Origin: Candidatus Latescibacterota bacterium | GTDB lineage: Bacteria > Latescibacterota > UBA2968 | Assembly (NCBI GenBank): GCA_965207885.1 | Contig: OZ242311.1 | Coordinates: forward strand, 5,536,001-5,600,000 | Direction of reading: 5' to 3' | DNA: 64,000 nt | In this document: positions 1-64,000 of the stretch, piece after piece | Position numbering within the stretch: position 1 is the stretch's first letter | Layout: every line of letters begins with the position of its first letter | Notes under the pieces: generated by a model | Seen by the model: the letters and a program-made list of their open reading frames with translations, nothing else | Databases searched by the model: none | What the model was told of the DNA's origin: nothing | Made by a program: the position numbers and the translations under genes

Positions 1-1
1 T

Positions 2-310
2 CTCGCGCAATTTTTGCTCCTGCGACCGCATATCTTCGCCAATTTGTCGGCGCACCGTATCAATCTCGCGCCGATATTCCTGAAATGCAGCCCGCACAGC
101 ACTCTTTTGCTCATCTGACAAATCGAGATCCTGACCCATTCGATCAATCATGCGATTGTAGTCATAAGGACGCCCACGCGCCCCAGGTGGGCCGAGGGGA
201 CTGAGTGAGCGCAAAAACTTGCGCTCGACAATAGTACCACACACCAGCCCCAGGGCAAAAATGCCCATAAATAAAAGAACGGCCTGTGTGCGAGGGGAAA
301 AAGAAAACAT
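2..310 (-). CDS. Spy/CpxP-like periplasmic protein (partial, runs off window start)
   Basis: Manual translation from ATG at 310: MFSFSPRTQAVLLFMGIFALGLVCGTIVERK...RMGQDLDLSDEQKSAVRAAFQEYRR. N-terminal hydrophobic helix and LxLSDEQ motif; third gene of an ECF/anti-sigma operon; not in ORF track. Confidence 0.7.
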   Translation of the reverse strand, partial: MFSFSPRTQAVLLFMGIFALGLVCGTIVERKFLRSLSPLGPPGARGRPYDYNRMIDRMGQDLDLSDEQKSAVRAAFQEYRREIDTVRRQIGEDMRSQEQKLRE

Positions 311-330
311 GATAGTCCTTTTGCAGTCGT

Positions 331-729
331 TTACTCGGGATAAATAGCCAGGCTATCGGCTTGTACCTCCGACAGCACCATTTCGGTTTGCGAATCGAAA
401 TAATCCGACACCGTATTTGCCTCGGTATCTCCATTATCGATTAACACCATAAAAATAACAGCAGCGGCAGCGGCCAATGGCACGAGGCGTTTGCCCGCCC
501 AGACCAGGCTATTCCATAAACCCTCTTCCCCAATCTGTGCCTGAACACCATCCCACAACCCCGGCGAAGGCGCCATCGGACGCTGACCCAGGCGTCTCTG
601 CACATGGCGAAGCAAATCGTATTCAGCGCGAAACTCTGCATCCTCTGCTATCCGCGCTTCAATTTCGCGCGCGTGCTCCGCAGACAAATTACCGTCAACA
701 TAGAGCAACAATTTATCGCGATCAGTCAT
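331..729 (-). CDS. anti-sigma factor (zf-HC2-like N-terminus, one TM helix)
   Basis: LLLYVDGNLSAEHAREIEARI pattern, TM segment LVPLAAAAAVIFMVLI; ATGA overlap with the upstream sigma gene; GGAGGAG RBS. Confidence 0.8.
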   Translation of the reverse strand: MTDRDKLLLYVDGNLSAEHAREIEARIAEDAEFRAEYDLLRHVQRRLGQRPMAPSPGLWDGVQAQIGEEGLWNSLVWAGKRLVPLAAAAAVIFMVLIDNGDTEANTVSDYFDSQTEMVLSEVQADSLAIYPE

Positions 730-1319
730 ATCTCCTCCCCTTGCCATTCGCGGTACAGCGGCATAAGCAAATCGCGTAAACGCGCCCGTGCCCGCGAAAG
801 CCTCGACTTAACAGTGCCGACGGAAACATCTAAAACATCGGCAATTTCCTCTTGAGAAAAACCCTCTATATCTTTCATAATCACCACCGCACGATGCTCG
901 GGCGACAGGTAATCAAGCACCTTCTGAATCTCCTCGCGCAAACCAATGCGCTCAATATCATTTTGCGGTTCATCCGTACCCAAAAACCGGTCCAGCGCCA
1001 TATCGCTCGCCTCCTGCATCCCCTCAATAGAAACCCGATCGGGCCGCCGTTGCTCGCGCTGGGCAAACGTGAGACAAACATTGGTGGCAATGCGATACAA
1101 ATACGTGTAAAAACTCGACCGACCCTCAAACTTCCCCAGTGCTTTATACGCTCTAACAAACGCCTCTTGCGCCGCATCCCTTGCCGCTTCCGGATCGCCG
1201 AGAATCGAACACGCCAGACCGTAAATTCGGTCTTCATAATGTTCAACCAGATGGCGGAAAGCCTGCACATCGCCCTTTTGGCATTGACGAATCAGATCTC
1301 GTTCATCAAAATCAGCCAC
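726..1319 (-). CDS. ECF RNA polymerase sigma factor (RpoE-like)
   Basis: DAAQEAFVRAY, SFYTYLYRIATN, EIADVLDVSVGTVKSRLSRAR (sigma70 regions 2 and 4). Confidence 0.95.
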   Translation of the reverse strand: MADFDERDLIRQCQKGDVQAFRHLVEHYEDRIYGLACSILGDPEAARDAAQEAFVRAYKALGKFEGRSSFYTYLYRIATNVCLTFAQREQRRPDRVSIEGMQEASDMALDRFLGTDEPQNDIERIGLREEIQKVLDYLSPEHRAVVIMKDIEGFSQEEIADVLDVSVGTVKSRLSRARARLRDLLMPLYREWQGEEI

Positions 1320-1344
1320 TTATTTTTCCTTTGACTCTGATATG

Positions 1345-1373
1345 AATAGACGTCCAGGGTTATCTTTTGGTCT
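1345..1373 (-). promoter_or_regulatory. putative autoregulatory ECF promoter
   Basis: GACCAA...CGTCTA on minus strand just upstream of the ECF gene, resembling ECF -35/-10 boxes. Confidence 0.35.
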
Positions 1374-1405
1374 ATTCGCTGATTCGTTGATTCGCTGATT
1401 CGTCT
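1374..1405. repeat. 8-bp tandem repeat (ATTCGYTG x4)
   Basis: attcgctg attcgttg attcgctg attcgtct. Confidence 0.8.
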
Positions 1406-1454
1406 ATCCGTTTCGCAGGATTAGACCACCAGATCAACACCCGCGTTCCCTATA

Positions 1455-1494
1455 AAACAAAAAAATGGACATCGCTTTGAGCAATGTCCATTTC
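1455..1494 (-). terminator. intrinsic terminator of ilvB
   Basis: AAATGGACATTGCT-caa-AGCGATGTCCATTT followed by a T-run on minus strand. Confidence 0.8.
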
Positions 1495-1509
1495 CGACAG
1501 CACAGATGC

Positions 1510-3276
1510 TTACTCCGTAATAATATCGGCAAATGTCATACCCGAGGGAATCATGGGCAGCACATGCTCTTGATACGGCACAACCACATCGAGCAAATAG
1601 GGACCATTGGAAGAAATCATGCGATCAATAGCCGGCACGAGATCCTCCTTGCGCGCCGCCCGTTCGGCAGGCACGCGAAAACCCTTTGCTATCGCCACAT
1701 AATCGGGGAAAATGGCGTGACTCGGCGGAATATTCATATCTTCATGCGCCTGCGCCGCTTCCGGATCGCCAATAAACGTATGCCCGCGATTGCTCTTGTA
1801 AAAGCGATCCTCCCATTGCACCACCATACCCAGATGCTGATTGTTGAGAATCATAGTCTTAACGGGAATTTTCTCCGCATAAAGCGTCGCCAACTCCTGC
1901 ACATTCATCGCAAAACTGCCATCGCCATCAATATCAATAACCAGCGCATCGGGAAAAGCCAATTGCGCCCCCAGCGCAGCGGGCAAACCAAAACCCATCG
2001 CCCCCAAACCGCCCGACGTGAGCCAACGGCGCGGCTCATCAAAAGGATAAAATTGCGCCGCCCACATCTGGTGTTGCCCCACCCCCGTGGATATAATGGC
2101 CTTACCCTGCGTCATCTTATAAAGCATCTCAATTGCATACTGGGGCAAAATGACATCTTCGACATCTTTGTATGTAAAAGGATGTCTTTTGCGCCACGTT
2201 TCAATCTCATCACACCAGGCCTGATAATCGCCCGGCACAACAATACTGTTTAGCTCTTGCAGGGCATATTTAATATCGCTCACAATCGGCAAATGGGCGA
2301 CCTTGTTTTTATTAATCTCAGAAGGATCAATATCGATATGCACAATGCGACCGTGTTTGCAAAACTCTTCGAGCTTACCCGTCACCCGATCATCAAAACG
2401 CACCCCAAATGCCAGCAACAAATCGGCGTGATTGATGGCGTAATTGGCGTAAACCGACCCGTGCATACCCAGCATTTGCAAAGACTGAGGATCAGTCTGC
2501 GGAAAAACACCCAACCCCATCAGCGTCTGTGCCACGGGAATGCGTGTTTTTCGAGCAAACTCGCGGAGTTCTTCCGACGCCTCGGCAGTCACAATACCCC
2601 CGCCGGCATAAATAAGCGGGCGTTTGGATTCTAAAATCGCCTGGGCGACCTCTTGCATTTGAGCACGGCTGGCGTGCAAATGGCTGGGGGTATAGCTGCG
2701 AATGGAAACCGTCTCTGGAAAATCGGGCACACAAGCACTTTGCTGCACATTTTTGGGAATATCGATCAACACGGGACCTGGCCGCCCAGAAGAAGCAATG
2801 TAAAACGCCTCTTTGACAACGCGGGGAATGTCTTCAATGCGATCTACGAGATAATTGTGCTTCGTAATCTGCCGCGTGACCTCAATAATCGGGGTTTCCT
2901 GAAACGCATCGCGACCAATAACAGCAGTGGGAACCTGACCCGTGATGGCAACAAGCGGCACAGAGTCCATCTTGGCATCGGCCAGCCCCGTCACCAGATT
3001 GGTAGCACCCGGTCCAGAAGTTGCCATACACACCCCAACCTTGCCCGAAACTTTGGCATATCCCTCAGCCGCAAAAATTTCGCCCTGTTCGTGCCGGCAC
3101 AACACAACCTGGATATTGGAACGCGTGAGGGACTGGTGCATCTCCATACTGGCCCCTCCGGGATAGCCAAAGAGCACTTCGACCCCCTCGCGGATGAGAC
3201 ATTCAACCAGAATATCGGCACCACTCATTTCGCCAGAGGTGGAGCCAGATGCCGGAGTCTGGGGTTTGCTCGCCAT
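1510..3276 (-). CDS. ilvB: acetolactate synthase large subunit
   Basis: [31 protein letters not shown]-binding motifs; start MASKPQ after AAGGAG. Confidence 0.95.
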
Positions 3277-3299
3277 TGCAACAATCTCCTTTGTTAGAC

Positions 3300-3366
3300 A
3301 AAAAAAAACCGTCATTGCATTGTAGCGATGACGGGACAAGATACTTTTTATGCAATCCCATCATCA
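3300..3366 (-). promoter_or_regulatory. ilvB transcription attenuator (terminator and antiterminator)
   Basis: Terminator CCGTCATCGC-tacaat-GCAATGACGG-T9; GATGATGGGA over the leader stop codons can pair with TCCCGTCATC of the terminator 5' arm. Confidence 0.85.
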
Positions 3367-3444
3367 CATAGGTACAAGTACTACAACACGGCCTACAACA
3401 GCCGTTGTAATTGCAATGCGGGATGTGGTGATCTGATGTGTCAT
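3364..3444 (-). CDS. ilv leader peptide (26 aa)
   Basis: MTHQITTSRIAITTAVVGRVVVLVPM-stop: 6 Val, 3 Ile, 1 Leu, 5 Thr, directly upstream of the attenuator. Confidence 0.85.
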   Translation of the reverse strand: MTHQITTSRIAITTAVVGRVVVLVPM

Positions 3445-3525
3445 AAATTTGCGCTCTCTTTCAATGGAACAGAGAAGATACAGACTTAGTCCAGTTCTGT
3501 CAAGAAAACTCGCTTCTTACACTTC

Positions 3526-4296
3526 TCACCCCTCCTTCTCACCCATCATATTAATGCGGTCTCGAAGCTCGGCAGCGCGTTCAAACTCTTCGTTGTCAAT
3601 CGCTTCGAGCAATTCTTTTTTCAGGCGTTCAGATTTCGTGAGAGGGCGCTGTTGCTCGAGCTCGTTGAGCAATTCGTTCAGAGACTCAACAGAGCGTTTT
3701 TTTTCAACATCAAATTCTTCTGCATCGACCTCTTCCAGATTCTCGATCTTGTCGAGCACATCTCGAATAATTTGGATGCCCTTCGTAAAATTGTTCTCTT
3801 GCGATGCAATCATCACGCGCGCAATCGCGTGGATTCGCAAAACATAAGGCCACCATTTTTCGAGATTGAGACGATCTTTCTCCGCGGCAGCGTATTGATT
3901 GACAAAACGGAACAACTCCATATTGCGCTGTGTATCGCGAATAACGCGGTCATAGTCTCGTATTTGGAGCAAAAAAACATAGCGCTCGTAGAGCAGGCGG
4001 CTTTCATCAAACAGTTCACTACAGTGCGATTTTTTTAGTGAAAAACCATCGGATGTACCGTGTTCTTCAATAAAATGATGCAGCCTATCGGTAAAATGAT
4101 CCAGAGCAAACGCGTTATTGTGTGGTCTGCGTCCATCGGGACGCCCGTCGAGTTCCATTTGTAGAATGCCTTGAAATGGACCCTGATCTATGCGTACCTG
4201 AATTTTTTCAACGCCTTTGGACGAGAAAATTTTGCGAATGCTGTTTTTGGGATCATAGGGCCAGTGCTTCAGCAAAGGGCCAATATCTTCAGTCAT
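3526..4296 (-). CDS. UvrB/UvrC (UVR) motif-containing protein
   Basis: C-terminal LKKELLEAIDNEEFERAAELRDRI; conserved QMELDGRPDGRRP core. Confidence 0.8.
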   Translation of the reverse strand: MTEDIGPLLKHWPYDPKNSIRKIFSSKGVEKIQVRIDQGPFQGILQMELDGRPDGRRPHNNAFALDHFTDRLHHFIEEHGTSDGFSLKKSHCSELFDESRLLYERYVFLLQIRDYDRVIRDTQRNMELFRFVNQYAAAEKDRLNLEKWWPYVLRIHAIARVMIASQENNFTKGIQIIRDVLDKIENLEEVDAEEFDVEKKRSVESLNELLNELEQQRPLTKSERLKKELLEAIDNEEFERAAELRDRINMMGEKEG

Positions 4297-4513
4297 GGCA
4301 AGTTCTCCTGATATGTGGGAGAGACATCCCCTGGACTGCTGATGGCGGAAGAATATCCGAACCTATCGCGCTATAGGTTTCAATCTAATTGCATTTGATT
4401 GCAGACGCAAGTATCATGTAAAGTGCGTAATATTCCCTCTTACGAGTAAGACGTAAAAGCGAGAAGAGGGTTCCTTTTACGTCTCATATCTCACCCATAA
4501 AAAGGAAAAACAA

Positions 4514-5845
4514 ATGGGAACAGAAAAAATTACAGGAACAATCGCTGAGTTCTTTAAGTTTAACGAGCAAAATACAGATTGGCGCACAGAAATAACAGGT
4601 GGGCTGACGACATTTGTGACAATGGCTTATATCGTAGCCGTAAATCCGGGCATCTTATCCGACGCATTGGGCATGGATTTATTTCCCGAACTGTTATTTG
4701 CAACGTGTGCTTCTGCAGCAATAGCAACAATACTAATGGGCCTTCTGGCAAATTATCCCTTTGCCCTGGCGCCCGGCATGGGCCTCAATGCGTTTTTTAC
4801 CTACACAATTGTACTGGGCATGGGCGTGCATTGGAAACTGGCTCTGGGCGTGGTCCTCGCCTCCGGGCTCTTGTTTTTATTATTAACTGTATTGCGGGTG
4901 CGCGAGGCCATTATCACAGCAGTGCCCCAACCCCTCAAACTCGCCGCCGCCGCGGGTATTGGACTATTTATTGCGTTTATCGGATTTAAGAATGCGGGTT
5001 TTATTGTCGATAATCAGGCCACATTGGTCAGCCTGGGCGATGTACGTACAGGACCTGTTGGACTGGCACTGGTGGGGCTTTTGGGCACGGCCATCATGTT
5101 GACGCGCGGCATCCGCGGGGCGATTTTACTCGGCGTGATCGGCGTCACCTTATTATCCATGATCCTCGGGCTTACACCCTGGCCAACAGGCGTCGTAAGC
5201 CTGCCCGTTTGGCCCACCCATCTCTTTGGAGAAGCCATTTACCATCTGCCTCTCGCATTTCACACGGCAGTCATTGAACTCGTCTTTGCTTTTCTCTTTG
5301 TCGATCTATTTGATACCATGGGCACACTGGTGGGATTATCTGAACGCGTGGGATTCCTGGATAAGCGAGGACAATTGCCGCGCGCCAACAAAGCACTGCT
5401 ATCAGACTCTATTGGAACCGTATGCGGCAGCGTATTGGGCTCCTCAACCGTGACGACCTATATCGAAAGTGCCGCGGGCATATCATCGGGCGCGCGCACG
5501 GGCTTTGCCAGCCTGGTGACCGGCGGACTATTCGTCTGCGCCCTATTCCTCACACCTCTGGTCCAGGCCATACCGTCCTTCGCCACAGCACCCGCGCTCA
5601 TAGTCGTAGGCGTCATGATGATGGCCCCGGCTGCGCGCATTGCCTGGGATGATATGTCGGATGCCGTACCCGCTTTTTTAACGCTGATTGCAATACCCCT
5701 GACATTCAGCATTGCCGATGGACTGGCACTCGGATTTGTCGCCTATCCCATAATCAAGCGACTGAGCAAAAAAGACTCCGAGGTACATTTTTTTATCGAT
5801 GTACTGGCCATCATATTTATTCTCAAATATATCTTTATGGCGTAA
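4514..5845 (+). CDS. NCS2/AzgA family purine permease
   Basis: TTFVTMAYI, APGMGLNAFF, DLFDTMGTL, YIESAAG..GARTG motifs. Confidence 0.93.
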   Translation: MGTEKITGTIAEFFKFNEQNTDWRTEITGGLTTFVTMAYIVAVNPGILSDALGMDLFPELLFATCASAAIATILMGLLANYPFALAPGMGLNAFFTYTIVLGMGVHWKLALGVVLASGLLFLLLTVLRVREAIITAVPQPLKLAAAAGIGLFIAFIGFKNAGFIVDNQATLVSLGDVRTGPVGLALVGLLGTAIMLTRGIRGAILLGVIGVTLLSMILGLTPWPTGVVSLPVWPTHLFGEAIYHLPLAFHTAVIELVFAFLFVDLFDTMGTLVGLSERVGFLDKRGQLPRANKALLSDSIGTVCGSVLGSSTVTTYIESAAGISSGARTGFASLVTGGLFVCALFLTPLVQAIPSFATAPALIVVGVMMMAPAARIAWDDMSDAVPAFLTLIAIPLTFSIADGLALGFVAYPIIKRLSKKDSEVHFFIDVLAIIFILKYIFMA

Positions 5846-5942
5846 GAGGCCTCATGCCTGACTCCTGCTTTTGTTCGTGACATTTGTATTTTTTTTCTCT
5901 ATTATTTTAAAATAACTATAAGAAATATTAAAGGAGGGTTTT

Positions 5943-8801
5943 ATGCGTGCATTGTGTGTCATCTGTCTCATAATGTGGAGTACATGCCCCGTCGTAGCTC
6001 AGGATATGGGCAGCTTGACGGGCAAAGTGGAAGATGAGACGGGAGAAGCATTATTCGCGGCCAATGTCGTAGTCAAAGGACCGGCTATTGAAGGCATAAG
6101 GGGCGTAATCACCGATGAACAAGGTAGCTATCGCATCGACCGCTTGCCGCCGGGCATGTACGAAATCACCATCAGTTATATCGGCTATGAAACCACAGTT
6201 GTATCCGGCGTAGAAATCCGCGCTGGCGAAAGTACAACGCGAAATTTCGAGTTGACCGCTGTAGCCCTCATTGGTCAACAAGTGGTCGTGTCAGCATCGC
6301 GCAAACAGGAAAAAGCCCTGGACGCGCCCGCTTCAATAGCAACGATCGATGCAGCCGAAATCAGAGATCGGGGCGTATTGTCGCCGACTGAGCATATCAA
6401 AGCCCTTCCCGGCGTTGACTTTTCCAAAACGGGCATCTCACAAAGCAACGTGGTCGTTCGCGGATTCAACAATGTATTTTCTGGCGCACTGCTCACACTC
6501 GTTGACAACCGCATTGCCCGCGTCCCTTCCCTGCGTTTCAATGCCTTTGATATGATCCCCGTTACCGGTGAAGACATTGAGCGTATTGAAGTGGTATTAG
6601 GACCCGGATCGGCGCTTTACGGGCCCAACACCTCCAGTGGCGTCATGCACATTATCACCCGCTCGCCATTTGGATCGGAAGGCAATACAATTTCCATATC
6701 TGGCGGGCAGCGCAGTGTGCGAAAAATATCACTGCGGCACGCCAGCAGCCTCAACGACAAAATCGGGATCAAAATTTCGGTTGGGCAAAGTTCAGCCCAT
6801 GACTGGGAGTACATCGATCCCCTGGAAGTGGAATCGCGCGGTTTTAATCCACGCGATTACAACTCAAAAAAGACAATAGGAGAACTCAGGCTTGATTTTC
6901 GACCAACAGATGACCTGACAATCATAGGATCAACGGGTTATGCAAAAACAAGCGGTATTGAACTAACTGGTTTGGGCGCGGGCCAGGCAAAAGACTGGAC
7001 CTATAATTTTTATCAAGGACGCCTGCTCTATCGCGAGTGGTTTGCACAGGTCTTCTTCAACGCCAGTGATGCAGGTCAGACGAGAATGATCGCACCTAAC
7101 GATCCAATTGTAGATAATTCACATCTGATGGTCATGCAATTGCAACACAGTGCCAATTTGGGAGAAAAACAACACTTTGCTTATGGTGCTGATGTACTGC
7201 GAACCCGACCCAAGACAGGGGGCACAATAAATGGCATGCATGAAGACATTGATAACATCGATGAATACGGGGTCTATTTGCAAAGTGAAACCAGCCTGAG
7301 CGATCAAATCGAGCTGGTATTGGCCGGGCGCATAGACAAGCACAGCCATGTTGAAGATCCATTTTTCTCACCCCGCGCGGCACTCGTCATTAAACCCAGA
7401 CCGCTCAACACCCTGCGATTGACGTATAACCGCGCATTTAGCACGCCTTCGACCACCAACTTATTTTTGGACCGGATCGGCCTCCCCGATCCCTTTGGGT
7501 TCGGGGCATTGCAATCGTCATTGGGATTTAGTCCAGCAATTGACGTTCGCGCACAGGGCACTGCCGGTACCGGATTCACATTTCGCAGAGACGACAATGG
7601 CCTACCCATGTATCGAACGCCCTTTGCACCCATAGCGGGCTTGTCAAAAGATCACTACTTCTCGCTGCACAGTCCCCAGGGGACCAATTTGATGTGGGGC
7701 GCTGCCAGATCAATAATAATGAGTATCCTTTTGGCGGAACTGGAACCTCTCGCAACAGGGCTTTTCGTCGAGCGGCTTGGGCTACCACAAGATCAAGCGG
7801 CTGCGGTAGCCGCACAACTGGTCGGAGACTTTCCCGGGATTATACCAGAACAACTGCCAGGCTTGCAAAATACGGCCGGCACACTGAATACGGCAACGGC
7901 GAGTTTTGATCCCGAGCCCAGCCTCGCCAATGCAGTGGCAGACATAAACAAAATCGAATCGACCATCTCAGAAACCTTTGAAGTGGGATACAAAGGCGTC
8001 ATCAATAACAAACTCATTCTCGCAGCCGATGCCTACCTGAGCAGAAAAAAAAATTTCACCAGCCCGTTGCGGATTGTAACACCCAGTGTATTTCTCGCAG
8101 CCGGTCCCATGAGCGAAGCTCTCACAAACGGCATCACCGAGAACTTAAAAGACCCCGCCAATGCAAGTCTCGCAATTGCCATCGGACTTTTGGATCAGCT
8201 CAACCTGCCGGATCTGGGCCTAATTGGCAATGGCAATGGCACAGGCATAGATGAATTGACGCAATTATTTGTATCCAACGCCGCGGGGATTCCCTTTGGC
8301 ACCATGTCTGCCGAACAGGCATCAGACCCCACTGCGGTAATGGTCGCATATCGCAATTTTGGTCGCATAACACTCTACGGTGCCGACCTATCGTTTGCGT
8401 ATTATCCAAACGAAATATGGACTTTTACCGGCAATTACTCCTATGTCAGCGATGATTGGTTCCCCAATTTAGACAACATCGGCGACATTGCTCTCAATGC
8501 CCCCAAACACAAATTTAACATCGGAATTGATTGTCAACTGCCCAATATGCCACTCACCATCCGCGGGAAATTGAGCTATCGCGGGGGTTTCCCCATGCAA
8601 TCCGGTGTATATGTCGGCGATGTAGCTGCCTATACTGTTTTGGACCTGAATGCCGCATATCAGTTGCCACTCTCAAATGATCAATTCAAGATCACCTGGA
8701 ATGTGGAAGCCAGCAACGTGTTAAACCAGGAATATCGATCATTTATCGGTGCACCATTTATTGGACGCCTAATCTTAACCGGCCTGAATATTCGGTTCTA
8801 A
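5943..8801 (+). CDS. TonB-dependent receptor (copy 1)
   Basis: Signal peptide, CarboxypepD_reg-like domain, plug (VVVSASR, IERIEVVLGPGSALYG), C-terminal Phe. Confidence 0.92.
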   Translation: MRALCVICLIMWSTCPVVAQDMGSLTGKVEDETGEALFAANVVVKGPAIEGIRGVITDEQGSYRIDRLPPGMYEITISYIGYETTVVSGVEIRAGESTTRNFELTAVALIGQQVVVSASRKQEKALDAPASIATIDAAEIRDRGVLSPTEHIKALPGVDFSKTGISQSNVVVRGFNNVFSGALLTLVDNRIARVPSLRFNAFDMIPVTGEDIERIEVVLGPGSALYGPNTSSGVMHIITRSPFGSEGNTISISGGQRSVRKISLRHASSLNDKIGIKISVGQSSAHDWEYIDPLEVESRGFNPRDYNSKKTIGELRLDFRPTDDLTIIGSTGYAKTSGIELTGLGAGQAKDWTYNFYQGRLLYREWFAQVFFNASDAGQTRMIAPNDPIVDNSHLMVMQLQHSANLGEKQHFAYGADVLRTRPKTGGTINGMHEDIDNIDEYGVYLQSETSLSDQIELVLAGRIDKHSHVEDPFFSPRAALVIKPRPLNTLRLTYNRAFSTPSTTNLFLDRIGLPDPFGFGALQSSLGFSPAIDVRAQGTAGTGFTFRRDDNGLPMYRTPFAPIAGLSKDHYFSLHSPQGTNLMWGAARSIIMSILLAELEPLATGLFVERLGLPQDQAAAVAAQLVGDFPGIIPEQLPGLQNTAGTLNTATASFDPEPSLANAVADINKIESTISETFEVGYKGVINNKLILAADAYLSRKKNFTSPLRIVTPSVFLAAGPMSEALTNGITENLKDPANASLAIAIGLLDQLNLPDLGLIGNGNGTGIDELTQLFVSNAAGIPFGTMSAEQASDPTAVMVAYRNFGRITLYGADLSFAYYPNEIWTFTGNYSYVSDDWFPNLDNIGDIALNAPKHKFNIGIDCQLPNMPLTIRGKLSYRGGFPMQSGVYVGDVAAYTVLDLNAAYQLPLSNDQFKITWNVEASNVLNQEYRSFIGAPFIGRLILTGLNIRF

Positions 8802-8855
8802 AGCAATCTCTCTCCCATATAGAAAAATTCGGACCATTGCGGTAAGGAGAGTGTA

Positions 8856-11717
8856 ATGCGCATACTGTATATCCTTACTTTCGTACTGTGGAATGCTTAC
8901 TCGGTCGTAGCTCAGGATATGGGCAGCTTGACGGGCAAAGTGGAAACCGAGGACGGAGAAGCATTATTCGCGGCCAATATCGTAGTCAAAGGACCGGCCA
9001 TTAAAGGCACCCGGGGTACAATCACCAACGAACGAGGTAGCTATCGCATCGACAACTTGCCGCCGGGTACTTACGAAATCACCATCAGTTATATCGGATA
9101 TGAAACCATCGTCGCAACCGGCGTAGAAATCCGCCCCGGTGAAAGTATAACGCGAAATTTCAAGTTGACCGCTGTAGCCCTCATTGGTCAGCAAGTCGTC
9201 GTCTCGGCATCCCGCAAACAGGAGAAAGCCCTGGACGCGCCTGCCTCAATTGCAACAGTCGATGCCTCTGAAATCAGAAATCGAGAAGTCTTGACAATGA
9301 GTGAATATGTCAAGACTCTGCCCGGTGTTGACTATGCTCAAACGGGCATATCGCAAGGCAGCATGGTCGTTCGCGGATTCAACAAGGTATTTTCTGGCGC
9401 ATTGCTCACACTCGTTGACAACCGCATTGCCCGCATCCCTTCCCTGCGCCTCAATGCTTATGATTTAATCCCCCTTACCAGTGACGACATTGAGCGCATC
9501 GAAATCGTTCTGGGACCCGGATCCGCACTTTACGGTCCCAACAGTGCCAATGGCGTGATGCACATTATCACCCGCTCGCCATTTGGATCGGAAGGCAATA
9601 CAATTTCCATATCTGGCGGCCAGCGCAGTGTGAGAAAACTATCGCTGCGACACGCCAGCAGCCTCAACAACAAGATCGGGATCAAAGTTTCAGGTGGATA
9701 TGTTGCAACCCACGACTGGGAATATGTCGATCCTCTGGAAGTGGAAGCACGCGGTTTTAATCCACGCGATTACAGCACAGAAAGGACAAGTGGGGAGTTC
9801 AGGCTCGACTTTCGACCAACAGATGACCTGACACTGATAGGGTCGGTGGGCTATTCAAAAATGAGCGGTCTTCAACAGACGGATTTGGGTGCAGGCCAGG
9901 CGAAAGACTGGACCTATAGTTTTTATCAAGGCCGCCTGCTCTATCGCGGGTGGTTCGCACAAATCTTCTACAACACCAGCGATGCTGGTGACACGGAACT
10001 GATCACAGCCGGCGACCCAATTGTAGATAACTCGCATTTGATGGTCTTGCAACTGCAACACAATGCCAGCCTGGGGCAGAAACAACACTTTGCTTATGGT
10101 GCCGATGTATTGCTCACCCGGCCCAAAACACAGGGCACAGTACACGGCATGCATGAAGACGATGACGATATCGATGAATACGGGATCTACCTACAAAGCG
10201 AAACCAACCTGAGCGACCAGATCGATCTGATAGTGGCCGGGCGCATCGACAAACACAGTCTTATCGAAGACCTGTCTTTCTCACCCCGCGCAGCACTCGT
10301 CATCAAACCCGCGCAGGACAACGCCCTAAGACTGACATATAACCGCGCATTTAGCACGCCCTCAACCCCCACCTTATTTGTAGATCGAGTCGGCGTCCCC
10401 GACATCTTTATGCTCGGCACGAGTTTCAGCCCGGTATTGGGATTTAGTCCAGCAATTGACCTTCGCGCACAAGGCACTGCCGCTACCGGATTTACATTTC
10501 GCAGAGACAAAAATGGGCTACCCATGTTTCGGACGCCCTTTGCGCCCATAGCGGGCTTGTCAAAAGATCACTACTTCTCTCTTCACGACCCCCAAGGCAC
10601 CAATTTGATGTGGGGCGCTGCCAGAGGAGTAATACTGGATGGCCTATTGGCACAATTTGAACCTCTGGCAATAGAGATTCTCGCAGACGGGCTTGGGCTA
10701 TCACCAGATCAGGCTACTGCAATGATCGAACAACTCGTCGGGATATTTCCCGGAGTTATTCCAGAACAACTGCCGGGCTTGCAAAATACGGCTGCGATAT
10801 TGAATACGGAAACTCAGGGATTCGATCCCATACCCGACCTCGCCAATGCGGTGACAGACATAAGCAAAATCGGATCAACCACCACAGAAACCTTTGAAGT
10901 GGGATACAAAGGCATCGTCAAAAACAAACTCATTCTGGCAGCCGATGTCTATCAAACCAGAATCAAAAATTTTGTCAGCCCATTGCGGATTGAAACGCCC
11001 AACGTATTTCTCGCACCCGGTCCCTTAAGCGAGGCTCTAACAGACGCGATTACCGAAAACTTGAAAGACCCCGCCAATGCAAGCCTTGCACTCGTCCTCA
11101 TTTTTTTAGATCATCTCAACGAACCAGAATTCGGGTTGGTTGGCAATGGCAATGGGACAGGCATAGATGAATTGACGCAGTTATTTGTATCCAACGCCGC
11201 GCTGATCCCCTTTGGCACCATAGCACCCGAACAGGCAGCAGACCCCACCGCAGTAATAGTCACACCTCGCAATTTTGGCCGCATAACACTCTATGGTGCT
11301 GACCTATCATTTGCGTATTACCCAAACGAAATATTGGCTTTTACCGGCAATTATTCCTATGTCAGCAAAGACTTATTCCCCAATTTAGACAACATCGGCG
11401 ACATAGCCCTCAATGCGCCCAAGCACAAATTTAACATCGGTATCGATTGTCAATTGCCCAATACACCGCTCACTATTAGTGGAAAATTGCGCTATCGCGG
11501 TGGTTTCCCCATGCAATCGGGTATATATGTCGGCAAGGTAGATTCTCATACTGTTCTGGATTTGAATTTGACCTATCAGTTGCCACTTTCAAATGACCGC
11601 TTCACGACCTCCTTAAATTTGAATGCCAGCAATGTGCTAAATCAAGAATACCGATCATTTGTCGGTTCGCCGTGGATTGGGCGCCTGATTACAAGCAGCT
11701 TACACGTTCGGTTCTAA
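8856..11717 (+). CDS. TonB-dependent receptor (copy 2, tandem paralog)
   Basis: Same architecture, collinear with copy 1 along its full length, C-terminal Phe. Confidence 0.92.
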   Translation: MRILYILTFVLWNAYSVVAQDMGSLTGKVETEDGEALFAANIVVKGPAIKGTRGTITNERGSYRIDNLPPGTYEITISYIGYETIVATGVEIRPGESITRNFKLTAVALIGQQVVVSASRKQEKALDAPASIATVDASEIRNREVLTMSEYVKTLPGVDYAQTGISQGSMVVRGFNKVFSGALLTLVDNRIARIPSLRLNAYDLIPLTSDDIERIEIVLGPGSALYGPNSANGVMHIITRSPFGSEGNTISISGGQRSVRKLSLRHASSLNNKIGIKVSGGYVATHDWEYVDPLEVEARGFNPRDYSTERTSGEFRLDFRPTDDLTLIGSVGYSKMSGLQQTDLGAGQAKDWTYSFYQGRLLYRGWFAQIFYNTSDAGDTELITAGDPIVDNSHLMVLQLQHNASLGQKQHFAYGADVLLTRPKTQGTVHGMHEDDDDIDEYGIYLQSETNLSDQIDLIVAGRIDKHSLIEDLSFSPRAALVIKPAQDNALRLTYNRAFSTPSTPTLFVDRVGVPDIFMLGTSFSPVLGFSPAIDLRAQGTAATGFTFRRDKNGLPMFRTPFAPIAGLSKDHYFSLHDPQGTNLMWGAARGVILDGLLAQFEPLAIEILADGLGLSPDQATAMIEQLVGIFPGVIPEQLPGLQNTAAILNTETQGFDPIPDLANAVTDISKIGSTTTETFEVGYKGIVKNKLILAADVYQTRIKNFVSPLRIETPNVFLAPGPLSEALTDAITENLKDPANASLALVLIFLDHLNEPEFGLVGNGNGTGIDELTQLFVSNAALIPFGTIAPEQAADPTAVIVTPRNFGRITLYGADLSFAYYPNEILAFTGNYSYVSKDLFPNLDNIGDIALNAPKHKFNIGIDCQLPNTPLTISGKLRYRGGFPMQSGIYVGKVDSHTVLDLNLTYQLPLSNDRFTTSLNLNASNVLNQEYRSFVGSPWIGRLITSSLHVRF

Positions 11718-11740
11718 TACTTGTCCTCTTTTTATCTTTA

Positions 11741-11777
11741 CAAAAAAATCCGAATCGCAATGATTCGGATTTTTTTA
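11741..11777. terminator. bidirectional intrinsic terminator
   Basis: AAAAAAATCCGAATC-gcaat-GATTCGGATTTTTTT between convergent genes. Confidence 0.85.
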
Positions 11778-11788
11778 TTCTCAGCGAT

Positions 11789-12979
11789 CTACCCAAGCGG
11801 CTGATACGGCCGAGATTCTGGATCGCGTTCGGGAAGCCCCAAACTATCCCAAAAAATTGTGTGTTCAAATGGCGTGAGGCGAAAATCTGGAATGGGAACT
11901 GGCGCACCGCCCAACTCAGCGGATTTATTTGCCAAAATCCCCGGCAAGCAGTACTCAATGGCGCGATACACATCAATCGGCGCTGGCTTGCCAGCGAGAA
12001 TAGACTGTGTAAAATGTCGGGCGAGTTTTAAGTCCGCGCCACCGTGCCCTGCAGAAGTATCATCGCCATGTGCGCCAAGACCAACAGGTAAAACCTCCCA
12101 ACCACTGCGATGATCTGCCCCTCGGGAAAAACGACGAGCGTGTTTTTCATAGCTAAACCATTCGGCACCGCCCTCAACGCCAAAAATGCGATATCGGTGT
12201 TCAGAAGGTCGAGCCGTATTCAGCGTAACCATAATTTTAATAAGCGCACCCTTCGCTGTTTCGAACACCGCGATCTGGCCGTCGGAACGCAGAGGCGCGT
12301 CGGCACTTCGGAATGGCGCGCTGCGGCAAGAGACAGAAACACAGCGGTCGTCAATCACTTCGAGCAATGGCCCCAGGTCATGCGTCAGGTATTGAATAGG
12401 CGGTTGATCGGCACGCCAGATCGGCATTGTATCCGCATACCCGGCTGCCCGCGCTCGAGTCGGCGTATGACGCGAACTATCCGGACGAAAAAGCGTAGCC
12501 GGCAAATGGTGAATATATTCGCCTTCGGCAATGGAAATGGGACCAAAGCGATCTTCGGCAACCCATTTACGGAAATAGCGGAAAAAATCCCAATAACAGG
12601 TATTTTCTCCCAACATATAAGTTTTGCCTGTGTACTCAACGGTCTGCCGCAAATTCATACACTCTTCCTGCGTATAAGCCCCCGGCACTTCCGAAAGCAC
12701 ATGACACCCCGCGCGCATCGCCTCACATCCGTGTTCCACCTGTAATTTCCCATTCGTCGCAATCACAACAGCATCGGGCTTGAGATCGAGCAAATCGTCA
12801 AACTCGGGCAAGATTGGAGCCGATGCACCAACCGATGCTATATGTTGCTCGGCGCGTTCTCTCAAGCGAGGAAAGCGGTCGCAAGCACCGATAACCTCTG
12901 CCTCTTCCAGCGCGAGGAAATTTCTAAAATGCGTAAAACCGCGACCGAGACCCAGAATACCGACTTTGAGCTTATCCAT
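11789..12979 (-). CDS. Gfo/Idh/MocA family oxidoreductase
   Basis: KVGILGLGRG Rossmann motif, HVLSEVP, GHGGAD. Confidence 0.88.
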   Translation of the reverse strand: MDKLKVGILGLGRGFTHFRNFLALEEAEVIGACDRFPRLRERAEQHIASVGASAPILPEFDDLLDLKPDAVVIATNGKLQVEHGCEAMRAGCHVLSEVPGAYTQEECMNLRQTVEYTGKTYMLGENTCYWDFFRYFRKWVAEDRFGPISIAEGEYIHHLPATLFRPDSSRHTPTRARAAGYADTMPIWRADQPPIQYLTHDLGPLLEVIDDRCVSVSCRSAPFRSADAPLRSDGQIAVFETAKGALIKIMVTLNTARPSEHRYRIFGVEGGAEWFSYEKHARRFSRGADHRSGWEVLPVGLGAHGDDTSAGHGGADLKLARHFTQSILAGKPAPIDVYRAIEYCLPGILANKSAELGGAPVPIPDFRLTPFEHTIFWDSLGLPERDPESRPYQPLG

Positions 12980-12994
12980 AATAAAAACCCCCAA

Positions 12995-14680
12995 TCAAAC
13001 AGACACAATGCGGATATCAACCTCAAATGCGCTGACGGGATAATTTATACCCCAGATTTCGAGAACGCCGGGATGAATCTCACCAATAAGCCCGTAAACG
13101 CGCTCGTCTATACAGATCTCGCCACTGCGACCAGGCAAAAATGTGGGATGCTCAATCGGCGCAATCGCGTATTCAAAATCAAAATAATAGGACAACACCT
13201 CCAGATAGCTCTGAACACCGGACAAATTGGCTTCGTCACTCGCTTCGAGCGCGCAAAGATGAATATCTGTGCGCGTACCGTAATCTTCCCCCGGAGCGAG
13301 AACCCCCACCTCACCCACTTCAAAAATTCGATGCGGGTACAGCGCGCGGCGACTTGTGGCTTCGGTCTTGAGCAAACCGGGCAACAACGACCCTCGAATC
13401 GCGCTGTAATTTTCGGACATAGGATTTGAAATCGAAATAATCTGTGCATCTGGATTATTCATATCCACCGTCTGTTCTTTTTGAGAACAGAGAATCGGCA
13501 AAAAGACCTCTTGAAATCCACACCCAACCATGAGATTGCGAAATCGATCTGCAAGATCCTCTTCTGGCGCGGCTTTGCCAACCGTAAAATCCCGGGGCAT
13601 CTCGGGTTCAAAAGCCTCGTACCCCACGCCGATCACAACATCTTCCACAACATCCACGGGATGTAAAATATCGTCGCGATAAGGTGCTGGACGCACGTTA
13701 ATACTCCGCTCTCCTAAATCAACATCTCGGTAACCCATCGCGTTGAGCGCAGTCTGAATCTGCCCCATCGAAACAGGTGACCCAACCACTTTGTAAATCT
13801 CATCTACATCGACCTCTAACGACTCGGTCAGATCATAGGGACACGTCACAACCTGCCCCCTCGACGTGTGATATGGATAGCGCACAGTCACGGGATAAAT
13901 GCGGGCACCCCGGTCAGCCATATTAACCGCCATAATCGCCATAGACAAAAGAATAGCGTCGAGTTCAGGTCCCGTCGCCTCGCAAAACAAAAACGCATCC
14001 CCCACTTCAACGCGCCCCAGACTCTGGCTATTAATCACAGGCGGCATGGACAGAACCTCGCCGCGCGAATCGCGGATCAGGGGAAACTTATCCTTCCCCT
14101 CGAGAAGATGTGCATACGTTCTGCCCGTGGGATGATCGGACAAAATTCGTCGCAAAGACATCTCAGACTCAGACTCCAGAGGAACAAAAGCCGTCGCATC
14201 GGGATCAACCGCATCGTATCGCACGGGATACACAATATCGGACGCATCGTAAATCCCGATCGCAACAACACTGCGACCGCGCCCATACCCATCGGCGAGT
14301 TTTTCCTGTGCCTCGATAAGCGCGTCCAGCGCCGCTTCGTCAATCGCAATACCACCACATGCAAAAGCGGCAATATAGGGACGAACATTTTGCAACGCGG
14401 GATCGACAATAACCTCCCGTTCCTCCGATACACCAGACGCATTGAAAAAAGAATACTCAGGCTGAACATTCTCCCGATGGCTTTTGAGCAACCGCGCAAG
14501 CCCCTCTGCCGACCACAAATCGGGGCGATTGGTATCCTTGAGTTGAATGCGAAGCGTATCGCCCTCTTCAGCATCAATCTCGGCCTTCGCCGTTTCAAGC
14601 GCAGCACTCAGACTCTCCGACGAATAAGCCTGCCCTGCGAGACGTTCAAAATCGGGTTTATTGACAGTAATTGTTGGCAT
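12995..14680 (-). CDS. pheT: phenylalanine--tRNA ligase beta subunit, short archaeal/eukaryotic type
   Basis: 561 aa; MPTITV start, NRPDLWSAEGLAR, SMPPVINS, YRDDILHPVDVVED; lacks the bacterial B2 OB-fold and B8 anticodon domains. Confidence 0.93.
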   Translation of the reverse strand: MPTITVNKPDFERLAGQAYSSESLSAALETAKAEIDAEEGDTLRIQLKDTNRPDLWSAEGLARLLKSHRENVQPEYSFFNASGVSEEREVIVDPALQNVRPYIAAFACGGIAIDEAALDALIEAQEKLADGYGRGRSVVAIGIYDASDIVYPVRYDAVDPDATAFVPLESESEMSLRRILSDHPTGRTYAHLLEGKDKFPLIRDSRGEVLSMPPVINSQSLGRVEVGDAFLFCEATGPELDAILLSMAIMAVNMADRGARIYPVTVRYPYHTSRGQVVTCPYDLTESLEVDVDEIYKVVGSPVSMGQIQTALNAMGYRDVDLGERSINVRPAPYRDDILHPVDVVEDVVIGVGYEAFEPEMPRDFTVGKAAPEEDLADRFRNLMVGCGFQEVFLPILCSQKEQTVDMNNPDAQIISISNPMSENYSAIRGSLLPGLLKTEATSRRALYPHRIFEVGEVGVLAPGEDYGTRTDIHLCALEASDEANLSGVQSYLEVLSYYFDFEYAIAPIEHPTFLPGRSGEICIDERVYGLIGEIHPGVLEIWGINYPVSAFEVDIRIVSV

Positions 14681-14700
14681 TTTTTATTCCTGATATTTAT

Positions 14701-16242
14701 CTACCGCGTATTCCTGACCAGATCCAAATCCGTACTGAACAAATCGCGTATATCGTTAATACCCAGCGCGACCATCGCCATTCGATCAACTCCCAGACCC
14801 CAGGCAATAACCGGAACATCCACCCCCAGAGGTCGTGTAAGCTCAGGACGAAAAAGACCCGCGCCACCGAGTTCGATCCATCCCAGAACGGGATGCTTCG
14901 CCTGAAGTTCTACCGAAGGCTCGGTAAAAGGAAAATAATCGGGCACATAGCGCACATCTTCGGACTGCGCGATCTCAAGGGCGAACAACTTGAGCAAACC
15001 GAGCAAACTGCGAAAATTTATCTCCTCGCCCAGAACAATACCCTCAGCCTGAAAAAAATCTGCCGCGTGCGTGGCATCGACATCGTCCGGGCGAAAGCAA
15101 CGCGCAAGAGCGAAATATTTACCCGGGATATTCGGCTCTGAAGCCAGCGTACGCCCCGAAAGCGCAGTACCCTGGCTACGCAAAATAAGGCGGCGCGACT
15201 GCTCGGGATTGAACTCATATCGCCACCCGCGCGAACCCGTCTCACCCCCGTTTTGATGCGCCTCGGCAACCCTGGAAAAATGGGGTTCTTCAGCCTCTCG
15301 GGATTTCGTCGGCTCCGTCACATAATACGCATCGTGAATATTGCGCGCCGCGTGGAACTGCGGCATAAAAAGGGCATCCATATTCCAAAACTCGGTCTCG
15401 ACCAGCGAACCCTTCATCTCTTCAAAACCGAGCGCCATCAACCGGCGTCGCACATTATCGAGATACGCCCGATAGGGATGGTGCTTCCCAATAAGCACGC
15501 GCGGCGGCTTAATCGACAAATCATATCGGCGAAAAGACGCACCCTGCCATGTGCCCTTCTGAATCATATCGGGCGTAAGACGAGAAATCTCATCCCCCGT
15601 GAGATTGGCTTTAACAACCTCCACAAGCACGCGCTGCCCTTCATCCGTAAGGCAATAAACCCGCTCCGTGCGCTCGTCCAAGCGAACAGGTGCCTTGCTC
15701 CCCCCGCGTTTGCGGGCATTGGCTTCGATATACTGGACAATATCACCGGGAAAATCATCAATCTCAATTCCGGTATCGGAAAATTTCTCAAACAATTCTG
15801 GCATGAGCCGATCAACAAAAAAAGAAGCGCGCTCTGCATCGACAATAACAACCGCCCCTTTGTCCAGATCGACAACCCCATCCCTTTTCAAACCGCCAAA
15901 TGCACTACCCCAGGCACCTCTGTCAAAACGCTCGTCGGCTTGCAAGTCCTGGATCCCAACGCGCTCTGCGCTCACCCGGGCCAAAAGTGCCGTCTCTGGC
16001 GTCGCGCCCTTTGAGGCAAAATCCCGTCCCACTTCCGTAAGCGAAACAGTCACGCGTGTATTTTCTCCGGTAACTTCCAGCAACTGCTTGGAAATCAGCC
16101 ACTCAACCGCGCGCCGAACCTGTCCCTCGCCGAGATCCGCGCCACTTTGAAGTTGTGCATCGGACTGCTCGGCACTGGCATTGTTTTGATACACACGCAA
16201 AATGCGAATTTCGAGCGCATGTAAAGATGCGAGATCAATCAA
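14701..16242 (-). CDS. pheS: phenylalanine--tRNA ligase alpha subunit, long archaeal type
   Basis: About 513 aa from TTG after GGAG; N-terminal winged-helix extension, FWNMDALFMPQFHAAR, YFPFTEPS, AWGLGVDR. Confidence 0.93.
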   Translation of the reverse strand: MIDLASLHALEIRILRVYQNNASAEQSDAQLQSGADLGEGQVRRAVEWLISKQLLEVTGENTRVTVSLTEVGRDFASKGATPETALLARVSAERVGIQDLQADERFDRGAWGSAFGGLKRDGVVDLDKGAVVIVDAERASFFVDRLMPELFEKFSDTGIEIDDFPGDIVQYIEANARKRGGSKAPVRLDERTERVYCLTDEGQRVLVEVVKANLTGDEISRLTPDMIQKGTWQGASFRRYDLSIKPPRVLIGKHHPYRAYLDNVRRRLMALGFEEMKGSLVETEFWNMDALFMPQFHAARNIHDAYYVTEPTKSREAEEPHFSRVAEAHQNGGETGSRGWRYEFNPEQSRRLILRSQGTALSGRTLASEPNIPGKYFALARCFRPDDVDATHAADFFQAEGIVLGEEINFRSLLGLLKLFALEIAQSEDVRYVPDYFPFTEPSVELQAKHPVLGWIELGGAGLFRPELTRPLGVDVPVIAWGLGVDRMAMVALGINDIRDLFSTDLDLVRNTR

Positions 16243-16269
16243 GAGAAACTCCAATGTTAGTATTAGACA

Positions 16270-16540
16270 ACAAAAAAGCCCCTTCGTCATCATAGGGACG
16301 AAAGAGCTTCTCCGCGGTACCACCCTATTTGCGCTAAAAAGCACCACTCAGCGGACGGCCATCACCATCCTGTCCATTATCGGTGGATCCACCGGCTCGG
16401 CTTAATAGGAAACTGTCTTTCCATTCGGCTTTGCAGCTCGGGAGGGAACTTCGCCTGTGCATCCTGCAGATGTGTTCTCAGCCCGGGACACATCCTCTCT
16501 GTCCAGTTGGGAACAGACTACTTTTCTCCGTCATCACCTT
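16270..16540 (-). ncRNA. T-box riboswitch, Phe specifier
   Basis: Stem I motifs (GATGA..AAAGTAG, CAGAGAG, GCTGAGA), GAAG-TTC specifier at 16446-16448, T-box AGGGTGGTACCGCG at 16313-16326, terminator hairpin with T-run. Confidence 0.92.
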
Positions 16541-16593
16541 GAAGGCAAAACATAGAAATTTGCGCTACAAGTGTCAAGCCGAAAGTCGCAAAT

Positions 16594-17877
16594 CTATCCG
16601 TCAACCGTTTTTCCAAAGGACTCCACAAAAAGGAGAAAATCCGTAATACCAACCGCGCCATCGCCATCGATATCGAATTTGGGATTGGTTGATCCAAATG
16701 CCTCCACAAAAAGGAGAAAATCCGTAATATTCACTTGTTTATCACCGTTAAAATCGGCCCTGGGGTTGGCAGAAGAGACCTTGACTATAATAGAAACGGA
16801 CAATGTCTGTGTTGCACTATTCGGATCATTACTCGAAATCGTGATATTGCCCGAAAACGTGCCCGCTGTCGAACCTGGAAACCTAATCGTAACCGTCTGT
16901 GAACCATTGGGCTCCACTGTGAACATAGAAGGTTCAAAAGTCAGGCCCGATACATCGCTCTCAATACCTGTAATTTCAAGAGGACCCGTACCCGTGTTCG
17001 CGACCGTAATAGTTTGTTCACGCGTTTGACCAACGTCAATCGTCCCGAAATTAACTGCCGTTTGCGGCACAGAGATCGCTGGCGCAGAGGGCGATTGAAC
17101 TATGATAGAAACGGACAATGTCTGTGTTGCACTATTCGGATCATTACTCGAAATCGTGATATTGCCCGAAAACGTGCCCGCTGTCGAACTCGGAAACGCG
17201 ATCGTCACCGTAGCTGAACTATCGGGAGCCAGTGTGAACATCGTAGTATCAAACGTCAAACCCGGCACATCGCTCTCAATACCCGTAATCTCCAACGGCG
17301 CAGTACCCGTATTCGTAATCGTAATCGTTTGTTGACCTGTTTGACCGGCGTCAATCGTCCCGAAATCAACTGCCGTTTGCGGCACTGCGATCGTCGGCGC
17401 AGGGGGCGGTATTTGCGCCAATAGTTCATTAACCCCGTCTTTCACTCTTGTAACAGAACTTGAACTCAAACCGCCTATGACGGGCAATGCAGTCCCATTG
17501 GGACGAACCACAACGAAATTCTCATACTGGGCCGGAGCAGCACCACCTGCATTTAGAAGCAAGGGAAAGGTAATGCCTCCGTTCCTGCGAAAGCCATCCA
17601 CCTGTGCCTGATTGCCATTCCAAGCATCGAGACCGAGCATCTCAACATTGGGATCTGCTTTATAATCTTGCCATAAACCTTCGAGTCGCGGACCCGCGGC
17701 TCTACAGGAAGGTCAGCTATACCCAAAGACCGCAAGTATGAGCACTTTGCCGCGATAGTCAGAGGCACTATATGTATTGCCGTCGAGACCCCGTAAAGAA
17801 AAATTAACCGTTTGTGCAGAAGCGGACCCGACGAGCAAAAGCAGAATCATCGGGATGGACAATAGATATTGGCGCAT
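16594..17877 (-). CDS. secreted selenoprotein: TlpA/redoxin (UxxC) + 2 ASH/choice-of-anchor D Ig-like domains + dockerin/EF-hand-like tail
   Basis: Signal peptide MRQYLLSIPMILLLLVGSASAQ, FSLRGLDGNTYSASDYRGKVLILAVFGYS-TGA(17713-17715)-PSC in frame with ORF 16594..17640; 427 aa if TGA is read as Sec. Confidence 0.82.
16790..17395. repeat. intragenic tandem duplication (315-bp period, two Ig-like domains)
   Basis: atagaaacggacaatgtctgtgttgcactattcggatc at 16790 and 17105; protein repeat VPQTAV(D/N)FGTID...TLSVSIIV. Confidence 0.9.
17678..17712 (-). promoter_or_regulatory. bacterial SECIS element
   Basis: Immediately 3' of UGA: CCUUC..GAG-c-CGCG-[GGUC]-CGCG-a-CUC-GAAGG; apical loop 18 nt from UGA. 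Confidence 0.75.
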
Positions 17878-17923
17878 GGCATTTATCCTCGTATATTGAT
17901 GAAAATAATGACAACCAAAACCT

Positions 17924-17956
17924 CTGGATCGCGGCTCAACTTCATGCCGCGATGAC
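17924..17956. repeat. REP-like palindrome, copy A
   Basis: CTGGATCGCGGCTcaacttCATGCCGCGATGAC; homologous copies at 44210 and 61712. Confidence 0.8.
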
Positions 17957-18032
17957 GGCTCTTCTGTCCTAAAGGTATCAACGCTTCAATTTAACAGAAG
18001 TTTCTCCACAGGTCAACCACAAGGAGCGAGCG

Positions 18033-18872
18033 ATGGACATCCTCACCGAAGAAAAAAAAGCGTTTTTTGACACCTTTGGATTTCTCGCATTTCCGGGGTT
18101 ATTGGCAGATTGCATCGACGAAATTATCGATGCATTTGAAACGATATGGGCACAACGGGGTGGTGGACACAACGGACAACCGCACGACGGCATCCGTCGA
18201 TCGTGCATTGTGCCATTTATCGACCAGCACGAACGGCTGTGCGCCCTCTTAGATGACCCGCGAATAAAAGAAATCCTGGTCGGATTACTCGGTGAAAATT
18301 TCAACTACATGGGATCAGACGGAAATTACTATGCCGGAGACACGCAATGGCATTCGGATGGCTGGGGCAAGGAAATTCGATTTGTAAAAATTGCCCTGTA
18401 TCTGGATCACTTAACGCGCGACACGGGTTGTTTGCGCGTCATCCCCGGGAGTCACCACCTCAAAGATCAATATGCAAATAATGTCGAAAACACCGTCCGA
18501 AATTCCCAGGATGAATGGGACATGCACGGACCAGACATACCTGCATTAGCCCTGGAAACCAACCCGGGCGACGTCGTCTTATTCAACCACAACCTCAAAC
18601 ACGCGGCCTTTGGAGGCAGTCCACGGCGGCGGATGTTCACCATCAACTGCAGCGAACGCTTCCCTGAAGATGAAGAACATATTGCACTGTTAAAAACACA
18701 GATCGCCGTACGCGCGCGGTTCTGGATTGATCGCGCTTACGGAAAAATCATGGTCGCAACCGCTGGTCCCGAACGCAAAAAACATCTATCGCAAGTCATG
18801 GCCCACGATGGTCACCTCGCCGAACTCGCCGCACGCGCGCGGAAAGAAATGCCCGAGCCATCGCGCGGATAA
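18033..18872 (+). CDS. phytanoyl-CoA dioxygenase (PhyH) family Fe(II)/2OG oxygenase
   Basis: FFDTFGFL, WHSD, GCLRVIPGSH, PGDVVLFNHNLKH. Confidence 0.88.
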   Translation: MDILTEEKKAFFDTFGFLAFPGLLADCIDEIIDAFETIWAQRGGGHNGQPHDGIRRSCIVPFIDQHERLCALLDDPRIKEILVGLLGENFNYMGSDGNYYAGDTQWHSDGWGKEIRFVKIALYLDHLTRDTGCLRVIPGSHHLKDQYANNVENTVRNSQDEWDMHGPDIPALALETNPGDVVLFNHNLKHAAFGGSPRRRMFTINCSERFPEDEEHIALLKTQIAVRARFWIDRAYGKIMVATAGPERKKHLSQVMAHDGHLAELAARARKEMPEPSRG

Positions 18873-18892
18873 CGCGGACACGATCAAAACCA

Positions 18893-18930
18893 GAAAGCCC
18901 TGTGTCTTGGATCACAGGGCTTTTTTTTGT
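18893..18930 (+). terminator. intrinsic terminator
   Basis: AAAGCCCTGTG-tcttggat-CACAGGGCTTTTTTTT. Confidence 0.85.
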
Positions 18931-19024
18931 TTAGGAATCCGTGTTCAGGAGTCACATATATATAGCGGGCGGAAAACAAGCGACCAGCGGCCAGCACAGC
19001 AATCGTCTTTTTGGAGTTACAATG

Positions 19025-20222
19025 CATAGTACACGACAAAAAATAAAAGACCTGTGAAAAAAGCTAAAAAGAGTTAGGTTTGAATGTCCCAAGACAAACC
19101 TTTCTCATCTTAACAAGGCACAGGTCTATGTCTCCTGAAACTATTGAACTTCAAACGATTATGCAAGGATATTTTCACTGGCATAAAGCCCGAATAACGT
19201 TTACCGCTGCGTTCATATTGTCGCTGATAAAATTGCGTAGCGTCAATTTTATGAAACTGGCAAACGCACTCAATGGAACCGTCAAGCAGAAATCTAATTA
19301 TCGTCGTATCCAACGCTTCTTTGCCCACTTTGCCTTACCCTATGCGTGTGTGAGACAATTGATCTTGCACTTATTACCTATAAAGTCGGATTTTATAGTC
19401 TCAATAGATCGCACCAATTGGAAGTTGGGAAAATTCAATATCAACATCCTAACCGCAGGCATTATCTATGAAGGGGTCGCCTTTCCTATCTGTTGGCACT
19501 TGTTAAAAAAACGGGGCAATTCCAATAGTGATGAGCGTATCCATTTGATGCAAGAAATGCTCAACTGCATCTGCAAATCGCATATCCGCGTTGTCGTCGC
19601 AGACAGAGAATTTATTGGAAGAGAATGGTTTAGGTGGTTAGACACACAAAATATACCCTTTGTTATTCGCATCAAGGAAAACGCTCTTGTCTCATCAGGC
19701 GGTAGAGAGATCCCCATAAGAAAACGGTTTGAAAATCTTAATATCCATCAGCAGGTCAACTTGTGCAAACGCCACCGCGTTTATGACCTGCCTGTATATC
19801 TGTCTGCACTAAGATTGAAGGACCAATACCTCATTCTTGCCAGCAACCAAAAAGGTCAAGCCGCATTGGATACCTATAAAAAACGATGGGGCATTGAAGT
19901 CCTTTTTGCCAATCTTAAAAGTCGAGGATTTAATCTGGAAGAGACCCATCTTATACATCAAGACCGCATTGAGAAACTCATCGCGCTTTTGGCCATTGCC
20001 TGCATCTGGGCGCATATCATCGGCGAATGGATAGCAAAAACAAATCCTTTGACGATCAAAAATCACGGGCGGATGGAGAAAAGTCTCTTCCGATATGGGT
20101 TGGACTATTTGCAGTATGTCCTGCTCAATATAAACCAACAAACCCAACAGTTCCTCATATGCATTCGTTTACTGAGTAATCCGCCACTGTTTAAAACAAT
20201 TTAAGTTTTGTCGTGTACCATG
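19025..20222 (+). mobile_element. IS4-family insertion sequence (1198 bp)
   Basis: 17-bp terminal inverted repeats CATAGTACACGACAAAA / CATGGTACACGACAAAA; 9-bp target duplication GTTACAATG at 19016-19024 and 20223-20231. Confidence 0.93.
19128..20204 (+). CDS. IS4-family DDE transposase
   Basis: IDRTNW, VADREF, YKKRWGIEVLFANLKSRGFNLE (YREK motif). Confidence 0.93.
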   Translation: MSPETIELQTIMQGYFHWHKARITFTAAFILSLIKLRSVNFMKLANALNGTVKQKSNYRRIQRFFAHFALPYACVRQLILHLLPIKSDFIVSIDRTNWKLGKFNINILTAGIIYEGVAFPICWHLLKKRGNSNSDERIHLMQEMLNCICKSHIRVVVADREFIGREWFRWLDTQNIPFVIRIKENALVSSGGREIPIRKRFENLNIHQQVNLCKRHRVYDLPVYLSALRLKDQYLILASNQKGQAALDTYKKRWGIEVLFANLKSRGFNLEETHLIHQDRIEKLIALLAIACIWAHIIGEWIAKTNPLTIKNHGRMEKSLFRYGLDYLQYVLLNINQQTQQFLICIRLLSNPPLFKTI

Positions 20223-20228
20223 GTTACA

Positions 20229-21458
20229 ATGAGCAAACGCGATGCAGAGCAAGTACAAAAAGTATTGTCTGGCGACCAGACAGCTTACGAACCGCTGGTT
20301 GAGGCGTATCAAGGGCGCATCTATGCCTTTGTGGCTGGTCGAATCCGCAACTTTTCCGCAACAGAAGACATCGTACAAAATGCGTTTGTGGAGGCATACA
20401 TGCACCTCAAGTCTCTAAAATCGCCCGAAAAATTCTCCGGTTGGCTACGGGGAATTGCACTCAATCTATCAAACAAATGGATTCAACAAAAGCGTCCCGT
20501 CGTCTCAATTGACGATACATCACAAGATGTAACGCCTGAAATATCAGAACTTCCATTGCCAGACTTGCCCGACGAAGTACTGGAAAAAACCGAAACAAAA
20601 GAAGCCGTTACAGCCGCCGTGGATGCACTGCCAGACATTTATCGAGAATCGGTATTGCTCCACTACATGGAAGGCATGACCTATCCCCAAATCGCCGCCT
20701 TTCTCGACATCCCCGAAAGCACAGTAACGGGTCGCCTGCAGGTTGCGCGCAATCGCTTGCGCGACGAATTGCTCCCACTGGTAGAAGACACACTCCGCGA
20801 AAAACGCCCAACCTCTCAACTGACGCGCAAAGTAATGGCCGCATTACCCCCGCTATTGTACGCAGTGCCAACACAGGCAAGCCTACTCGCCAAACTGAAA
20901 GGAACAGGCATGATAAAAATAACGGGTATCATCGGCGCAGGTATCGCGGGAACGGGATTGTATTTTGGTGGGATTTCGGCAGTGTTGAATTTAGAACAAG
21001 AAAACAATGAGTCATCCCAGATGCCCCAAATACAGCTCGAATTGGAAAACCCCGCTCCAAATGAGCAGCCCATTCCTGAGAAAACTGATGCGACAGACGG
21101 AACAGAATCTTCGCGACAAGAAGTCAAATCCGATACCAATACAAGTGGCGACACACAAGCAGAAAAACTGGACTTCAGAATGGAAACTTCGCCACAAGAT
21201 TCACTGGTAAAAATAGTGTACTGGATCCCTAAAGCGGTCTATTCGGATTCCGTCTTTATAGAACTCGATTGCTTCAACATCCAGGGGGCAAGAGCCGCTA
21301 AGCCGGTCAATAAAATGCACGCACCCGGTTCTTATACGACATTCTTATCTAAACAGGGACTTCCCGACGGAAGATACTATGTGAGATTAAGAGCAAATCG
21401 ATCAGATAAAAACGCAATGGTACGCGCATTGAATCTAATTTGGACAGAAAGAAAGTGA
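20229..21458 (+). CDS. ECF sigma factor with C-terminal TM helix and extracytoplasmic domain
   Basis: EDIVQNAF, KFSGWLRGIALN, QIAAFLDIPESTVTGRLQVAR, then a Gly-rich TM segment, acidic linker and beta-rich C-terminal domain; start ATG lies within the IS target duplication. Confidence 0.85.
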   Translation: MSKRDAEQVQKVLSGDQTAYEPLVEAYQGRIYAFVAGRIRNFSATEDIVQNAFVEAYMHLKSLKSPEKFSGWLRGIALNLSNKWIQQKRPVVSIDDTSQDVTPEISELPLPDLPDEVLEKTETKEAVTAAVDALPDIYRESVLLHYMEGMTYPQIAAFLDIPESTVTGRLQVARNRLRDELLPLVEDTLREKRPTSQLTRKVMAALPPLLYAVPTQASLLAKLKGTGMIKITGIIGAGIAGTGLYFGGISAVLNLEQENNESSQMPQIQLELENPAPNEQPIPEKTDATDGTESSRQEVKSDTNTSGDTQAEKLDFRMETSPQDSLVKIVYWIPKAVYSDSVFIELDCFNIQGARAAKPVNKMHAPGSYTTFLSKQGLPDGRYYVRLRANRSDKNAMVRALNLIWTERK

Positions 21459-21466
21459 GGCTCATC

Positions 21467-22750
21467 ATGTATTTCAACAAGTGCAAACTATTAGTGAGTC
21501 TGGCGATGTGTCTGAATGCATATTCCGTGTGTTTTGCACAACAGCCAACCCATTCGAAAGAAGAAATGAATCGCTTTAATCAATTTAGGAGCGGATACCC
21601 ACCCGAGACCACAGAGCAGTACTGGGAACGTATTTTGGGACTGGAGCAACTGCTTGCCGATTATCCCAACACCTTTTTGAAAGGCGACATCTCCATCACC
21701 CTGTTGAATTATTACCAGCATGTCACCGATGATCCACACCTGTTGATAGAGCTATCTGACAAAATGCTCGCATTGCGAATGTATTCCAACGGTGCTTATG
21801 AAACGGCTGCTCGGATACTCGTAGATAAGAAAGTTCGGTCTGATAAAACGCTTCTATATGCACAAAACGCATTAAAAGAAGCGCTGCAGAAACAAAAAAA
21901 ATGGGGAGGTAATGGTCGAGGAGAACTAATTTGCCGGGATCTATTGGCGCGTGCTCATCAACTCCTTGGACAACACGACCGTGCTGTCGCAGAAATAAAG
22001 ACCGCGATTCGCGGTTGGCAAACTCGAGAAGATTTAGGCGACCTGGAAATGGCATCTCGGCAGGCATCAGTCGATAAAGCAAAGACCCACTTGCTTCGGA
22101 TCTATATCGACCAAAAAGCATGGACAGAGGCTTATGAACTCGCCTCAGAACTATTGCTCTCATCGATCATCCGCACGGATATAGCAGAATTATGGAGCCA
22201 GGCTTATACTGGCAAATTCGGTTCAGGTGCAGGCATGAGCAAAGCATACGTTGCCTTAAAAGCCAGGTGGGATAAAAAAATTATCCAACGCGTCGAAAAA
22301 AAACGCATCTCACGCCCTGCACCCACCTTTGAAGTCCAAAAGTTAGACGGTGAGAAAATCACTTCAGAGGACTTAAAAGGCAAAGCTATGGTACTAACAT
22401 TTTGGGCGGGATGGTGCAGCCCGTGCATTGAAGAACTGCCCTATCTCCAAAACCTCAAAACGCAATTTCGCAAACAAAATGTTGAATTTTTAGCGATAAA
22501 TATCGACCAGGACAGCTCAATGCGCCGGGATATGGTCGCCAGCTTTCGGTACCAGAGCGCACCGCTTTTAACCTTTGCATTGGGCGATCTGCAAATGCGA
22601 AAAGCGTTTGGCTCCGACGAGATTCCCTATACCTGCATCATCGATCAGAACGGACAGATTCGATATGAACGCAAGGGATTAGGTGCGGACTTCAGCGTGG
22701 CAATGGCGCATCAATTGGAGTGGGTCATCGGAATGAATGGAACACAATGA
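21467..22750 (+). CDS. exported TPR-like + TlpA thiol-disulfide oxidoreductase
   Basis: Signal peptide; C-terminal APTFEVQKLDG..LTFWAGWCSPCIEELP. Confidence 0.85.
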   Translation: MYFNKCKLLVSLAMCLNAYSVCFAQQPTHSKEEMNRFNQFRSGYPPETTEQYWERILGLEQLLADYPNTFLKGDISITLLNYYQHVTDDPHLLIELSDKMLALRMYSNGAYETAARILVDKKVRSDKTLLYAQNALKEALQKQKKWGGNGRGELICRDLLARAHQLLGQHDRAVAEIKTAIRGWQTREDLGDLEMASRQASVDKAKTHLLRIYIDQKAWTEAYELASELLLSSIIRTDIAELWSQAYTGKFGSGAGMSKAYVALKARWDKKIIQRVEKKRISRPAPTFEVQKLDGEKITSEDLKGKAMVLTFWAGWCSPCIEELPYLQNLKTQFRKQNVEFLAINIDQDSSMRRDMVASFRYQSAPLLTFALGDLQMRKAFGSDEIPYTCIIDQNGQIRYERKGLGADFSVAMAHQLEWVIGMNGTQ

Positions 22751-22807
22751 TCAGGAAGAAAAAAAGGAGTTCGGGAGCGAAAGCAGATTGTGATTAAAAA
22801 TAGAAAT

Positions 22808-23206
22808 TCACCAAATAGTTTCAACATCTGATTGCTGGATTCGATAATCTGTCGTGACAAGTGGTAGGCGGAGGTACTGTGCTGTTGCCGAAATCATACG
22901 ATCTGGCATATCGGGTATTTGATCGCGTGGGATATTTTCCAACTGTTCTGCAATCGCAAGATCAAAAGGAGCAACTTTGAATCCCGAATCGGATCGGTGC
23001 AATGTAGCTTTCAAATCAATCAAATTCTGTCGAGGCAATCGATTTTTCTCAGTTAAGTATATAACCTCGACAATTGTTACTGATGACACATAGACTGGGT
23101 GACCCGATGTAATTGCCTCTCGAATAGCCTGACGCGCAACAGATGAGAGGTCTGATGACCGTGCTAAGAACCAGATAAATGAATGCGTATCTACAACCAG
23201 AGACAT
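22808..23206 (-). CDS. VapC/PIN domain toxin
   Basis: VVDTHSFIW, SSVTIVE, DMPDRMISATA, LVTTD. Confidence 0.9.
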   Translation of the reverse strand: MSLVVDTHSFIWFLARSSDLSSVARQAIREAITSGHPVYVSSVTIVEVIYLTEKNRLPRQNLIDLKATLHRSDSGFKVAPFDLAIAEQLENIPRDQIPDMPDRMISATAQYLRLPLVTTDYRIQQSDVETIW

Positions 23207-23211
23207 TGCGC

Positions 23212-23478
23212 CTAATCCTCTTGATTAAATTTATGCCACATCTCCTTTCGGGCTTCGGCTATGTCTCGAGCGGTTATTGGATCCATCTGATCCCACAAGC
23301 CTTCGGGATTAAAGAGCTTGCCTTGATCAAAGGCAGACGAATCTGGTGCGTTTGCCATAGGAACGAGTTGAAAGGCCGAACCATCTTCCTGCGTAATAAC
23401 CACTTTCTCTCCATTGGCCGCTTCTTTGACCAATGCTGCAAGACAGTTTTCCGCCTCTGTAAGATTAATTTTGTGCAT
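23212..23478 (-). CDS. Phd/YefM-like antitoxin
   Basis: INLTEAENCLAALVKEAANGEKVVIT; directly upstream of the PIN toxin. Confidence 0.8.
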   Translation of the reverse strand: MHKINLTEAENCLAALVKEAANGEKVVITQEDGSAFQLVPMANAPDSSAFDQGKLFNPEGLWDQMDPITARDIAEARKEMWHKFNQED

Positions 23479-23642
23479 ATTCTCATCCCTTCGGTATTCT
23501 CTAACAGCTGAGCGTTGTTCCCGGATGGTAATTATCCTCAAAAACAAAAAGTGTAGCAATGACGCGATTTTGTCAACCGCATTTCAAAACATCTCCGACT
23601 CACTCCAAAGAACAAATGAATCAGTTTTGCTTTTAAAATTTC

Positions 23643-24572
23643 CTAATTATTGAGGATTTCATCAATCTCTTCCATCTCCTCATCGCTGAGGTCCCAACCA
23701 ACCGTCGCGGCATTTGCCGTGACCTGCTCGGGCGTGGTAGCTCCCGCAATCACAGAACACACACAGGGATTGGCGAGAAGCCATGCAAAAGCCAGATCGA
23801 GAATCGTGTGATCGCGTTCCCGTGCAAACTCTTCCAACGCCTCCAGAATATCAAAATTTTTATCCGTAAACATACCGCGGTCGCCCTCTGCCAACCGCGT
23901 GCCCTCGGGCGCTGGTTCATCTCGGCGATATTTACCCGTAAGAAAACCACTGGCAAGGGGAAAATAGGGCAAAATGCCAATACCGTAAGACTTGCAAAAC
24001 GGCACAAGCTCTACCTCGACCTCGCGGTCGAGCATACTATAGCGGGGTTGCACAGTCGAAAACGCAACCAGATTTTTCGCACGCGAAGTCCATATCGCCT
24101 CACAGACCTCCCACGCCATAAAATTGGAACAGCCGATATAGCGCACCTTGCCCTGAGCAACGAGATAATCAAGCGCGTGCAAAGTCTCCTCAATAGGCGT
24201 ATTGGAATCCGTCTGGTGAATCTGATAAAGATCGATATAATCCGTATTGAGACGCTTGAGACTATCCTCGACCTCTTTGAGAATATGGTACCGCGAATTG
24301 CCGCGCATATTCGGTCCATCCCCCATACTCATCGACACCTTGGTCGCCAGAATAAACGCATCGCGCTTACCTCTAATCGCCCTGCCAATATAGGACTCCG
24401 ACAGCGAATCCCCGTACATATTAGCCGTATCGATCAACTTAATACCTTCATCCAGCGCCTGGTCCATAACACGCGCCGTACTCCTCGCGTCAAGACGCCA
24501 GCCAAAATTATTGGTCCCCAATCCAATAGCCGAAACTTGAAGCCTTGAATTGCCGAGTTGCCGATATTCCAT
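23643..24572 (-). CDS. aldo/keto reductase
   Basis: LGTNNFG, IDTANMYG, DYIDLYQIH, RYIGCSN. Confidence 0.93.
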   Translation of the reverse strand: MEYRQLGNSRLQVSAIGLGTNNFGWRLDARSTARVMDQALDEGIKLIDTANMYGDSLSESYIGRAIRGKRDAFILATKVSMSMGDGPNMRGNSRYHILKEVEDSLKRLNTDYIDLYQIHQTDSNTPIEETLHALDYLVAQGKVRYIGCSNFMAWEVCEAIWTSRAKNLVAFSTVQPRYSMLDREVEVELVPFCKSYGIGILPYFPLASGFLTGKYRRDEPAPEGTRLAEGDRGMFTDKNFDILEALEEFARERDHTILDLAFAWLLANPCVCSVIAGATTPEQVTANAATVGWDLSDEEMEEIDEILNN

Positions 24573-24589
24573 CTTGAAACTCCTTCATA

Positions 24590-24668
24590 TTGTAAAAACA
24601 CATTGCAAATTTACAAGACCGTTGTAAAAATGCATTGTAAACTTACAAAACTGTTGTAAGATTGCAAT
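24590..24668. repeat. 32-bp tandem repeat carrying TTGTAA-N2-TTACAA palindromes
   Basis: ttgtaaaaacacattgcaaatttacaagaccg / ttgtaaaaatgcattgtaaacttacaaaactg / ttgtaag. Confidence 0.75.
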
Positions 24669-24715
24669 CTCACAGATACAAATAACCACCCGTAGAGACA
24701 AACTCGTATGTAAAA

Positions 24716-25534
24716 TTAAAAGGAATAAGATGCAGAGAGGGACAAAGGCGTGTGAGAGCGGTTGAATTTGAGGCGATCCAATGGGATAGATTGCCAGGTC
24801 TCATAGCTGGCAAGTTTGCCAATAATACTACCGATACCGGCACCGACCCCAGAAATAACAACCGTCTTGGGACTCAGAACAATATTGGCAAGAGCCGACC
24901 AGCCGGTCTCGTTACTCCTGTTCAAATCGGACGAAGAAAAAATAACACCAATACAGAAACCCGTAACCAGACCAGCTTTAAATCCCTTCCTGATATGGGA
25001 TATCTTACTCAGATTAATCGACAGTTGATCCAGTTCCGAAACCGTCAGATTTTTGTACTCATCGCGCTTATGCGTATCCGCCAACACGATCAAAGAATCG
25101 CTCACACTCGCAATAACACCCTCAAACCGGCTATCTGCCGTCTCCAAAATGCCAATAACTGCCCGGTGTCCGGGTACGACGCTGGACCGGGTCAAAAATC
25201 GCCGCGCCTGGGGATTGAACTGCACGGCGATTCTTTTTGTCTTCTTTACGCGCAAATGATCAATAGACCGATAAGGGATGCGGCGTCTATAGGGCAATTG
25301 ATTTGTGACAATTGTAACCACATAGCCCTGTGTGCGATTGATATAGCCTCGAAAACGCCTTTTTTGCGCGCCGGAAAAATACGCACCCTCGACATACGTC
25401 CCGATCTCGAGCTTTTTTACTCTTTCACTTACATCACTCGCATAACTCTGCGTACAAAACTGTCCCAGCAGCAATATGAGAAGTATCAAACAAGTCTTAA
25501 AAGCGCGAAAAAAAAAGAAAGACAAGATAGGCAA
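24716..25534 (-). CDS. hypothetical exported/membrane protein
   Basis: 272-aa ORF with N-terminal hydrophobic segment and C-terminal Gly-rich helices; start uncertain. Confidence 0.6.
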   Translation of the reverse strand: MPILSFFFFRAFKTCLILLILLLGQFCTQSYASDVSERVKKLEIGTYVEGAYFSGAQKRRFRGYINRTQGYVVTIVTNQLPYRRRIPYRSIDHLRVKKTKRIAVQFNPQARRFLTRSSVVPGHRAVIGILETADSRFEGVIASVSDSLIVLADTHKRDEYKNLTVSELDQLSINLSKISHIRKGFKAGLVTGFCIGVIFSSSDLNRSNETGWSALANIVLSPKTVVISGVGAGIGSIIGKLASYETWQSIPLDRLKFNRSHTPLSLSASYSF

Positions 25535-25551
25535 TCCGTGAATAGAAGATA

Positions 25552-25914
25552 TTACGTTTTGTCTTTGGATGGAATATAGCGGTTGGCAAGCTCGACGTAA
25601 TCCTCGCGAATCGGTGAGAAAATATCGAGAGCCACACAGGGGCCATCTACTGCCTCGGCCCGGTGTGGCACATGGGCGGGAATCAGAAAAGCTTCGCCGG
25701 GTTCAACAGTGCGGGTCTCGCCATCAATCGTGAACTTCATCTTCCCCTCAAGCATCATCCCACCCTGCTCGTGGGGATGGCTGTGCATCGGCACGACAGC
25801 ACCCGCGTCAAACTCAACGCGAGAGAGCATCAAATTCTCCCCATAAGGCGTCCGGATGCGTACGCCGGGTGCGACTTCGTTAGCGGGATACTTGTTCCAA
25901 TCAATAAATGACAT
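25552..25914 (-). CDS. cupin domain protein
   Basis: PMHSHPHEQ and IPAHVPH cupin motifs. Confidence 0.9.
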   Translation of the reverse strand: MSFIDWNKYPANEVAPGVRIRTPYGENLMLSRVEFDAGAVVPMHSHPHEQGGMMLEGKMKFTIDGETRTVEPGEAFLIPAHVPHRAEAVDGPCVALDIFSPIREDYVELANRYIPSKDKT

Positions 25915-25943
25915 CTTGTTAAGCCTTAGAAAAGTTTGACTTT

Positions 25944-26390
25944 CTATCCTGCAGACGCACGCGCCTCCGCGTCAATCGCGCCAAAGAGTTGCCGCGTCAT
26001 CAAACGGGCTGCGCTGGCGTGCATGCGCTGCCCCACAGCGGCGATTGGCCCGCCGATTTGCACATCGCCCTCAAACGAAATCCGCGTATTCTCGCCTTCA
26101 GGGGCGAGTTCCACAACACCCTCCCCCTTGACGAACCCGGTCGTGCCCTTGATATCGATCACCATCGTATAGCGCTCGGGCGGTTGAATATCTGAAAGCG
26201 TGACACTACCCGTGTATTTGCCGCGAACGGGACCAATCCCCGCTGAAACGGCCATGTCATAAACTCCATCTTCCCTGTGTTCCAGCTTGTCGCAACCGGG
26301 CATACAGCGAGCGAGCACCTCGGGATCGATAAGCAATTCAAAAGCGCGCTCAACCGTCGCGCCAATGGTATGTGTACCCGTGAGTTTCAA
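25944..26390 (-). CDS. coxG: CoxG/SRPBCC family protein
   Basis: LIDPEVLARCMPGC, VQIGGPIAAVGQR; TTG start after AGGAGG. Confidence 0.85.
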   Translation of the reverse strand: MKLTGTHTIGATVERAFELLIDPEVLARCMPGCDKLEHREDGVYDMAVSAGIGPVRGKYTGSVTLSDIQPPERYTMVIDIKGTTGFVKGEGVVELAPEGENTRISFEGDVQIGGPIAAVGQRMHASAARLMTRQLFGAIDAEARASAG

Positions 26391-26399
26391 AACGCCTCC

Positions 26400-26442
26400 T
26401 AAAAAAATACAGCCCCCTTCCCCGAAAGAGAAGGGGGCTGTA
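26400..26442 (-). terminator. intra-operon hairpin between coxM and coxG
   Basis: TACAGCCCCCTTC-N-GAAGGGGGCTGTA followed by T7 on minus strand. Confidence 0.65.
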
Positions 26443-26445
26443 AAA

Positions 26446-27303
26446 TCAAGCTGCGCGTTCAATTGCCTGGCTCAATGCCCGTTGGGCAAACACGCGAGCC
26501 AAATGGGCGCGGTAATCGCCAGAAGCGTGGTGATCTTCCTGAAATTCCTCCACGCCATCAGCCGCATGGGCCGCTGCATCGACCACAGCGTCAATACCCT
26601 GCCCCACAAGCGCGTCTTCGACCGCATGTGCGCGGTACGCCGCAGGCGCAACACCGGTAACACCCACAGCCACAGAAGCGCAGTTGCCCGCATCATCCAG
26701 CGTGACATGAGCCGCAACGCCTGCAAGGGCAAAACCGGACGCAGATTGTCGCATCTTGACATACGCACCACCCGAATTCTCGGGCGGCGTAGCAATGCGA
26801 ATACCAGTAAGAACCTCGTCGGGTTGCAAATCTGTGATAAAAAGATCTACAAAAAAATCAGACGCAGCAACCGCGCGTTCACCATTGGGACCGGCAATAT
26901 CGAATTGTGCATCGAGGGCGAGCATAGTCGCTGGCCAATCCGCAGCCGGATCGGCATGGGCAATACTCCCGCCCACAGTGCCCCGATTCCGCACCTGCGC
27001 ATCGCCAATTTCCGCTGCAGTCTCGGGCAAAAGTGAACATTTTGAAGGCAACAAGCGATGGCTTTCCACAGCATAATGCGTGGCCAGAGCACCAATGGTA
27101 ATGGTCTCATCGCCCGCTGTCACTCTTTTTAAGCCAGCAATGCCGCCCAGATCAATAATGACCGAAGGCGCGGCAAGACGCAATTTCATAGACGGAATCA
27201 GACTGTGACCGCCCGCCAGTACTTTGGCATCGTCGCCGAACTCCTGCACCAGCCGCATCGCGCTTCTCATAGTTTTGGGTGCGTGGTAATCAAAGGGGGT
27301 CAT
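26446..27303 (-). CDS. coxM: molybdenum hydroxylase FAD subunit (CoxM-like)
   Basis: AGGHSLIPSMKLR, QVRNRGTVGGSIAHADPAAD. Confidence 0.9.
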   Translation of the reverse strand: MTPFDYHAPKTMRSAMRLVQEFGDDAKVLAGGHSLIPSMKLRLAAPSVIIDLGGIAGLKRVTAGDETITIGALATHYAVESHRLLPSKCSLLPETAAEIGDAQVRNRGTVGGSIAHADPAADWPATMLALDAQFDIAGPNGERAVAASDFFVDLFITDLQPDEVLTGIRIATPPENSGGAYVKMRQSASGFALAGVAAHVTLDDAGNCASVAVGVTGVAPAAYRAHAVEDALVGQGIDAVVDAAAHAADGVEEFQEDHHASGDYRAHLARVFAQRALSQAIERAA

Positions 27304-27306
27304 CGT

Positions 27307-29640
27307 TCAAGTCTCCTGCATGAGTTTCCAGAGTTTTTCAGGGCGCAAAGGCAGATCGATATGTCGCACACCAAAAGGTTTCAGCGCGTCAATCACCGCA
27401 TTGGCTATCGCGGGCGTGGAACCAATCGTACCCGCTTCGCCCACACCTTTGACACCCATTGGATTGACGGGCGAAGGCGTGACCGTATTCGCCAATTCAA
27501 AGCGCGGGAAATTGTGCGCTTTGGGCAAAGCATAATCCATAAATGAACCGGTGATCATCTGCCCGCTTTCGTCGTAAATGGCTTCCTCGTAAAGGGCTTG
27601 TCCCACCCCCTGTGCAATACCGCCGTGTACCTGGCCTTCAACAATCAGCGGATTGATAATATTCCCGCAATCGTCAACGGCGATATAACGCTGTATCTCG
27701 ACCTCACCCGTATCGGCATCGACCTCGACCACGGCGATGTGCGTACCAAACGGATAGGTAAAGTTTGGCGGCTCAAAAAAGTGCGACTCAGCCAAACCGG
27801 GATCTGTTCCCTCCGGAAGTTCCACACCCACATGGGCCACCATAGCAATTTCGCCCAAAGTGAGACCCGACTCGGGCGCACCCTGAACGCAGTATTTGCC
27901 GTCTTCAATCACAATATCCTGCGGATTGCTCTCGAGCAAATGCGCGGCGATATTGACCACTTTATCTTTCACCTTGCCCATCGCATGCACCATCGCCGTA
28001 CCACCCACAGCCGTCGCGCGACTGCCGAAAGTACCAATACCGTATTGCACCGTATCGGTATCGCCGTGGATAATGCGAATATCGTCAATATCAACGCCTA
28101 AACCATCGGCAATAAGCTGGGCAAAAGTGGTCTCCTGCCCCTGTCCGTGGGGCGATACACCCGTGAGCACAGTAACCTTACCCGTGGGATCTACGCGCAC
28201 AGTGCTGCTTTCCCATCCACCAGCGGGCATCGCAGCAGAAGGACCCATCCCGCAAATCTCCACATAAGTGGAAAATCCAATACCGAGGTACCGACCCTCT
28301 TCGCGTAATTCGGCCTGCTGCTCGCGCAAAGTGTCGTAATCGGCGATCTTGAGCGCTTTATCGAGCGCAGCCGTATAGTCGCCGCTATCATAAGCCAGCG
28401 CAGTTCCCGTTTCATAGGGAAAGGCATCTTTGCCAATAAAGTTTTTGCGCCGCACCTCCAGGGGATCCAGATCCAGATCGTGCGCCACCACATCGATCAT
28501 GCGCTCAATGAGATACGTGGCCTCGGGACGTCCCGCACCCCGATAAGCATCCGTCGCCATTTTATTGGTAAAAGCGGCTGTGAGATTCATCTGCACATTT
28601 TTAAAAGTGTAAGAACCGCACAGCATCAAACCCGTAAGCGTGGGAATGGCTGGCGTGAGCAACTGATAATAAGCCCCCACATCAGCCGTAACCGTGTATT
28701 TGAGACCGAGGATCGTACCGTCGTCTTTCACCGCAAGTTCGACATCCCCAGTCTGATCGCGTCCGTGAATCGTATGCACAAAATTTTCACGCCGCCCTTC
28801 AATCCACTTCACGGGCTGCCCGAGATATTTTGCCATATGCCCGAGCAGGGCTTCTTCGGCATACACATTGAGCTTGCAACCAAAGCCACCACCCACTTCG
28901 GGCGCGATAACGCGCACGTGATTTTCGGCCATACCCAGCATAACGGATATTTGCGTGCGCAAAAGATGGGGAATTTGCGTAGATGACCATAAATTGAGCT
29001 GGTCTTTGCCGGGCAAATATTGGGCAACCACGCCCCGCGTTTCCATAGGATTGGGAACCAGACGTTGATGGTCAATTCGCTGGCTGACGACATGATCGGC
29101 TTCGGCAAAAGCCGCATCAACATCGCCCCCGGCAATACTCCAGGTAAAAGCCATATTATCGTCCCAATCTTCGTGAATAACAGGCGCGCCATCGGCAAAA
29201 GCCGCATCAGCCGAGTTAATAGCATCAAGAGGTTCGTAATCGACCTCAATCAAATCCAGTGCATCTTGAGCAATGTACGCATCAGTCGCTGCAACAGCGG
29301 CGATGGGTTCACCGACAAAACGCACTTTTCCGGTTGCGAGCACGGGATGATGGGGCACCTTAATACCCGGAAATCCCTCCGGATCTGTAGCCGCACAGGG
29401 AATCCCACCAATGACTTCTTGGACATCATCGCCAGTGACAACAGACTTGACGCCGGATAAATTTTGAGCCGCATCGGTATTAACACTATTGATGCGCGCA
29501 TGGGCATAAGGGCTTCGCAAAATCGCGACATGCAACAAATTGGGCAACTTGATGTCATCGACGTAATGAGCAAGGCCCTGAATCAATCGGGGGTCTTCTC
29601 GGCGCTTAATACGGGCGCCAACAGATTTGCTAACAGGCAT
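27307..29640 (-). CDS. coxL: molybdenum hydroxylase large subunit, form II CoxL-like
   Basis: GGGFG, active-site AYRGAGRPEA (form II), KGVGE. Confidence 0.9.
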   Translation of the reverse strand: MPVSKSVGARIKRREDPRLIQGLAHYVDDIKLPNLLHVAILRSPYAHARINSVNTDAAQNLSGVKSVVTGDDVQEVIGGIPCAATDPEGFPGIKVPHHPVLATGKVRFVGEPIAAVAATDAYIAQDALDLIEVDYEPLDAINSADAAFADGAPVIHEDWDDNMAFTWSIAGGDVDAAFAEADHVVSQRIDHQRLVPNPMETRGVVAQYLPGKDQLNLWSSTQIPHLLRTQISVMLGMAENHVRVIAPEVGGGFGCKLNVYAEEALLGHMAKYLGQPVKWIEGRRENFVHTIHGRDQTGDVELAVKDDGTILGLKYTVTADVGAYYQLLTPAIPTLTGLMLCGSYTFKNVQMNLTAAFTNKMATDAYRGAGRPEATYLIERMIDVVAHDLDLDPLEVRRKNFIGKDAFPYETGTALAYDSGDYTAALDKALKIADYDTLREQQAELREEGRYLGIGFSTYVEICGMGPSAAMPAGGWESSTVRVDPTGKVTVLTGVSPHGQGQETTFAQLIADGLGVDIDDIRIIHGDTDTVQYGIGTFGSRATAVGGTAMVHAMGKVKDKVVNIAAHLLESNPQDIVIEDGKYCVQGAPESGLTLGEIAMVAHVGVELPEGTDPGLAESHFFEPPNFTYPFGTHIAVVEVDADTGEVEIQRYIAVDDCGNIINPLIVEGQVHGGIAQGVGQALYEEAIYDESGQMITGSFMDYALPKAHNFPRFELANTVTPSPVNPMGVKGVGEAGTIGSTPAIANAVIDALKPFGVRHIDLPLRPEKLWKLMQET

Positions 29641-29650
29641 GGGGCGCCTC

Positions 29651-30115
29651 CTATGTGGTCATTTTTTTCGATGCGTATTGAACCGCATCGACAATGTGTT
29701 GGTACCCTGTACAGCGGCACAAATTGCCTTCTATACCGCGACGAATATCGGCTTCGCTGGGTTTGGGATTGCGTTCTAAAAGCTGGTGCGCGGCAATAAT
29801 CATGCCCGGGGTACAAAAACCGCACTGCAATCCGTGACACTCCCAGAAGCCCTCCTGAATAGGGTGCAATTCACCATTTTGGGCAAAGCCCTCAATGGTC
29901 GTAATTTCAGCACCATCGGCTTGCACTGCCAAAACCGTACACGATTTGACAGCATCTCCATTGAGCATCACACTGCACGCGCCACATAGGCTGGTCTCGC
30001 AGCCCACATGCGTGCCAGTAAGCCCGACGACATCGCGCAAAAAATGCACGAGCAACATCCGCGGTTCGATGTCGTGGCTTTGATGCTCCCCGTTCACAGT
30101 GACTTCAATTTTCAC
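29651..30115 (-). CDS. coxS: 2Fe-2S subunit (CoxS-like)
   Basis: [27 protein letters not shown]. Confidence 0.93.
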
Positions 30116-30242
30116 GCAAGCCTCCTTTGAAAAGGGGGGGAAGAAAAAATAAACTTACACTCTACCGCAAGATATGGCGCATGAGAACGCCATGCAAATA
30201 GTTTCTCTAACGCACAGGTGAACCGTCTTGGGATACGACCCA

Positions 30243-31388
30243 TTATTTATTTTTTTCTTCATCTAATTTTTCAAGTGCTTTGCGGGCAGATTCTTGTTTG
30301 GGCCTCCACTTGAGAGCAGTTTGGAACGCCTCGCGAGCCTTTTGGATTTCGTTTTGATGAAGATAAATTTGCCCTATCCGGTTATATGCGTTACCTCTTG
30401 TTCGGTCTGAACCTGGTGGTAGAATTTGCAGACACTCTTTGAAGTATTCAAGACCGAGGTCAAGTCTATCCCCAGATTCCGCTAATATGCGTCCCAAAGC
30501 GTATAATGCATTCATTTTACGTGCTTGAAATGTTATTATCTTTTCAAATGATGAAATAGTTGTATTGCGCCTTACCGATAGGGAATCGGTCGTTATCTGG
30601 AGACATTGTTCCGCAGCGCGATATGCTCGATCAGGTTGTTTGAGACTCAGCAAATAGGTACGGAGCGTACTTAAGGCACGACTGGAAAAAGGGTGTTGTT
30701 GCACATAAGATTCGAGCAACTCAACGGCTTCTTCACGACGTTCTGTTTGCCAGAGATGCTCGCCAAGCCATAAAACGGGCCGGGGGCTGGATGGGGCTTT
30801 TTCTAATGCGGTTCTCAACTCCTGTTCGGCTTTATCCCACTCATCCCTGCTGCGATAAATTTCAGCTTGTTCTGCATACCCCCTGATGGGATCGCGCATC
30901 TTAATCTGATCGGCCAGATTTTGTGCTTCTTCTTTTTTTCCCCCTACAATACCCGGTGCTTCAAGATGATATCTTATCAAGTAAAACCGCGCTTCAATAT
31001 GGTCTGGATCCAGAGCAATGACTTTTTCCATGGCTTTTTTTGTATTGCGAGCGTGTCCAAACCTCTTGAAAATGCTGGCTGTCACCGCTTTTTCACCATA
31101 CATTTGTCCCAGCCACCAGTAATAATTGGCATTGTGGGGATCGAATTTAGCGGCTTTCTCAAAATGGTCAACAGCATCATCTAATCTATTATCCCAAAAT
31201 GCTAATCGACCTAAAAGAAAGTGTATCTCGCCTTTATCCGACGATGTTTTTAGAAGCGTTTGTAAATGCGCCTCTGCTTTCTCATAGTGTCCGGCAATAA
31301 ATGCGTCGAAAACCTGGCGCAACGACGCATCGGCCTGCCCCATCAAGAGTAGAAACCACAGAGCCAGAATTAAATATCTCAAACGCAT
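30243..31388 (-). CDS. exported tetratricopeptide repeat protein
   Basis: Signal peptide MRLRYLILALWFLLLMGQADA; multiple TPR units; APGIVGG motif. Confidence 0.85.
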   Translation of the reverse strand: MRLRYLILALWFLLLMGQADASLRQVFDAFIAGHYEKAEAHLQTLLKTSSDKGEIHFLLGRLAFWDNRLDDAVDHFEKAAKFDPHNANYYWWLGQMYGEKAVTASIFKRFGHARNTKKAMEKVIALDPDHIEARFYLIRYHLEAPGIVGGKKEEAQNLADQIKMRDPIRGYAEQAEIYRSRDEWDKAEQELRTALEKAPSSPRPVLWLGEHLWQTERREEAVELLESYVQQHPFSSRALSTLRTYLLSLKQPDRAYRAAEQCLQITTDSLSVRRNTTISSFEKIITFQARKMNALYALGRILAESGDRLDLGLEYFKECLQILPPGSDRTRGNAYNRIGQIYLHQNEIQKAREAFQTALKWRPKQESARKALEKLDEEKNK

Positions 31389-31452
31389 TATTTTTAACCC
31401 CTTTCGTAATTTGGCGAGATAGCAACTACCCATTATACAACAGGAGAAACCC

Positions 31453-32061
31453 ATGAAAACACTTTACTACGTCGCCGACCCCATGTGTTCGTGGTGCTGG
31501 GGATTTCAGCCAGTATTGGAAAAAATAAAAAAAGCCGTACCCGAAAAGTTATCACCCGTATATATCATGGGAGGATTGGCGCGCGACACCGATGAACCCA
31601 TGCCCGATGTGATGCAGGCACATATCCAGCGCGCATGGCGCGAAGTAGCGACGATAACAGGCGCGAATTTTAACTGGGACTTTTGGGAAAAATGCAAACC
31701 GCGGCGATGCACATATCCCTCTTGCAGGGCATTTTATGCGGCTCAAAATCAGGGAGCGGGAACTGAAATGTTCGAGGCAATTCAATGCGCCTATTACCAG
31801 GCAGCGCGCAACCCCTCAGATGTAGAGGTCCTCGTCGCATTGGCGGGTGAAATCGGATTAGACACACAGCGATTTGCCCGCGATCTATCCTCACCCGAAA
31901 CAGAACAACAGATGCAAGATGGATTTAATATCAGGCGGTCAATGAATGCCAATCAATTTCCAAGTCTCGTCGTAAGAAACAACGCGTCCGTAACCTTCAT
32001 CACCAGAGGGTATAACGATGCGGAAACCGTATTGGCCTACCTGCACGCCGCACTAAAATAA
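31453..32061 (+). CDS. DsbA/FrnE-family protein
   Basis: YYVADPMCSWCWGF, cis-Pro FPSL. Confidence 0.9.
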   Translation: MKTLYYVADPMCSWCWGFQPVLEKIKKAVPEKLSPVYIMGGLARDTDEPMPDVMQAHIQRAWREVATITGANFNWDFWEKCKPRRCTYPSCRAFYAAQNQGAGTEMFEAIQCAYYQAARNPSDVEVLVALAGEIGLDTQRFARDLSSPETEQQMQDGFNIRRSMNANQFPSLVVRNNASVTFITRGYNDAETVLAYLHAALK

Positions 32062-32122
32062 AAAAATCCGCTATAGACCCTCTCGCATCTTACTTAGCGG
32101 ATTGGACGGACTTAAAGCTAAC

Positions 32123-32728
32123 CTATTCCCAGAGCCTGCGAACATCGAGGTCAAAATTGGGCAACAGGGGATCGCCAGAAATGGTTTCCGGATCAGACAG
32201 ACAAACGACCTCTTCACCTGGACGATAGACATAAACATTTCGCTCTCTCGGATCGATAAGCCAGCCGAGTTGAGCGCCATTATCGATATATTCCTGCATC
32301 TTATCTTTTATCGTCTCAAGGCGATCCGTACGAGAAAGCAGTTCGACGACAAAATCGGGACAAATCGGAGCAAACTCCTCCTGCTCATCTACTGAAAGCA
32401 CCTCCCATCGCTCTTTTCGAATCCACGCCAGATCGGGAGCACGAACAGCGCCATTGGGAAGCGTAAAACCAGCGGATGAATCAAAACCAAAACCCGTTTC
32501 ATCAGATTGCATCCAAATACCAAATTGGACAAGAAGTCCAAAATTCCGCTGCCCAGATTTGCTCCCCGTTGGTGGCATAATAATTATATCTCCATCGCAA
32601 TTAAGTTCCATTCTTAAATCAGGATTGGCCTGGCAAAATTCAAAAAACTCATGCCTGTCCATGCGCAATACAGACCCGAAATGAAGCGTAAGAGCATCCT
32701 GGCCTGTTTGTAATGCAACCGCACTCAT
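32123..32728 (-). CDS. Uma2 family endonuclease
   Basis: FDSSAGFTLPNGAVRAPD, CPDFVVEL, KMQEYIDNGAQLGWLIDP. Confidence 0.92.
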   Translation of the reverse strand: MSAVALQTGQDALTLHFGSVLRMDRHEFFEFCQANPDLRMELNCDGDIIIMPPTGSKSGQRNFGLLVQFGIWMQSDETGFGFDSSAGFTLPNGAVRAPDLAWIRKERWEVLSVDEQEEFAPICPDFVVELLSRTDRLETIKDKMQEYIDNGAQLGWLIDPRERNVYVYRPGEEVVCLSDPETISGDPLLPNFDLDVRRLWE

Positions 32729-32930
32729 GGAAAATCCTCCGAATGTAAAAATTAAAAGGGTCTTTTCTGCTTATTCTAAAAAATACTCACAACCCGAACT
32801 TTGTGCAACCCGATAAGCGTGTATTTCTCGTACATTCACACCACGGCGAACATCGCCTTGACATCCATAAGAAGTTTTGAAATATTAGGGAATTATATTT
32901 CCAACCGAAAACGGGAAGGAGAGCGCAGAA

Positions 32931-33296
32931 ATGGCCGACCAAAACATACCGACACAAGATCAACAAAACGAATTGTTATTCATGCAATTGGTCATGATGT
33001 TTCAGGGCATGGCATTGCAAAACCTGGGCAAAGTGATGAACCCGGTAACCAACCAGATCGAGCGCAACCTGGAACAGGCCAAAAACATGATTGACATCCT
33101 GGGCATGCTGGACGAAAAAACAAAAGGCAACTTAAACGACAACGAGCAAAGATTAATGGAACACATATTATTTGAACTGCGGATGAATTATGTAGATGAA
33201 CTCAAAAAGGACGACGCATCAGAAGAGCAGACATCAGAAGAGCAAGCAGAAGATAATACCACTGAAAACGAAGCTCCTGAGGAGGAAAAAAATTGA
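32931..33296 (+). CDS. DUF1844 family protein
   Basis: LGKVMNPVT..NLEQAKNMIDILGMLDEKTKGNL..LFELRMNYV. Confidence 0.85.
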   Translation: MADQNIPTQDQQNELLFMQLVMMFQGMALQNLGKVMNPVTNQIERNLEQAKNMIDILGMLDEKTKGNLNDNEQRLMEHILFELRMNYVDELKKDDASEEQTSEEQAEDNTTENEAPEEEKN

Positions 33297-33805
33297 TCAC
33301 ATCCCAAAAGTGGTCGGCTTGCTGCTTACTCCTCATCATGTATCTACCCTTGAGTTGTGCTTATTACTCCACATCTGCCACGGGCAGTGGTGGCATCCGC
33401 TCCGTCGCTGTACCGCTGCTCGACAATGAAAGTCTCGAAGCCGGTATTCACCAGGCACTAACAGACAGCTTAATTCAGGGATTTGTCTCTGATGGTGCCC
33501 TGCGCGTAGTCGAAGAAGATCAGGCAGATGCCGTATTGCAAGGCACTGTCCTCGAAATCAAAGAAGAACCCTTTACCTATGGCGGTCAAGCGAGTGCCGA
33601 ACAATATCAAATCTCCGTCTATGTAAAAATGGCTTTCTACGACGCGCGGGAAAAACAAACACTCTGGGAAATTGAACGCATGCGCGGCTACGGCATCTAC
33701 GACGCGGCAAGCCAACGCGACCTCGCCCGCACGCAAGGCATCGGCGACGCGCTGCGAATGCTCTCCAAAGATGTCGTAGATCGAACACAAGTAGGAGGAT
33801 GGTGA
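33293..33805 (+). CDS. LptE-like lipoprotein
   Basis: Lipobox LSC, IRSVAVP, ADAVLQGTV. Confidence 0.75.
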   Translation: MITSQKWSACCLLLIMYLPLSCAYYSTSATGSGGIRSVAVPLLDNESLEAGIHQALTDSLIQGFVSDGALRVVEEDQADAVLQGTVLEIKEEPFTYGGQASAEQYQISVYVKMAFYDAREKQTLWEIERMRGYGIYDAASQRDLARTQGIGDALRMLSKDVVDRTQVGGW

Positions 33806-33808
33806 CGT

Positions 33809-34747
33809 ATGCCTGAAGAAAACGTAATCGTCGATGACTTCATGCAATTGATCGGCGGTACGCCACTAATTCGCTTAAACAACCTGGCGACATCCGACAT
33901 GGCCGAAATCGTCGTCAAAATGGAATCTCTGAATCCGGCTCGCACGGTAAAAGATCGCATAGCCCTATCCATGATCGATGCCGCAGAACGCGACGGACAC
34001 TTAAAGCCCGGCATGACCATCGTCGAGCCAACCAGTGGCAACACCGGCATTGGTCTGGCAATGGTCGCAACCGCGCGAGGTTATCGCCTCATACTAACCA
34101 TGCCCGACTCCATGAGCCGGGAACGACGCGACCTGCTCGAAAGTTACGGCGCCGAATTGATATTAACACCGGGCGACCTCGACATGCCCGGCGCTGTCGC
34201 AGAAGCCGAACGAATCGTCAACGAATCACCCGAAACGACCTTTATGCCGCAACAATTCAACAACCCTGCCAACCCGGAAATACACCGCCAAACCACAGCT
34301 CGGGAAATATTAGAAGCCGTTGACGGTCACCTCGACGCCTTTGTCGCAGGCATAGGCACGGGAGGAACCATCACAGGCGTGGGCGAAGTCTTAAAAGCCG
34401 CATTAGACCATGTGCGCGTAATCGCAGTCGAACCCGCCAAATCCCCAGTCCTATCGGGCGGAGAGCCAGCACTACACGGCATCCAGGGCATCGGCGCGGG
34501 ATTCGTACCCTCCGTACTCAACCGCGACATCTTTGACGCACTTATATGCGTACGCGACGAAGACGCCATCAAAACGGCTCGCAAACTCGGTCGCGAAGAA
34601 GGCATTTTGGCCGGCATATCCGCCGGGGCAAATGTATTCGCCGCCCTGCAAATCGCCCGCGACCTGGGACCGGGCAAGCGGGTCGCAACCATAATCTGCG
34701 ACTCGGGCGAGCGGTACTTCAGCGTACCTGAATTCTTACAAGCATAG
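33809..34747 (+). CDS. cysK: cysteine synthase A
   Basis: IGGTPL, VKDRIA, EPTSGNTG, GTGGT, IQGIGAG. Confidence 0.93.
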   Translation: MPEENVIVDDFMQLIGGTPLIRLNNLATSDMAEIVVKMESLNPARTVKDRIALSMIDAAERDGHLKPGMTIVEPTSGNTGIGLAMVATARGYRLILTMPDSMSRERRDLLESYGAELILTPGDLDMPGAVAEAERIVNESPETTFMPQQFNNPANPEIHRQTTAREILEAVDGHLDAFVAGIGTGGTITGVGEVLKAALDHVRVIAVEPAKSPVLSGGEPALHGIQGIGAGFVPSVLNRDIFDALICVRDEDAIKTARKLGREEGILAGISAGANVFAALQIARDLGPGKRVATIICDSGERYFSVPEFLQA

Positions 34748-34776
34748 TTTGAACCCACTTACAACCGGAGATACTC

Positions 34777-35823
34777 ATGAGCAATATCCCCAATTATTTG
34801 AAAAATTACGCCGACCTCTACGCCGACAACCCGCGTGCTGCTGCACTACAATGGTTCCGCGAAGCGCGTTACGGCCTGTTCTTACACTACGGACTCTACT
34901 CTCTAATAGGGCGACACGAATGGGTACAATTGCGAGAACTCATACCCGTTGCCGAATACGCAAAACTCATAGACGACTTCACCGCTGAAAACTTCGATGC
35001 CGAGCGCATCGCGCAATTTGCCGTTGACTGCGAGATGAAATACATCAACATCACCACGCGGCATCACGACTCATTCTGCTTATTCGACACAGCGGAAACG
35101 GACTTTAACAGCACCAATGCCCCAGCGGGCCTCGACTTGATCAAAGAACTGGCCGAAGCGTGTGATCGACACGCACTCGGATTGTGTTTGTACTACTCCC
35201 ATGGACGAGATTGGAAACATCCACATGCCCCCAACAACGACGAATGGGGTGGACAGGCAAGACCCAAATACGACCCGCCCGAACCGAGCTATGCCACTGG
35301 CTCCGCGCACAACCTGCAAATATATCTCGACTTTATGCAGGCGCAAATCACAGAACTACTCACAAATTACGGACCCGTAGCCGCAATCTGGCTGGACGGG
35401 GTTGCCGTTCCCAACAACGGCGACAAAGCAAAATTTAAGAGTCAGGAACTCTACGACTATATCCACAGCGTACAACCACAGGTACTCGTCTCCTACAAAC
35501 AGGGCTTGCTGGGCACCGAAGACTTTCAGGCACCCGAACATCAGGCCGTAGAACAGGCAAACAAACCCATGGAAATCTGCACGACAATGTGTTCTGGACC
35601 AGGAGGAAAAGGCGTATCCTGGGGCTATCTCGCCGAAGGAGGCCACCACAAAACTGAGGAAGAAGTTTGGACGGCACTGACAGCAGCGCGGGAAAGCGGT
35701 TGCAATCTATTGTTAAACACCGGACCCCTGCCTGATGGATCACTCGACGAAAAAGATGTACCAGTACTGCTCGCAGTGGGCGAACGCATTCGCAAAGAGG
35801 GATTTCCCGGAGAAGGAGCCTGA
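34777..35823 (+). CDS. alpha-L-fucosidase (GH29), no signal peptide
   Basis: WFREARYGLFLHYG, TTRHHDSF, IWLDG, NLLLNTGP. Confidence 0.9.
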   Translation: MSNIPNYLKNYADLYADNPRAAALQWFREARYGLFLHYGLYSLIGRHEWVQLRELIPVAEYAKLIDDFTAENFDAERIAQFAVDCEMKYINITTRHHDSFCLFDTAETDFNSTNAPAGLDLIKELAEACDRHALGLCLYYSHGRDWKHPHAPNNDEWGGQARPKYDPPEPSYATGSAHNLQIYLDFMQAQITELLTNYGPVAAIWLDGVAVPNNGDKAKFKSQELYDYIHSVQPQVLVSYKQGLLGTEDFQAPEHQAVEQANKPMEICTTMCSGPGGKGVSWGYLAEGGHHKTEEEVWTALTAARESGCNLLLNTGPLPDGSLDEKDVPVLLAVGERIRKEGFPGEGA

Positions 35824-35827
35824 CTTT

Positions 35828-37783
35828 GTGTCAGTTCAAACAACCGACATACAGGAACCCCAACCCCTGACACAACGATCGCCCTGGTGGGCAATTGCAT
35901 TGGCTGTATTGATCACCGTATCAATCAACGCAATCATACCCTATACCCATCACTACATGCACACCATATCACTGGTCGAAGGCATGATACCGATGGGTAT
36001 TTTTATGCCATTTTTGGTACTGATCTTTATCGTAAACCCCGCGCTGCGCGCTCTGGGATATGCATTACAGCCCTGGGAATTGATTTTCATTTTTGCGGTA
36101 GGCTATGTGAGCATGTCCATCAATGAACTGCTCGGGCGCGTACTGGCAACCTATGCCGTAATGCACTACATGGCAACGCCGGAAAACCTCTGGGAAGAAT
36201 ACGTCTTTGGCCTCGTCCAACCCTATCTCGTAGTCGAAGATGCCAAAGATCAACTGGCCTGGTTTTACGAGGGCTTGCCTCGCAACGCAACGATCCCCTG
36301 GGCAATCTGGATACGCCCCACATTCTGGTGGCTGAGCTTTATCGCTGCGCTCGGCCTGGGATCAGTCGCACTGGCGACAATCCTGCGCCGGCAATGGGTC
36401 GAACAAGAACGATTGCCATTCCCCTTTGCGCAAGTAGCCGAAGAACTCGCCGAAACAGCGGGACCAAAGGGATTTCCCGAATACATGAAACAGCCGCTAT
36501 TCTGGGCTGGCTTTTCCATTCCCGCAGTTATCGTCCTGTGGTACATCATCGGCTACTTCGATCCCAGCTTCCCCGTAATTACCATAGGAATCCAAAATTA
36601 CACGATCTCATTGGGACGGTACGTACCCTTCCTGCACGGGCGGCTCAACTTTTTAATTATTGGATTTGCGTACTTTACCGATCTACAGGTCTTATTTTCC
36701 ATCTGGATATTCTGGGTACTCACCTGGCTTCAAATAGGGATGACCAATCGGCTGGGCCTGGCAGAGGGCCTAGGCGAATTTGCTGGCACGCGACAGCAAG
36801 CACTGGGGGGATTTATCGTCTTTTGTCTGTGGGGATTGTGGATTGCGCGAACCCACATAAAGGCAGTATTTCAACAGGCATTTCGTCAAACAAAAAACAT
36901 GGACGACCAGAACGAATTGATGTCCTACCGCACTGCAGTCGCCACATTTCTCGCCTGTGCTCTATTTGCCATGTTCTGGTTATTCAAAGGAGGGATGACA
37001 CCGTTTTGGGCCGTATTGGTCACGGTGTTCTGGTTTGTTTTTTACACTGGATTTGCCAAAATCGTAGCAATGACCGGACTCGTATTCCTGGAATCGCCCA
37101 GCAGCCTGGGCACCGGCATTATGGGATTCGCACCGCCCGATTCACTGTCGCCAAACACAATTGCCATGCGGCAACAAGTGGGCAGCATGTATCAAAATGG
37201 CAAAAGCTTCACCATGCCCGCTGCCGCCCATGCCGCCCGGTTGAGCATCAACCTGGGCAATCGGGCACGCGTACTGGGCTTGACCATCGCATTTGCATTT
37301 GTATTTTCGCTCATCGCCGCCGCCGCATCGACAATTTATCTGGGCTATACCGACGGCGCATTCAATTTTGGCTCGTACATGTTCCGAGTTGCCGCGCCGC
37401 GTTACTACGACGGCATTGTATCGTCCATCCGCGACATTGGCAAAGAGACCCACTACGGTCTTCGGATGGCATTTACGGCATTTGGCGCGCTGACAATGGG
37501 CATCTTAACCCTCTGCCAATACCGATTCACCTGGTGGCCTCTCCATCCCATCGGCTTTACAGTCGTAACCTTCTATTCGGCGCGCACCGCCATTTTATCC
37601 GTATTTCTAACCTGGCTGATTAAATTTATCATCTTCCGCCTGGGAGGAATCGCGCTGTATCGCAGGGCAAAACCCTTTTTCATCGGCATGATCGTGGGAT
37701 ACACCCTATCGCTCATCGTGAGCATGGGCGTCGATCTCATCTGGTTCCCCGGGCAAGGGCACAATCTGTATTGGGGGGACTAA
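35828..37783 (+). CDS. DUF6785/DUF6784 polytopic membrane protein (putative transporter)
   Basis: Many TM helices; LRRQWVEQERLPFP, WWPLHPIG, LYRRAKPFFIG motifs. Confidence 0.75.
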   Translation: MSVQTTDIQEPQPLTQRSPWWAIALAVLITVSINAIIPYTHHYMHTISLVEGMIPMGIFMPFLVLIFIVNPALRALGYALQPWELIFIFAVGYVSMSINELLGRVLATYAVMHYMATPENLWEEYVFGLVQPYLVVEDAKDQLAWFYEGLPRNATIPWAIWIRPTFWWLSFIAALGLGSVALATILRRQWVEQERLPFPFAQVAEELAETAGPKGFPEYMKQPLFWAGFSIPAVIVLWYIIGYFDPSFPVITIGIQNYTISLGRYVPFLHGRLNFLIIGFAYFTDLQVLFSIWIFWVLTWLQIGMTNRLGLAEGLGEFAGTRQQALGGFIVFCLWGLWIARTHIKAVFQQAFRQTKNMDDQNELMSYRTAVATFLACALFAMFWLFKGGMTPFWAVLVTVFWFVFYTGFAKIVAMTGLVFLESPSSLGTGIMGFAPPDSLSPNTIAMRQQVGSMYQNGKSFTMPAAAHAARLSINLGNRARVLGLTIAFAFVFSLIAAAASTIYLGYTDGAFNFGSYMFRVAAPRYYDGIVSSIRDIGKETHYGLRMAFTAFGALTMGILTLCQYRFTWWPLHPIGFTVVTFYSARTAILSVFLTWLIKFIIFRLGGIALYRRAKPFFIGMIVGYTLSLIVSMGVDLIWFPGQGHNLYWGD

Positions 37784-38277
37784 ACTTCAAACACCTGCGA
37801 CACCCAATCGGACAATCGGGTATTGAGCGGTTTTAACATCACCAGCGCATCTTCGCGAGGGTGTGTATAATACGCTTTTCTGATCGCTATAGTCTCAAAC
37901 CCCATCTTCTTATAGAGATCGATCGCAGCACAATTGGACATACGCACCTCCAAAGACACCACCTGCGCCATTTTCTCCAACAGATCAAATACAGCTTTCA
38001 GCGTTTTTCTGCCCAGCCCCTTTCTTTGAAAATCAGGCGCAATAGCCAAATTCACCAGATGAAATTCCCGACCAATCAAAAAACCCACAACATAGCCCGC
38101 AATCTCGCACTCGACCATAACCACCCGGCAAAAACTATTTTCGCGATTTCGCGCAAACTCAAAATCGCGGCGTTTCCATGGAGCGGGAAAAACAGCCTTT
38201 TCAATTTTTATAACCTGGTCGAGATGCGCAGGGATCATCTCCACCAGCACGGGTGTCATCGAATTATCCATCACCAC
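37780..38277 (-). CDS. rimI: ribosomal protein alanine N-acetyltransferase
   Basis: LEVRMSN..AIDLYKKMGF..RKAYY..EDALVM; follows tsaB; start uncertain. Confidence 0.88.
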   Translation of the reverse strand: MVMDNSMTPVLVEMIPAHLDQVIKIEKAVFPAPWKRRDFEFARNRENSFCRVVMVECEIAGYVVGFLIGREFHLVNLAIAPDFQRKGLGRKTLKAVFDLLEKMAQVVSLEVRMSNCAAIDLYKKMGFETIAIRKAYYTHPREDALVMLKPLNTRLSDWVSQVFEV

Positions 38278-38968
38278 TCAACCGCGCTTCTCGCACGCGC
38301 TCTGCTTGTGTTCGCCGCAAATAAAAAGGCTCTGCTGTCTCCGCATCATCTACCTCTCCCCGTTCGCAACGCGCCTGCCCCAGCAGCGCAACAGCCCCAG
38401 CAGTGGGGCGACCCAGAGTTGCATTTGCAAAATACGCATCTCGTCCCAACGCATCGACAATAACATCGCGATAAGCCTGGGCACCATCTCCCACCACAGT
38501 CACGGGACGCGGCAGACGCGTGACCCAATTGGAAACCGCATCTGCGCGATCGGGCATTTTCGAAATCGGATCCCCCGCAACGAGATCATATACCCCCGCA
38601 TACACATCGCCTCGCCGGGCATCCAGCATCGGGCAAACGGGCATCCCTTCTACCCCTGTCCCAAAAGCCATACCCGCGAGGGTTGACACGCACACAAACA
38701 CAAGATCCGCACCGCGACACAACCCCTTTGCCAGACCCATACCGATACGCAACCCCGTAAACGAACCGGGACCAGCAGCCACAGCCACGCCATCCAGATC
38801 GCCAACACTTAAACCCACCTCCCGCAACACCATTTCAACCATCGGCTGCAACCGTTCCGAATGATGTGAACCCAATTCCAACGTGTATTCCACAACCACG
38901 CGGGCATCGCAGGCCAAAGCCACACTGCATACCGGTGTCGAAGTCTCAATACCCAAAAATTTTGTCAA
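38264..38968 (-). CDS. tsaB: tRNA t6A biosynthesis protein TsaB
   Basis: LGIETST, GPGSFTGLRIG, LDARRGDVY; TTG start after GAGG. Confidence 0.92.
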   Translation of the reverse strand: MTKFLGIETSTPVCSVALACDARVVVEYTLELGSHHSERLQPMVEMVLREVGLSVGDLDGVAVAAGPGSFTGLRIGMGLAKGLCRGADLVFVCVSTLAGMAFGTGVEGMPVCPMLDARRGDVYAGVYDLVAGDPISKMPDRADAVSNWVTRLPRPVTVVGDGAQAYRDVIVDALGRDAYFANATLGRPTAGAVALLGQARCERGEVDDAETAEPFYLRRTQAERVREARLSGDG

Positions 38969-39050
38969 CTTGCAATACCTCAAAACAACTTACGTTGCGA
39001 CCCATCTTCCGGCGGAGTCTTCCCCAAATGCAAATACGCCCACGCCGTCG
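38937..39050. repeat. 114-bp direct repeat, copy 1 (ruvB 3' end + tsaB 5' start)
   Basis: Near-identical to 39497-39610 (offset 560). Confidence 0.9.
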
Positions 39051-39061
39051 GTGGTGGCGCC

Positions 39062-39457
39062 TCAGGGTTGACCCTTCTCCTCTGCAATCTGGATCAGGTT
39101 GCCGCATGAATCGTCGAAGACTGCGGTAATGACAGTCCCGAGGTCCGTTGGCGGCTGAACGAAGCGCACACCTTTGGCCACGAGGCGCTCGTACTCGGCT
39201 TCGACATCATCAACTGCAAAGCTGGCACTGGGGATCCTGTCCTCCACCATCGCCGTCCTGAATGGACCGACTGCGGGGTGTTCTTCGGGTTCAAGCAGCA
39301 ACTCCGTCCCCTCCGGAGCTTCCTCGGATACGACGGTGATCCAGGCGTTCTTTCCCAGCGGGATGTTGTGCTTGACGCGGAAACCAAGGATCTCCGTGTA
39401 GAATCGAAGCGCCTTCTGCTGGTCGTCCACGAAGACGCTGGTCAGGTTGATTCTCAT
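39062..39457 (-). CDS. VOC/glyoxalase family protein
   Basis: SVFVDDQQKALRFYTEILGF, AVFDDSCGNLIQI; visibly GC-richer than neighbours. Confidence 0.92.
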   Translation of the reverse strand: MRINLTSVFVDDQQKALRFYTEILGFRVKHNIPLGKNAWITVVSEEAPEGTELLLEPEEHPAVGPFRTAMVEDRIPSASFAVDDVEAEYERLVAKGVRFVQPPTDLGTVITAVFDDSCGNLIQIAEEKGQP

Positions 39458-39496
39458 TTCCCCATGCCCTCCTCTGTTGGGTGTGAAATGTCCTCG

Positions 39497-39610
39497 GTCG
39501 AAGTCTCAATACCCAAAAATTTTGTCAACTTACAATACCTCAAAACAACTTACTTTGTGACCCATCTTCAGGTGGCGTCTTCCCCAAATGCAAATACGCC
39601 CGCGCCGTTG
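39497..39610. repeat. 114-bp direct repeat, copy 2
   Basis: Contains the functional ruvB stop and a truncated tsaB start. Confidence 0.9.
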
Positions 39611-40565
39611 CCTGACGCCCCCGAGGCGTGCGCACCAGGAACCCCTCCTGAATCAGATAGGGTTCATACACTTCCTCCAGCGTGCCTGTCTCTTCACTCA
39701 GCGCAGCACCCAGATTATTTAAGCCAACGGGACCACCTTCGAATTTATCGATCAGCGTTTCCAACAATCGGCGATCCATTTCATCCAACCCCTTTGCATC
39801 CACCCCCAACAATGCCAGCGCCTTAACCGCAACTTCTTCTGTAATCACCCCATCGGCACGCGCCTGTGCATAATCGCGAGACCGCGACAACTGACGCCCG
39901 GCAATGCGCGCTGTTCCCCGCGACCTGTGGGCAATCACGCGCGCGGCATCCTCTTCAATCTCAATACCCAAAATACGCGCAGCCCTCATCACAATGGCCT
40001 GCAACTCATCCGGAGCATAAAAATCCAGCCGCTCCATCAACCCAAAGCGCGATCGCATCGGCGCTGTGAGCAGTCCCAATCGCGTTGTTGCGCCCACCAT
40101 AGTAAAGGGTTCAAGCGGAATTTGATACGACCTGGCACTCGGGCCGCTATCGATCATAATATCCAGCGTAAAATCCTCCATTGCCGAATACAAATGTTCT
40201 TCTACCACCCGATTCATGCGATGGATCTCATCGATAAACAGCACATCGCGCTCATTCAAATTCGTCAAAATCCCCGCCAGATCAGCCGGGCGCTCAAGCA
40301 CCGGTCCCGATGTCACATGAATTTCAACCCCAAGCTCGTGCGCTATCACATAAGCCAGAGTGGTCTTACCCAGACCGGGAGGCCCGTGCAACAAAATGTG
40401 ATCCATAGCCTCATTGCGATGACGCGCAGCCTCCACGGCAATACGCAAATTCGTCTTCGCCTTTTCTTGCCCGACCATATCGTCAAATCGAATCGGACGA
40501 ATCCGTTGATCGCGCTCAAGTTCGTCACCATCATGAAACTCGGGATCGGTAAATCGTTCATCCAT
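39540..40565 (-). CDS. ruvB: Holliday junction helicase RuvB
   Basis: [27 protein letters not shown]. Confidence 0.97.
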
Positions 40566-40582
40566 AAAATAGCCTTATGCTG

Positions 40583-41179
40583 CTAAATACTCCTCAATGC
40601 CCGCTTAATCACTTCCTCAATCGGCGCATCGTCGCCTATCTCCTGCAAGACCGTTGCAACAACTTTGCGCGCCTGTACTGGATTCGCGCCCAAACCCGAT
40701 AGAGCAGCAGCGGCTTCGTCTAATACATCGGGATCTGCATCCCCCACGGCATCGGATGTAAAATCTTCTGGCGCAATATCGCCAATTTTATCCTTCATCT
40801 CCAGCACCAGACGCTGCGCGAGTTTTTGACCAATGCCTTTGATGCGCGTCAACCCCCGGGCATCTTCTGCGGCAACCAACCGCCTGAAATCGGCAATGGG
40901 AATACCGGACAAAATTTTCAATGCCATCGGTGGCCCAATACCCGAAACCGCGATCAGGCGCTCAAACAAATCGCGCTCGGACACCGAGGCAAACCCGTAA
41001 AGCGTCATCGCGTCTTCTCGTACATGCAAATGCGTGAGAACTTTTACGCGTCCATCCTCGACCAAAAGCGATTCATAGCTCGACAGTGAAATATTGACGT
41101 GATACCCCACGCCCTGAACATCGACAATAACATGGGTCGGGTGTTTTTCGACCAGTTGCCCTTGTAGAAACGCAATCAT
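40583..41179 (-). CDS. ruvA: Holliday junction branch migration protein RuvA
   Basis: GVGY, HVREDAMTLYGF, VSGIGP. Confidence 0.96.
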   Translation of the reverse strand: MIAFLQGQLVEKHPTHVIVDVQGVGYHVNISLSSYESLLVEDGRVKVLTHLHVREDAMTLYGFASVSERDLFERLIAVSGIGPPMALKILSGIPIADFRRLVAAEDARGLTRIKGIGQKLAQRLVLEMKDKIGDIAPEDFTSDAVGDADPDVLDEAAAALSGLGANPVQARKVVATVLQEIGDDAPIEEVIKRALRSI

Positions 41180-41183
41180 TGTA

Positions 41184-41807
41184 TCATCTTCCCCTTCGAT
41201 TCAGACGCCGTCGCAACCTGGCATCCACGCCGATCTCCTTGAGTTTTTCATCAAATCGACTCTGTTCCCTACCGCCCTTTTTCAACGCTTCAATCTTCTC
41301 TGCCAATTTATTTTGCCGTATCCCAGGCCCTCGCACAGCAACCTTCTGATGCGCGTGGCACAGGGCAATCGCCACGGCATCTGTCGCATCAAATCCCTGA
41401 CCCACTGCTTCTTTCCCCAGCAATCGCTGAATCATAAATTGCACCTGTTCTTTGGACGCACTCCCCCGGCCCACAACCGCTCTTTTCACTTCGCGGGGCG
41501 CGTATTCAAAAATGGGCAAATCGGAATTGGCCAGCGCCGTCACAATAGCCCCTCGCGCCTGACACAACTTAATCAACGATTGCGTATTGACACCGTAAAA
41601 AACAGATTCAAGCGCGACTTCATGCGGGCCTGCATCCGCGACCAGCGCGAGCAAGTGGTCGTAGATATAGAGCAAGCGCTGGGGGAAAGACAATTTATTA
41701 CCGGGCCGAATACAGCCGCATTGCAGCAACCGATTTTTTCGGTTCTGGTGCTCAACCAGACCAAAACCGGTTACCACACTGCCCGGATCAATACCCAGAA
41801 TGATCAC
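41184..41807 (-). CDS. ruvC: crossover junction endodeoxyribonuclease RuvC with basic C-terminal extension
   Basis: ILGIDPG, ESVF, DATDAVAIA. Confidence 0.94.
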   Translation of the reverse strand: MIILGIDPGSVVTGFGLVEHQNRKNRLLQCGCIRPGNKLSFPQRLLYIYDHLLALVADAGPHEVALESVFYGVNTQSLIKLCQARGAIVTALANSDLPIFEYAPREVKRAVVGRGSASKEQVQFMIQRLLGKEAVGQGFDATDAVAIALCHAHQKVAVRGPGIRQNKLAEKIEALKKGGREQSRFDEKLKEIGVDARLRRRLNRRGR

Positions 41808-41902
41808 GCGAGCCACCTTTTTTGAAGTGTGGAATGGTGTACAACTGGTCGCAGTCCAGACCAGTTCACGAGGAAGTAGGAAGTGTGAAGGGGGAGGGGA
41901 AA

Positions 41903-42652
41903 TCAAGCTGTCAGGGCTGATAGTTCTCTATCGTCAATCTCAAAATTGGTATATACCCGCTGCACATCGTCATTGTCTTCGAGCATTTCCATCAAAGTCA
42001 ACAATTGCTGCGCGGTTTTGCCTTCAACGGGCACAGTACTTTGCGGAACGCGCGTCAACTCAGCGCGCTCAATTTCAATACCCGCATCTTCAATCGCTTT
42101 GCGAACGCTTTCAAAATCGGGCAAAGATGCATAAACTTCGTAGATATTCTCTTCTTCTACAATATCCTCGGCGCCAGCATCTAAAACGATCAGCATCAGT
42201 TCTTCTTCTTCCACGCCCTCTTTGGACACAGAAACCAGGCCCTTTTGCTCAAACACCCACGCCACGGCACCACTTTCGGCCATACTGCCATTGTATTTGC
42301 CAAACAAATGCCGCACTTCAGATACCGTGCGATTTCGATTATCTGTCAGAGTTTCAACAAACATGGCCACACCACCCGGTCCGTACCCCTCGTAAATCGC
42401 ACCTTCATAAGACTCGCCTTCAAGCTCTCCCGTACCCTTTTTAATCGCGCGGTCAATATTGACCATAGGCATATTTTCAGCCTTCGCACTCAGAACAGCC
42501 GCACGCAGACGCGGGTTATTCGCTTCATCGCCGCCACCCTCGCGGGCAGCCACCGTAATCTCTCGGATCAATTTGGTAAACGCCTTGCCTCGAGCCGCGT
42601 CCTGACGGCTCTTGCGATGCTTGATATTTGCCCATTTAGAATGTCCAGCCAT
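41903..42652 (-). CDS. yebC: YebC/PmpR family protein
   Basis: MAGHSKWANIKHRK, YEGYGPGG. Confidence 0.96.
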   Translation of the reverse strand: MAGHSKWANIKHRKSRQDAARGKAFTKLIREITVAAREGGGDEANNPRLRAAVLSAKAENMPMVNIDRAIKKGTGELEGESYEGAIYEGYGPGGVAMFVETLTDNRNRTVSEVRHLFGKYNGSMAESGAVAWVFEQKGLVSVSKEGVEEEELMLIVLDAGAEDIVEEENIYEVYASLPDFESVRKAIEDAGIEIERAELTRVPQSTVPVEGKTAQQLLTLMEMLEDNDDVQRVYTNFEIDDRELSALTA

Positions 42653-42737
42653 CCTGCCATACTCCTTTATTTATAAGTCTCCTATTACCTTGATCCAAAT
42701 GTAGTCAGAACCCCGCCATTGTGCAATAGGAAATACG

Positions 42738-44165
42738 CTACTTACGAACTTGCAACAAATCCATAAATTCCCACACGGGCATAGTATCCAAATCTGACCC
42801 TTCAAACACAGCCAACACATCTCGAACCTGACGCATCTCGAACCGCGTCGTCATATTTTCCACAAACTTTTCCACCAGCAAGGGCGCGGCCTCCTCCCGC
42901 CTGCTCCGATGCCCGATGGGATATTCCACCGTCACGGCCTCTGTCGCCGACCCATCATTGAAAAACACCTGCACAGTATTGGCAATTGACCGCTTGTCAG
43001 GATCGTGGTAATCCCGTGTAAACCGAGCGTTTTCAGTCACCACCATCTTTTCTCTCAACATATCAATACGCGCGTCCCCTGCACGCTCCTCTTCATAGTC
43101 ATCTGCGGTCAAATCGCCAAAAATCAGCCCTATAGCCACCATATACTGCAAGCAGTGATCCCGATCTGCCGGATTGTACAGCGGACCGGTCTTATCGATA
43201 ATTTTTACGGCAGCTTCGTGAGTCTCAATCACCACCCGCTCAACAGCCTCCAAACGCGGTGCCACCTCATTGTGCAACGCAAACGCGGCTTCTACTGCTG
43301 TCTGTGCGTGAAATTCAGCGGGAAAAGACACTTTGAATAACACGTTTTCCATCACATAAGAACCGTACACGCGCTGAAACTGAAACCGGTCGCCATTCCA
43401 CAAGCGGTCGTAAAAACCCCAAACGGGTGCAGATAGAGCCGTTGGATATCCCATCTCGCCGCGCTTTGTCTGCAATGCCAAAAATACGGCACGCGCTGTC
43501 GCATCTCCCGCCGCCCAACTCTTGCGCGATCCCGTATTGGGCGCGTGCCGATAGGTTCGCAAAGGACCCAAATCGCACCACACCTGTGACAATGCATTGA
43601 CAACCTGCCCCTCATCACACCCCAACAGCCCAGCAGAAACCGCCGCACTCGCCAACTTCACCAAAATCACATGATCCAGCCCCCGGGCATTAAAACTGTT
43701 TTCCAATGCCATCACGCCCTGAATCTCATGCGCTTTGATCATCGCCACAAACACATCCCGCATCACCAGTCCTTCTCTCCCCTGTGCCCGCTGCGTGCGC
43801 GACATCCAGTCCGCCACCCCGAGAATTGCACCCAGATTATCCGAAGGATGTCCCCACTCCGCCGCCAACCACGTATCGTTAAAATCCAGCCACCGCACCA
43901 GTGTCCCAATATTAAACGCGGCAGTCACCGGATCGAGTTCGTAATCAGTACCCGGCACCCGCGCACCGTGCGGTACAATGGTTCCAGGCACCACGGGACC
44001 GAGCATCTTCGTACACTCAGAAAACCGCAATGCCAACACCGCACACCCCAAACTATCCATCAGACACAAACGAGCCGTCTGAAAAGCCTCCTCGGAATTC
44101 ACTTTACAATCCAGCACGTACTGTGCGATAGCCACCAGTTCTCTATCCGGTACCCGATCATCCAT
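42738..44165 (-). CDS. prpD: 2-methylcitrate dehydratase
   Basis: [34 protein letters not shown]. Confidence 0.95.
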
Positions 44166-44209
44166 GGCAGTCCTCAAGCTATTAGCAATCAGCGATCAGC
44201 TAAAAACCC

Positions 44210-44265
44210 CTGGATCGCGGCTTTAGACATGCCGCGATGACGGGCGAAGCATGCCTCGCCCCTAC
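44210..44265. repeat. REP-like palindrome copy B plus adjacent GTAG-type REP
   Basis: CTGGATCGCGGCTttagaCATGCCGCGATGAC, then the reverse complement of GTAGGGGCGAGGCATGCTTCGCCCG. Confidence 0.8.
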
Positions 44266-44294
44266 GGTTGTTCACACTTCCTACTTCACACTTC

Positions 44295-45398
44295 TTAGCC
44301 CCTGTCTTCTATTGGCACATAATCTCGCGCCTCTACCCCCGTGTATTCCGCCAGAGGCCGAATCAGTCTATTATCCGCCCGCTGCTCCACCACATGAGCA
44401 GCCCAACCACTGCAACGACTGAGCACAAATATGGGCGTGAAAAGCGCCGTCTTAATACCGGCCATGTGATACGCTGTTGCCGAATAAAAATCCAGATTTG
44501 GAAACAACTTCTTCTCATCCCACATAACCCGCTCAATCGCTTCAGAAATCTCGTACAGACGCATATCGCCCATTGCTGCACTCACCTGACGCGCCCAATC
44601 TTTAATAATCGCATTGCGCGGATCTCGCACGCGATAAACCCCGTGCCCAAACCCCATAATCAATTCTCTGCGCGCCAGCATCTCTCGCACACCTGTTGCC
44701 GCGTCTTCGGGCGTCTCGAACTGCTCGATCAATTCCATTGCCCGCTCATTTGCGCCCCCGTGCAAAGACCCGCTCAAAGTGCCAATAGCCCCGGTAATAC
44801 ATCCATAAAAATCGGCAAGCGTAGAGGCGCATACCCTCGCCGTAAATGTCGAGGCATTAAACTCGTGCTCGGCATATAAAATCAACGACGCATCCATCAT
44901 CCGACATTCCAACTCCGAAGGCGTCTCCGATTTGAGCATATGCAAGATATAAGCCGCGTGATCATCCACATCCACATCCAAAACATCGGCACCTATATGC
45001 CAGACCCCCAGCATAGAGGGCAATGCACCCATAAGCCGCACAGCCACAGCTACGCCATCTCCCAAATCCCGCTCAGGCTCGGCAATGCCAAGTGCCGATA
45101 CACCGGTTCGCAAAACATCCATCGGATGTGCGTCTGAAGGCAGCGAACGCAGAATCCGCACAACCAAATCTGGCAACTGCCGGTGCGCTCGCAACTGCGT
45201 TTTCAACGCATCCAATTCTCTCTCAGTGGGCAACTTCTCCCACAACAACAAATGCACGATTTCCTCAAAACAGGCATATTGTGCCAGGTCTTCAATCGCA
45301 TAGCCCCGATAGTGCAAACCGTGACCTTCTGCGCCTACAGTACAAATCGACGTACTGCCAGCCTTAACCCCTCTCAAACCTGTCGTCTGTTTGCTCAC
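44295..45398 (-). CDS. prpC: 2-methylcitrate synthase
   Basis: YAEHEFNASTF, LHGGANE, MGFGH, PNLDF; lies between prpB and prpD. Confidence 0.93.
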   Translation of the reverse strand: MSKQTTGLRGVKAGSTSICTVGAEGHGLHYRGYAIEDLAQYACFEEIVHLLLWEKLPTERELDALKTQLRAHRQLPDLVVRILRSLPSDAHPMDVLRTGVSALGIAEPERDLGDGVAVAVRLMGALPSMLGVWHIGADVLDVDVDDHAAYILHMLKSETPSELECRMMDASLILYAEHEFNASTFTARVCASTLADFYGCITGAIGTLSGSLHGGANERAMELIEQFETPEDAATGVREMLARRELIMGFGHGVYRVRDPRNAIIKDWARQVSAAMGDMRLYEISEAIERVMWDEKKLFPNLDFYSATAYHMAGIKTALFTPIFVLSRCSGWAAHVVEQRADNRLIRPLAEYTGVEARDYVPIEDRG

Positions 45399-45472
45399 AG
45401 TATCCTCCTCTCAAAAAAAGGCCGTGAGCATTTTTACTCACGACCTTTTCCCGTAAAATCTCCTCAGGCGAT

Positions 45473-46342
45473 TCACGCGCCATAAAGTCGATTGACCTGC
45501 GCCTCATACCCGTAATAATCCAGCAATTCGTAGAGTTCTTCACGCGTCTGCATCTCGTTTATCAACGCGCCCTGCACGCCCTGTGTCCGCAGCGTTTTAT
45601 ACGCCCGATAAGCAGCTGCATTCATCATTCTAAACGCCGTGAGAGGATACAACACCATGGCGACATCCGCACCTCTCATCTCGTCCAGATCAAACAGAGG
45701 CGTTTGTCCAAACTCGGTGAGATTCGCCAGCACAGGTACAGAAAGCCTTTGGGCAAAGGTGCGGAAATCCTCCAACGAACACAGTGCTTCTGCAAAAATC
45801 GCATCCGCACCCGCGGCAATGTATTCCCGGGCGCGATTGAGACCGCACGCCAAACCCTCATTGGCCACAGAATCCGTTCGCGCCATAATCACAAACCCGC
45901 TGTCTGACCGCGCATCGACCGCTGCTTTGATTCGGTCGCACATCTCCTCGGCAGGTACCACCTGTTTTCCCGGGCGATGTCCACACCGTTTTTGCAATAC
46001 CTGGTCTTCAATATGAACAGCGGCAACGCCAATTTTTTCCAGCGTCTTTACCGCGCGACCAATCGAAAAAGAAGTGCCGCCGAACCCGGTATCGATGTCA
46101 ACCAGCAGCGGTAAATCCACCACATCTGTAATCCGCCGGGCATCCTCGACCACATTATCCAGCGTTGTAATGCCCAAATCGGGCAAACCATAAGAGGCAG
46201 CAGCCACGCCCGAACCAGAAAGATAAAGCGCGCGAAAGCCCGCTTGTTTTGCCATAAGCGCAGATACGGCATTGATAGTACCCACAATCTGCAAGGGTCG
46301 TTCTGCGCCCAGTGCCTCCCTGAACCTGCGCCCGGCTGACAT
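45473..46342 (-). CDS. prpB: methylisocitrate lyase
   Basis: LVDIDTGFG, IEDQVLQKRCGHRPGK. Confidence 0.95.
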   Translation of the reverse strand: MSAGRRFREALGAERPLQIVGTINAVSALMAKQAGFRALYLSGSGVAAASYGLPDLGITTLDNVVEDARRITDVVDLPLLVDIDTGFGGTSFSIGRAVKTLEKIGVAAVHIEDQVLQKRCGHRPGKQVVPAEEMCDRIKAAVDARSDSGFVIMARTDSVANEGLACGLNRAREYIAAGADAIFAEALCSLEDFRTFAQRLSVPVLANLTEFGQTPLFDLDEMRGADVAMVLYPLTAFRMMNAAAYRAYKTLRTQGVQGALINEMQTREELYELLDYYGYEAQVNRLYGA

Positions 46343-46356
46343 CGCCATCTCCTTAT

Positions 46357-46600
46357 CAAATAGCCCGTAAAACCCATTGACGGTATTCTCTCATTAAAAT
46401 ATATTATAATTATAATTTAGGTATGAGGTTCTGCACAAAATGATACCGCCCGTGTAGGTAAAACCTGGGGGTCATCCCCTTTTTGGGATGCTTTCACCCA
46501 GTGAACATGATACATTGCTTTGCCCATTGGTCCAGGACGATGTACCAAGGCGGGGTTAATCGCCGAGAAGCCCAACTCGTTCACGGTTGGGAGTCGTCAC
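46357..46600 (+). mobile_element. non-autonomous IS200/IS605-derived mini-element (244 bp)
   Basis: TTAT then left end CAAATAGCCCGTAAAACCCA, resembling the left end of the element at 60475; right-end hairpin CCCAAC..GTTGGG-AGTCGTCAC. Confidence 0.75.
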
Positions 46601-46620
46601 GCTTCTACCAATTCGCGATC
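46445..46620 (+). ncRNA. putative omegaRNA-like structured RNA with 3' guide
   Basis: Nested stems (CCGCC/GGCGG, CTGGG/CCCAG, CATCCC/GGGATG) ending at the IS right end; TTGACG-17-TATATT promoter at 46377-46405. Confidence 0.5.
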
Positions 46621-48678
46621 GTGTTCGGACGCCTCAATAACCTTTTGGGTCACATCGTGGGGAGCAGACTCGTAGTGTGAAAACTCCATGGTATAATCGC
46701 CTGTGCCCTGCGTCATAGAACGAAGGGAGGTCGAATACTTGTAAAGATCGGCCAGTGGAACCTCAGCGTGAATGACCTGGAAATTGCCTTCGGGATCCAT
46801 ACCTTGAATGCGCCCGCGTCGCCCATTGAGATCCGCCATCACATCCCCCATATAGGAATCGGGAACAACGACGTGAACTTTATAAATAGGCTCTAACAAA
46901 ATGGGCCTAGCATCCATAAATGCATTTTGAAATGCGAAGGAACCGGCCAGCTTAAAAGCCATATCAGAAGAATCAACCGGATGGAAGGACCCATCGTAAA
47001 CCGTGACCTGTGTATCGACAACGGGATACCCGGCGAGCACACCGCGTTGCATGCATTCCACGACCCCCTTTTCAACAGCCGGAATAAATTTCCCGGGAAT
47101 CGCACCGCCTACGACCTCGTCAATAAATTCAAAGCCATCACCGCGCTGCCTGGGCGCAATGCGCAAATAAGCTTCGCCATATTGACCGCGTCCACCGCTT
47201 TGTTTTCTGTGCCGATACTGCGCTTCTGCACGCGATTGGATGGTCTCGCGGTACGGTATTCGCGGTACGGTCACCTCTACATCCACGCCAAACTTGCTCT
47301 TCAACTTGTCAAACACAACCGTCAAATGCAACTCGCCCTGTCCCTGGGCAATAATCTGACGCAATTCCGCGTCATACCCGGCGACAAAGCTCGGATCTTC
47401 TTCGTGAATGCTTTGCAATCCCGTGCTAATTTTGTCTTCGTCGCCACGCGATTTGGGTTCTACGGCCACGCGAATCAAAGGATGTGGAAATTCGACCGAC
47501 TGAATTTGCAAACGCGTGTTTCTGCTGCAAAGCGTATTGCCCGTATGCGTATCCTTTAGCTTGATCAACGCGCCAATATCGCCCGCGCCCACAACGTCCA
47601 TATCCTCGCGCTTTCCGCCACTCATCGAATAAATTTGACCGATGCGCTCATTGGCACGGCGATTGGGATTAAAGACATCGTCGCCAGATTGGACACTGCC
47701 GGAATACACGCGCAAAAATGACAGATCACCCACAGACTCGGAAATCGTTTTGAACACCACGGCAGCCAAAGGATCATCATCGCTTACAGTAAGTGCCACT
47801 TCTTCTTCAGACCCTTCTTTATATGCCGTGGGAATTGGCAGGTCGAGCGGACCCGGCGCAAAGGAAGACAAAAAATCGAGCAATAAATCAACACCGATAT
47901 TTTTGCTGGCAGCACTCACAAAAATGGGAAACAAGGTGCGATTGCCCATCCCGTTTTTTAATCCTTGTGCGATCTCTTCATCTGTCAATTCCCCTTCTTC
48001 TAAATAGCGCTCAATCAAATCGTCGTCACTTTCGGCAGCCCCTTCAACCACCTGTTCCCTCAAGTCCTCAGCCTGATCTTGCCATTCCTCGGGAATCTCC
48101 GAAGCCTCAGCTTTGCCATCGGTATAGGTTACCAATTTCATCTGCAAAACATCGATGATCTGATTAAACCCTTCACCGGCATTGACCGGAATCTGAAAGG
48201 GAACAGCCCCATTTCCAAAATGCTCCTGAATTGCTGAAACCGCACCATCGCAATCGGCAAATTCTCTATCGACGTGATTGATTAAAAACACAGTTGCGCG
48301 ATTAAATTCATCGGCAAAACCAAATGCCTTATCCGTCCCAATCTCCACACCACTGGCCGCATTGACCAGCGTAAGGGCAATATCAGATGCCCAAATCGCG
48401 GTTTTTGCATCGCCAATAAAGTCGGCATAACCAGGAGCATCCAGAATATTTATTTTGGTGCCCTTCCAATCGCAGTGCAACATGGATGTACTGATAGAGA
48501 TTTTGCGCTCAACCTCTGCATCGGTATAATCCGACAGCGTATTTCCCTCATCCACAGACCCGAGTCGATTGGTCGCACCGGCAGAAAACATCACGGCTTC
48601 GGCAACGGACGTTTTGCCCGTGCCGCCGTGTCCCGACAGGGCGATGTTCCTGATATCTTCAGGTGTGTATCTATTCAC
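46597..48678 (-). CDS. fusA: elongation factor G paralog (EF-G2 type)
   Basis: Five-domain EF-G; divergent G motifs GHGGTGKT, RKISI, DAPGY, NHVD; GTG start after AAGGAGG. Confidence 0.9.
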   Translation of the reverse strand: MNRYTPEDIRNIALSGHGGTGKTSVAEAVMFSAGATNRLGSVDEGNTLSDYTDAEVERKISISTSMLHCDWKGTKINILDAPGYADFIGDAKTAIWASDIALTLVNAASGVEIGTDKAFGFADEFNRATVFLINHVDREFADCDGAVSAIQEHFGNGAVPFQIPVNAGEGFNQIIDVLQMKLVTYTDGKAEASEIPEEWQDQAEDLREQVVEGAAESDDDLIERYLEEGELTDEEIAQGLKNGMGNRTLFPIFVSAASKNIGVDLLLDFLSSFAPGPLDLPIPTAYKEGSEEEVALTVSDDDPLAAVVFKTISESVGDLSFLRVYSGSVQSGDDVFNPNRRANERIGQIYSMSGGKREDMDVVGAGDIGALIKLKDTHTGNTLCSRNTRLQIQSVEFPHPLIRVAVEPKSRGDEDKISTGLQSIHEEDPSFVAGYDAELRQIIAQGQGELHLTVVFDKLKSKFGVDVEVTVPRIPYRETIQSRAEAQYRHRKQSGGRGQYGEAYLRIAPRQRGDGFEFIDEVVGGAIPGKFIPAVEKGVVECMQRGVLAGYPVVDTQVTVYDGSFHPVDSSDMAFKLAGSFAFQNAFMDARPILLEPIYKVHVVVPDSYMGDVMADLNGRRGRIQGMDPEGNFQVIHAEVPLADLYKYSTSLRSMTQGTGDYTMEFSHYESAPHDVTQKVIEASEHDRELVEA

Positions 48679-48792
48679 TGTAACCTCCTTAATATCATTA
48701 TCAAATACTCGTTTTGAAATTCGGAAAATAAGGCGCGTATAATTGCAAAACAAACGGGTTTTGTCAAGTACTCTTTTGATCTTGTATAACAC

Positions 48793-48828
48793 AAAAAAAA
48801 GCCCGGATATAAAAATCCGGGCTTTTTA
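48793..48828 (-). terminator. rrn operon terminator
   Basis: AAAAAGCCCGGAT-N-ATCCGGGCTTTTTTTT. Confidence 0.88.
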
Positions 48829-48832
48829 AAAT

Positions 48833-48950
<118 letters not shown>

Positions 48951-49019
48951 AAAATTTAATTGAATACGAATTGAGCACCAAACAAAGCACAGAAGCGATC
49001 TGCTGAAAAATGTATAAAA

Positions 49020-52049
<3,030 letters not shown>

Positions 52050-52185
52050 AAAACAAGTTTTCAGCAGATCACTACTGTGCTCTGCAAAGAATCCATACTT
52101 CAGTTTGGCGAATTTATACCCAATTCATATTCAATTGTCAAAGAGCAGTCGGGAAATTCCCGAAAGTTCTGTAAAAATACAACTT

Positions 52186-52261
52186 TGGTGGAGATAACCG
52201 GGATCGAACCGGTGACCTCCGGCTTGCAAAGCCGGCGCTCTCCCATCTGAGCTATATCCCC
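52186..52261 (-). tRNA. tRNA-Ala(UGC)
   Basis: GGGGATATAGCTCAG..TTTGCAA..GGTTCGATCCC..CCA. Confidence 0.97.
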
Positions 52262-52276
52262 AAATATTTTGTAATT

Positions 52277-52353
52277 TGGTGGGCCTAAGTGGAGTTGAAC
52301 CACTGACCTCGCGCTTATCAGGCGCGCGCTCTAACCAACTGAGCTATAGGCCC
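52277..52353 (-). tRNA. tRNA-Ile(GAU)
   Basis: GGGCCTATAGCTCAG..CTGATAA..GGTTCAACTCC..CCA. Confidence 0.97.
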
Positions 52354-52443
52354 GCCTTAAAAACCAAATAACGTGCACATGCCAAACCTGGTATTGACCT
52401 TAGGAGTAGATGTAAGCGCCTGTAGCCTTACATCGCGTCTCCC

Positions 52444-53993
<1,550 letters not shown>

Positions 53994-54099
53994 AAAAATG
54001 AGAGTGCCCATATATTATGGGCTTTTTTTTGCAAATACTGAATTCCCAAGAAACCTTGAGAACCTACCAAGCTTTTGAATAACACATGCACGTTATTTG

Positions 54100-54246
54100 A
54101 TTTTCAAAGAACAAAATAGGCACTCTTGACTTACAAAGTGCCGGTGAAGAGTAAATCTATCAAATCGACTTTCGCAAGTCAAGCAAAATTCTGCACCATT
54201 TTGGGTGCAGAGCGCGAAATATATAAAATAGAACCTCAAATGTCAA
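54100..54246 (-). promoter_or_regulatory. tandem rrn promoters P1/P2 and boxA
   Basis: TTGACA-17-TATATT (from 54246), TTGACT-17-TAGATT (from 54182), boxA TGTTCTTTGAAA near 54102-54113. Confidence 0.8.
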
Positions 54247-54252
54247 ATCTTT

Positions 54253-54735
54253 TCAGAAAAACTCCCCTCTCACACGACCTTCTTCAACATCTGCTTCGCC
54301 ATCAAACTGCTTCAAATAGCGCACTGCCCGCTCCATATCTTTTTTTACCCATGCATCGGATTCAGACGCCATAGCGCGTTCGAGTGCTAAAATGGCTTCC
54401 GGCTCTTCAATTTGCATCAATGCCCAGGCAACAATCTGGCGCACATCCCGATCTTTGTCTCCAAGCATTCGGATCAGATCGCGCAATGCCTCCTTCGCCC
54501 GCAACATTCCCAACGCCCAGGCGGCTTTTGTGCGCACAGATGTGACAGAGTCGCGCAAAGCAGCGCGCAAATGGGGAACAGCCTCAAAAACTCGCTGTGC
54601 ACCCAAAAAGGCAGCCGCATCAACGCGCTGATCAACCGTCCCCGATCGCAATTGCCGAAGATAATCGCCATGTGGAGAGCTACAGCCACATAAAAAAAGC
54701 AAAAGTACTGGCAGTATTTTTTTTATCGAATACAT
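54253..54735 (-). CDS. HEAT repeat lipoprotein
   Basis: Lipobox LCGC; repeats [10 protein letters not shown] and VRQIVAWAL. Confidence 0.85.
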
Positions 54736-56012
54736 GCTTTCAGAGCTTCGTAATTTGCCTTTATAGTCTCGTCAATATCCGCGTCAGAATGAGCCAGAGA
54801 GACAAACGCAGCCTCAAACTGCGACGGAGCCAGATAAACACCTCGATTGAGCATCTCCCGAAAATATCGGGCGAACAAATCCTGATCACACGCATTGGCG
54901 GCATCGAATGACGTCACAGGTACTTCCGTAAAAAACAAGGTCATAATCGACCCCACCCGATTGGTCTGATATTTCAATCCCAGAGCTTTTAAGTTTTCCG
55001 AAATACCAGTCTCCAGAGCCTGCGATTTTGCCTCCAACACCTCATAAACACCCGGTTCTTGCAGGCGTTTGAGCATCTCATATCCCGCTGTCATAGCCAG
55101 GGGATTGCCCGACAATGTGCCAGCCTGCGACACCATTTTTCCCAGAGGTGAAATATCTGACATAATTTCTCGTCTGCCACCAAAAGCACCAACGGGTAGC
55201 CCACCGCCAATAATCTTCCCCAGAGTCGTCAAATCAGGCGTCACCCCATAATGCTCCTGCGCACCACCCTGACTGACGCGAAACCCTGTGATCACCTCGT
55301 CAAAAATCAGCACAATGCCCATTTCTGCCGTTATATCTCGCAAACCCTGCAAAAACCCCGGCGCTGGCGGAATCACCCCCATATTGCCAGCCACAGGCTC
55401 AACAATAACAGCGGCGATCTCATCCCTATTTTCCACAACGGCTTTTTTAACAGCTTCCAGATCATTAAAAGGCACAGTAATCGAATCCGCTGCAGTTCCA
55501 GGTGTAACCCCCGGACTGCTCGGCGCGCCCATCGTAAGTGCTGAAGACCCCGCCTGAATCAGAAAACTATCGGCATGCCCGTGCCAGCATCCCTCAAATT
55601 TGACAATTTTGTTTCGCCCCGTGTGTCCGCGAGCCAGCCGAATAGCCGACATCGTGGCTTCGGTACCCGAATTTACCATCCGCACCATTTCCACGCTCGG
55701 CACCATTTCAGTGACCAATTGGGCCATCTTCACTTCGATTTCTGTCGGCGCGCCAAAACTCGTGCCCCCAGCAGCCGCTGCATTCACAGCCGCGACAATT
55801 TCCGGATGTGCATGGCCCAAAATAAGCGGTCCCCAGGACCCCACAAAATCGATATAAGATTTTCCATCGGCATCGACAATTCGCGCCCCCTTTCCTTTCA
55901 CAATAAAGAGCGGATCACCACCTACGGGGCCAAATGCTCTTGCGGGACTATTCACACCGCCGGGAATCACCTGTTGTGCTGCGTCAAATAGCGTTTTTGA
56001 ACGCGTATTCAA
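54723..56012 (-). CDS. hemL: glutamate-1-semialdehyde 2,1-aminomutase
   Basis: [35 protein letters not shown]. Confidence 0.97.
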
Positions 56013-56138
56013 ATTACACCTCCGTGAGAAGACAAATAGAATTTCGAGACAACATCTTAATTACACCTCTCACTGTATCCTGTCAAGCTAATTCCTCCGC
56101 TTGCAAAACACGATCACAATCCGTATATTATCTGCACA

Positions 56139-56212
56139 GCGGCAGTAGCTCAATTGGACAGAGCATCTGGCTTCGGACCAGAGGGTTGGGGGTTCGAGTC
56201 CTCTCTGCCGCA
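56139..56212 (+). tRNA. tRNA-Arg(UCG), CCA not encoded
   Basis: GCGGCAG acceptor stem, anticodon arm TCTGG-CTTCGGA-CCAGA, GGTTCGAGTCC; promoter TTGCAA-17-TATATT at 56101-56129. Confidence 0.93.
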
Positions 56213-56267
56213 CTTTATTTTTCAGGCACTTAAATTTTAAGTGCCTGAATTTTTTATCATCACACCT

Positions 56268-59015
56268 ATGAGCGATACAATCACCATCAGAGGTGCGCGT
56301 CAGCACAACCTCAAAAACATCGATCTGGACATACCGCGCAACTGCCTCGTCGTCATCACCGGACCCTCAGGGTCGGGCAAATCGTCCCTGGCCTTCGACA
56401 CCATCTACGCCGAAGGACAACGCCGTTATGTGGAATCGCTATCCGCTTATGCGCGGCAATTTCTCGATCTCATGGACAAACCCGATGCCGACAGCATAGA
56501 AGGTCTCTCACCTGCTGTGGCAATCCAACAACGCGGCATCCCCCGCACACCGCGTTCAACAGTCGGCACCATAACCGAAGTCTATGACTATTTGCGTCTC
56601 TTATTCGCCAGAATAGGCACGCCGCATTGTCCGATATGCAGCCAGCCCATTGTGCGCCAGAGCGTCGCGCAAATTGTCGATCGCGTACTCGCACTGCCCG
56701 AAGGACAACGCCTTCAGATCCTCGCGCCCCTGATCCGAAATACCAGAGGCACCCACCTGAGTGTTTTTAACCAGTTGCGCAAGGAAGGCTATCTCAGGGT
56801 GCGCGTCAATGGCGAAGTTCTATCACTGGATAGCGATATCGTTCTCGATAAAAACACAGCGCACAACATCGAAGCCGTCATCGACCGCCTCGTCGTGCGC
56901 ACGAACATGGCCGCGCGCCTCGCGGACTCACTCGAAACAGCCCTCGACCTTGCCAACGGCACAGCCACACTCGACATTATCGACGATGGGGAATGGACGT
57001 TTTCCACGCGCTTTGCCTGCACAGAAGGCCACTTTGAAATCGAAGAAATAGAACCCCGTCTCTTCACCTTCAACAGCCCGCACGGTGCTTGTCCCACTTG
57101 CAGCGGTATGGGCACTGTTTTTGAAGTCGATCCCGACCTCGTCGTGCCCGACCCTTCAAAATCCATCCTCGAAGGCGCGATTGCGCCCTGGGGCATCCCC
57201 AAGGGCAAACGCCAGGTAGAACAACTTCAACGCCTATCGCGCAACCTCTCATTCGATCTCTCAGCGCCCTTTTCCAAACTCTCCAAAACCGTCCAAAGAG
57301 TAATACTCAGAGGAAAAACAGGCGTCATACCCGATCTCCAGCACCAATACAAAACGGCTACATCCGACGAAGCGCGGGAAAAAATCGAGCTTTTTATGCG
57401 CGAGCAAACCTGCCCCGACTGCCAGGGCGCGAGATTGCGGCCAGAAGCTCTTGCCGTCACAATTTCCAATTGTACAATAGCCGACATTGCCAGCATGCCC
57501 ATTGAAAAAATCAGGCACTTCTTTCAAACCCTGGACCTCAAAAATAACGCAGCTGAGATCGCCGCCCCCCTCACACGCGAAATCGAAAACCGCCTCGCAT
57601 TTCTCGTCGATGTCGGTGTGGGGTATCTCGCGCTCAACCGCAGAGCCGCAACGCTTTCAGGTGGTGAATTTCAGCGCATTCGCCTCGCCACACAAATCGG
57701 AACCCGCCTCGTCGGTGTTCTCTACGTACTCGACGAACCCAGTATAGGCCTGCACCCCCGCGACAATCGCAAACTCATCGACACCTTCTGCAACCTGCGC
57801 GACCTGGGCAACACGGTCATCGTCGTCGAACACGACCGCGAAGCCATGCAAATGGCCGATCATCTCATCGACCTGGGCCCGGGCGCGGGCGAACACGGCG
57901 GCAAAATCATCTCACAGGGACCGCCAGAAACCGTAATCGCAGACAAAAATTCTCTCTCCGGCAATTATCTCGCCGGTCGAAAAACCATCCCCCTCCCCCC
58001 CGACATTCGCCACCCCCGCGGGCATCTCTCAATCAGAGGCGCCAGCGGACACAACTTGCAAAACGTCAATATCGATATTCCCCTGGGCGTCTTTGTATGC
58101 GTTACCGGCGTATCTGGCTCGGGCAAAAGCTCGCTCATCAATCACACCCTGTATCCCGCGCTCGCCCGACAACTCCACCGCGCCAGCACAGAACCATTGC
58201 CTCATAAATCTATCGAAGGCGTTGAACAAATCGACAAAGTCATTCGCATAGACCAATCCCCAATCGGGCGCACCCCGCGATCAAATGCCGCCACATACAC
58301 GGGACTCTTCACAGCCATACGCGAACTCTACGCCCAATTGCCCGAATCCAGAGTGCGCGGTTATGGCGCCGGGCGCTTCAGCTTCAACATCAAAGGCGGG
58401 CGCTGCGAAGCCTGCCAGGGCGATGGCGTGCGCCGCATCGAAATGCACTTCCTCCCCGACGTATTCGTCACCTGCGACGTATGCGGTGGCAGCCGATACA
58501 ACAGAGAAACCCTCGAAATCCGATACAAAGGCAGTTCAATAGCCGATGTCTTAAACCTCACAGTAAATCGTGCCCGCTCCTTCTTCCGCAACATCCCGGC
58601 GGCGCAGCGACAACTCAAATCACTCGCCGACGTGGGCCTGGGTTATTTGCGCCTCGGTCAACCGGCCACATCCCTCTCTGGCGGCGAGGCACAGCGCGTC
58701 AAACTCGCAACCGAACTGGCGCGAACCGCCACGGGCAAAACGCTTTACCTCCTCGACGAACCCACCACGGGATTGCACTTTGACGACATCCGCGTCCTCA
58801 TCGAAGTCCTCGACCGCCTCGTTGACCGCGGCAACACTGTTCTCATCATAGAACACAACCTCGACGTCGTCAAACGCGCAGACTGGGTCATCGACCTCGG
58901 ACCCGACGCAGGCGAAAAAGGCGGCAACATCGTCGCAACCGGCACGCCAGAAACCATCGCCCAAAATCCATCTTCCCACACGGGCCGTTTCCTCAAAGAA
59001 ATTTTAACCCCTTGA
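56268..59015 (+). CDS. uvrA: excinuclease ABC subunit A
   Basis: GARQHNLKN, two Walker A motifs (GSGKSS), LSGGE signatures, zinc fingers. Confidence 0.97.
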
Positions 59016-59160
59016 CGTACTCCCAAAGCTAAAGCATTGGGATTATAGAATCTTGTAGCTTCAGCAGGGATTGTGGTATCAACGGTAGTTGCTTGCTTCC
59101 CCGAAGTTCGGCAAGTCTTACGCTACCTCCGCCAGAGGTGGACGCCCCCACCTGTGAATG
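58995..59160 (-). ncRNA. TnpB omegaRNA (right-end RNA) with guide into uvrA 3' end
   Basis: Structured region from the tnpB 3' end to the TCAA end; predicted guide GGGGTTAAAATTTCTT; boundaries inferred from known TnpB biology. Confidence 0.65.
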
Positions 59161-60475
59161 TTTATCGCCGCGTTGAGGTCTCTGTCTATTTCAAGACCAC
59201 ATTCGCAACAATGGAATGTTCTCTCTCGCAATTCGAGGTCGTCTTTAACAGTGTCACAAGCAGAGCATGTCTTTGACGTGGGTAGCCATTGGTCAATTTG
59301 TTTGACAGCCTTGCCAGTCTTTTGTGCCACATACTTGAGTATGTTCAAGAAGTCTGAAAAGCCCAAATCGCTAATCTTTTTGCCCCACAACGCTTTCATG
59401 GCGTCTATGTTCAGCGTTTCAAAATACATGACGTCATATTCTTTACAGAGTTGATGGGCAAGTTGCCAGTGATAGTCTCTGCGCTGATTGGCAACGCGCC
59501 TATATTCTCTGGCAAGACTTACTCTCGCTTCATGACGGTTATGGCTACCTTTCTTCTTACGAGAAAGATTGCGATTAGCCTTTTTGACTTTCCGCGAATT
59601 ACGATTGAAGAACAATGGCGATTGTGTCCTTGTGCTGTCTGAGGCTGTTAGATATGTTTGCAAGCCAAAATCAAAACCTGCGGTTTTACCGTTCTTGATC
59701 ATGAATGACTTGATACCCTCAGCCTTTGCAACAACACATAGCCACAAATCGCCTACGCGGTCACGTTTGATTGTGACCATCTTGATACGCTCTACATCGA
59801 ACTTTCTGCTCTTATGGTATCTGAATATACGCTTGCCAATACGCACCTTGTTACGCTCAAGGAATTTATATCCTGCTTGCTTCAGCGTATAGGACTGATA
59901 TCGAAAGCGAGACCTGAATGTGGGCGGACGCTTATTATCTCTGGCAAAGAATTTCTGATAGCCAAAGTCTATACGCTCAATCACATTTTGCAATGCCTGT
60001 GACGGCAACAAACGCCAATGTGCAAAGCGTGTTGTTCTTTTCAGCTTTGCCAAATGGTTAATCATTGTGAACTTACTCGGATATTTGCCAAAACGCCGAT
60101 AGTATCGCTTATGCAAAGCAATGAAATGATTATACACCTCAGCAAAAGCGTCTATCTCATAGTGCAGATACTTATTGCGGTCACAGAGACTATACATTTT
60201 GTATTTGTATGTCAAGTATTCCATAATGTAAATATACATAAAAACAGTAACTTATGCAATTTTTATGTGGTCTATGAACGGATGATTTTAGTTGATGAAG
60301 TGCTGGCGCACTTGTACACCGCTCCACCGGCCACATTGCCTTGAGCAATGTGCCACCATGCTAAGCATGTTCCGTGATGATTTTACACGGAAGCAACCCC
60401 CCATAAATTCTATGCGCTTCGCCATGCGACCCAACGCTAAAGCTCTCTGCTATTGGGTTTTACGCGCAGTTTCTG
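59012..60475 (-). mobile_element. IS200/IS605-family element (tnpB only, IS1341-like)
   Basis: Minus strand: TTAT then CAGAAACTGCGCGTAAAACCCAA hairpin left end; right end CCCAATGCTTTAGCTTTGGG-AGTACGTCAA; removal restores uvrA CCA-TAA next to its terminator. Confidence 0.85.
59118..60224 (-). CDS. tnpB: RNA-guided endonuclease TnpB
   Basis: RuvC triad GFDFGL / FETLN / DRDLNAAINI, zinc ribbon CSAC..CCEC. Confidence 0.95.
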   Translation of the reverse strand: MEYLTYKYKMYSLCDRNKYLHYEIDAFAEVYNHFIALHKRYYRRFGKYPSKFTMINHLAKLKRTTRFAHWRLLPSQALQNVIERIDFGYQKFFARDNKRPPTFRSRFRYQSYTLKQAGYKFLERNKVRIGKRIFRYHKSRKFDVERIKMVTIKRDRVGDLWLCVVAKAEGIKSFMIKNGKTAGFDFGLQTYLTASDSTRTQSPLFFNRNSRKVKKANRNLSRKKKGSHNRHEARVSLAREYRRVANQRRDYHWQLAHQLCKEYDVMYFETLNIDAMKALWGKKISDLGFSDFLNILKYVAQKTGKAVKQIDQWLPTSKTCSACDTVKDDLELRERTFHCCECGLEIDRDLNAAINIHRWGRPPLAEVA

Positions 60476-60477
60476 AT

Positions 60478-60520
60478 AAAAAAAAGCGCTCCATAACTTA
60501 CTGGAACGCTTCTTTTATTC
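60478..60520. terminator. bidirectional terminator (original uvrA/rfbB terminator)
   Basis: AAAAAAGCGCTCCA-taacttac-TGGAACGCTTCTTTT. Confidence 0.65.
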
Positions 60521-60536
60521 TATAGATCCCCACCAC

Positions 60537-61550
60537 CTATTTCCGCTCATCGTATTGCCGTCTGTAATACTCTCGATAACCCGCGCTATCCCGAATTTTT
60601 CGCCACCAATCTTCATTGCCCAAATACCATTCAACCGTCAGGCGCAATGACTCTTCAAAATTGTACTTTGGCTTCCACCCCAGCGCCATAATTTTCGACG
60701 CATTCAGAGAGTACCGCATATCGTGCCCGGGCCGATCGGCCACATGCTGCATTAAATCTTTCGGCTTCTCCAAATACTCCAGAATCTTTTCCGCAACAGA
60801 AAGACCATCCGCTTCATTCTCACCCCCCACATTATACGCCTCACCCTGCGCGCCCTTGTGCAGCACCAGATCAATCGCCTCGCAGTGATCCGTCACATAA
60901 AGATGATCGCGAATTGCCGTCCCTGCGCCATACACGGGCAATGCAAGATCATCCATCGCATTGGTAATATAAATGGGCACGCGCTTCTCGGGATATTGAA
61001 ACCCCCCAATATTATTGGACGCGCGCGTAATCACCACGGGCAAACCATACGTAATGGCAAACGCCCGCGCCATCATATCCCCCGACGCTTTCGCCACCGC
61101 ATAGGGATTGCGCGGTGCAATTGGTGCATCCTCCGTCCACGGATCTTCGTCCTCTTCCAGAGACCCATACACCTCATCTGTACTCACCTGCAAAAACCGC
61201 TCAACACCGCAATCTCGCGCTGCAGCGAGCAACGTGTACACACCCAGTGCATTGGACTTCATAAACTCCTCGGCACCCATAATGCTCCGATCAACATGGC
61301 TCTCCGCAGCAAAATTCACCACCAGATCAACCCGCTGCATCAAATCATTCACCAACCCGGCATCGCAAATATCCCCCCGCACAAATTCATACCGGGAATC
61401 GTCCACAACATCCAGCAGATTGTCCAGATTGCCCGCGTACGTCAGCTTGTCCAAATTGATAACTCGATAATCGCGATACGCATCGAGAACATATCGCACA
61501 AAATGGCTGCCGATAAACCCGGCACCTCCTGTAATGAGCATTGTCTTCAA
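60537..61550 (-). CDS. rfbB: dTDP-glucose 4,6-dehydratase
   Basis: TGGAGFIGS, DKLTYAGN, AAESHVDRSI, STDEVYG, DRPGHDMRY. Confidence 0.95.
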   Translation of the reverse strand: MKTMLITGGAGFIGSHFVRYVLDAYRDYRVINLDKLTYAGNLDNLLDVVDDSRYEFVRGDICDAGLVNDLMQRVDLVVNFAAESHVDRSIMGAEEFMKSNALGVYTLLAAARDCGVERFLQVSTDEVYGSLEEDEDPWTEDAPIAPRNPYAVAKASGDMMARAFAITYGLPVVITRASNNIGGFQYPEKRVPIYITNAMDDLALPVYGAGTAIRDHLYVTDHCEAIDLVLHKGAQGEAYNVGGENEADGLSVAEKILEYLEKPKDLMQHVADRPGHDMRYSLNASKIMALGWKPKYNFEESLRLTVEWYLGNEDWWRKIRDSAGYREYYRRQYDERK

Positions 61551-61711
61551 ATTTGTCTCCTAAAAGCATCCGCAGATGAACGCAGATAGACGCAGATGAT
61601 GTGGGGGCAGTGTGTGAACGGGCCTGGATAGAAACCGCTCGTGCCTGCCCATCAGATGAACACAGAGTAAGGAGCGATCAGCTTTCAGCTTTACTACGTT
61701 AAAATGAGAGT

Positions 61712-61744
61712 GTCATCGCGGCATGGTGTTGAGCCGCGATCCAG
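61712..61744. repeat. REP-like palindrome, copy C
   Basis: GTCATCGCGGCATGgtgttgAGCCGCGATCCAG (reverse orientation to copies A and B). Confidence 0.8.
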
Positions 61745-61780
61745 GAGGCTTTTCGCTGACTGTTTATTTTCTAAACATTC

Positions 61781-62005
61781 TCATGAAAGGTCAAGTTCTC
61801 GTCTCACTTCAGCATCTGAGTACACCGCCTCTGTACCTTTTCGGACGCCCTCCAATAAGTCTGCGGCAAGATAATAGTCCTCTACATCTTCAACGCCGCG
61901 TTTGATAATCTCTCCGAGAAAGAAATCCTTGCTGCGCCCTGTTCGCGCCACGAGGGAATCAATTCGTTTCTCAGCTTCGGGAGCCAGTTGAATAGTACTC
62001 GCCAT
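61781..62005 (-). CDS. RelB/CopG-like ribbon-helix-helix antitoxin (no adjacent toxin)
   Basis: IQLAPEAEKRIDSLVARTGRSKDF..EDVEDYYLA..VRRELDL. Confidence 0.8.
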   Translation of the reverse strand: MASTIQLAPEAEKRIDSLVARTGRSKDFFLGEIIKRGVEDVEDYYLAADLLEGVRKGTEAVYSDAEVRRELDLS

Positions 62006-62101
62006 GTTGTCGTCTCCTCTAAACGCCGTAAGATAGACACGATACCGATCTGGTATCGCCATCATTTCATACACGTCTTCTTCCAGTTGGTTCGATATAA
62101 A

Positions 62102-62462
62102 CTAACTATCATCCTTTGGCACTTCTGGCATGGCTTTCTCATATTCAGCAATCCATTTTTCAGCCTCTTCTTCAGTATAGGCTCCGGTAATCGCATCACT
62201 GTCTTCCGGCAGTCCATAGCTCATCGGCTTGCCAATGTGCGGCCTCAAGCGCTCTCGTATCAGCTTTTTCTTTTCATCAGACACACCTTCGAACACTAAG
62301 TCCACACCTGCCGGTTCTATGTCTCCGAAGACCAATCTCGACACATCAGATTCTTTATTATTCGAAGCACATGACGACCACAAAAACAATCCCCAACAAG
62401 ATGAGCAGAATGATAAGCAAGCTCAAAAGAGGATTCTCTTTGATTTTAAAAAAGAAATTCAT
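62102..62462 (-). pseudogene. frameshifted lipoprotein gene
   Basis: MNFFFKIKENPLLSLLIILLILLG joins LFLWSSC-ASNNKESD if one G is removed from GGGG at 62391-62394. Confidence 0.55.
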
Positions 62463-62525
62463 TGCAGATTTCCGGACGAAAAAAGTTGGTTTTAGCAAAT
62501 GATCTAAGGGGATTTTCAGATTTAA

Positions 62526-62795
62526 TCAATAAATGGGTTGTACACGCAATACGTCTTCTGGATCACTTTGCTGGAGTTGTTCGCTATAGGCTGTCTTGCG
62601 GCGTTGCCAGGTTTCGTAAATACCTTTCCACCGACTGAAATCCGTTCGGGTCTCGTCAAAATCGTCGTGGTGCGATAGTTTTCCCGCCATTAAAATGTCG
62701 TAAAAATCCTGGCTGAGAATTCCGTATTTTTCTTCGTAAAGCGTAAGCCGCCGTTCAAGCTGCTTCATTTCAAGGACGAGTTCGTAAAGTTCCAT
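62526..62795 (-). CDS. small antitoxin-like hypothetical protein
   Basis: LTLYEEKYGILSQDFY..G..DFSRW pattern seen in antitoxin-like proteins. Confidence 0.6.
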   Translation of the reverse strand: MELYELVLEMKQLERRLTLYEEKYGILSQDFYDILMAGKLSHHDDFDETRTDFSRWKGIYETWQRRKTAYSEQLQQSDPEDVLRVQPIY

Positions 62796-63043
62796 TGTGA
62801 TTTCCCCACAACATTATTGACATTGTAGGCTTTTAATAGCTATATTTTCCAGTACCAATACTTCTTTTAAGGAGGAACAAAAACATCTTCAAGGCTTTCA
62901 GTCAGTGTATCTTGTACTATGCTTTCGACTTCACAAGGAGTATATTCTTTGACAGGTAGCGTATCCTTTCTCCTGCACCTGAGTCATTAAAGGATACGCT
63001 CTTTTTTTAAATATACCTCATTAAATCCGGTAGGAGCTAAAAC

Positions 63044-63277
63044 ATGAAACACATTATTTCAGATCCAGGGATTCTAGGTGGTAAACCAGTTATTGAAGGA
63101 ACGCGATTGAGTGTTGAACATATTTTAGGCTTACTCGCGCGCAATATGTCACAGCGAGAAATCGTGGAAGCGTATCCAGTATTAACAGTTGAAGACGTAA
63201 ATGGTGTTTTGGAATATGCTGCAAAGGCATTGCAAAACGATATTGTGATTGATGTCAAAATGGCTTCAGGAGTCTAA
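63044..63277 (+). CDS. DUF433 domain antitoxin
   Basis: DPGILGGKPVIEGTRLSV..YPVLTVEDV. Confidence 0.92.
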   Translation: MKHIISDPGILGGKPVIEGTRLSVEHILGLLARNMSQREIVEAYPVLTVEDVNGVLEYAAKALQNDIVIDVKMASGV

Positions 63278-63280
63278 CGT

Positions 63281-63640
63281 ATGTTGCCACCTCTTGTGGC
63301 GGATATGAATATCGGGATTCCTGTTATTCAGTTTCTGCGTGAAAGCGGAATTGATATTGTGTCCTCTATGGAACAGCAATGGGGACATTTAAGCGACGAA
63401 CAAATATTGGCTCGGGCATACGCAATGGACCGATTTGTCCTGACGCACGATTCCGATTTTGGAACATTAGCCGTTTTTAGTGGTTATCCCCTAACAGGCA
63501 TTATTTATTTGAGGCCAGGTGGGCGTCTTCCCTCTGAAGTGATTGCGGACTTGGGCGATCTCCTGACAGCCTCAGTTGATTGGACGCCTCCCATGATAGT
63601 CGTGTATCGTTCAGGTCGTTTACGGATTCGAAGGCTTTGA
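63281..63640 (+). CDS. DUF5615 PIN-like toxin
   Basis: ADMNI, SDEQIL, VLTHDSDFG, GIIYLR. Confidence 0.88.
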   Translation: MLPPLVADMNIGIPVIQFLRESGIDIVSSMEQQWGHLSDEQILARAYAMDRFVLTHDSDFGTLAVFSGYPLTGIIYLRPGGRLPSEVIADLGDLLTASVDWTPPMIVVYRSGRLRIRRL

Positions 63641-63666
63641 GCCTTTCTATTCCATTCATAAGCACC

Positions 63667-63849
63667 TTAATCAACCAGTTGCTGGACTGGAGAAGAAAGA
63701 ATCTTTCTACCGCTCTTTCCCTGTTTCAGCCTTGCATCTTTCAGAATGCGATCAATGTCAAAATCCATACACTTTGCCAGAGCTTCTTTGACCCTTCTTG
63801 TCTCCTGAATAACCTCATCCGTGGTCTCTTTATCGTTTAGTTCTTTCAT
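63667..63849 (-). CDS. small hypothetical protein
   Basis: DEVIQETRRVKEALAK..FDIDRI; GGAG upstream. Confidence 0.6.
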   Translation of the reverse strand: MKELNDKETTDEVIQETRRVKEALAKCMDFDIDRILKDARLKQGKSGRKILSSPVQQLVD

Positions 63850-64000
63850 AGCGATCATTCTCCAAGTAATTCTTTGGGTGTACAGAGGATCGGCAGTTCA
63901 TTTTTTTAATATACAAAAGCATTTCAATTATCGCACCACTTCAAAAACGCATTCTTGACATAAGAGGCTTTTAAGAACTATATTCGGGTATTGGACTGGG

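Follow-up and report, generated by a model that had tools for sequence, protein, structure and literature searches.

Described relatives

The closest described relatives of the protein reported here are the predicted selenoproteins known as Prx-like thiol:disulfide oxidoreductases, which belong to PF00578 and carry a thioredoxin-type UxxC motif with selenocysteine (Sec) in first position; as far as the available parts of the papers describe them, they have many cysteine homologs and a bacterial SECIS element right behind the UGA (PMC13188914, PMC1088965, PMC2398784). The family appears as 'Prx-like protein' in the accessible text of the Sargasso Sea study and as 'Prx-like 1' (pfam00578, UxxC) in that of the GOS study, and the fusions given for it in the latter are with PP2C, Unknown_1-3 and Secretin_N (PMC2398784). 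The redoxin part of the present protein belongs to this known kind, the likeness being one of description. Whereas the Prx-like selenoproteins are, in the same excerpts, defined by the redoxin domain and motif alone, the gene described here additionally encodes a predicted signal peptide, two choice-of-anchor-D Ig domains and a dockerin.

In fold and motif the redoxin is a relative of the extracytoplasmic proteins ResA of Bacillus subtilis and TlpA of Bradyrhizobium. Unlike these, it has Sec in place of Cys, is joined to Ig and dockerin modules, and has what appears by eye to be a cleavable signal peptide where ResA and TlpA have a membrane anchor. The active site also differs, with W-C-x-P-C in ResA/TlpA and G-[YH]-x-U-P-x-C-x-A-A-G-P here. 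The combination of a redox domain of the thioredoxin type and a cell-surface attachment module is described for HBP35 of Porphyromonas gingivalis, a thioredoxin-motif protein of the cell surface that has a T9SS C-terminal domain and binds hemin, according to the parts of the reports at hand (PMC2907840, PMC3120885). By that description HBP35 shares its tail type with Cys relatives of the present redoxin, and it combines Cys, a T9SS tail and hemin binding, in contrast to the Sec and dockerin found here.

A reading frame that continues through one TGA codon

The stretch of Candidatus Latescibacterota DNA that was analysed (the window, 64,000 nucleotides) very probably holds an intact selenoprotein gene on the minus strand; its features are collected in Table 1. 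A mechanical list of open reading frames gives two pieces in the same frame, one of 348 amino acids at 16594..17640 and a separate one of 54 amino acids at 17713..17877. With TGA translated as U, the frame yields 427 residues and shows a single TGA, no further stops and no frameshifts, in agreement with the sequence-only reading, which had also pointed to the ribosome-binding site, noted there as GAGG. Orthologs of 414-444 amino acids have the same layout. Two separate genes were considered and rejected, as the thioredoxin fold spans the TGA; a sequencing error as the source of the TGA was rejected too, as independent assemblies agree.

Table 1. Features of the proposed selenoprotein locus, in window coordinates.
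Feature	Position	Strand	Remarks
Promoter-like site TTGACC, 17 nt, TAAATT (9/12)	17988..18016	minus	Consensus scan only
Ribosome-binding site GAGGA	17886..17890	minus	8 nt before ATG at 17877; direct sequence reading
Whole coding sequence	16594..17877	minus	427 codons and TAG stop (16596-16594), through one TGA
Signal-peptide-like N-terminus, ASA/Q	17815..17877	minus	Residues 1-21; judged by eye
Thioredoxin-fold redoxin domain, ResA/TlpA-like	17404..17814	minus	Residues 22-158; Pfam, PDB, Foldseek
TGA codon 55, read as selenocysteine, first position of UxxC (U55-P-S-C58)	17713..17715	minus	Conservation, Cys homologs
SECIS-like element	17678..17712	minus	Upper hairpin 17702-17683, GGUC loop 17694-17691
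Ig-like domain 1 (choice-of-anchor D / HYDIN-ASH type)	17099..17398	minus	NF012200, PF22544; repeat family D1
Ig-like domain 2, tandem duplicate of domain 1	16784..17083	minus	315-nt period
Dockerin-type tail	16597..16782	minus	Residues 366-427; 42-nt repeat cores 16688-16729 and 16607-16648 (repeat D2)

The promoter-like site is weak, because the region has three such sites where 2.2 are expected. Among assembled contigs of RNA libraries (four runs, all of one study, which may include DNA), one contig of 719 nt covers 17440-18100 with three mismatches, from upstream of the ATG through the TGA. It is the only one that truly bridges the TGA and gives a weak hint of transcription across it; gaps in these libraries, such as 16742-17083, which is uncovered in all four runs, carry no meaning.

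Probable selenocysteine at codon 55

The TGA lies in the motif GKVLILAVFGYS-U-PSC, and alignment to ResA puts U55 on the first Cys of the CxxC motif, the place in the thioredoxin fold that had been assigned to it from the sequence. We regard it as almost certain that this codon encodes selenocysteine and that the product is a real Sec-containing protein, Sec insertion itself being predicted from comparative evidence. Among the matches listed for 41 related genomes whose alignment begins no later than query residue 27 (another 1546 exist beyond those listed), 66 of 67 redoxin matches have one TGA, at identities from 83% down to ~35%. A sample of 151 genomes of the phylum gave a TGA in 115 of the 120 redoxin-domain matches listed, with four lacking it and one having only a TAA. 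When 41 loci were aligned, the TGA stood in one column in every one of them, within a UxxC motif; this count speaks for the position of the TGA and not for its frequency, because 20 of the loci were picked for carrying one TGA. More distant representatives (148 examined, from the best 150 plus two earlier matches) have Cys at residue 55 in 145 cases, 144 of them as CxxC and one as CxxS, and the remaining three do not cover the site. The homolog comparison proposed in the sequence-only reading thus gave TGA or Cys at this position and never Trp.

The public gene call begins at Met80 (P0005, 348 aa), and the records of relatives bear no other name than 'choice-of-anchor D domain-containing protein'; the catalytic half of the family is missing from the protein databases because public gene calls are cut at the UGA. 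Taken at face value, these records would suit a nonsense pseudogene: a redoxin gene recently inactivated by mutation to TGA, of which no more than remnants are left. This is scarcely credible given the single alignment column of the TGA, its presence in nearly all listed matches down to ~35% identity, and a frame that is otherwise open. Furthermore, purifying selection acts on codons 1-54, whose dN/dS is 0.26 (45 pairs among 10 close orthologs); the value for codons 56-78, just past the TGA, is higher (0.61).

The genome encodes the complete machinery for selenocysteine that the sequence-only reading had proposed to look for. A tRNA-Sec is present (70.1 bits; called by ARAGORN as tRNA-SeC, anticodon tca), selA (575 bits) adjoins selB (386 bits), and selD (369 bits), which itself has one TGA, adjoins the tRNA-Sec gene. 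In 40 of the 41 related genomes selA scores above the cut-off, the exception being an assembly in 430 contigs that is 91% complete.

Decoding of the UGA as something other than Sec, either by a reassigned code in which TGA stands for Trp or Gly or by near-cognate readthrough, would likewise keep the frames open. It is nevertheless very improbable: TGA terminates 11 of the 30 open frames of at least 300 codons in the window, pheT included, and serves several homologs as their true stop, the homologs have Cys and neither Trp nor Gly at the site, and the Sec machinery is accompanied by an fdhF-like hairpin at the fdhF spacing.

The hairpin behind the UGA

Similar to the SECIS element of Escherichia coli fdhF, the sequence following the UGA can form a G+C-rich stem with a 4-nt GGUC loop, which starts exactly 18 nt past the UGA and is closed by CGCG/CGCG. 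The resemblance had been suggested in the sequence-only reading; direct reading of the E. coli K-12 gene showed the identical spacing of 18 nt and the identical loop. Both elements have an irregularity at position 17 from the U of the UGA, a bulged U in fdhF and a C.A mismatch in this gene. The stem sequences are unrelated, and binding of SelB to the present element is putative. In a further difference from fdhF, conservation among homologs does not extend to the lower stem: its CCUUC/GAAGG pairing occurs in this copy only, and in 15-23 of 37 sequences the lower four pairs of the 8-pair helix do not form. SelB and Sec-tRNA(Sec) would bind this hairpin right behind the UGA, leading to insertion of selenocysteine at codon 55. 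Expression in E. coli without re-engineering may work, because the hairpin has the fdhF spacing and loop.

The position of the hairpin is identical in all 37 distinct sequences, each folded locally. Two apical column pairs stay paired while changing, 21:32 (GC 23, CG 4, GU 2) and 22:31 (GU 13, GC 12, AU 6). Paired cells amount to 70.6%, as compared to 36-50% with the 3' partner slid by 1-3 columns, and a covariation score as high as the observed 0.203 occurred in 2 of 500 shuffles. Of the five measures used, two gave values common in shuffles, namely the number of pairs with changes on both sides (three, matched by 334/500) and that of further pair types (11, matched by 408/500); covariation is modest overall. 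The codons in the hairpin are restricted in comparison with the rest of these genes: Ala61 is GCG in 29/30 sequences (32% elsewhere), Gly62 is GGT in 32/34 (36% elsewhere) and Pro63 is CCG in 30/36 (40% elsewhere). Synonymous sites in the hairpin are fixed and the element is conserved, a point on which the sequence-only reading had made its proposal depend. Protein constraint accounts for part of this conservation, as the conserved peptide C-[RQ]-A-A-G-P is encoded in a stretch overlapping the hairpin.

It is conservation, and not folding energy, that speaks for the hairpin, since the 76-nt stretch alone is no more stable than its shuffles (z = -0.49). RNAalifold applied to the 41-sequence alignment returned a different, weak structure of five pairs (-3.99 kcal/mol) with no compensatory pairs, and an E-value search of 16400-18100 against Rfam gave no match to a SECIS family, the matches being a T-box leader and others at chance level.

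The redoxin domain

The redoxin domain matches Pfam AhpC-TSA (PF00578) with 44.1 bits (cut-off 26) and Redoxin with 31.7 bits (cut-off 26.6). Its sequence match in the PDB is ResA (3c71, E = 1.1e-7). An AF2 model folds residues 22-158 as one thioredoxin domain (mean pLDDT 89.6) and places a helix at 56-60 directly after U55, as is the case for a CxxC motif at the N-terminus of helix 1. A Foldseek comparison of the model identified ResA (1su9_B) with a TM score of 0.82 by target length and an rmsd of 2.2; the ResA matches overall range from 0.77 to 0.82 and from 2.2 to 2.5 Å. Scores with the NCBIfam equivalog models are far below the cut-offs (ResA 38.8/170, StoA 25.6/210, TlpA 19.1/230), and the redoxin is a relative of ResA and TlpA in fold and motif and not a member of these equivalogs.

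We consider the protein to be probably an extracytoplasmic thiol-disulfide oxidoreductase. The selenolate of U55-P-S-C58 would attack disulfides of the substrate, or peroxides, and C58 would resolve the intermediate via a selenenylsulfide. Reduction of peroxides in place of disulfide exchange, making the same protein a thiol or selenol peroxidase, would be in line with AhpC/TSA as the best Pfam match and with the name 'Prx-like' used for the family in the literature excerpts cited above. Selenocysteine resists over-oxidation, and this would fit an enzyme without a dedicated reductase. Nevertheless, a peroxidase is distinctly unlikely: the sequence and fold matches are ResA/TlpA reductases and not Prx structures, and the motif is the thioredoxin-type UxxC, not the TxxU/TxxC given for peroxiredoxins in the available part of PMC1088965.

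Ig-like domains and dockerin tail

The redoxin is followed by two Ig-like domains, which match NCBIfam NF012200 (127.2 bits, cut-off 45) and Pfam PF22544 (109.1 bits) in two stretches each. They arose by a 315-nt tandem duplication whose copies share 84% of their nucleotides and 79% (81/102) of their residues, which bears out the recent duplication noticed in the sequence. The C-terminal tail consists of two Ca-loop/helix repeats, DFNGDKQVNITDFLLF and DIDGDGAVGITDFLLF, with helices at 384-393 and 411-420 in the AF2 model. These correspond to the paired DxxGD..DFLLF elements that had been called dockerin-like; their 42-nt cores are 90% identical and lie 81 nt apart. The tail scores above the dockerin cut-offs of both Pfam (Dockerin_1, PF00404, 24.8 bits, cut-off 22.9) and NCBIfam (dockerin_GC, NF041540, 34.9 bits, cut-off 29).

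Cellulosomal enzymes with type I dockerins also possess a C-terminal pair of Ca-loop/helix repeats above the Pfam cut-off, and in their case, too, many dockerin proteins and few cohesins are found in one genome. The present genome has 40 Dockerin_1 matches above the cut-off and two cohesin modules (L087, L088), each followed by a Por_Secre_tail/FlgD_ig domain where a very long frame ends. Unlike in cellulosomal systems, the cargo here is a redox selenoenzyme and not a glycoside hydrolase, and the cohesins adjoin T9SS sorting domains.

Export and location

Residues 1-21 (MRQYLLSIPMILLLLVGSASA, followed by Q) look by eye like a Sec-type signal peptide, and the AF2 pLDDT is below 50 at residues 1-6 and 9-19. 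A hydrophobic, signal-peptide-like N-terminus is found in all 40 homologs with a start; one locus without an ATG, GTG or TTG start (L034) was excluded from the protein alignment. Export of the product, as proposed earlier, is supported by this conserved N-terminus. The protein would leave via the Sec pathway with removal of the 21-residue signal peptide, and the mature form would consist of the N-terminal ResA/TlpA-like domain, two Ig-like spacers and a C-terminal dockerin of the calcium type.

The host of this gene is presumably a diderm of the FCB group. Display of the selenoprotein on the surface is plausible. Among the scanned Cys relatives of the redoxin, nine of ten carry T9SS sorting tails (P0056, P0072, P0073, P0074, P0086, P0113) or Ig domains plus a dockerin (P0064, P0094, P0128), and the genome also encodes an SprA homolog (93 bits). 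The dockerin would probably anchor the enzyme to cohesin modules at the cell surface, the candidate partners being the two cohesins at the ends of giant proteins beside T9SS sorting domains. A complex prediction of the dockerin tail (366-427) with the L087 cohesin module gave scores of 0.07 and 0.09, as compared to a mark of 0.34, which speaks neither for nor against the pairing. We regard display beyond the outer membrane via the dockerin as quite possible, if slightly on the doubtful side.

The selenoprotein may instead reside in the periplasm, as a TlpA/ResA-type reductase for the maturation of cytochromes or copper centres that is re-reduced by a CcdA/DsbD-type membrane protein and keeps its Ig and dockerin-like modules inside the envelope. 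The nearest solved relatives (ResA, StoA, TlpA, DipZ) are extracytoplasmic and face the envelope, and it is not evident how a protein with a dockerin tail would pass the outer membrane. We know of no electron source for a redoxin outside the cell, a problem that a periplasmic location would solve. However, close Cys relatives bear marks of surface or secreted proteins in the form of T9SS sorting domains, PKD/SprB repeats or dockerins, and the cohesin modules of the genome adjoin T9SS tails. The choice-of-anchor D domain owes its name to its co-occurrence with varied surface anchors, which also speaks against confinement to the envelope, and the copy number and the number of Ig repeats vary widely across species, unlike what is expected of a housekeeping maturation factor. 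A periplasmic role is a tentative and somewhat doubtful reading. The most far-reaching form of the surface model, in which a selenocysteine redoxin is held by its dockerin on T9SS-anchored cohesin scaffolds and would be the first selenoenzyme shown to act outside the bacterial cell, is rather unlikely.

Distribution and significance

A search for related loci with the single protein gave 11 loci, including nine close relatives, all from metagenome-assembled genomes of Latescibacteria/Latescibacterota. In the sample of the phylum, 83 of 151 genomes harbor the family, with several copies per genome. The sequence-only reading had not recognised the architecture as described. For the Sec form of the combination of signal peptide, UxxC redoxin, two Ig domains and dockerin, and for its spread, this holds, and both appear to be new; the UxxC redoxin of PF00578 was already known, and Cys forms with a redoxin, two Ig domains and a dockerin are present in public protein sets (P0064, P0128). 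Among the titles and opening lines of abstracts of papers on selenocysteine and dockerins, we found none on a selenoprotein fused to a dockerin or to Ig domains, and in literature covered to a similar extent no account was found of the spread of the family through one class of Candidatus Latescibacterota.

To our knowledge, the characterised bacterial selenoproteins are nearly all cytoplasmic or membrane-bound redox enzymes. With a Sec redoxin that has the build of surface or cellulosome-type cargo, selenium biochemistry would reach to the outside of the cell. On the surface model, the enzyme is a member of a gene family that has expanded within one class of Latescibacterota and varies in copy number and in its Ig spacers (one to more than 10), and Sec would allow thiol-disulfide chemistry on host or environmental substrates beyond the reach of any cellular reductase. 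Such a redoxin would also offer a testable case for the preference of Sec over Cys, for which the few lineages of the clade that have Cys in place of Sec provide natural comparison pairs.

Gene layout and domain composition

The two minus-strand frames on either side of the TGA share one reading frame (see the table), and reading this TGA as selenocysteine (U55) joins them into a gene at 17877-16594 of 427 residues with no further stops. The sequence GAGGA lies 8 nt upstream of the ATG, and residues 1-21, judged by eye, show the three-part (n, h, c) organisation of a Sec-type signal peptide, with ASA|Q at its end; these residues have pLDDT below 50 in the structure model. A start codon was obtained for 40 of the 41 homologous loci, all 40 with a hydrophobic N-terminus. 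The two Ig-like domains are a 315-nt tandem duplication (identity 84% in DNA, 79% in protein), and the two dockerin repeats have a common 42-nt core with 90% identity. The frames and single TGA, ribosome binding site, signal peptide, family matches and repeats therefore account for every element described in the sequence-only reading, which had a redoxin frame interrupted by a TGA, an Ig pair and a dockerin-like tail.

Features of the selenoprotein gene in the window
Feature	Position	Strand	Details
ORF, 54 aa	17877-17713	minus	mechanical ORF list; shares frame with 348-aa ORF
ORF, 348 aa	16594-17640	minus	mechanical ORF list; shares frame with 54-aa ORF
TGA between the two ORFs	17715-17713	minus	only one between them
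AhpC-TSA and Redoxin match	residues 23-120		AhpC-TSA 44.1 bits, cut-off 26 (family scan)
Ig-like domains (two)			NCBIfam choice-of-anchor D 127.2 bits (cut-off 45); Pfam HYDIN/VesB-like Ig 109.1 bits
Dockerin			PF00404 24.8 bits (cut-off 22.9); NF041540 34.9 bits (cut-off 29)

In the structure model (mean pLDDT 89.6), residues 22-158 form one thioredoxin fold across the TGA; the pTM is low (0.49), which fits a beads-on-a-string protein. Foldseek aligned the redoxin part with ResA (1su9_B; TM 0.82 by target length, rmsd 2.2 Å), and in a search of solved-structure sequences U55 aligned with the first Cys of the ResA CxxC motif (E = 1.1e-7). The Ig domains (16784-17398, minus strand; residues 166-260) also matched, below its threshold, the NCBIfam model NF041425 for the 'OS_HP2 family (seleno)protein' (55.2 vs 100 bits); OS_HP2 is a hypothetical selenoprotein of Olavius symbionts (PMC1976440). 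The Ig part of the gene contains no TGA.

Predicted decoding of the TGA as selenocysteine

The source genome, a single 6.23-Mb contig, has the genes for decoding Sec: tRNA-Sec (70.1 bits; tRNA-SeC with anticodon tca according to ARAGORN), selA (575 bits) adjoining selB (386 bits), and selD (369 bits; G000:C1:5699077-5700198, loci L001 and L022), which adjoins the tRNA-Sec gene and itself holds one in-frame TGA. Among 41 related genomes selA scored above cut-off in 40, the exception being an assembly in 430 contigs with 91% completeness. TGA is the stop of 11 of the 30 open frames of at least 300 codons in the window, including pheT.

The close-relative search took in 41 genomes, which represent two families within the order. 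Of the matches listed, beyond which lie 1546 weaker ones, 67 start at or before query residue 27, with identities from 83% down to about 35%, and by our own count 66 contain exactly one TGA; the one without is in genome G036. In a wider sample of the phylum, 83 of 151 genomes have a redoxin-domain match (E ≤ 1e-12), confined to four families of one class; among the matches listed, 115 of 120 carry TGA, four have none and one has TAA only. The TGA column is identical in 41/41 aligned loci, which comprise the 21 best matches of the tools and 20 picked from matches flagged as having one TGA, and lies inside the motif G-[YHWF]-x-U-x-x-C. Of 148 more distant relatives from the representative library, 145 cover the site of U55 and all of these have Cys there (144 CxxC, one CxxS). 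The region 5′ of the TGA is coding: codons 1-54 show a dN/dS of 0.26 (45 pairs from 10 close orthologs).

Taken together with the fold that continues across the TGA, these results contradict each of four alternatives: a nonsense pseudogene, two separate genes, a sequencing error and a reassigned code. We conclude that 17877-16594 is a real and well-supported predicted selenoprotein gene that has been shortened by annotation.

The hairpin downstream of the UGA

A GGUC loop lies 18 nt 3′ of the UGA, closed by CGCG/CGCG and then by GAG/CUC with one C·A mismatch; a lower stem, CCUUC/GAAGG, lengthens the hairpin in this copy. Read directly, E. coli K-12 fdhF likewise has 18 nt between the UGA and its GGUC loop, so the likeness to the fdhF SECIS proposed from sequence holds exactly for both the spacing and the loop. 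In fdhF, recognition by SelB involves G23, U24 and the bulged U17.

A local hairpin is centred at one place in all 37 distinct homologous sequences. With the register fixed at eight pairs, pairing occurs in 70.6% of cells, versus 36-50% after a shift of the 3′ side by 1-3 columns. Of 500 shuffles, 2 reached the covariation score of 0.203. Both apical pairs change type with pairing kept (21:32: GC 23, CG 4, GU 2; 22:31: GU 13, GC 12, AU 6). However, the lower four pairs are frequently unpaired because bulges shift the register, double-change pairs (3) and extra pair types (11) were no better than in shuffles, and RNAalifold favoured another, weak structure. The single-sequence fold was also no better than shuffles, Rfam gave no family match for the hairpin, and the hairpin doubles as code for the conserved peptide C-x-A-A-G-P, so that some of its conservation reflects the protein.

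The synonymous sites of the hairpin are nearly fixed when compared with the share of the same codon for that amino acid in the remainder of these genes: GGT encodes Gly62 in 32/34 (36% elsewhere), GCG encodes Ala61 in 29/30 (32%) and CCG encodes Pro63 in 30/36 (40%). Binomial p-values overstate this effect because the sequences are related. This synonymous fixation is the strongest separate argument for what would be a constraint at the RNA level.

Relatives and evolution of the locus

The source organism is a member of Candidatus Latescibacterota. All nine close loci in the named genome collection are in Latescibacteria or Latescibacterota MAGs; NCBI labels some proteins of near relatives as Gemmatimonadota. 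A dockerin-type tail ends all 29 complete homologous loci. The 325-328-aa forms of the sister family have one Ig domain and the gene studied here has two, and among the orthologs (L030-L040 and the matches listed) open frames range from about 430 aa to the 1695 aa reached in some species of the genus, with a very variable number of Ig repeats. Two adjacent gene copies are present in several genomes (G004, G015, G017); the locus is therefore changing rapidly through tandem duplication.

A paralog elsewhere in the genome, outside the window (L045, G000:C1:5298132-5299361; 436 aa, 37% identity) has the same layout of signal peptide, UxxC, two Ig domains and dockerin, with its own TGA and a GGGGCGG/CCGCCUU hairpin. 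Its orthologs are present in most species of the genus.

A quick tree was made from 158 redoxin domains, of which 37 have Sec and 121 have Cys. One clade (SH-aLRT 97) contains every Sec form and four Cys forms, and three changes of state are required. The tree fits a history with a single early Cys-to-Sec change and two reversions, in a sampling that is biased because the Cys sequences come from protein databases unable to hold full-length Sec forms.

Relation to known selenoproteins

The redoxin part is a long-known kind of predicted selenoprotein. It corresponds to the 'Prx-like protein' with UXXC of the Sargasso Sea study (PMC1088965), to 'Prx-like 1' (pfam00578, UxxC, 225 selenoproteins) of the GOS study (PMC2398784), and to the 'Prx-like thiol:disulfide oxidoreductase, PF00578, UxxC/UxxU' classed as 'predicted with high confidence' in a 2026 review (PMC13188914). 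In action it may resemble ResA/TlpA; it scores under the cut-offs of their NCBIfam models. A functional analogue is HBP35 of P. gingivalis, a surface-attached thioredoxin-motif protein (PMC2907840, PMC3120885).

The words dockerin, signal peptide, secreted and periplasm are all absent from the 2026 review, and the fusions that the text of the GOS study names are of other kinds. Literature searches on Gemmatimonadetes or Latescibacter selenoproteins, and on selenocysteine together with dockerin, yielded no description of such a protein. The sequence-only reading did not recognise the architecture as one already described. The catalytic family is known; new is the combination of signal peptide, UxxC redoxin, Ig domains and dockerin, together with its expansion in one Latescibacterota class.

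Cellular location

Ten Cys forms of the same subfamily were scanned for domains. A T9SS sorting domain forms the C-terminus of six (P0056, P0072, P0073, P0074, P0086, P0113), of which some also carry SprB and PKD repeats, and three combine Ig, PKD or cadherin-like domains with a dockerin (P0064, P0094, P0128); by their domains, the Cys forms appear to tell the same story of location as the Sec forms. The source genome has 40 dockerin matches above the Pfam cut-off, a SprA homolog (93 bits) and two cohesin modules, scoring 39.1 and 34.6 bits, near the ends of very long open frames of 1268 and 3038 aa, each directly followed by a FlgD_ig/Por_Secre_tail domain (Por_Secre_tail 26.8 and 28.9 bits vs cut-off 27). 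The two cohesin frames (L087 and L088) are neighbours at G000:C1:721112-728341, and both sorting-domain tails start with an FPNPFNP motif. Both proteins may act as scaffolds at the cell surface for the 40 dockerin proteins of the genome.

From the tails of the Cys forms and the dockerins, cohesins and SprA of the genome a coherent model follows, in which the T9SS would place the cohesin-bearing giant proteins on the cell surface and dockerin-tailed cargo, including the Sec redoxin, would attach to these cohesins. Surface display of the redoxin in this manner is a plausible inference; a role in the periplasm rather than at the surface is a serious rival.

Expression and neighbouring elements

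Four RNA-library runs, all from a single study and labelled sponge metagenome, contain parts of the gene. One 719-nt contig has 3 mismatches over 17440-18100, a stretch that includes both the start codon and the TGA. This is a weak hint of transcription, because RNA libraries can hold DNA.

Upstream of the gene, at 17928-17953, lies a palindrome with 8-bp arms (ATCGCGGC/GCCGCGAT) and a 10-nt loop, which recurs at 61715-61740 (two copies in the window vs 0.04 expected). Numerous RNA-library contigs with no other relation to one another match the upstream copy, their ends loose on either side, and the palindrome resembles a dispersed repeat of the REP type.

The stretch that separates the selenoprotein gene from the pheS-pheT frames (16347-12995) contains a match to the T-box leader RF00230 (16400-16543, minus strand; 53.3 bits vs a gathering score of 93, E = 2.1e-10), its 3′ end clipped by the edge of the searched stretch, and a promoter-like site at 16577-16549. 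With these two elements pheST looks like a separate, T-box-controlled unit.
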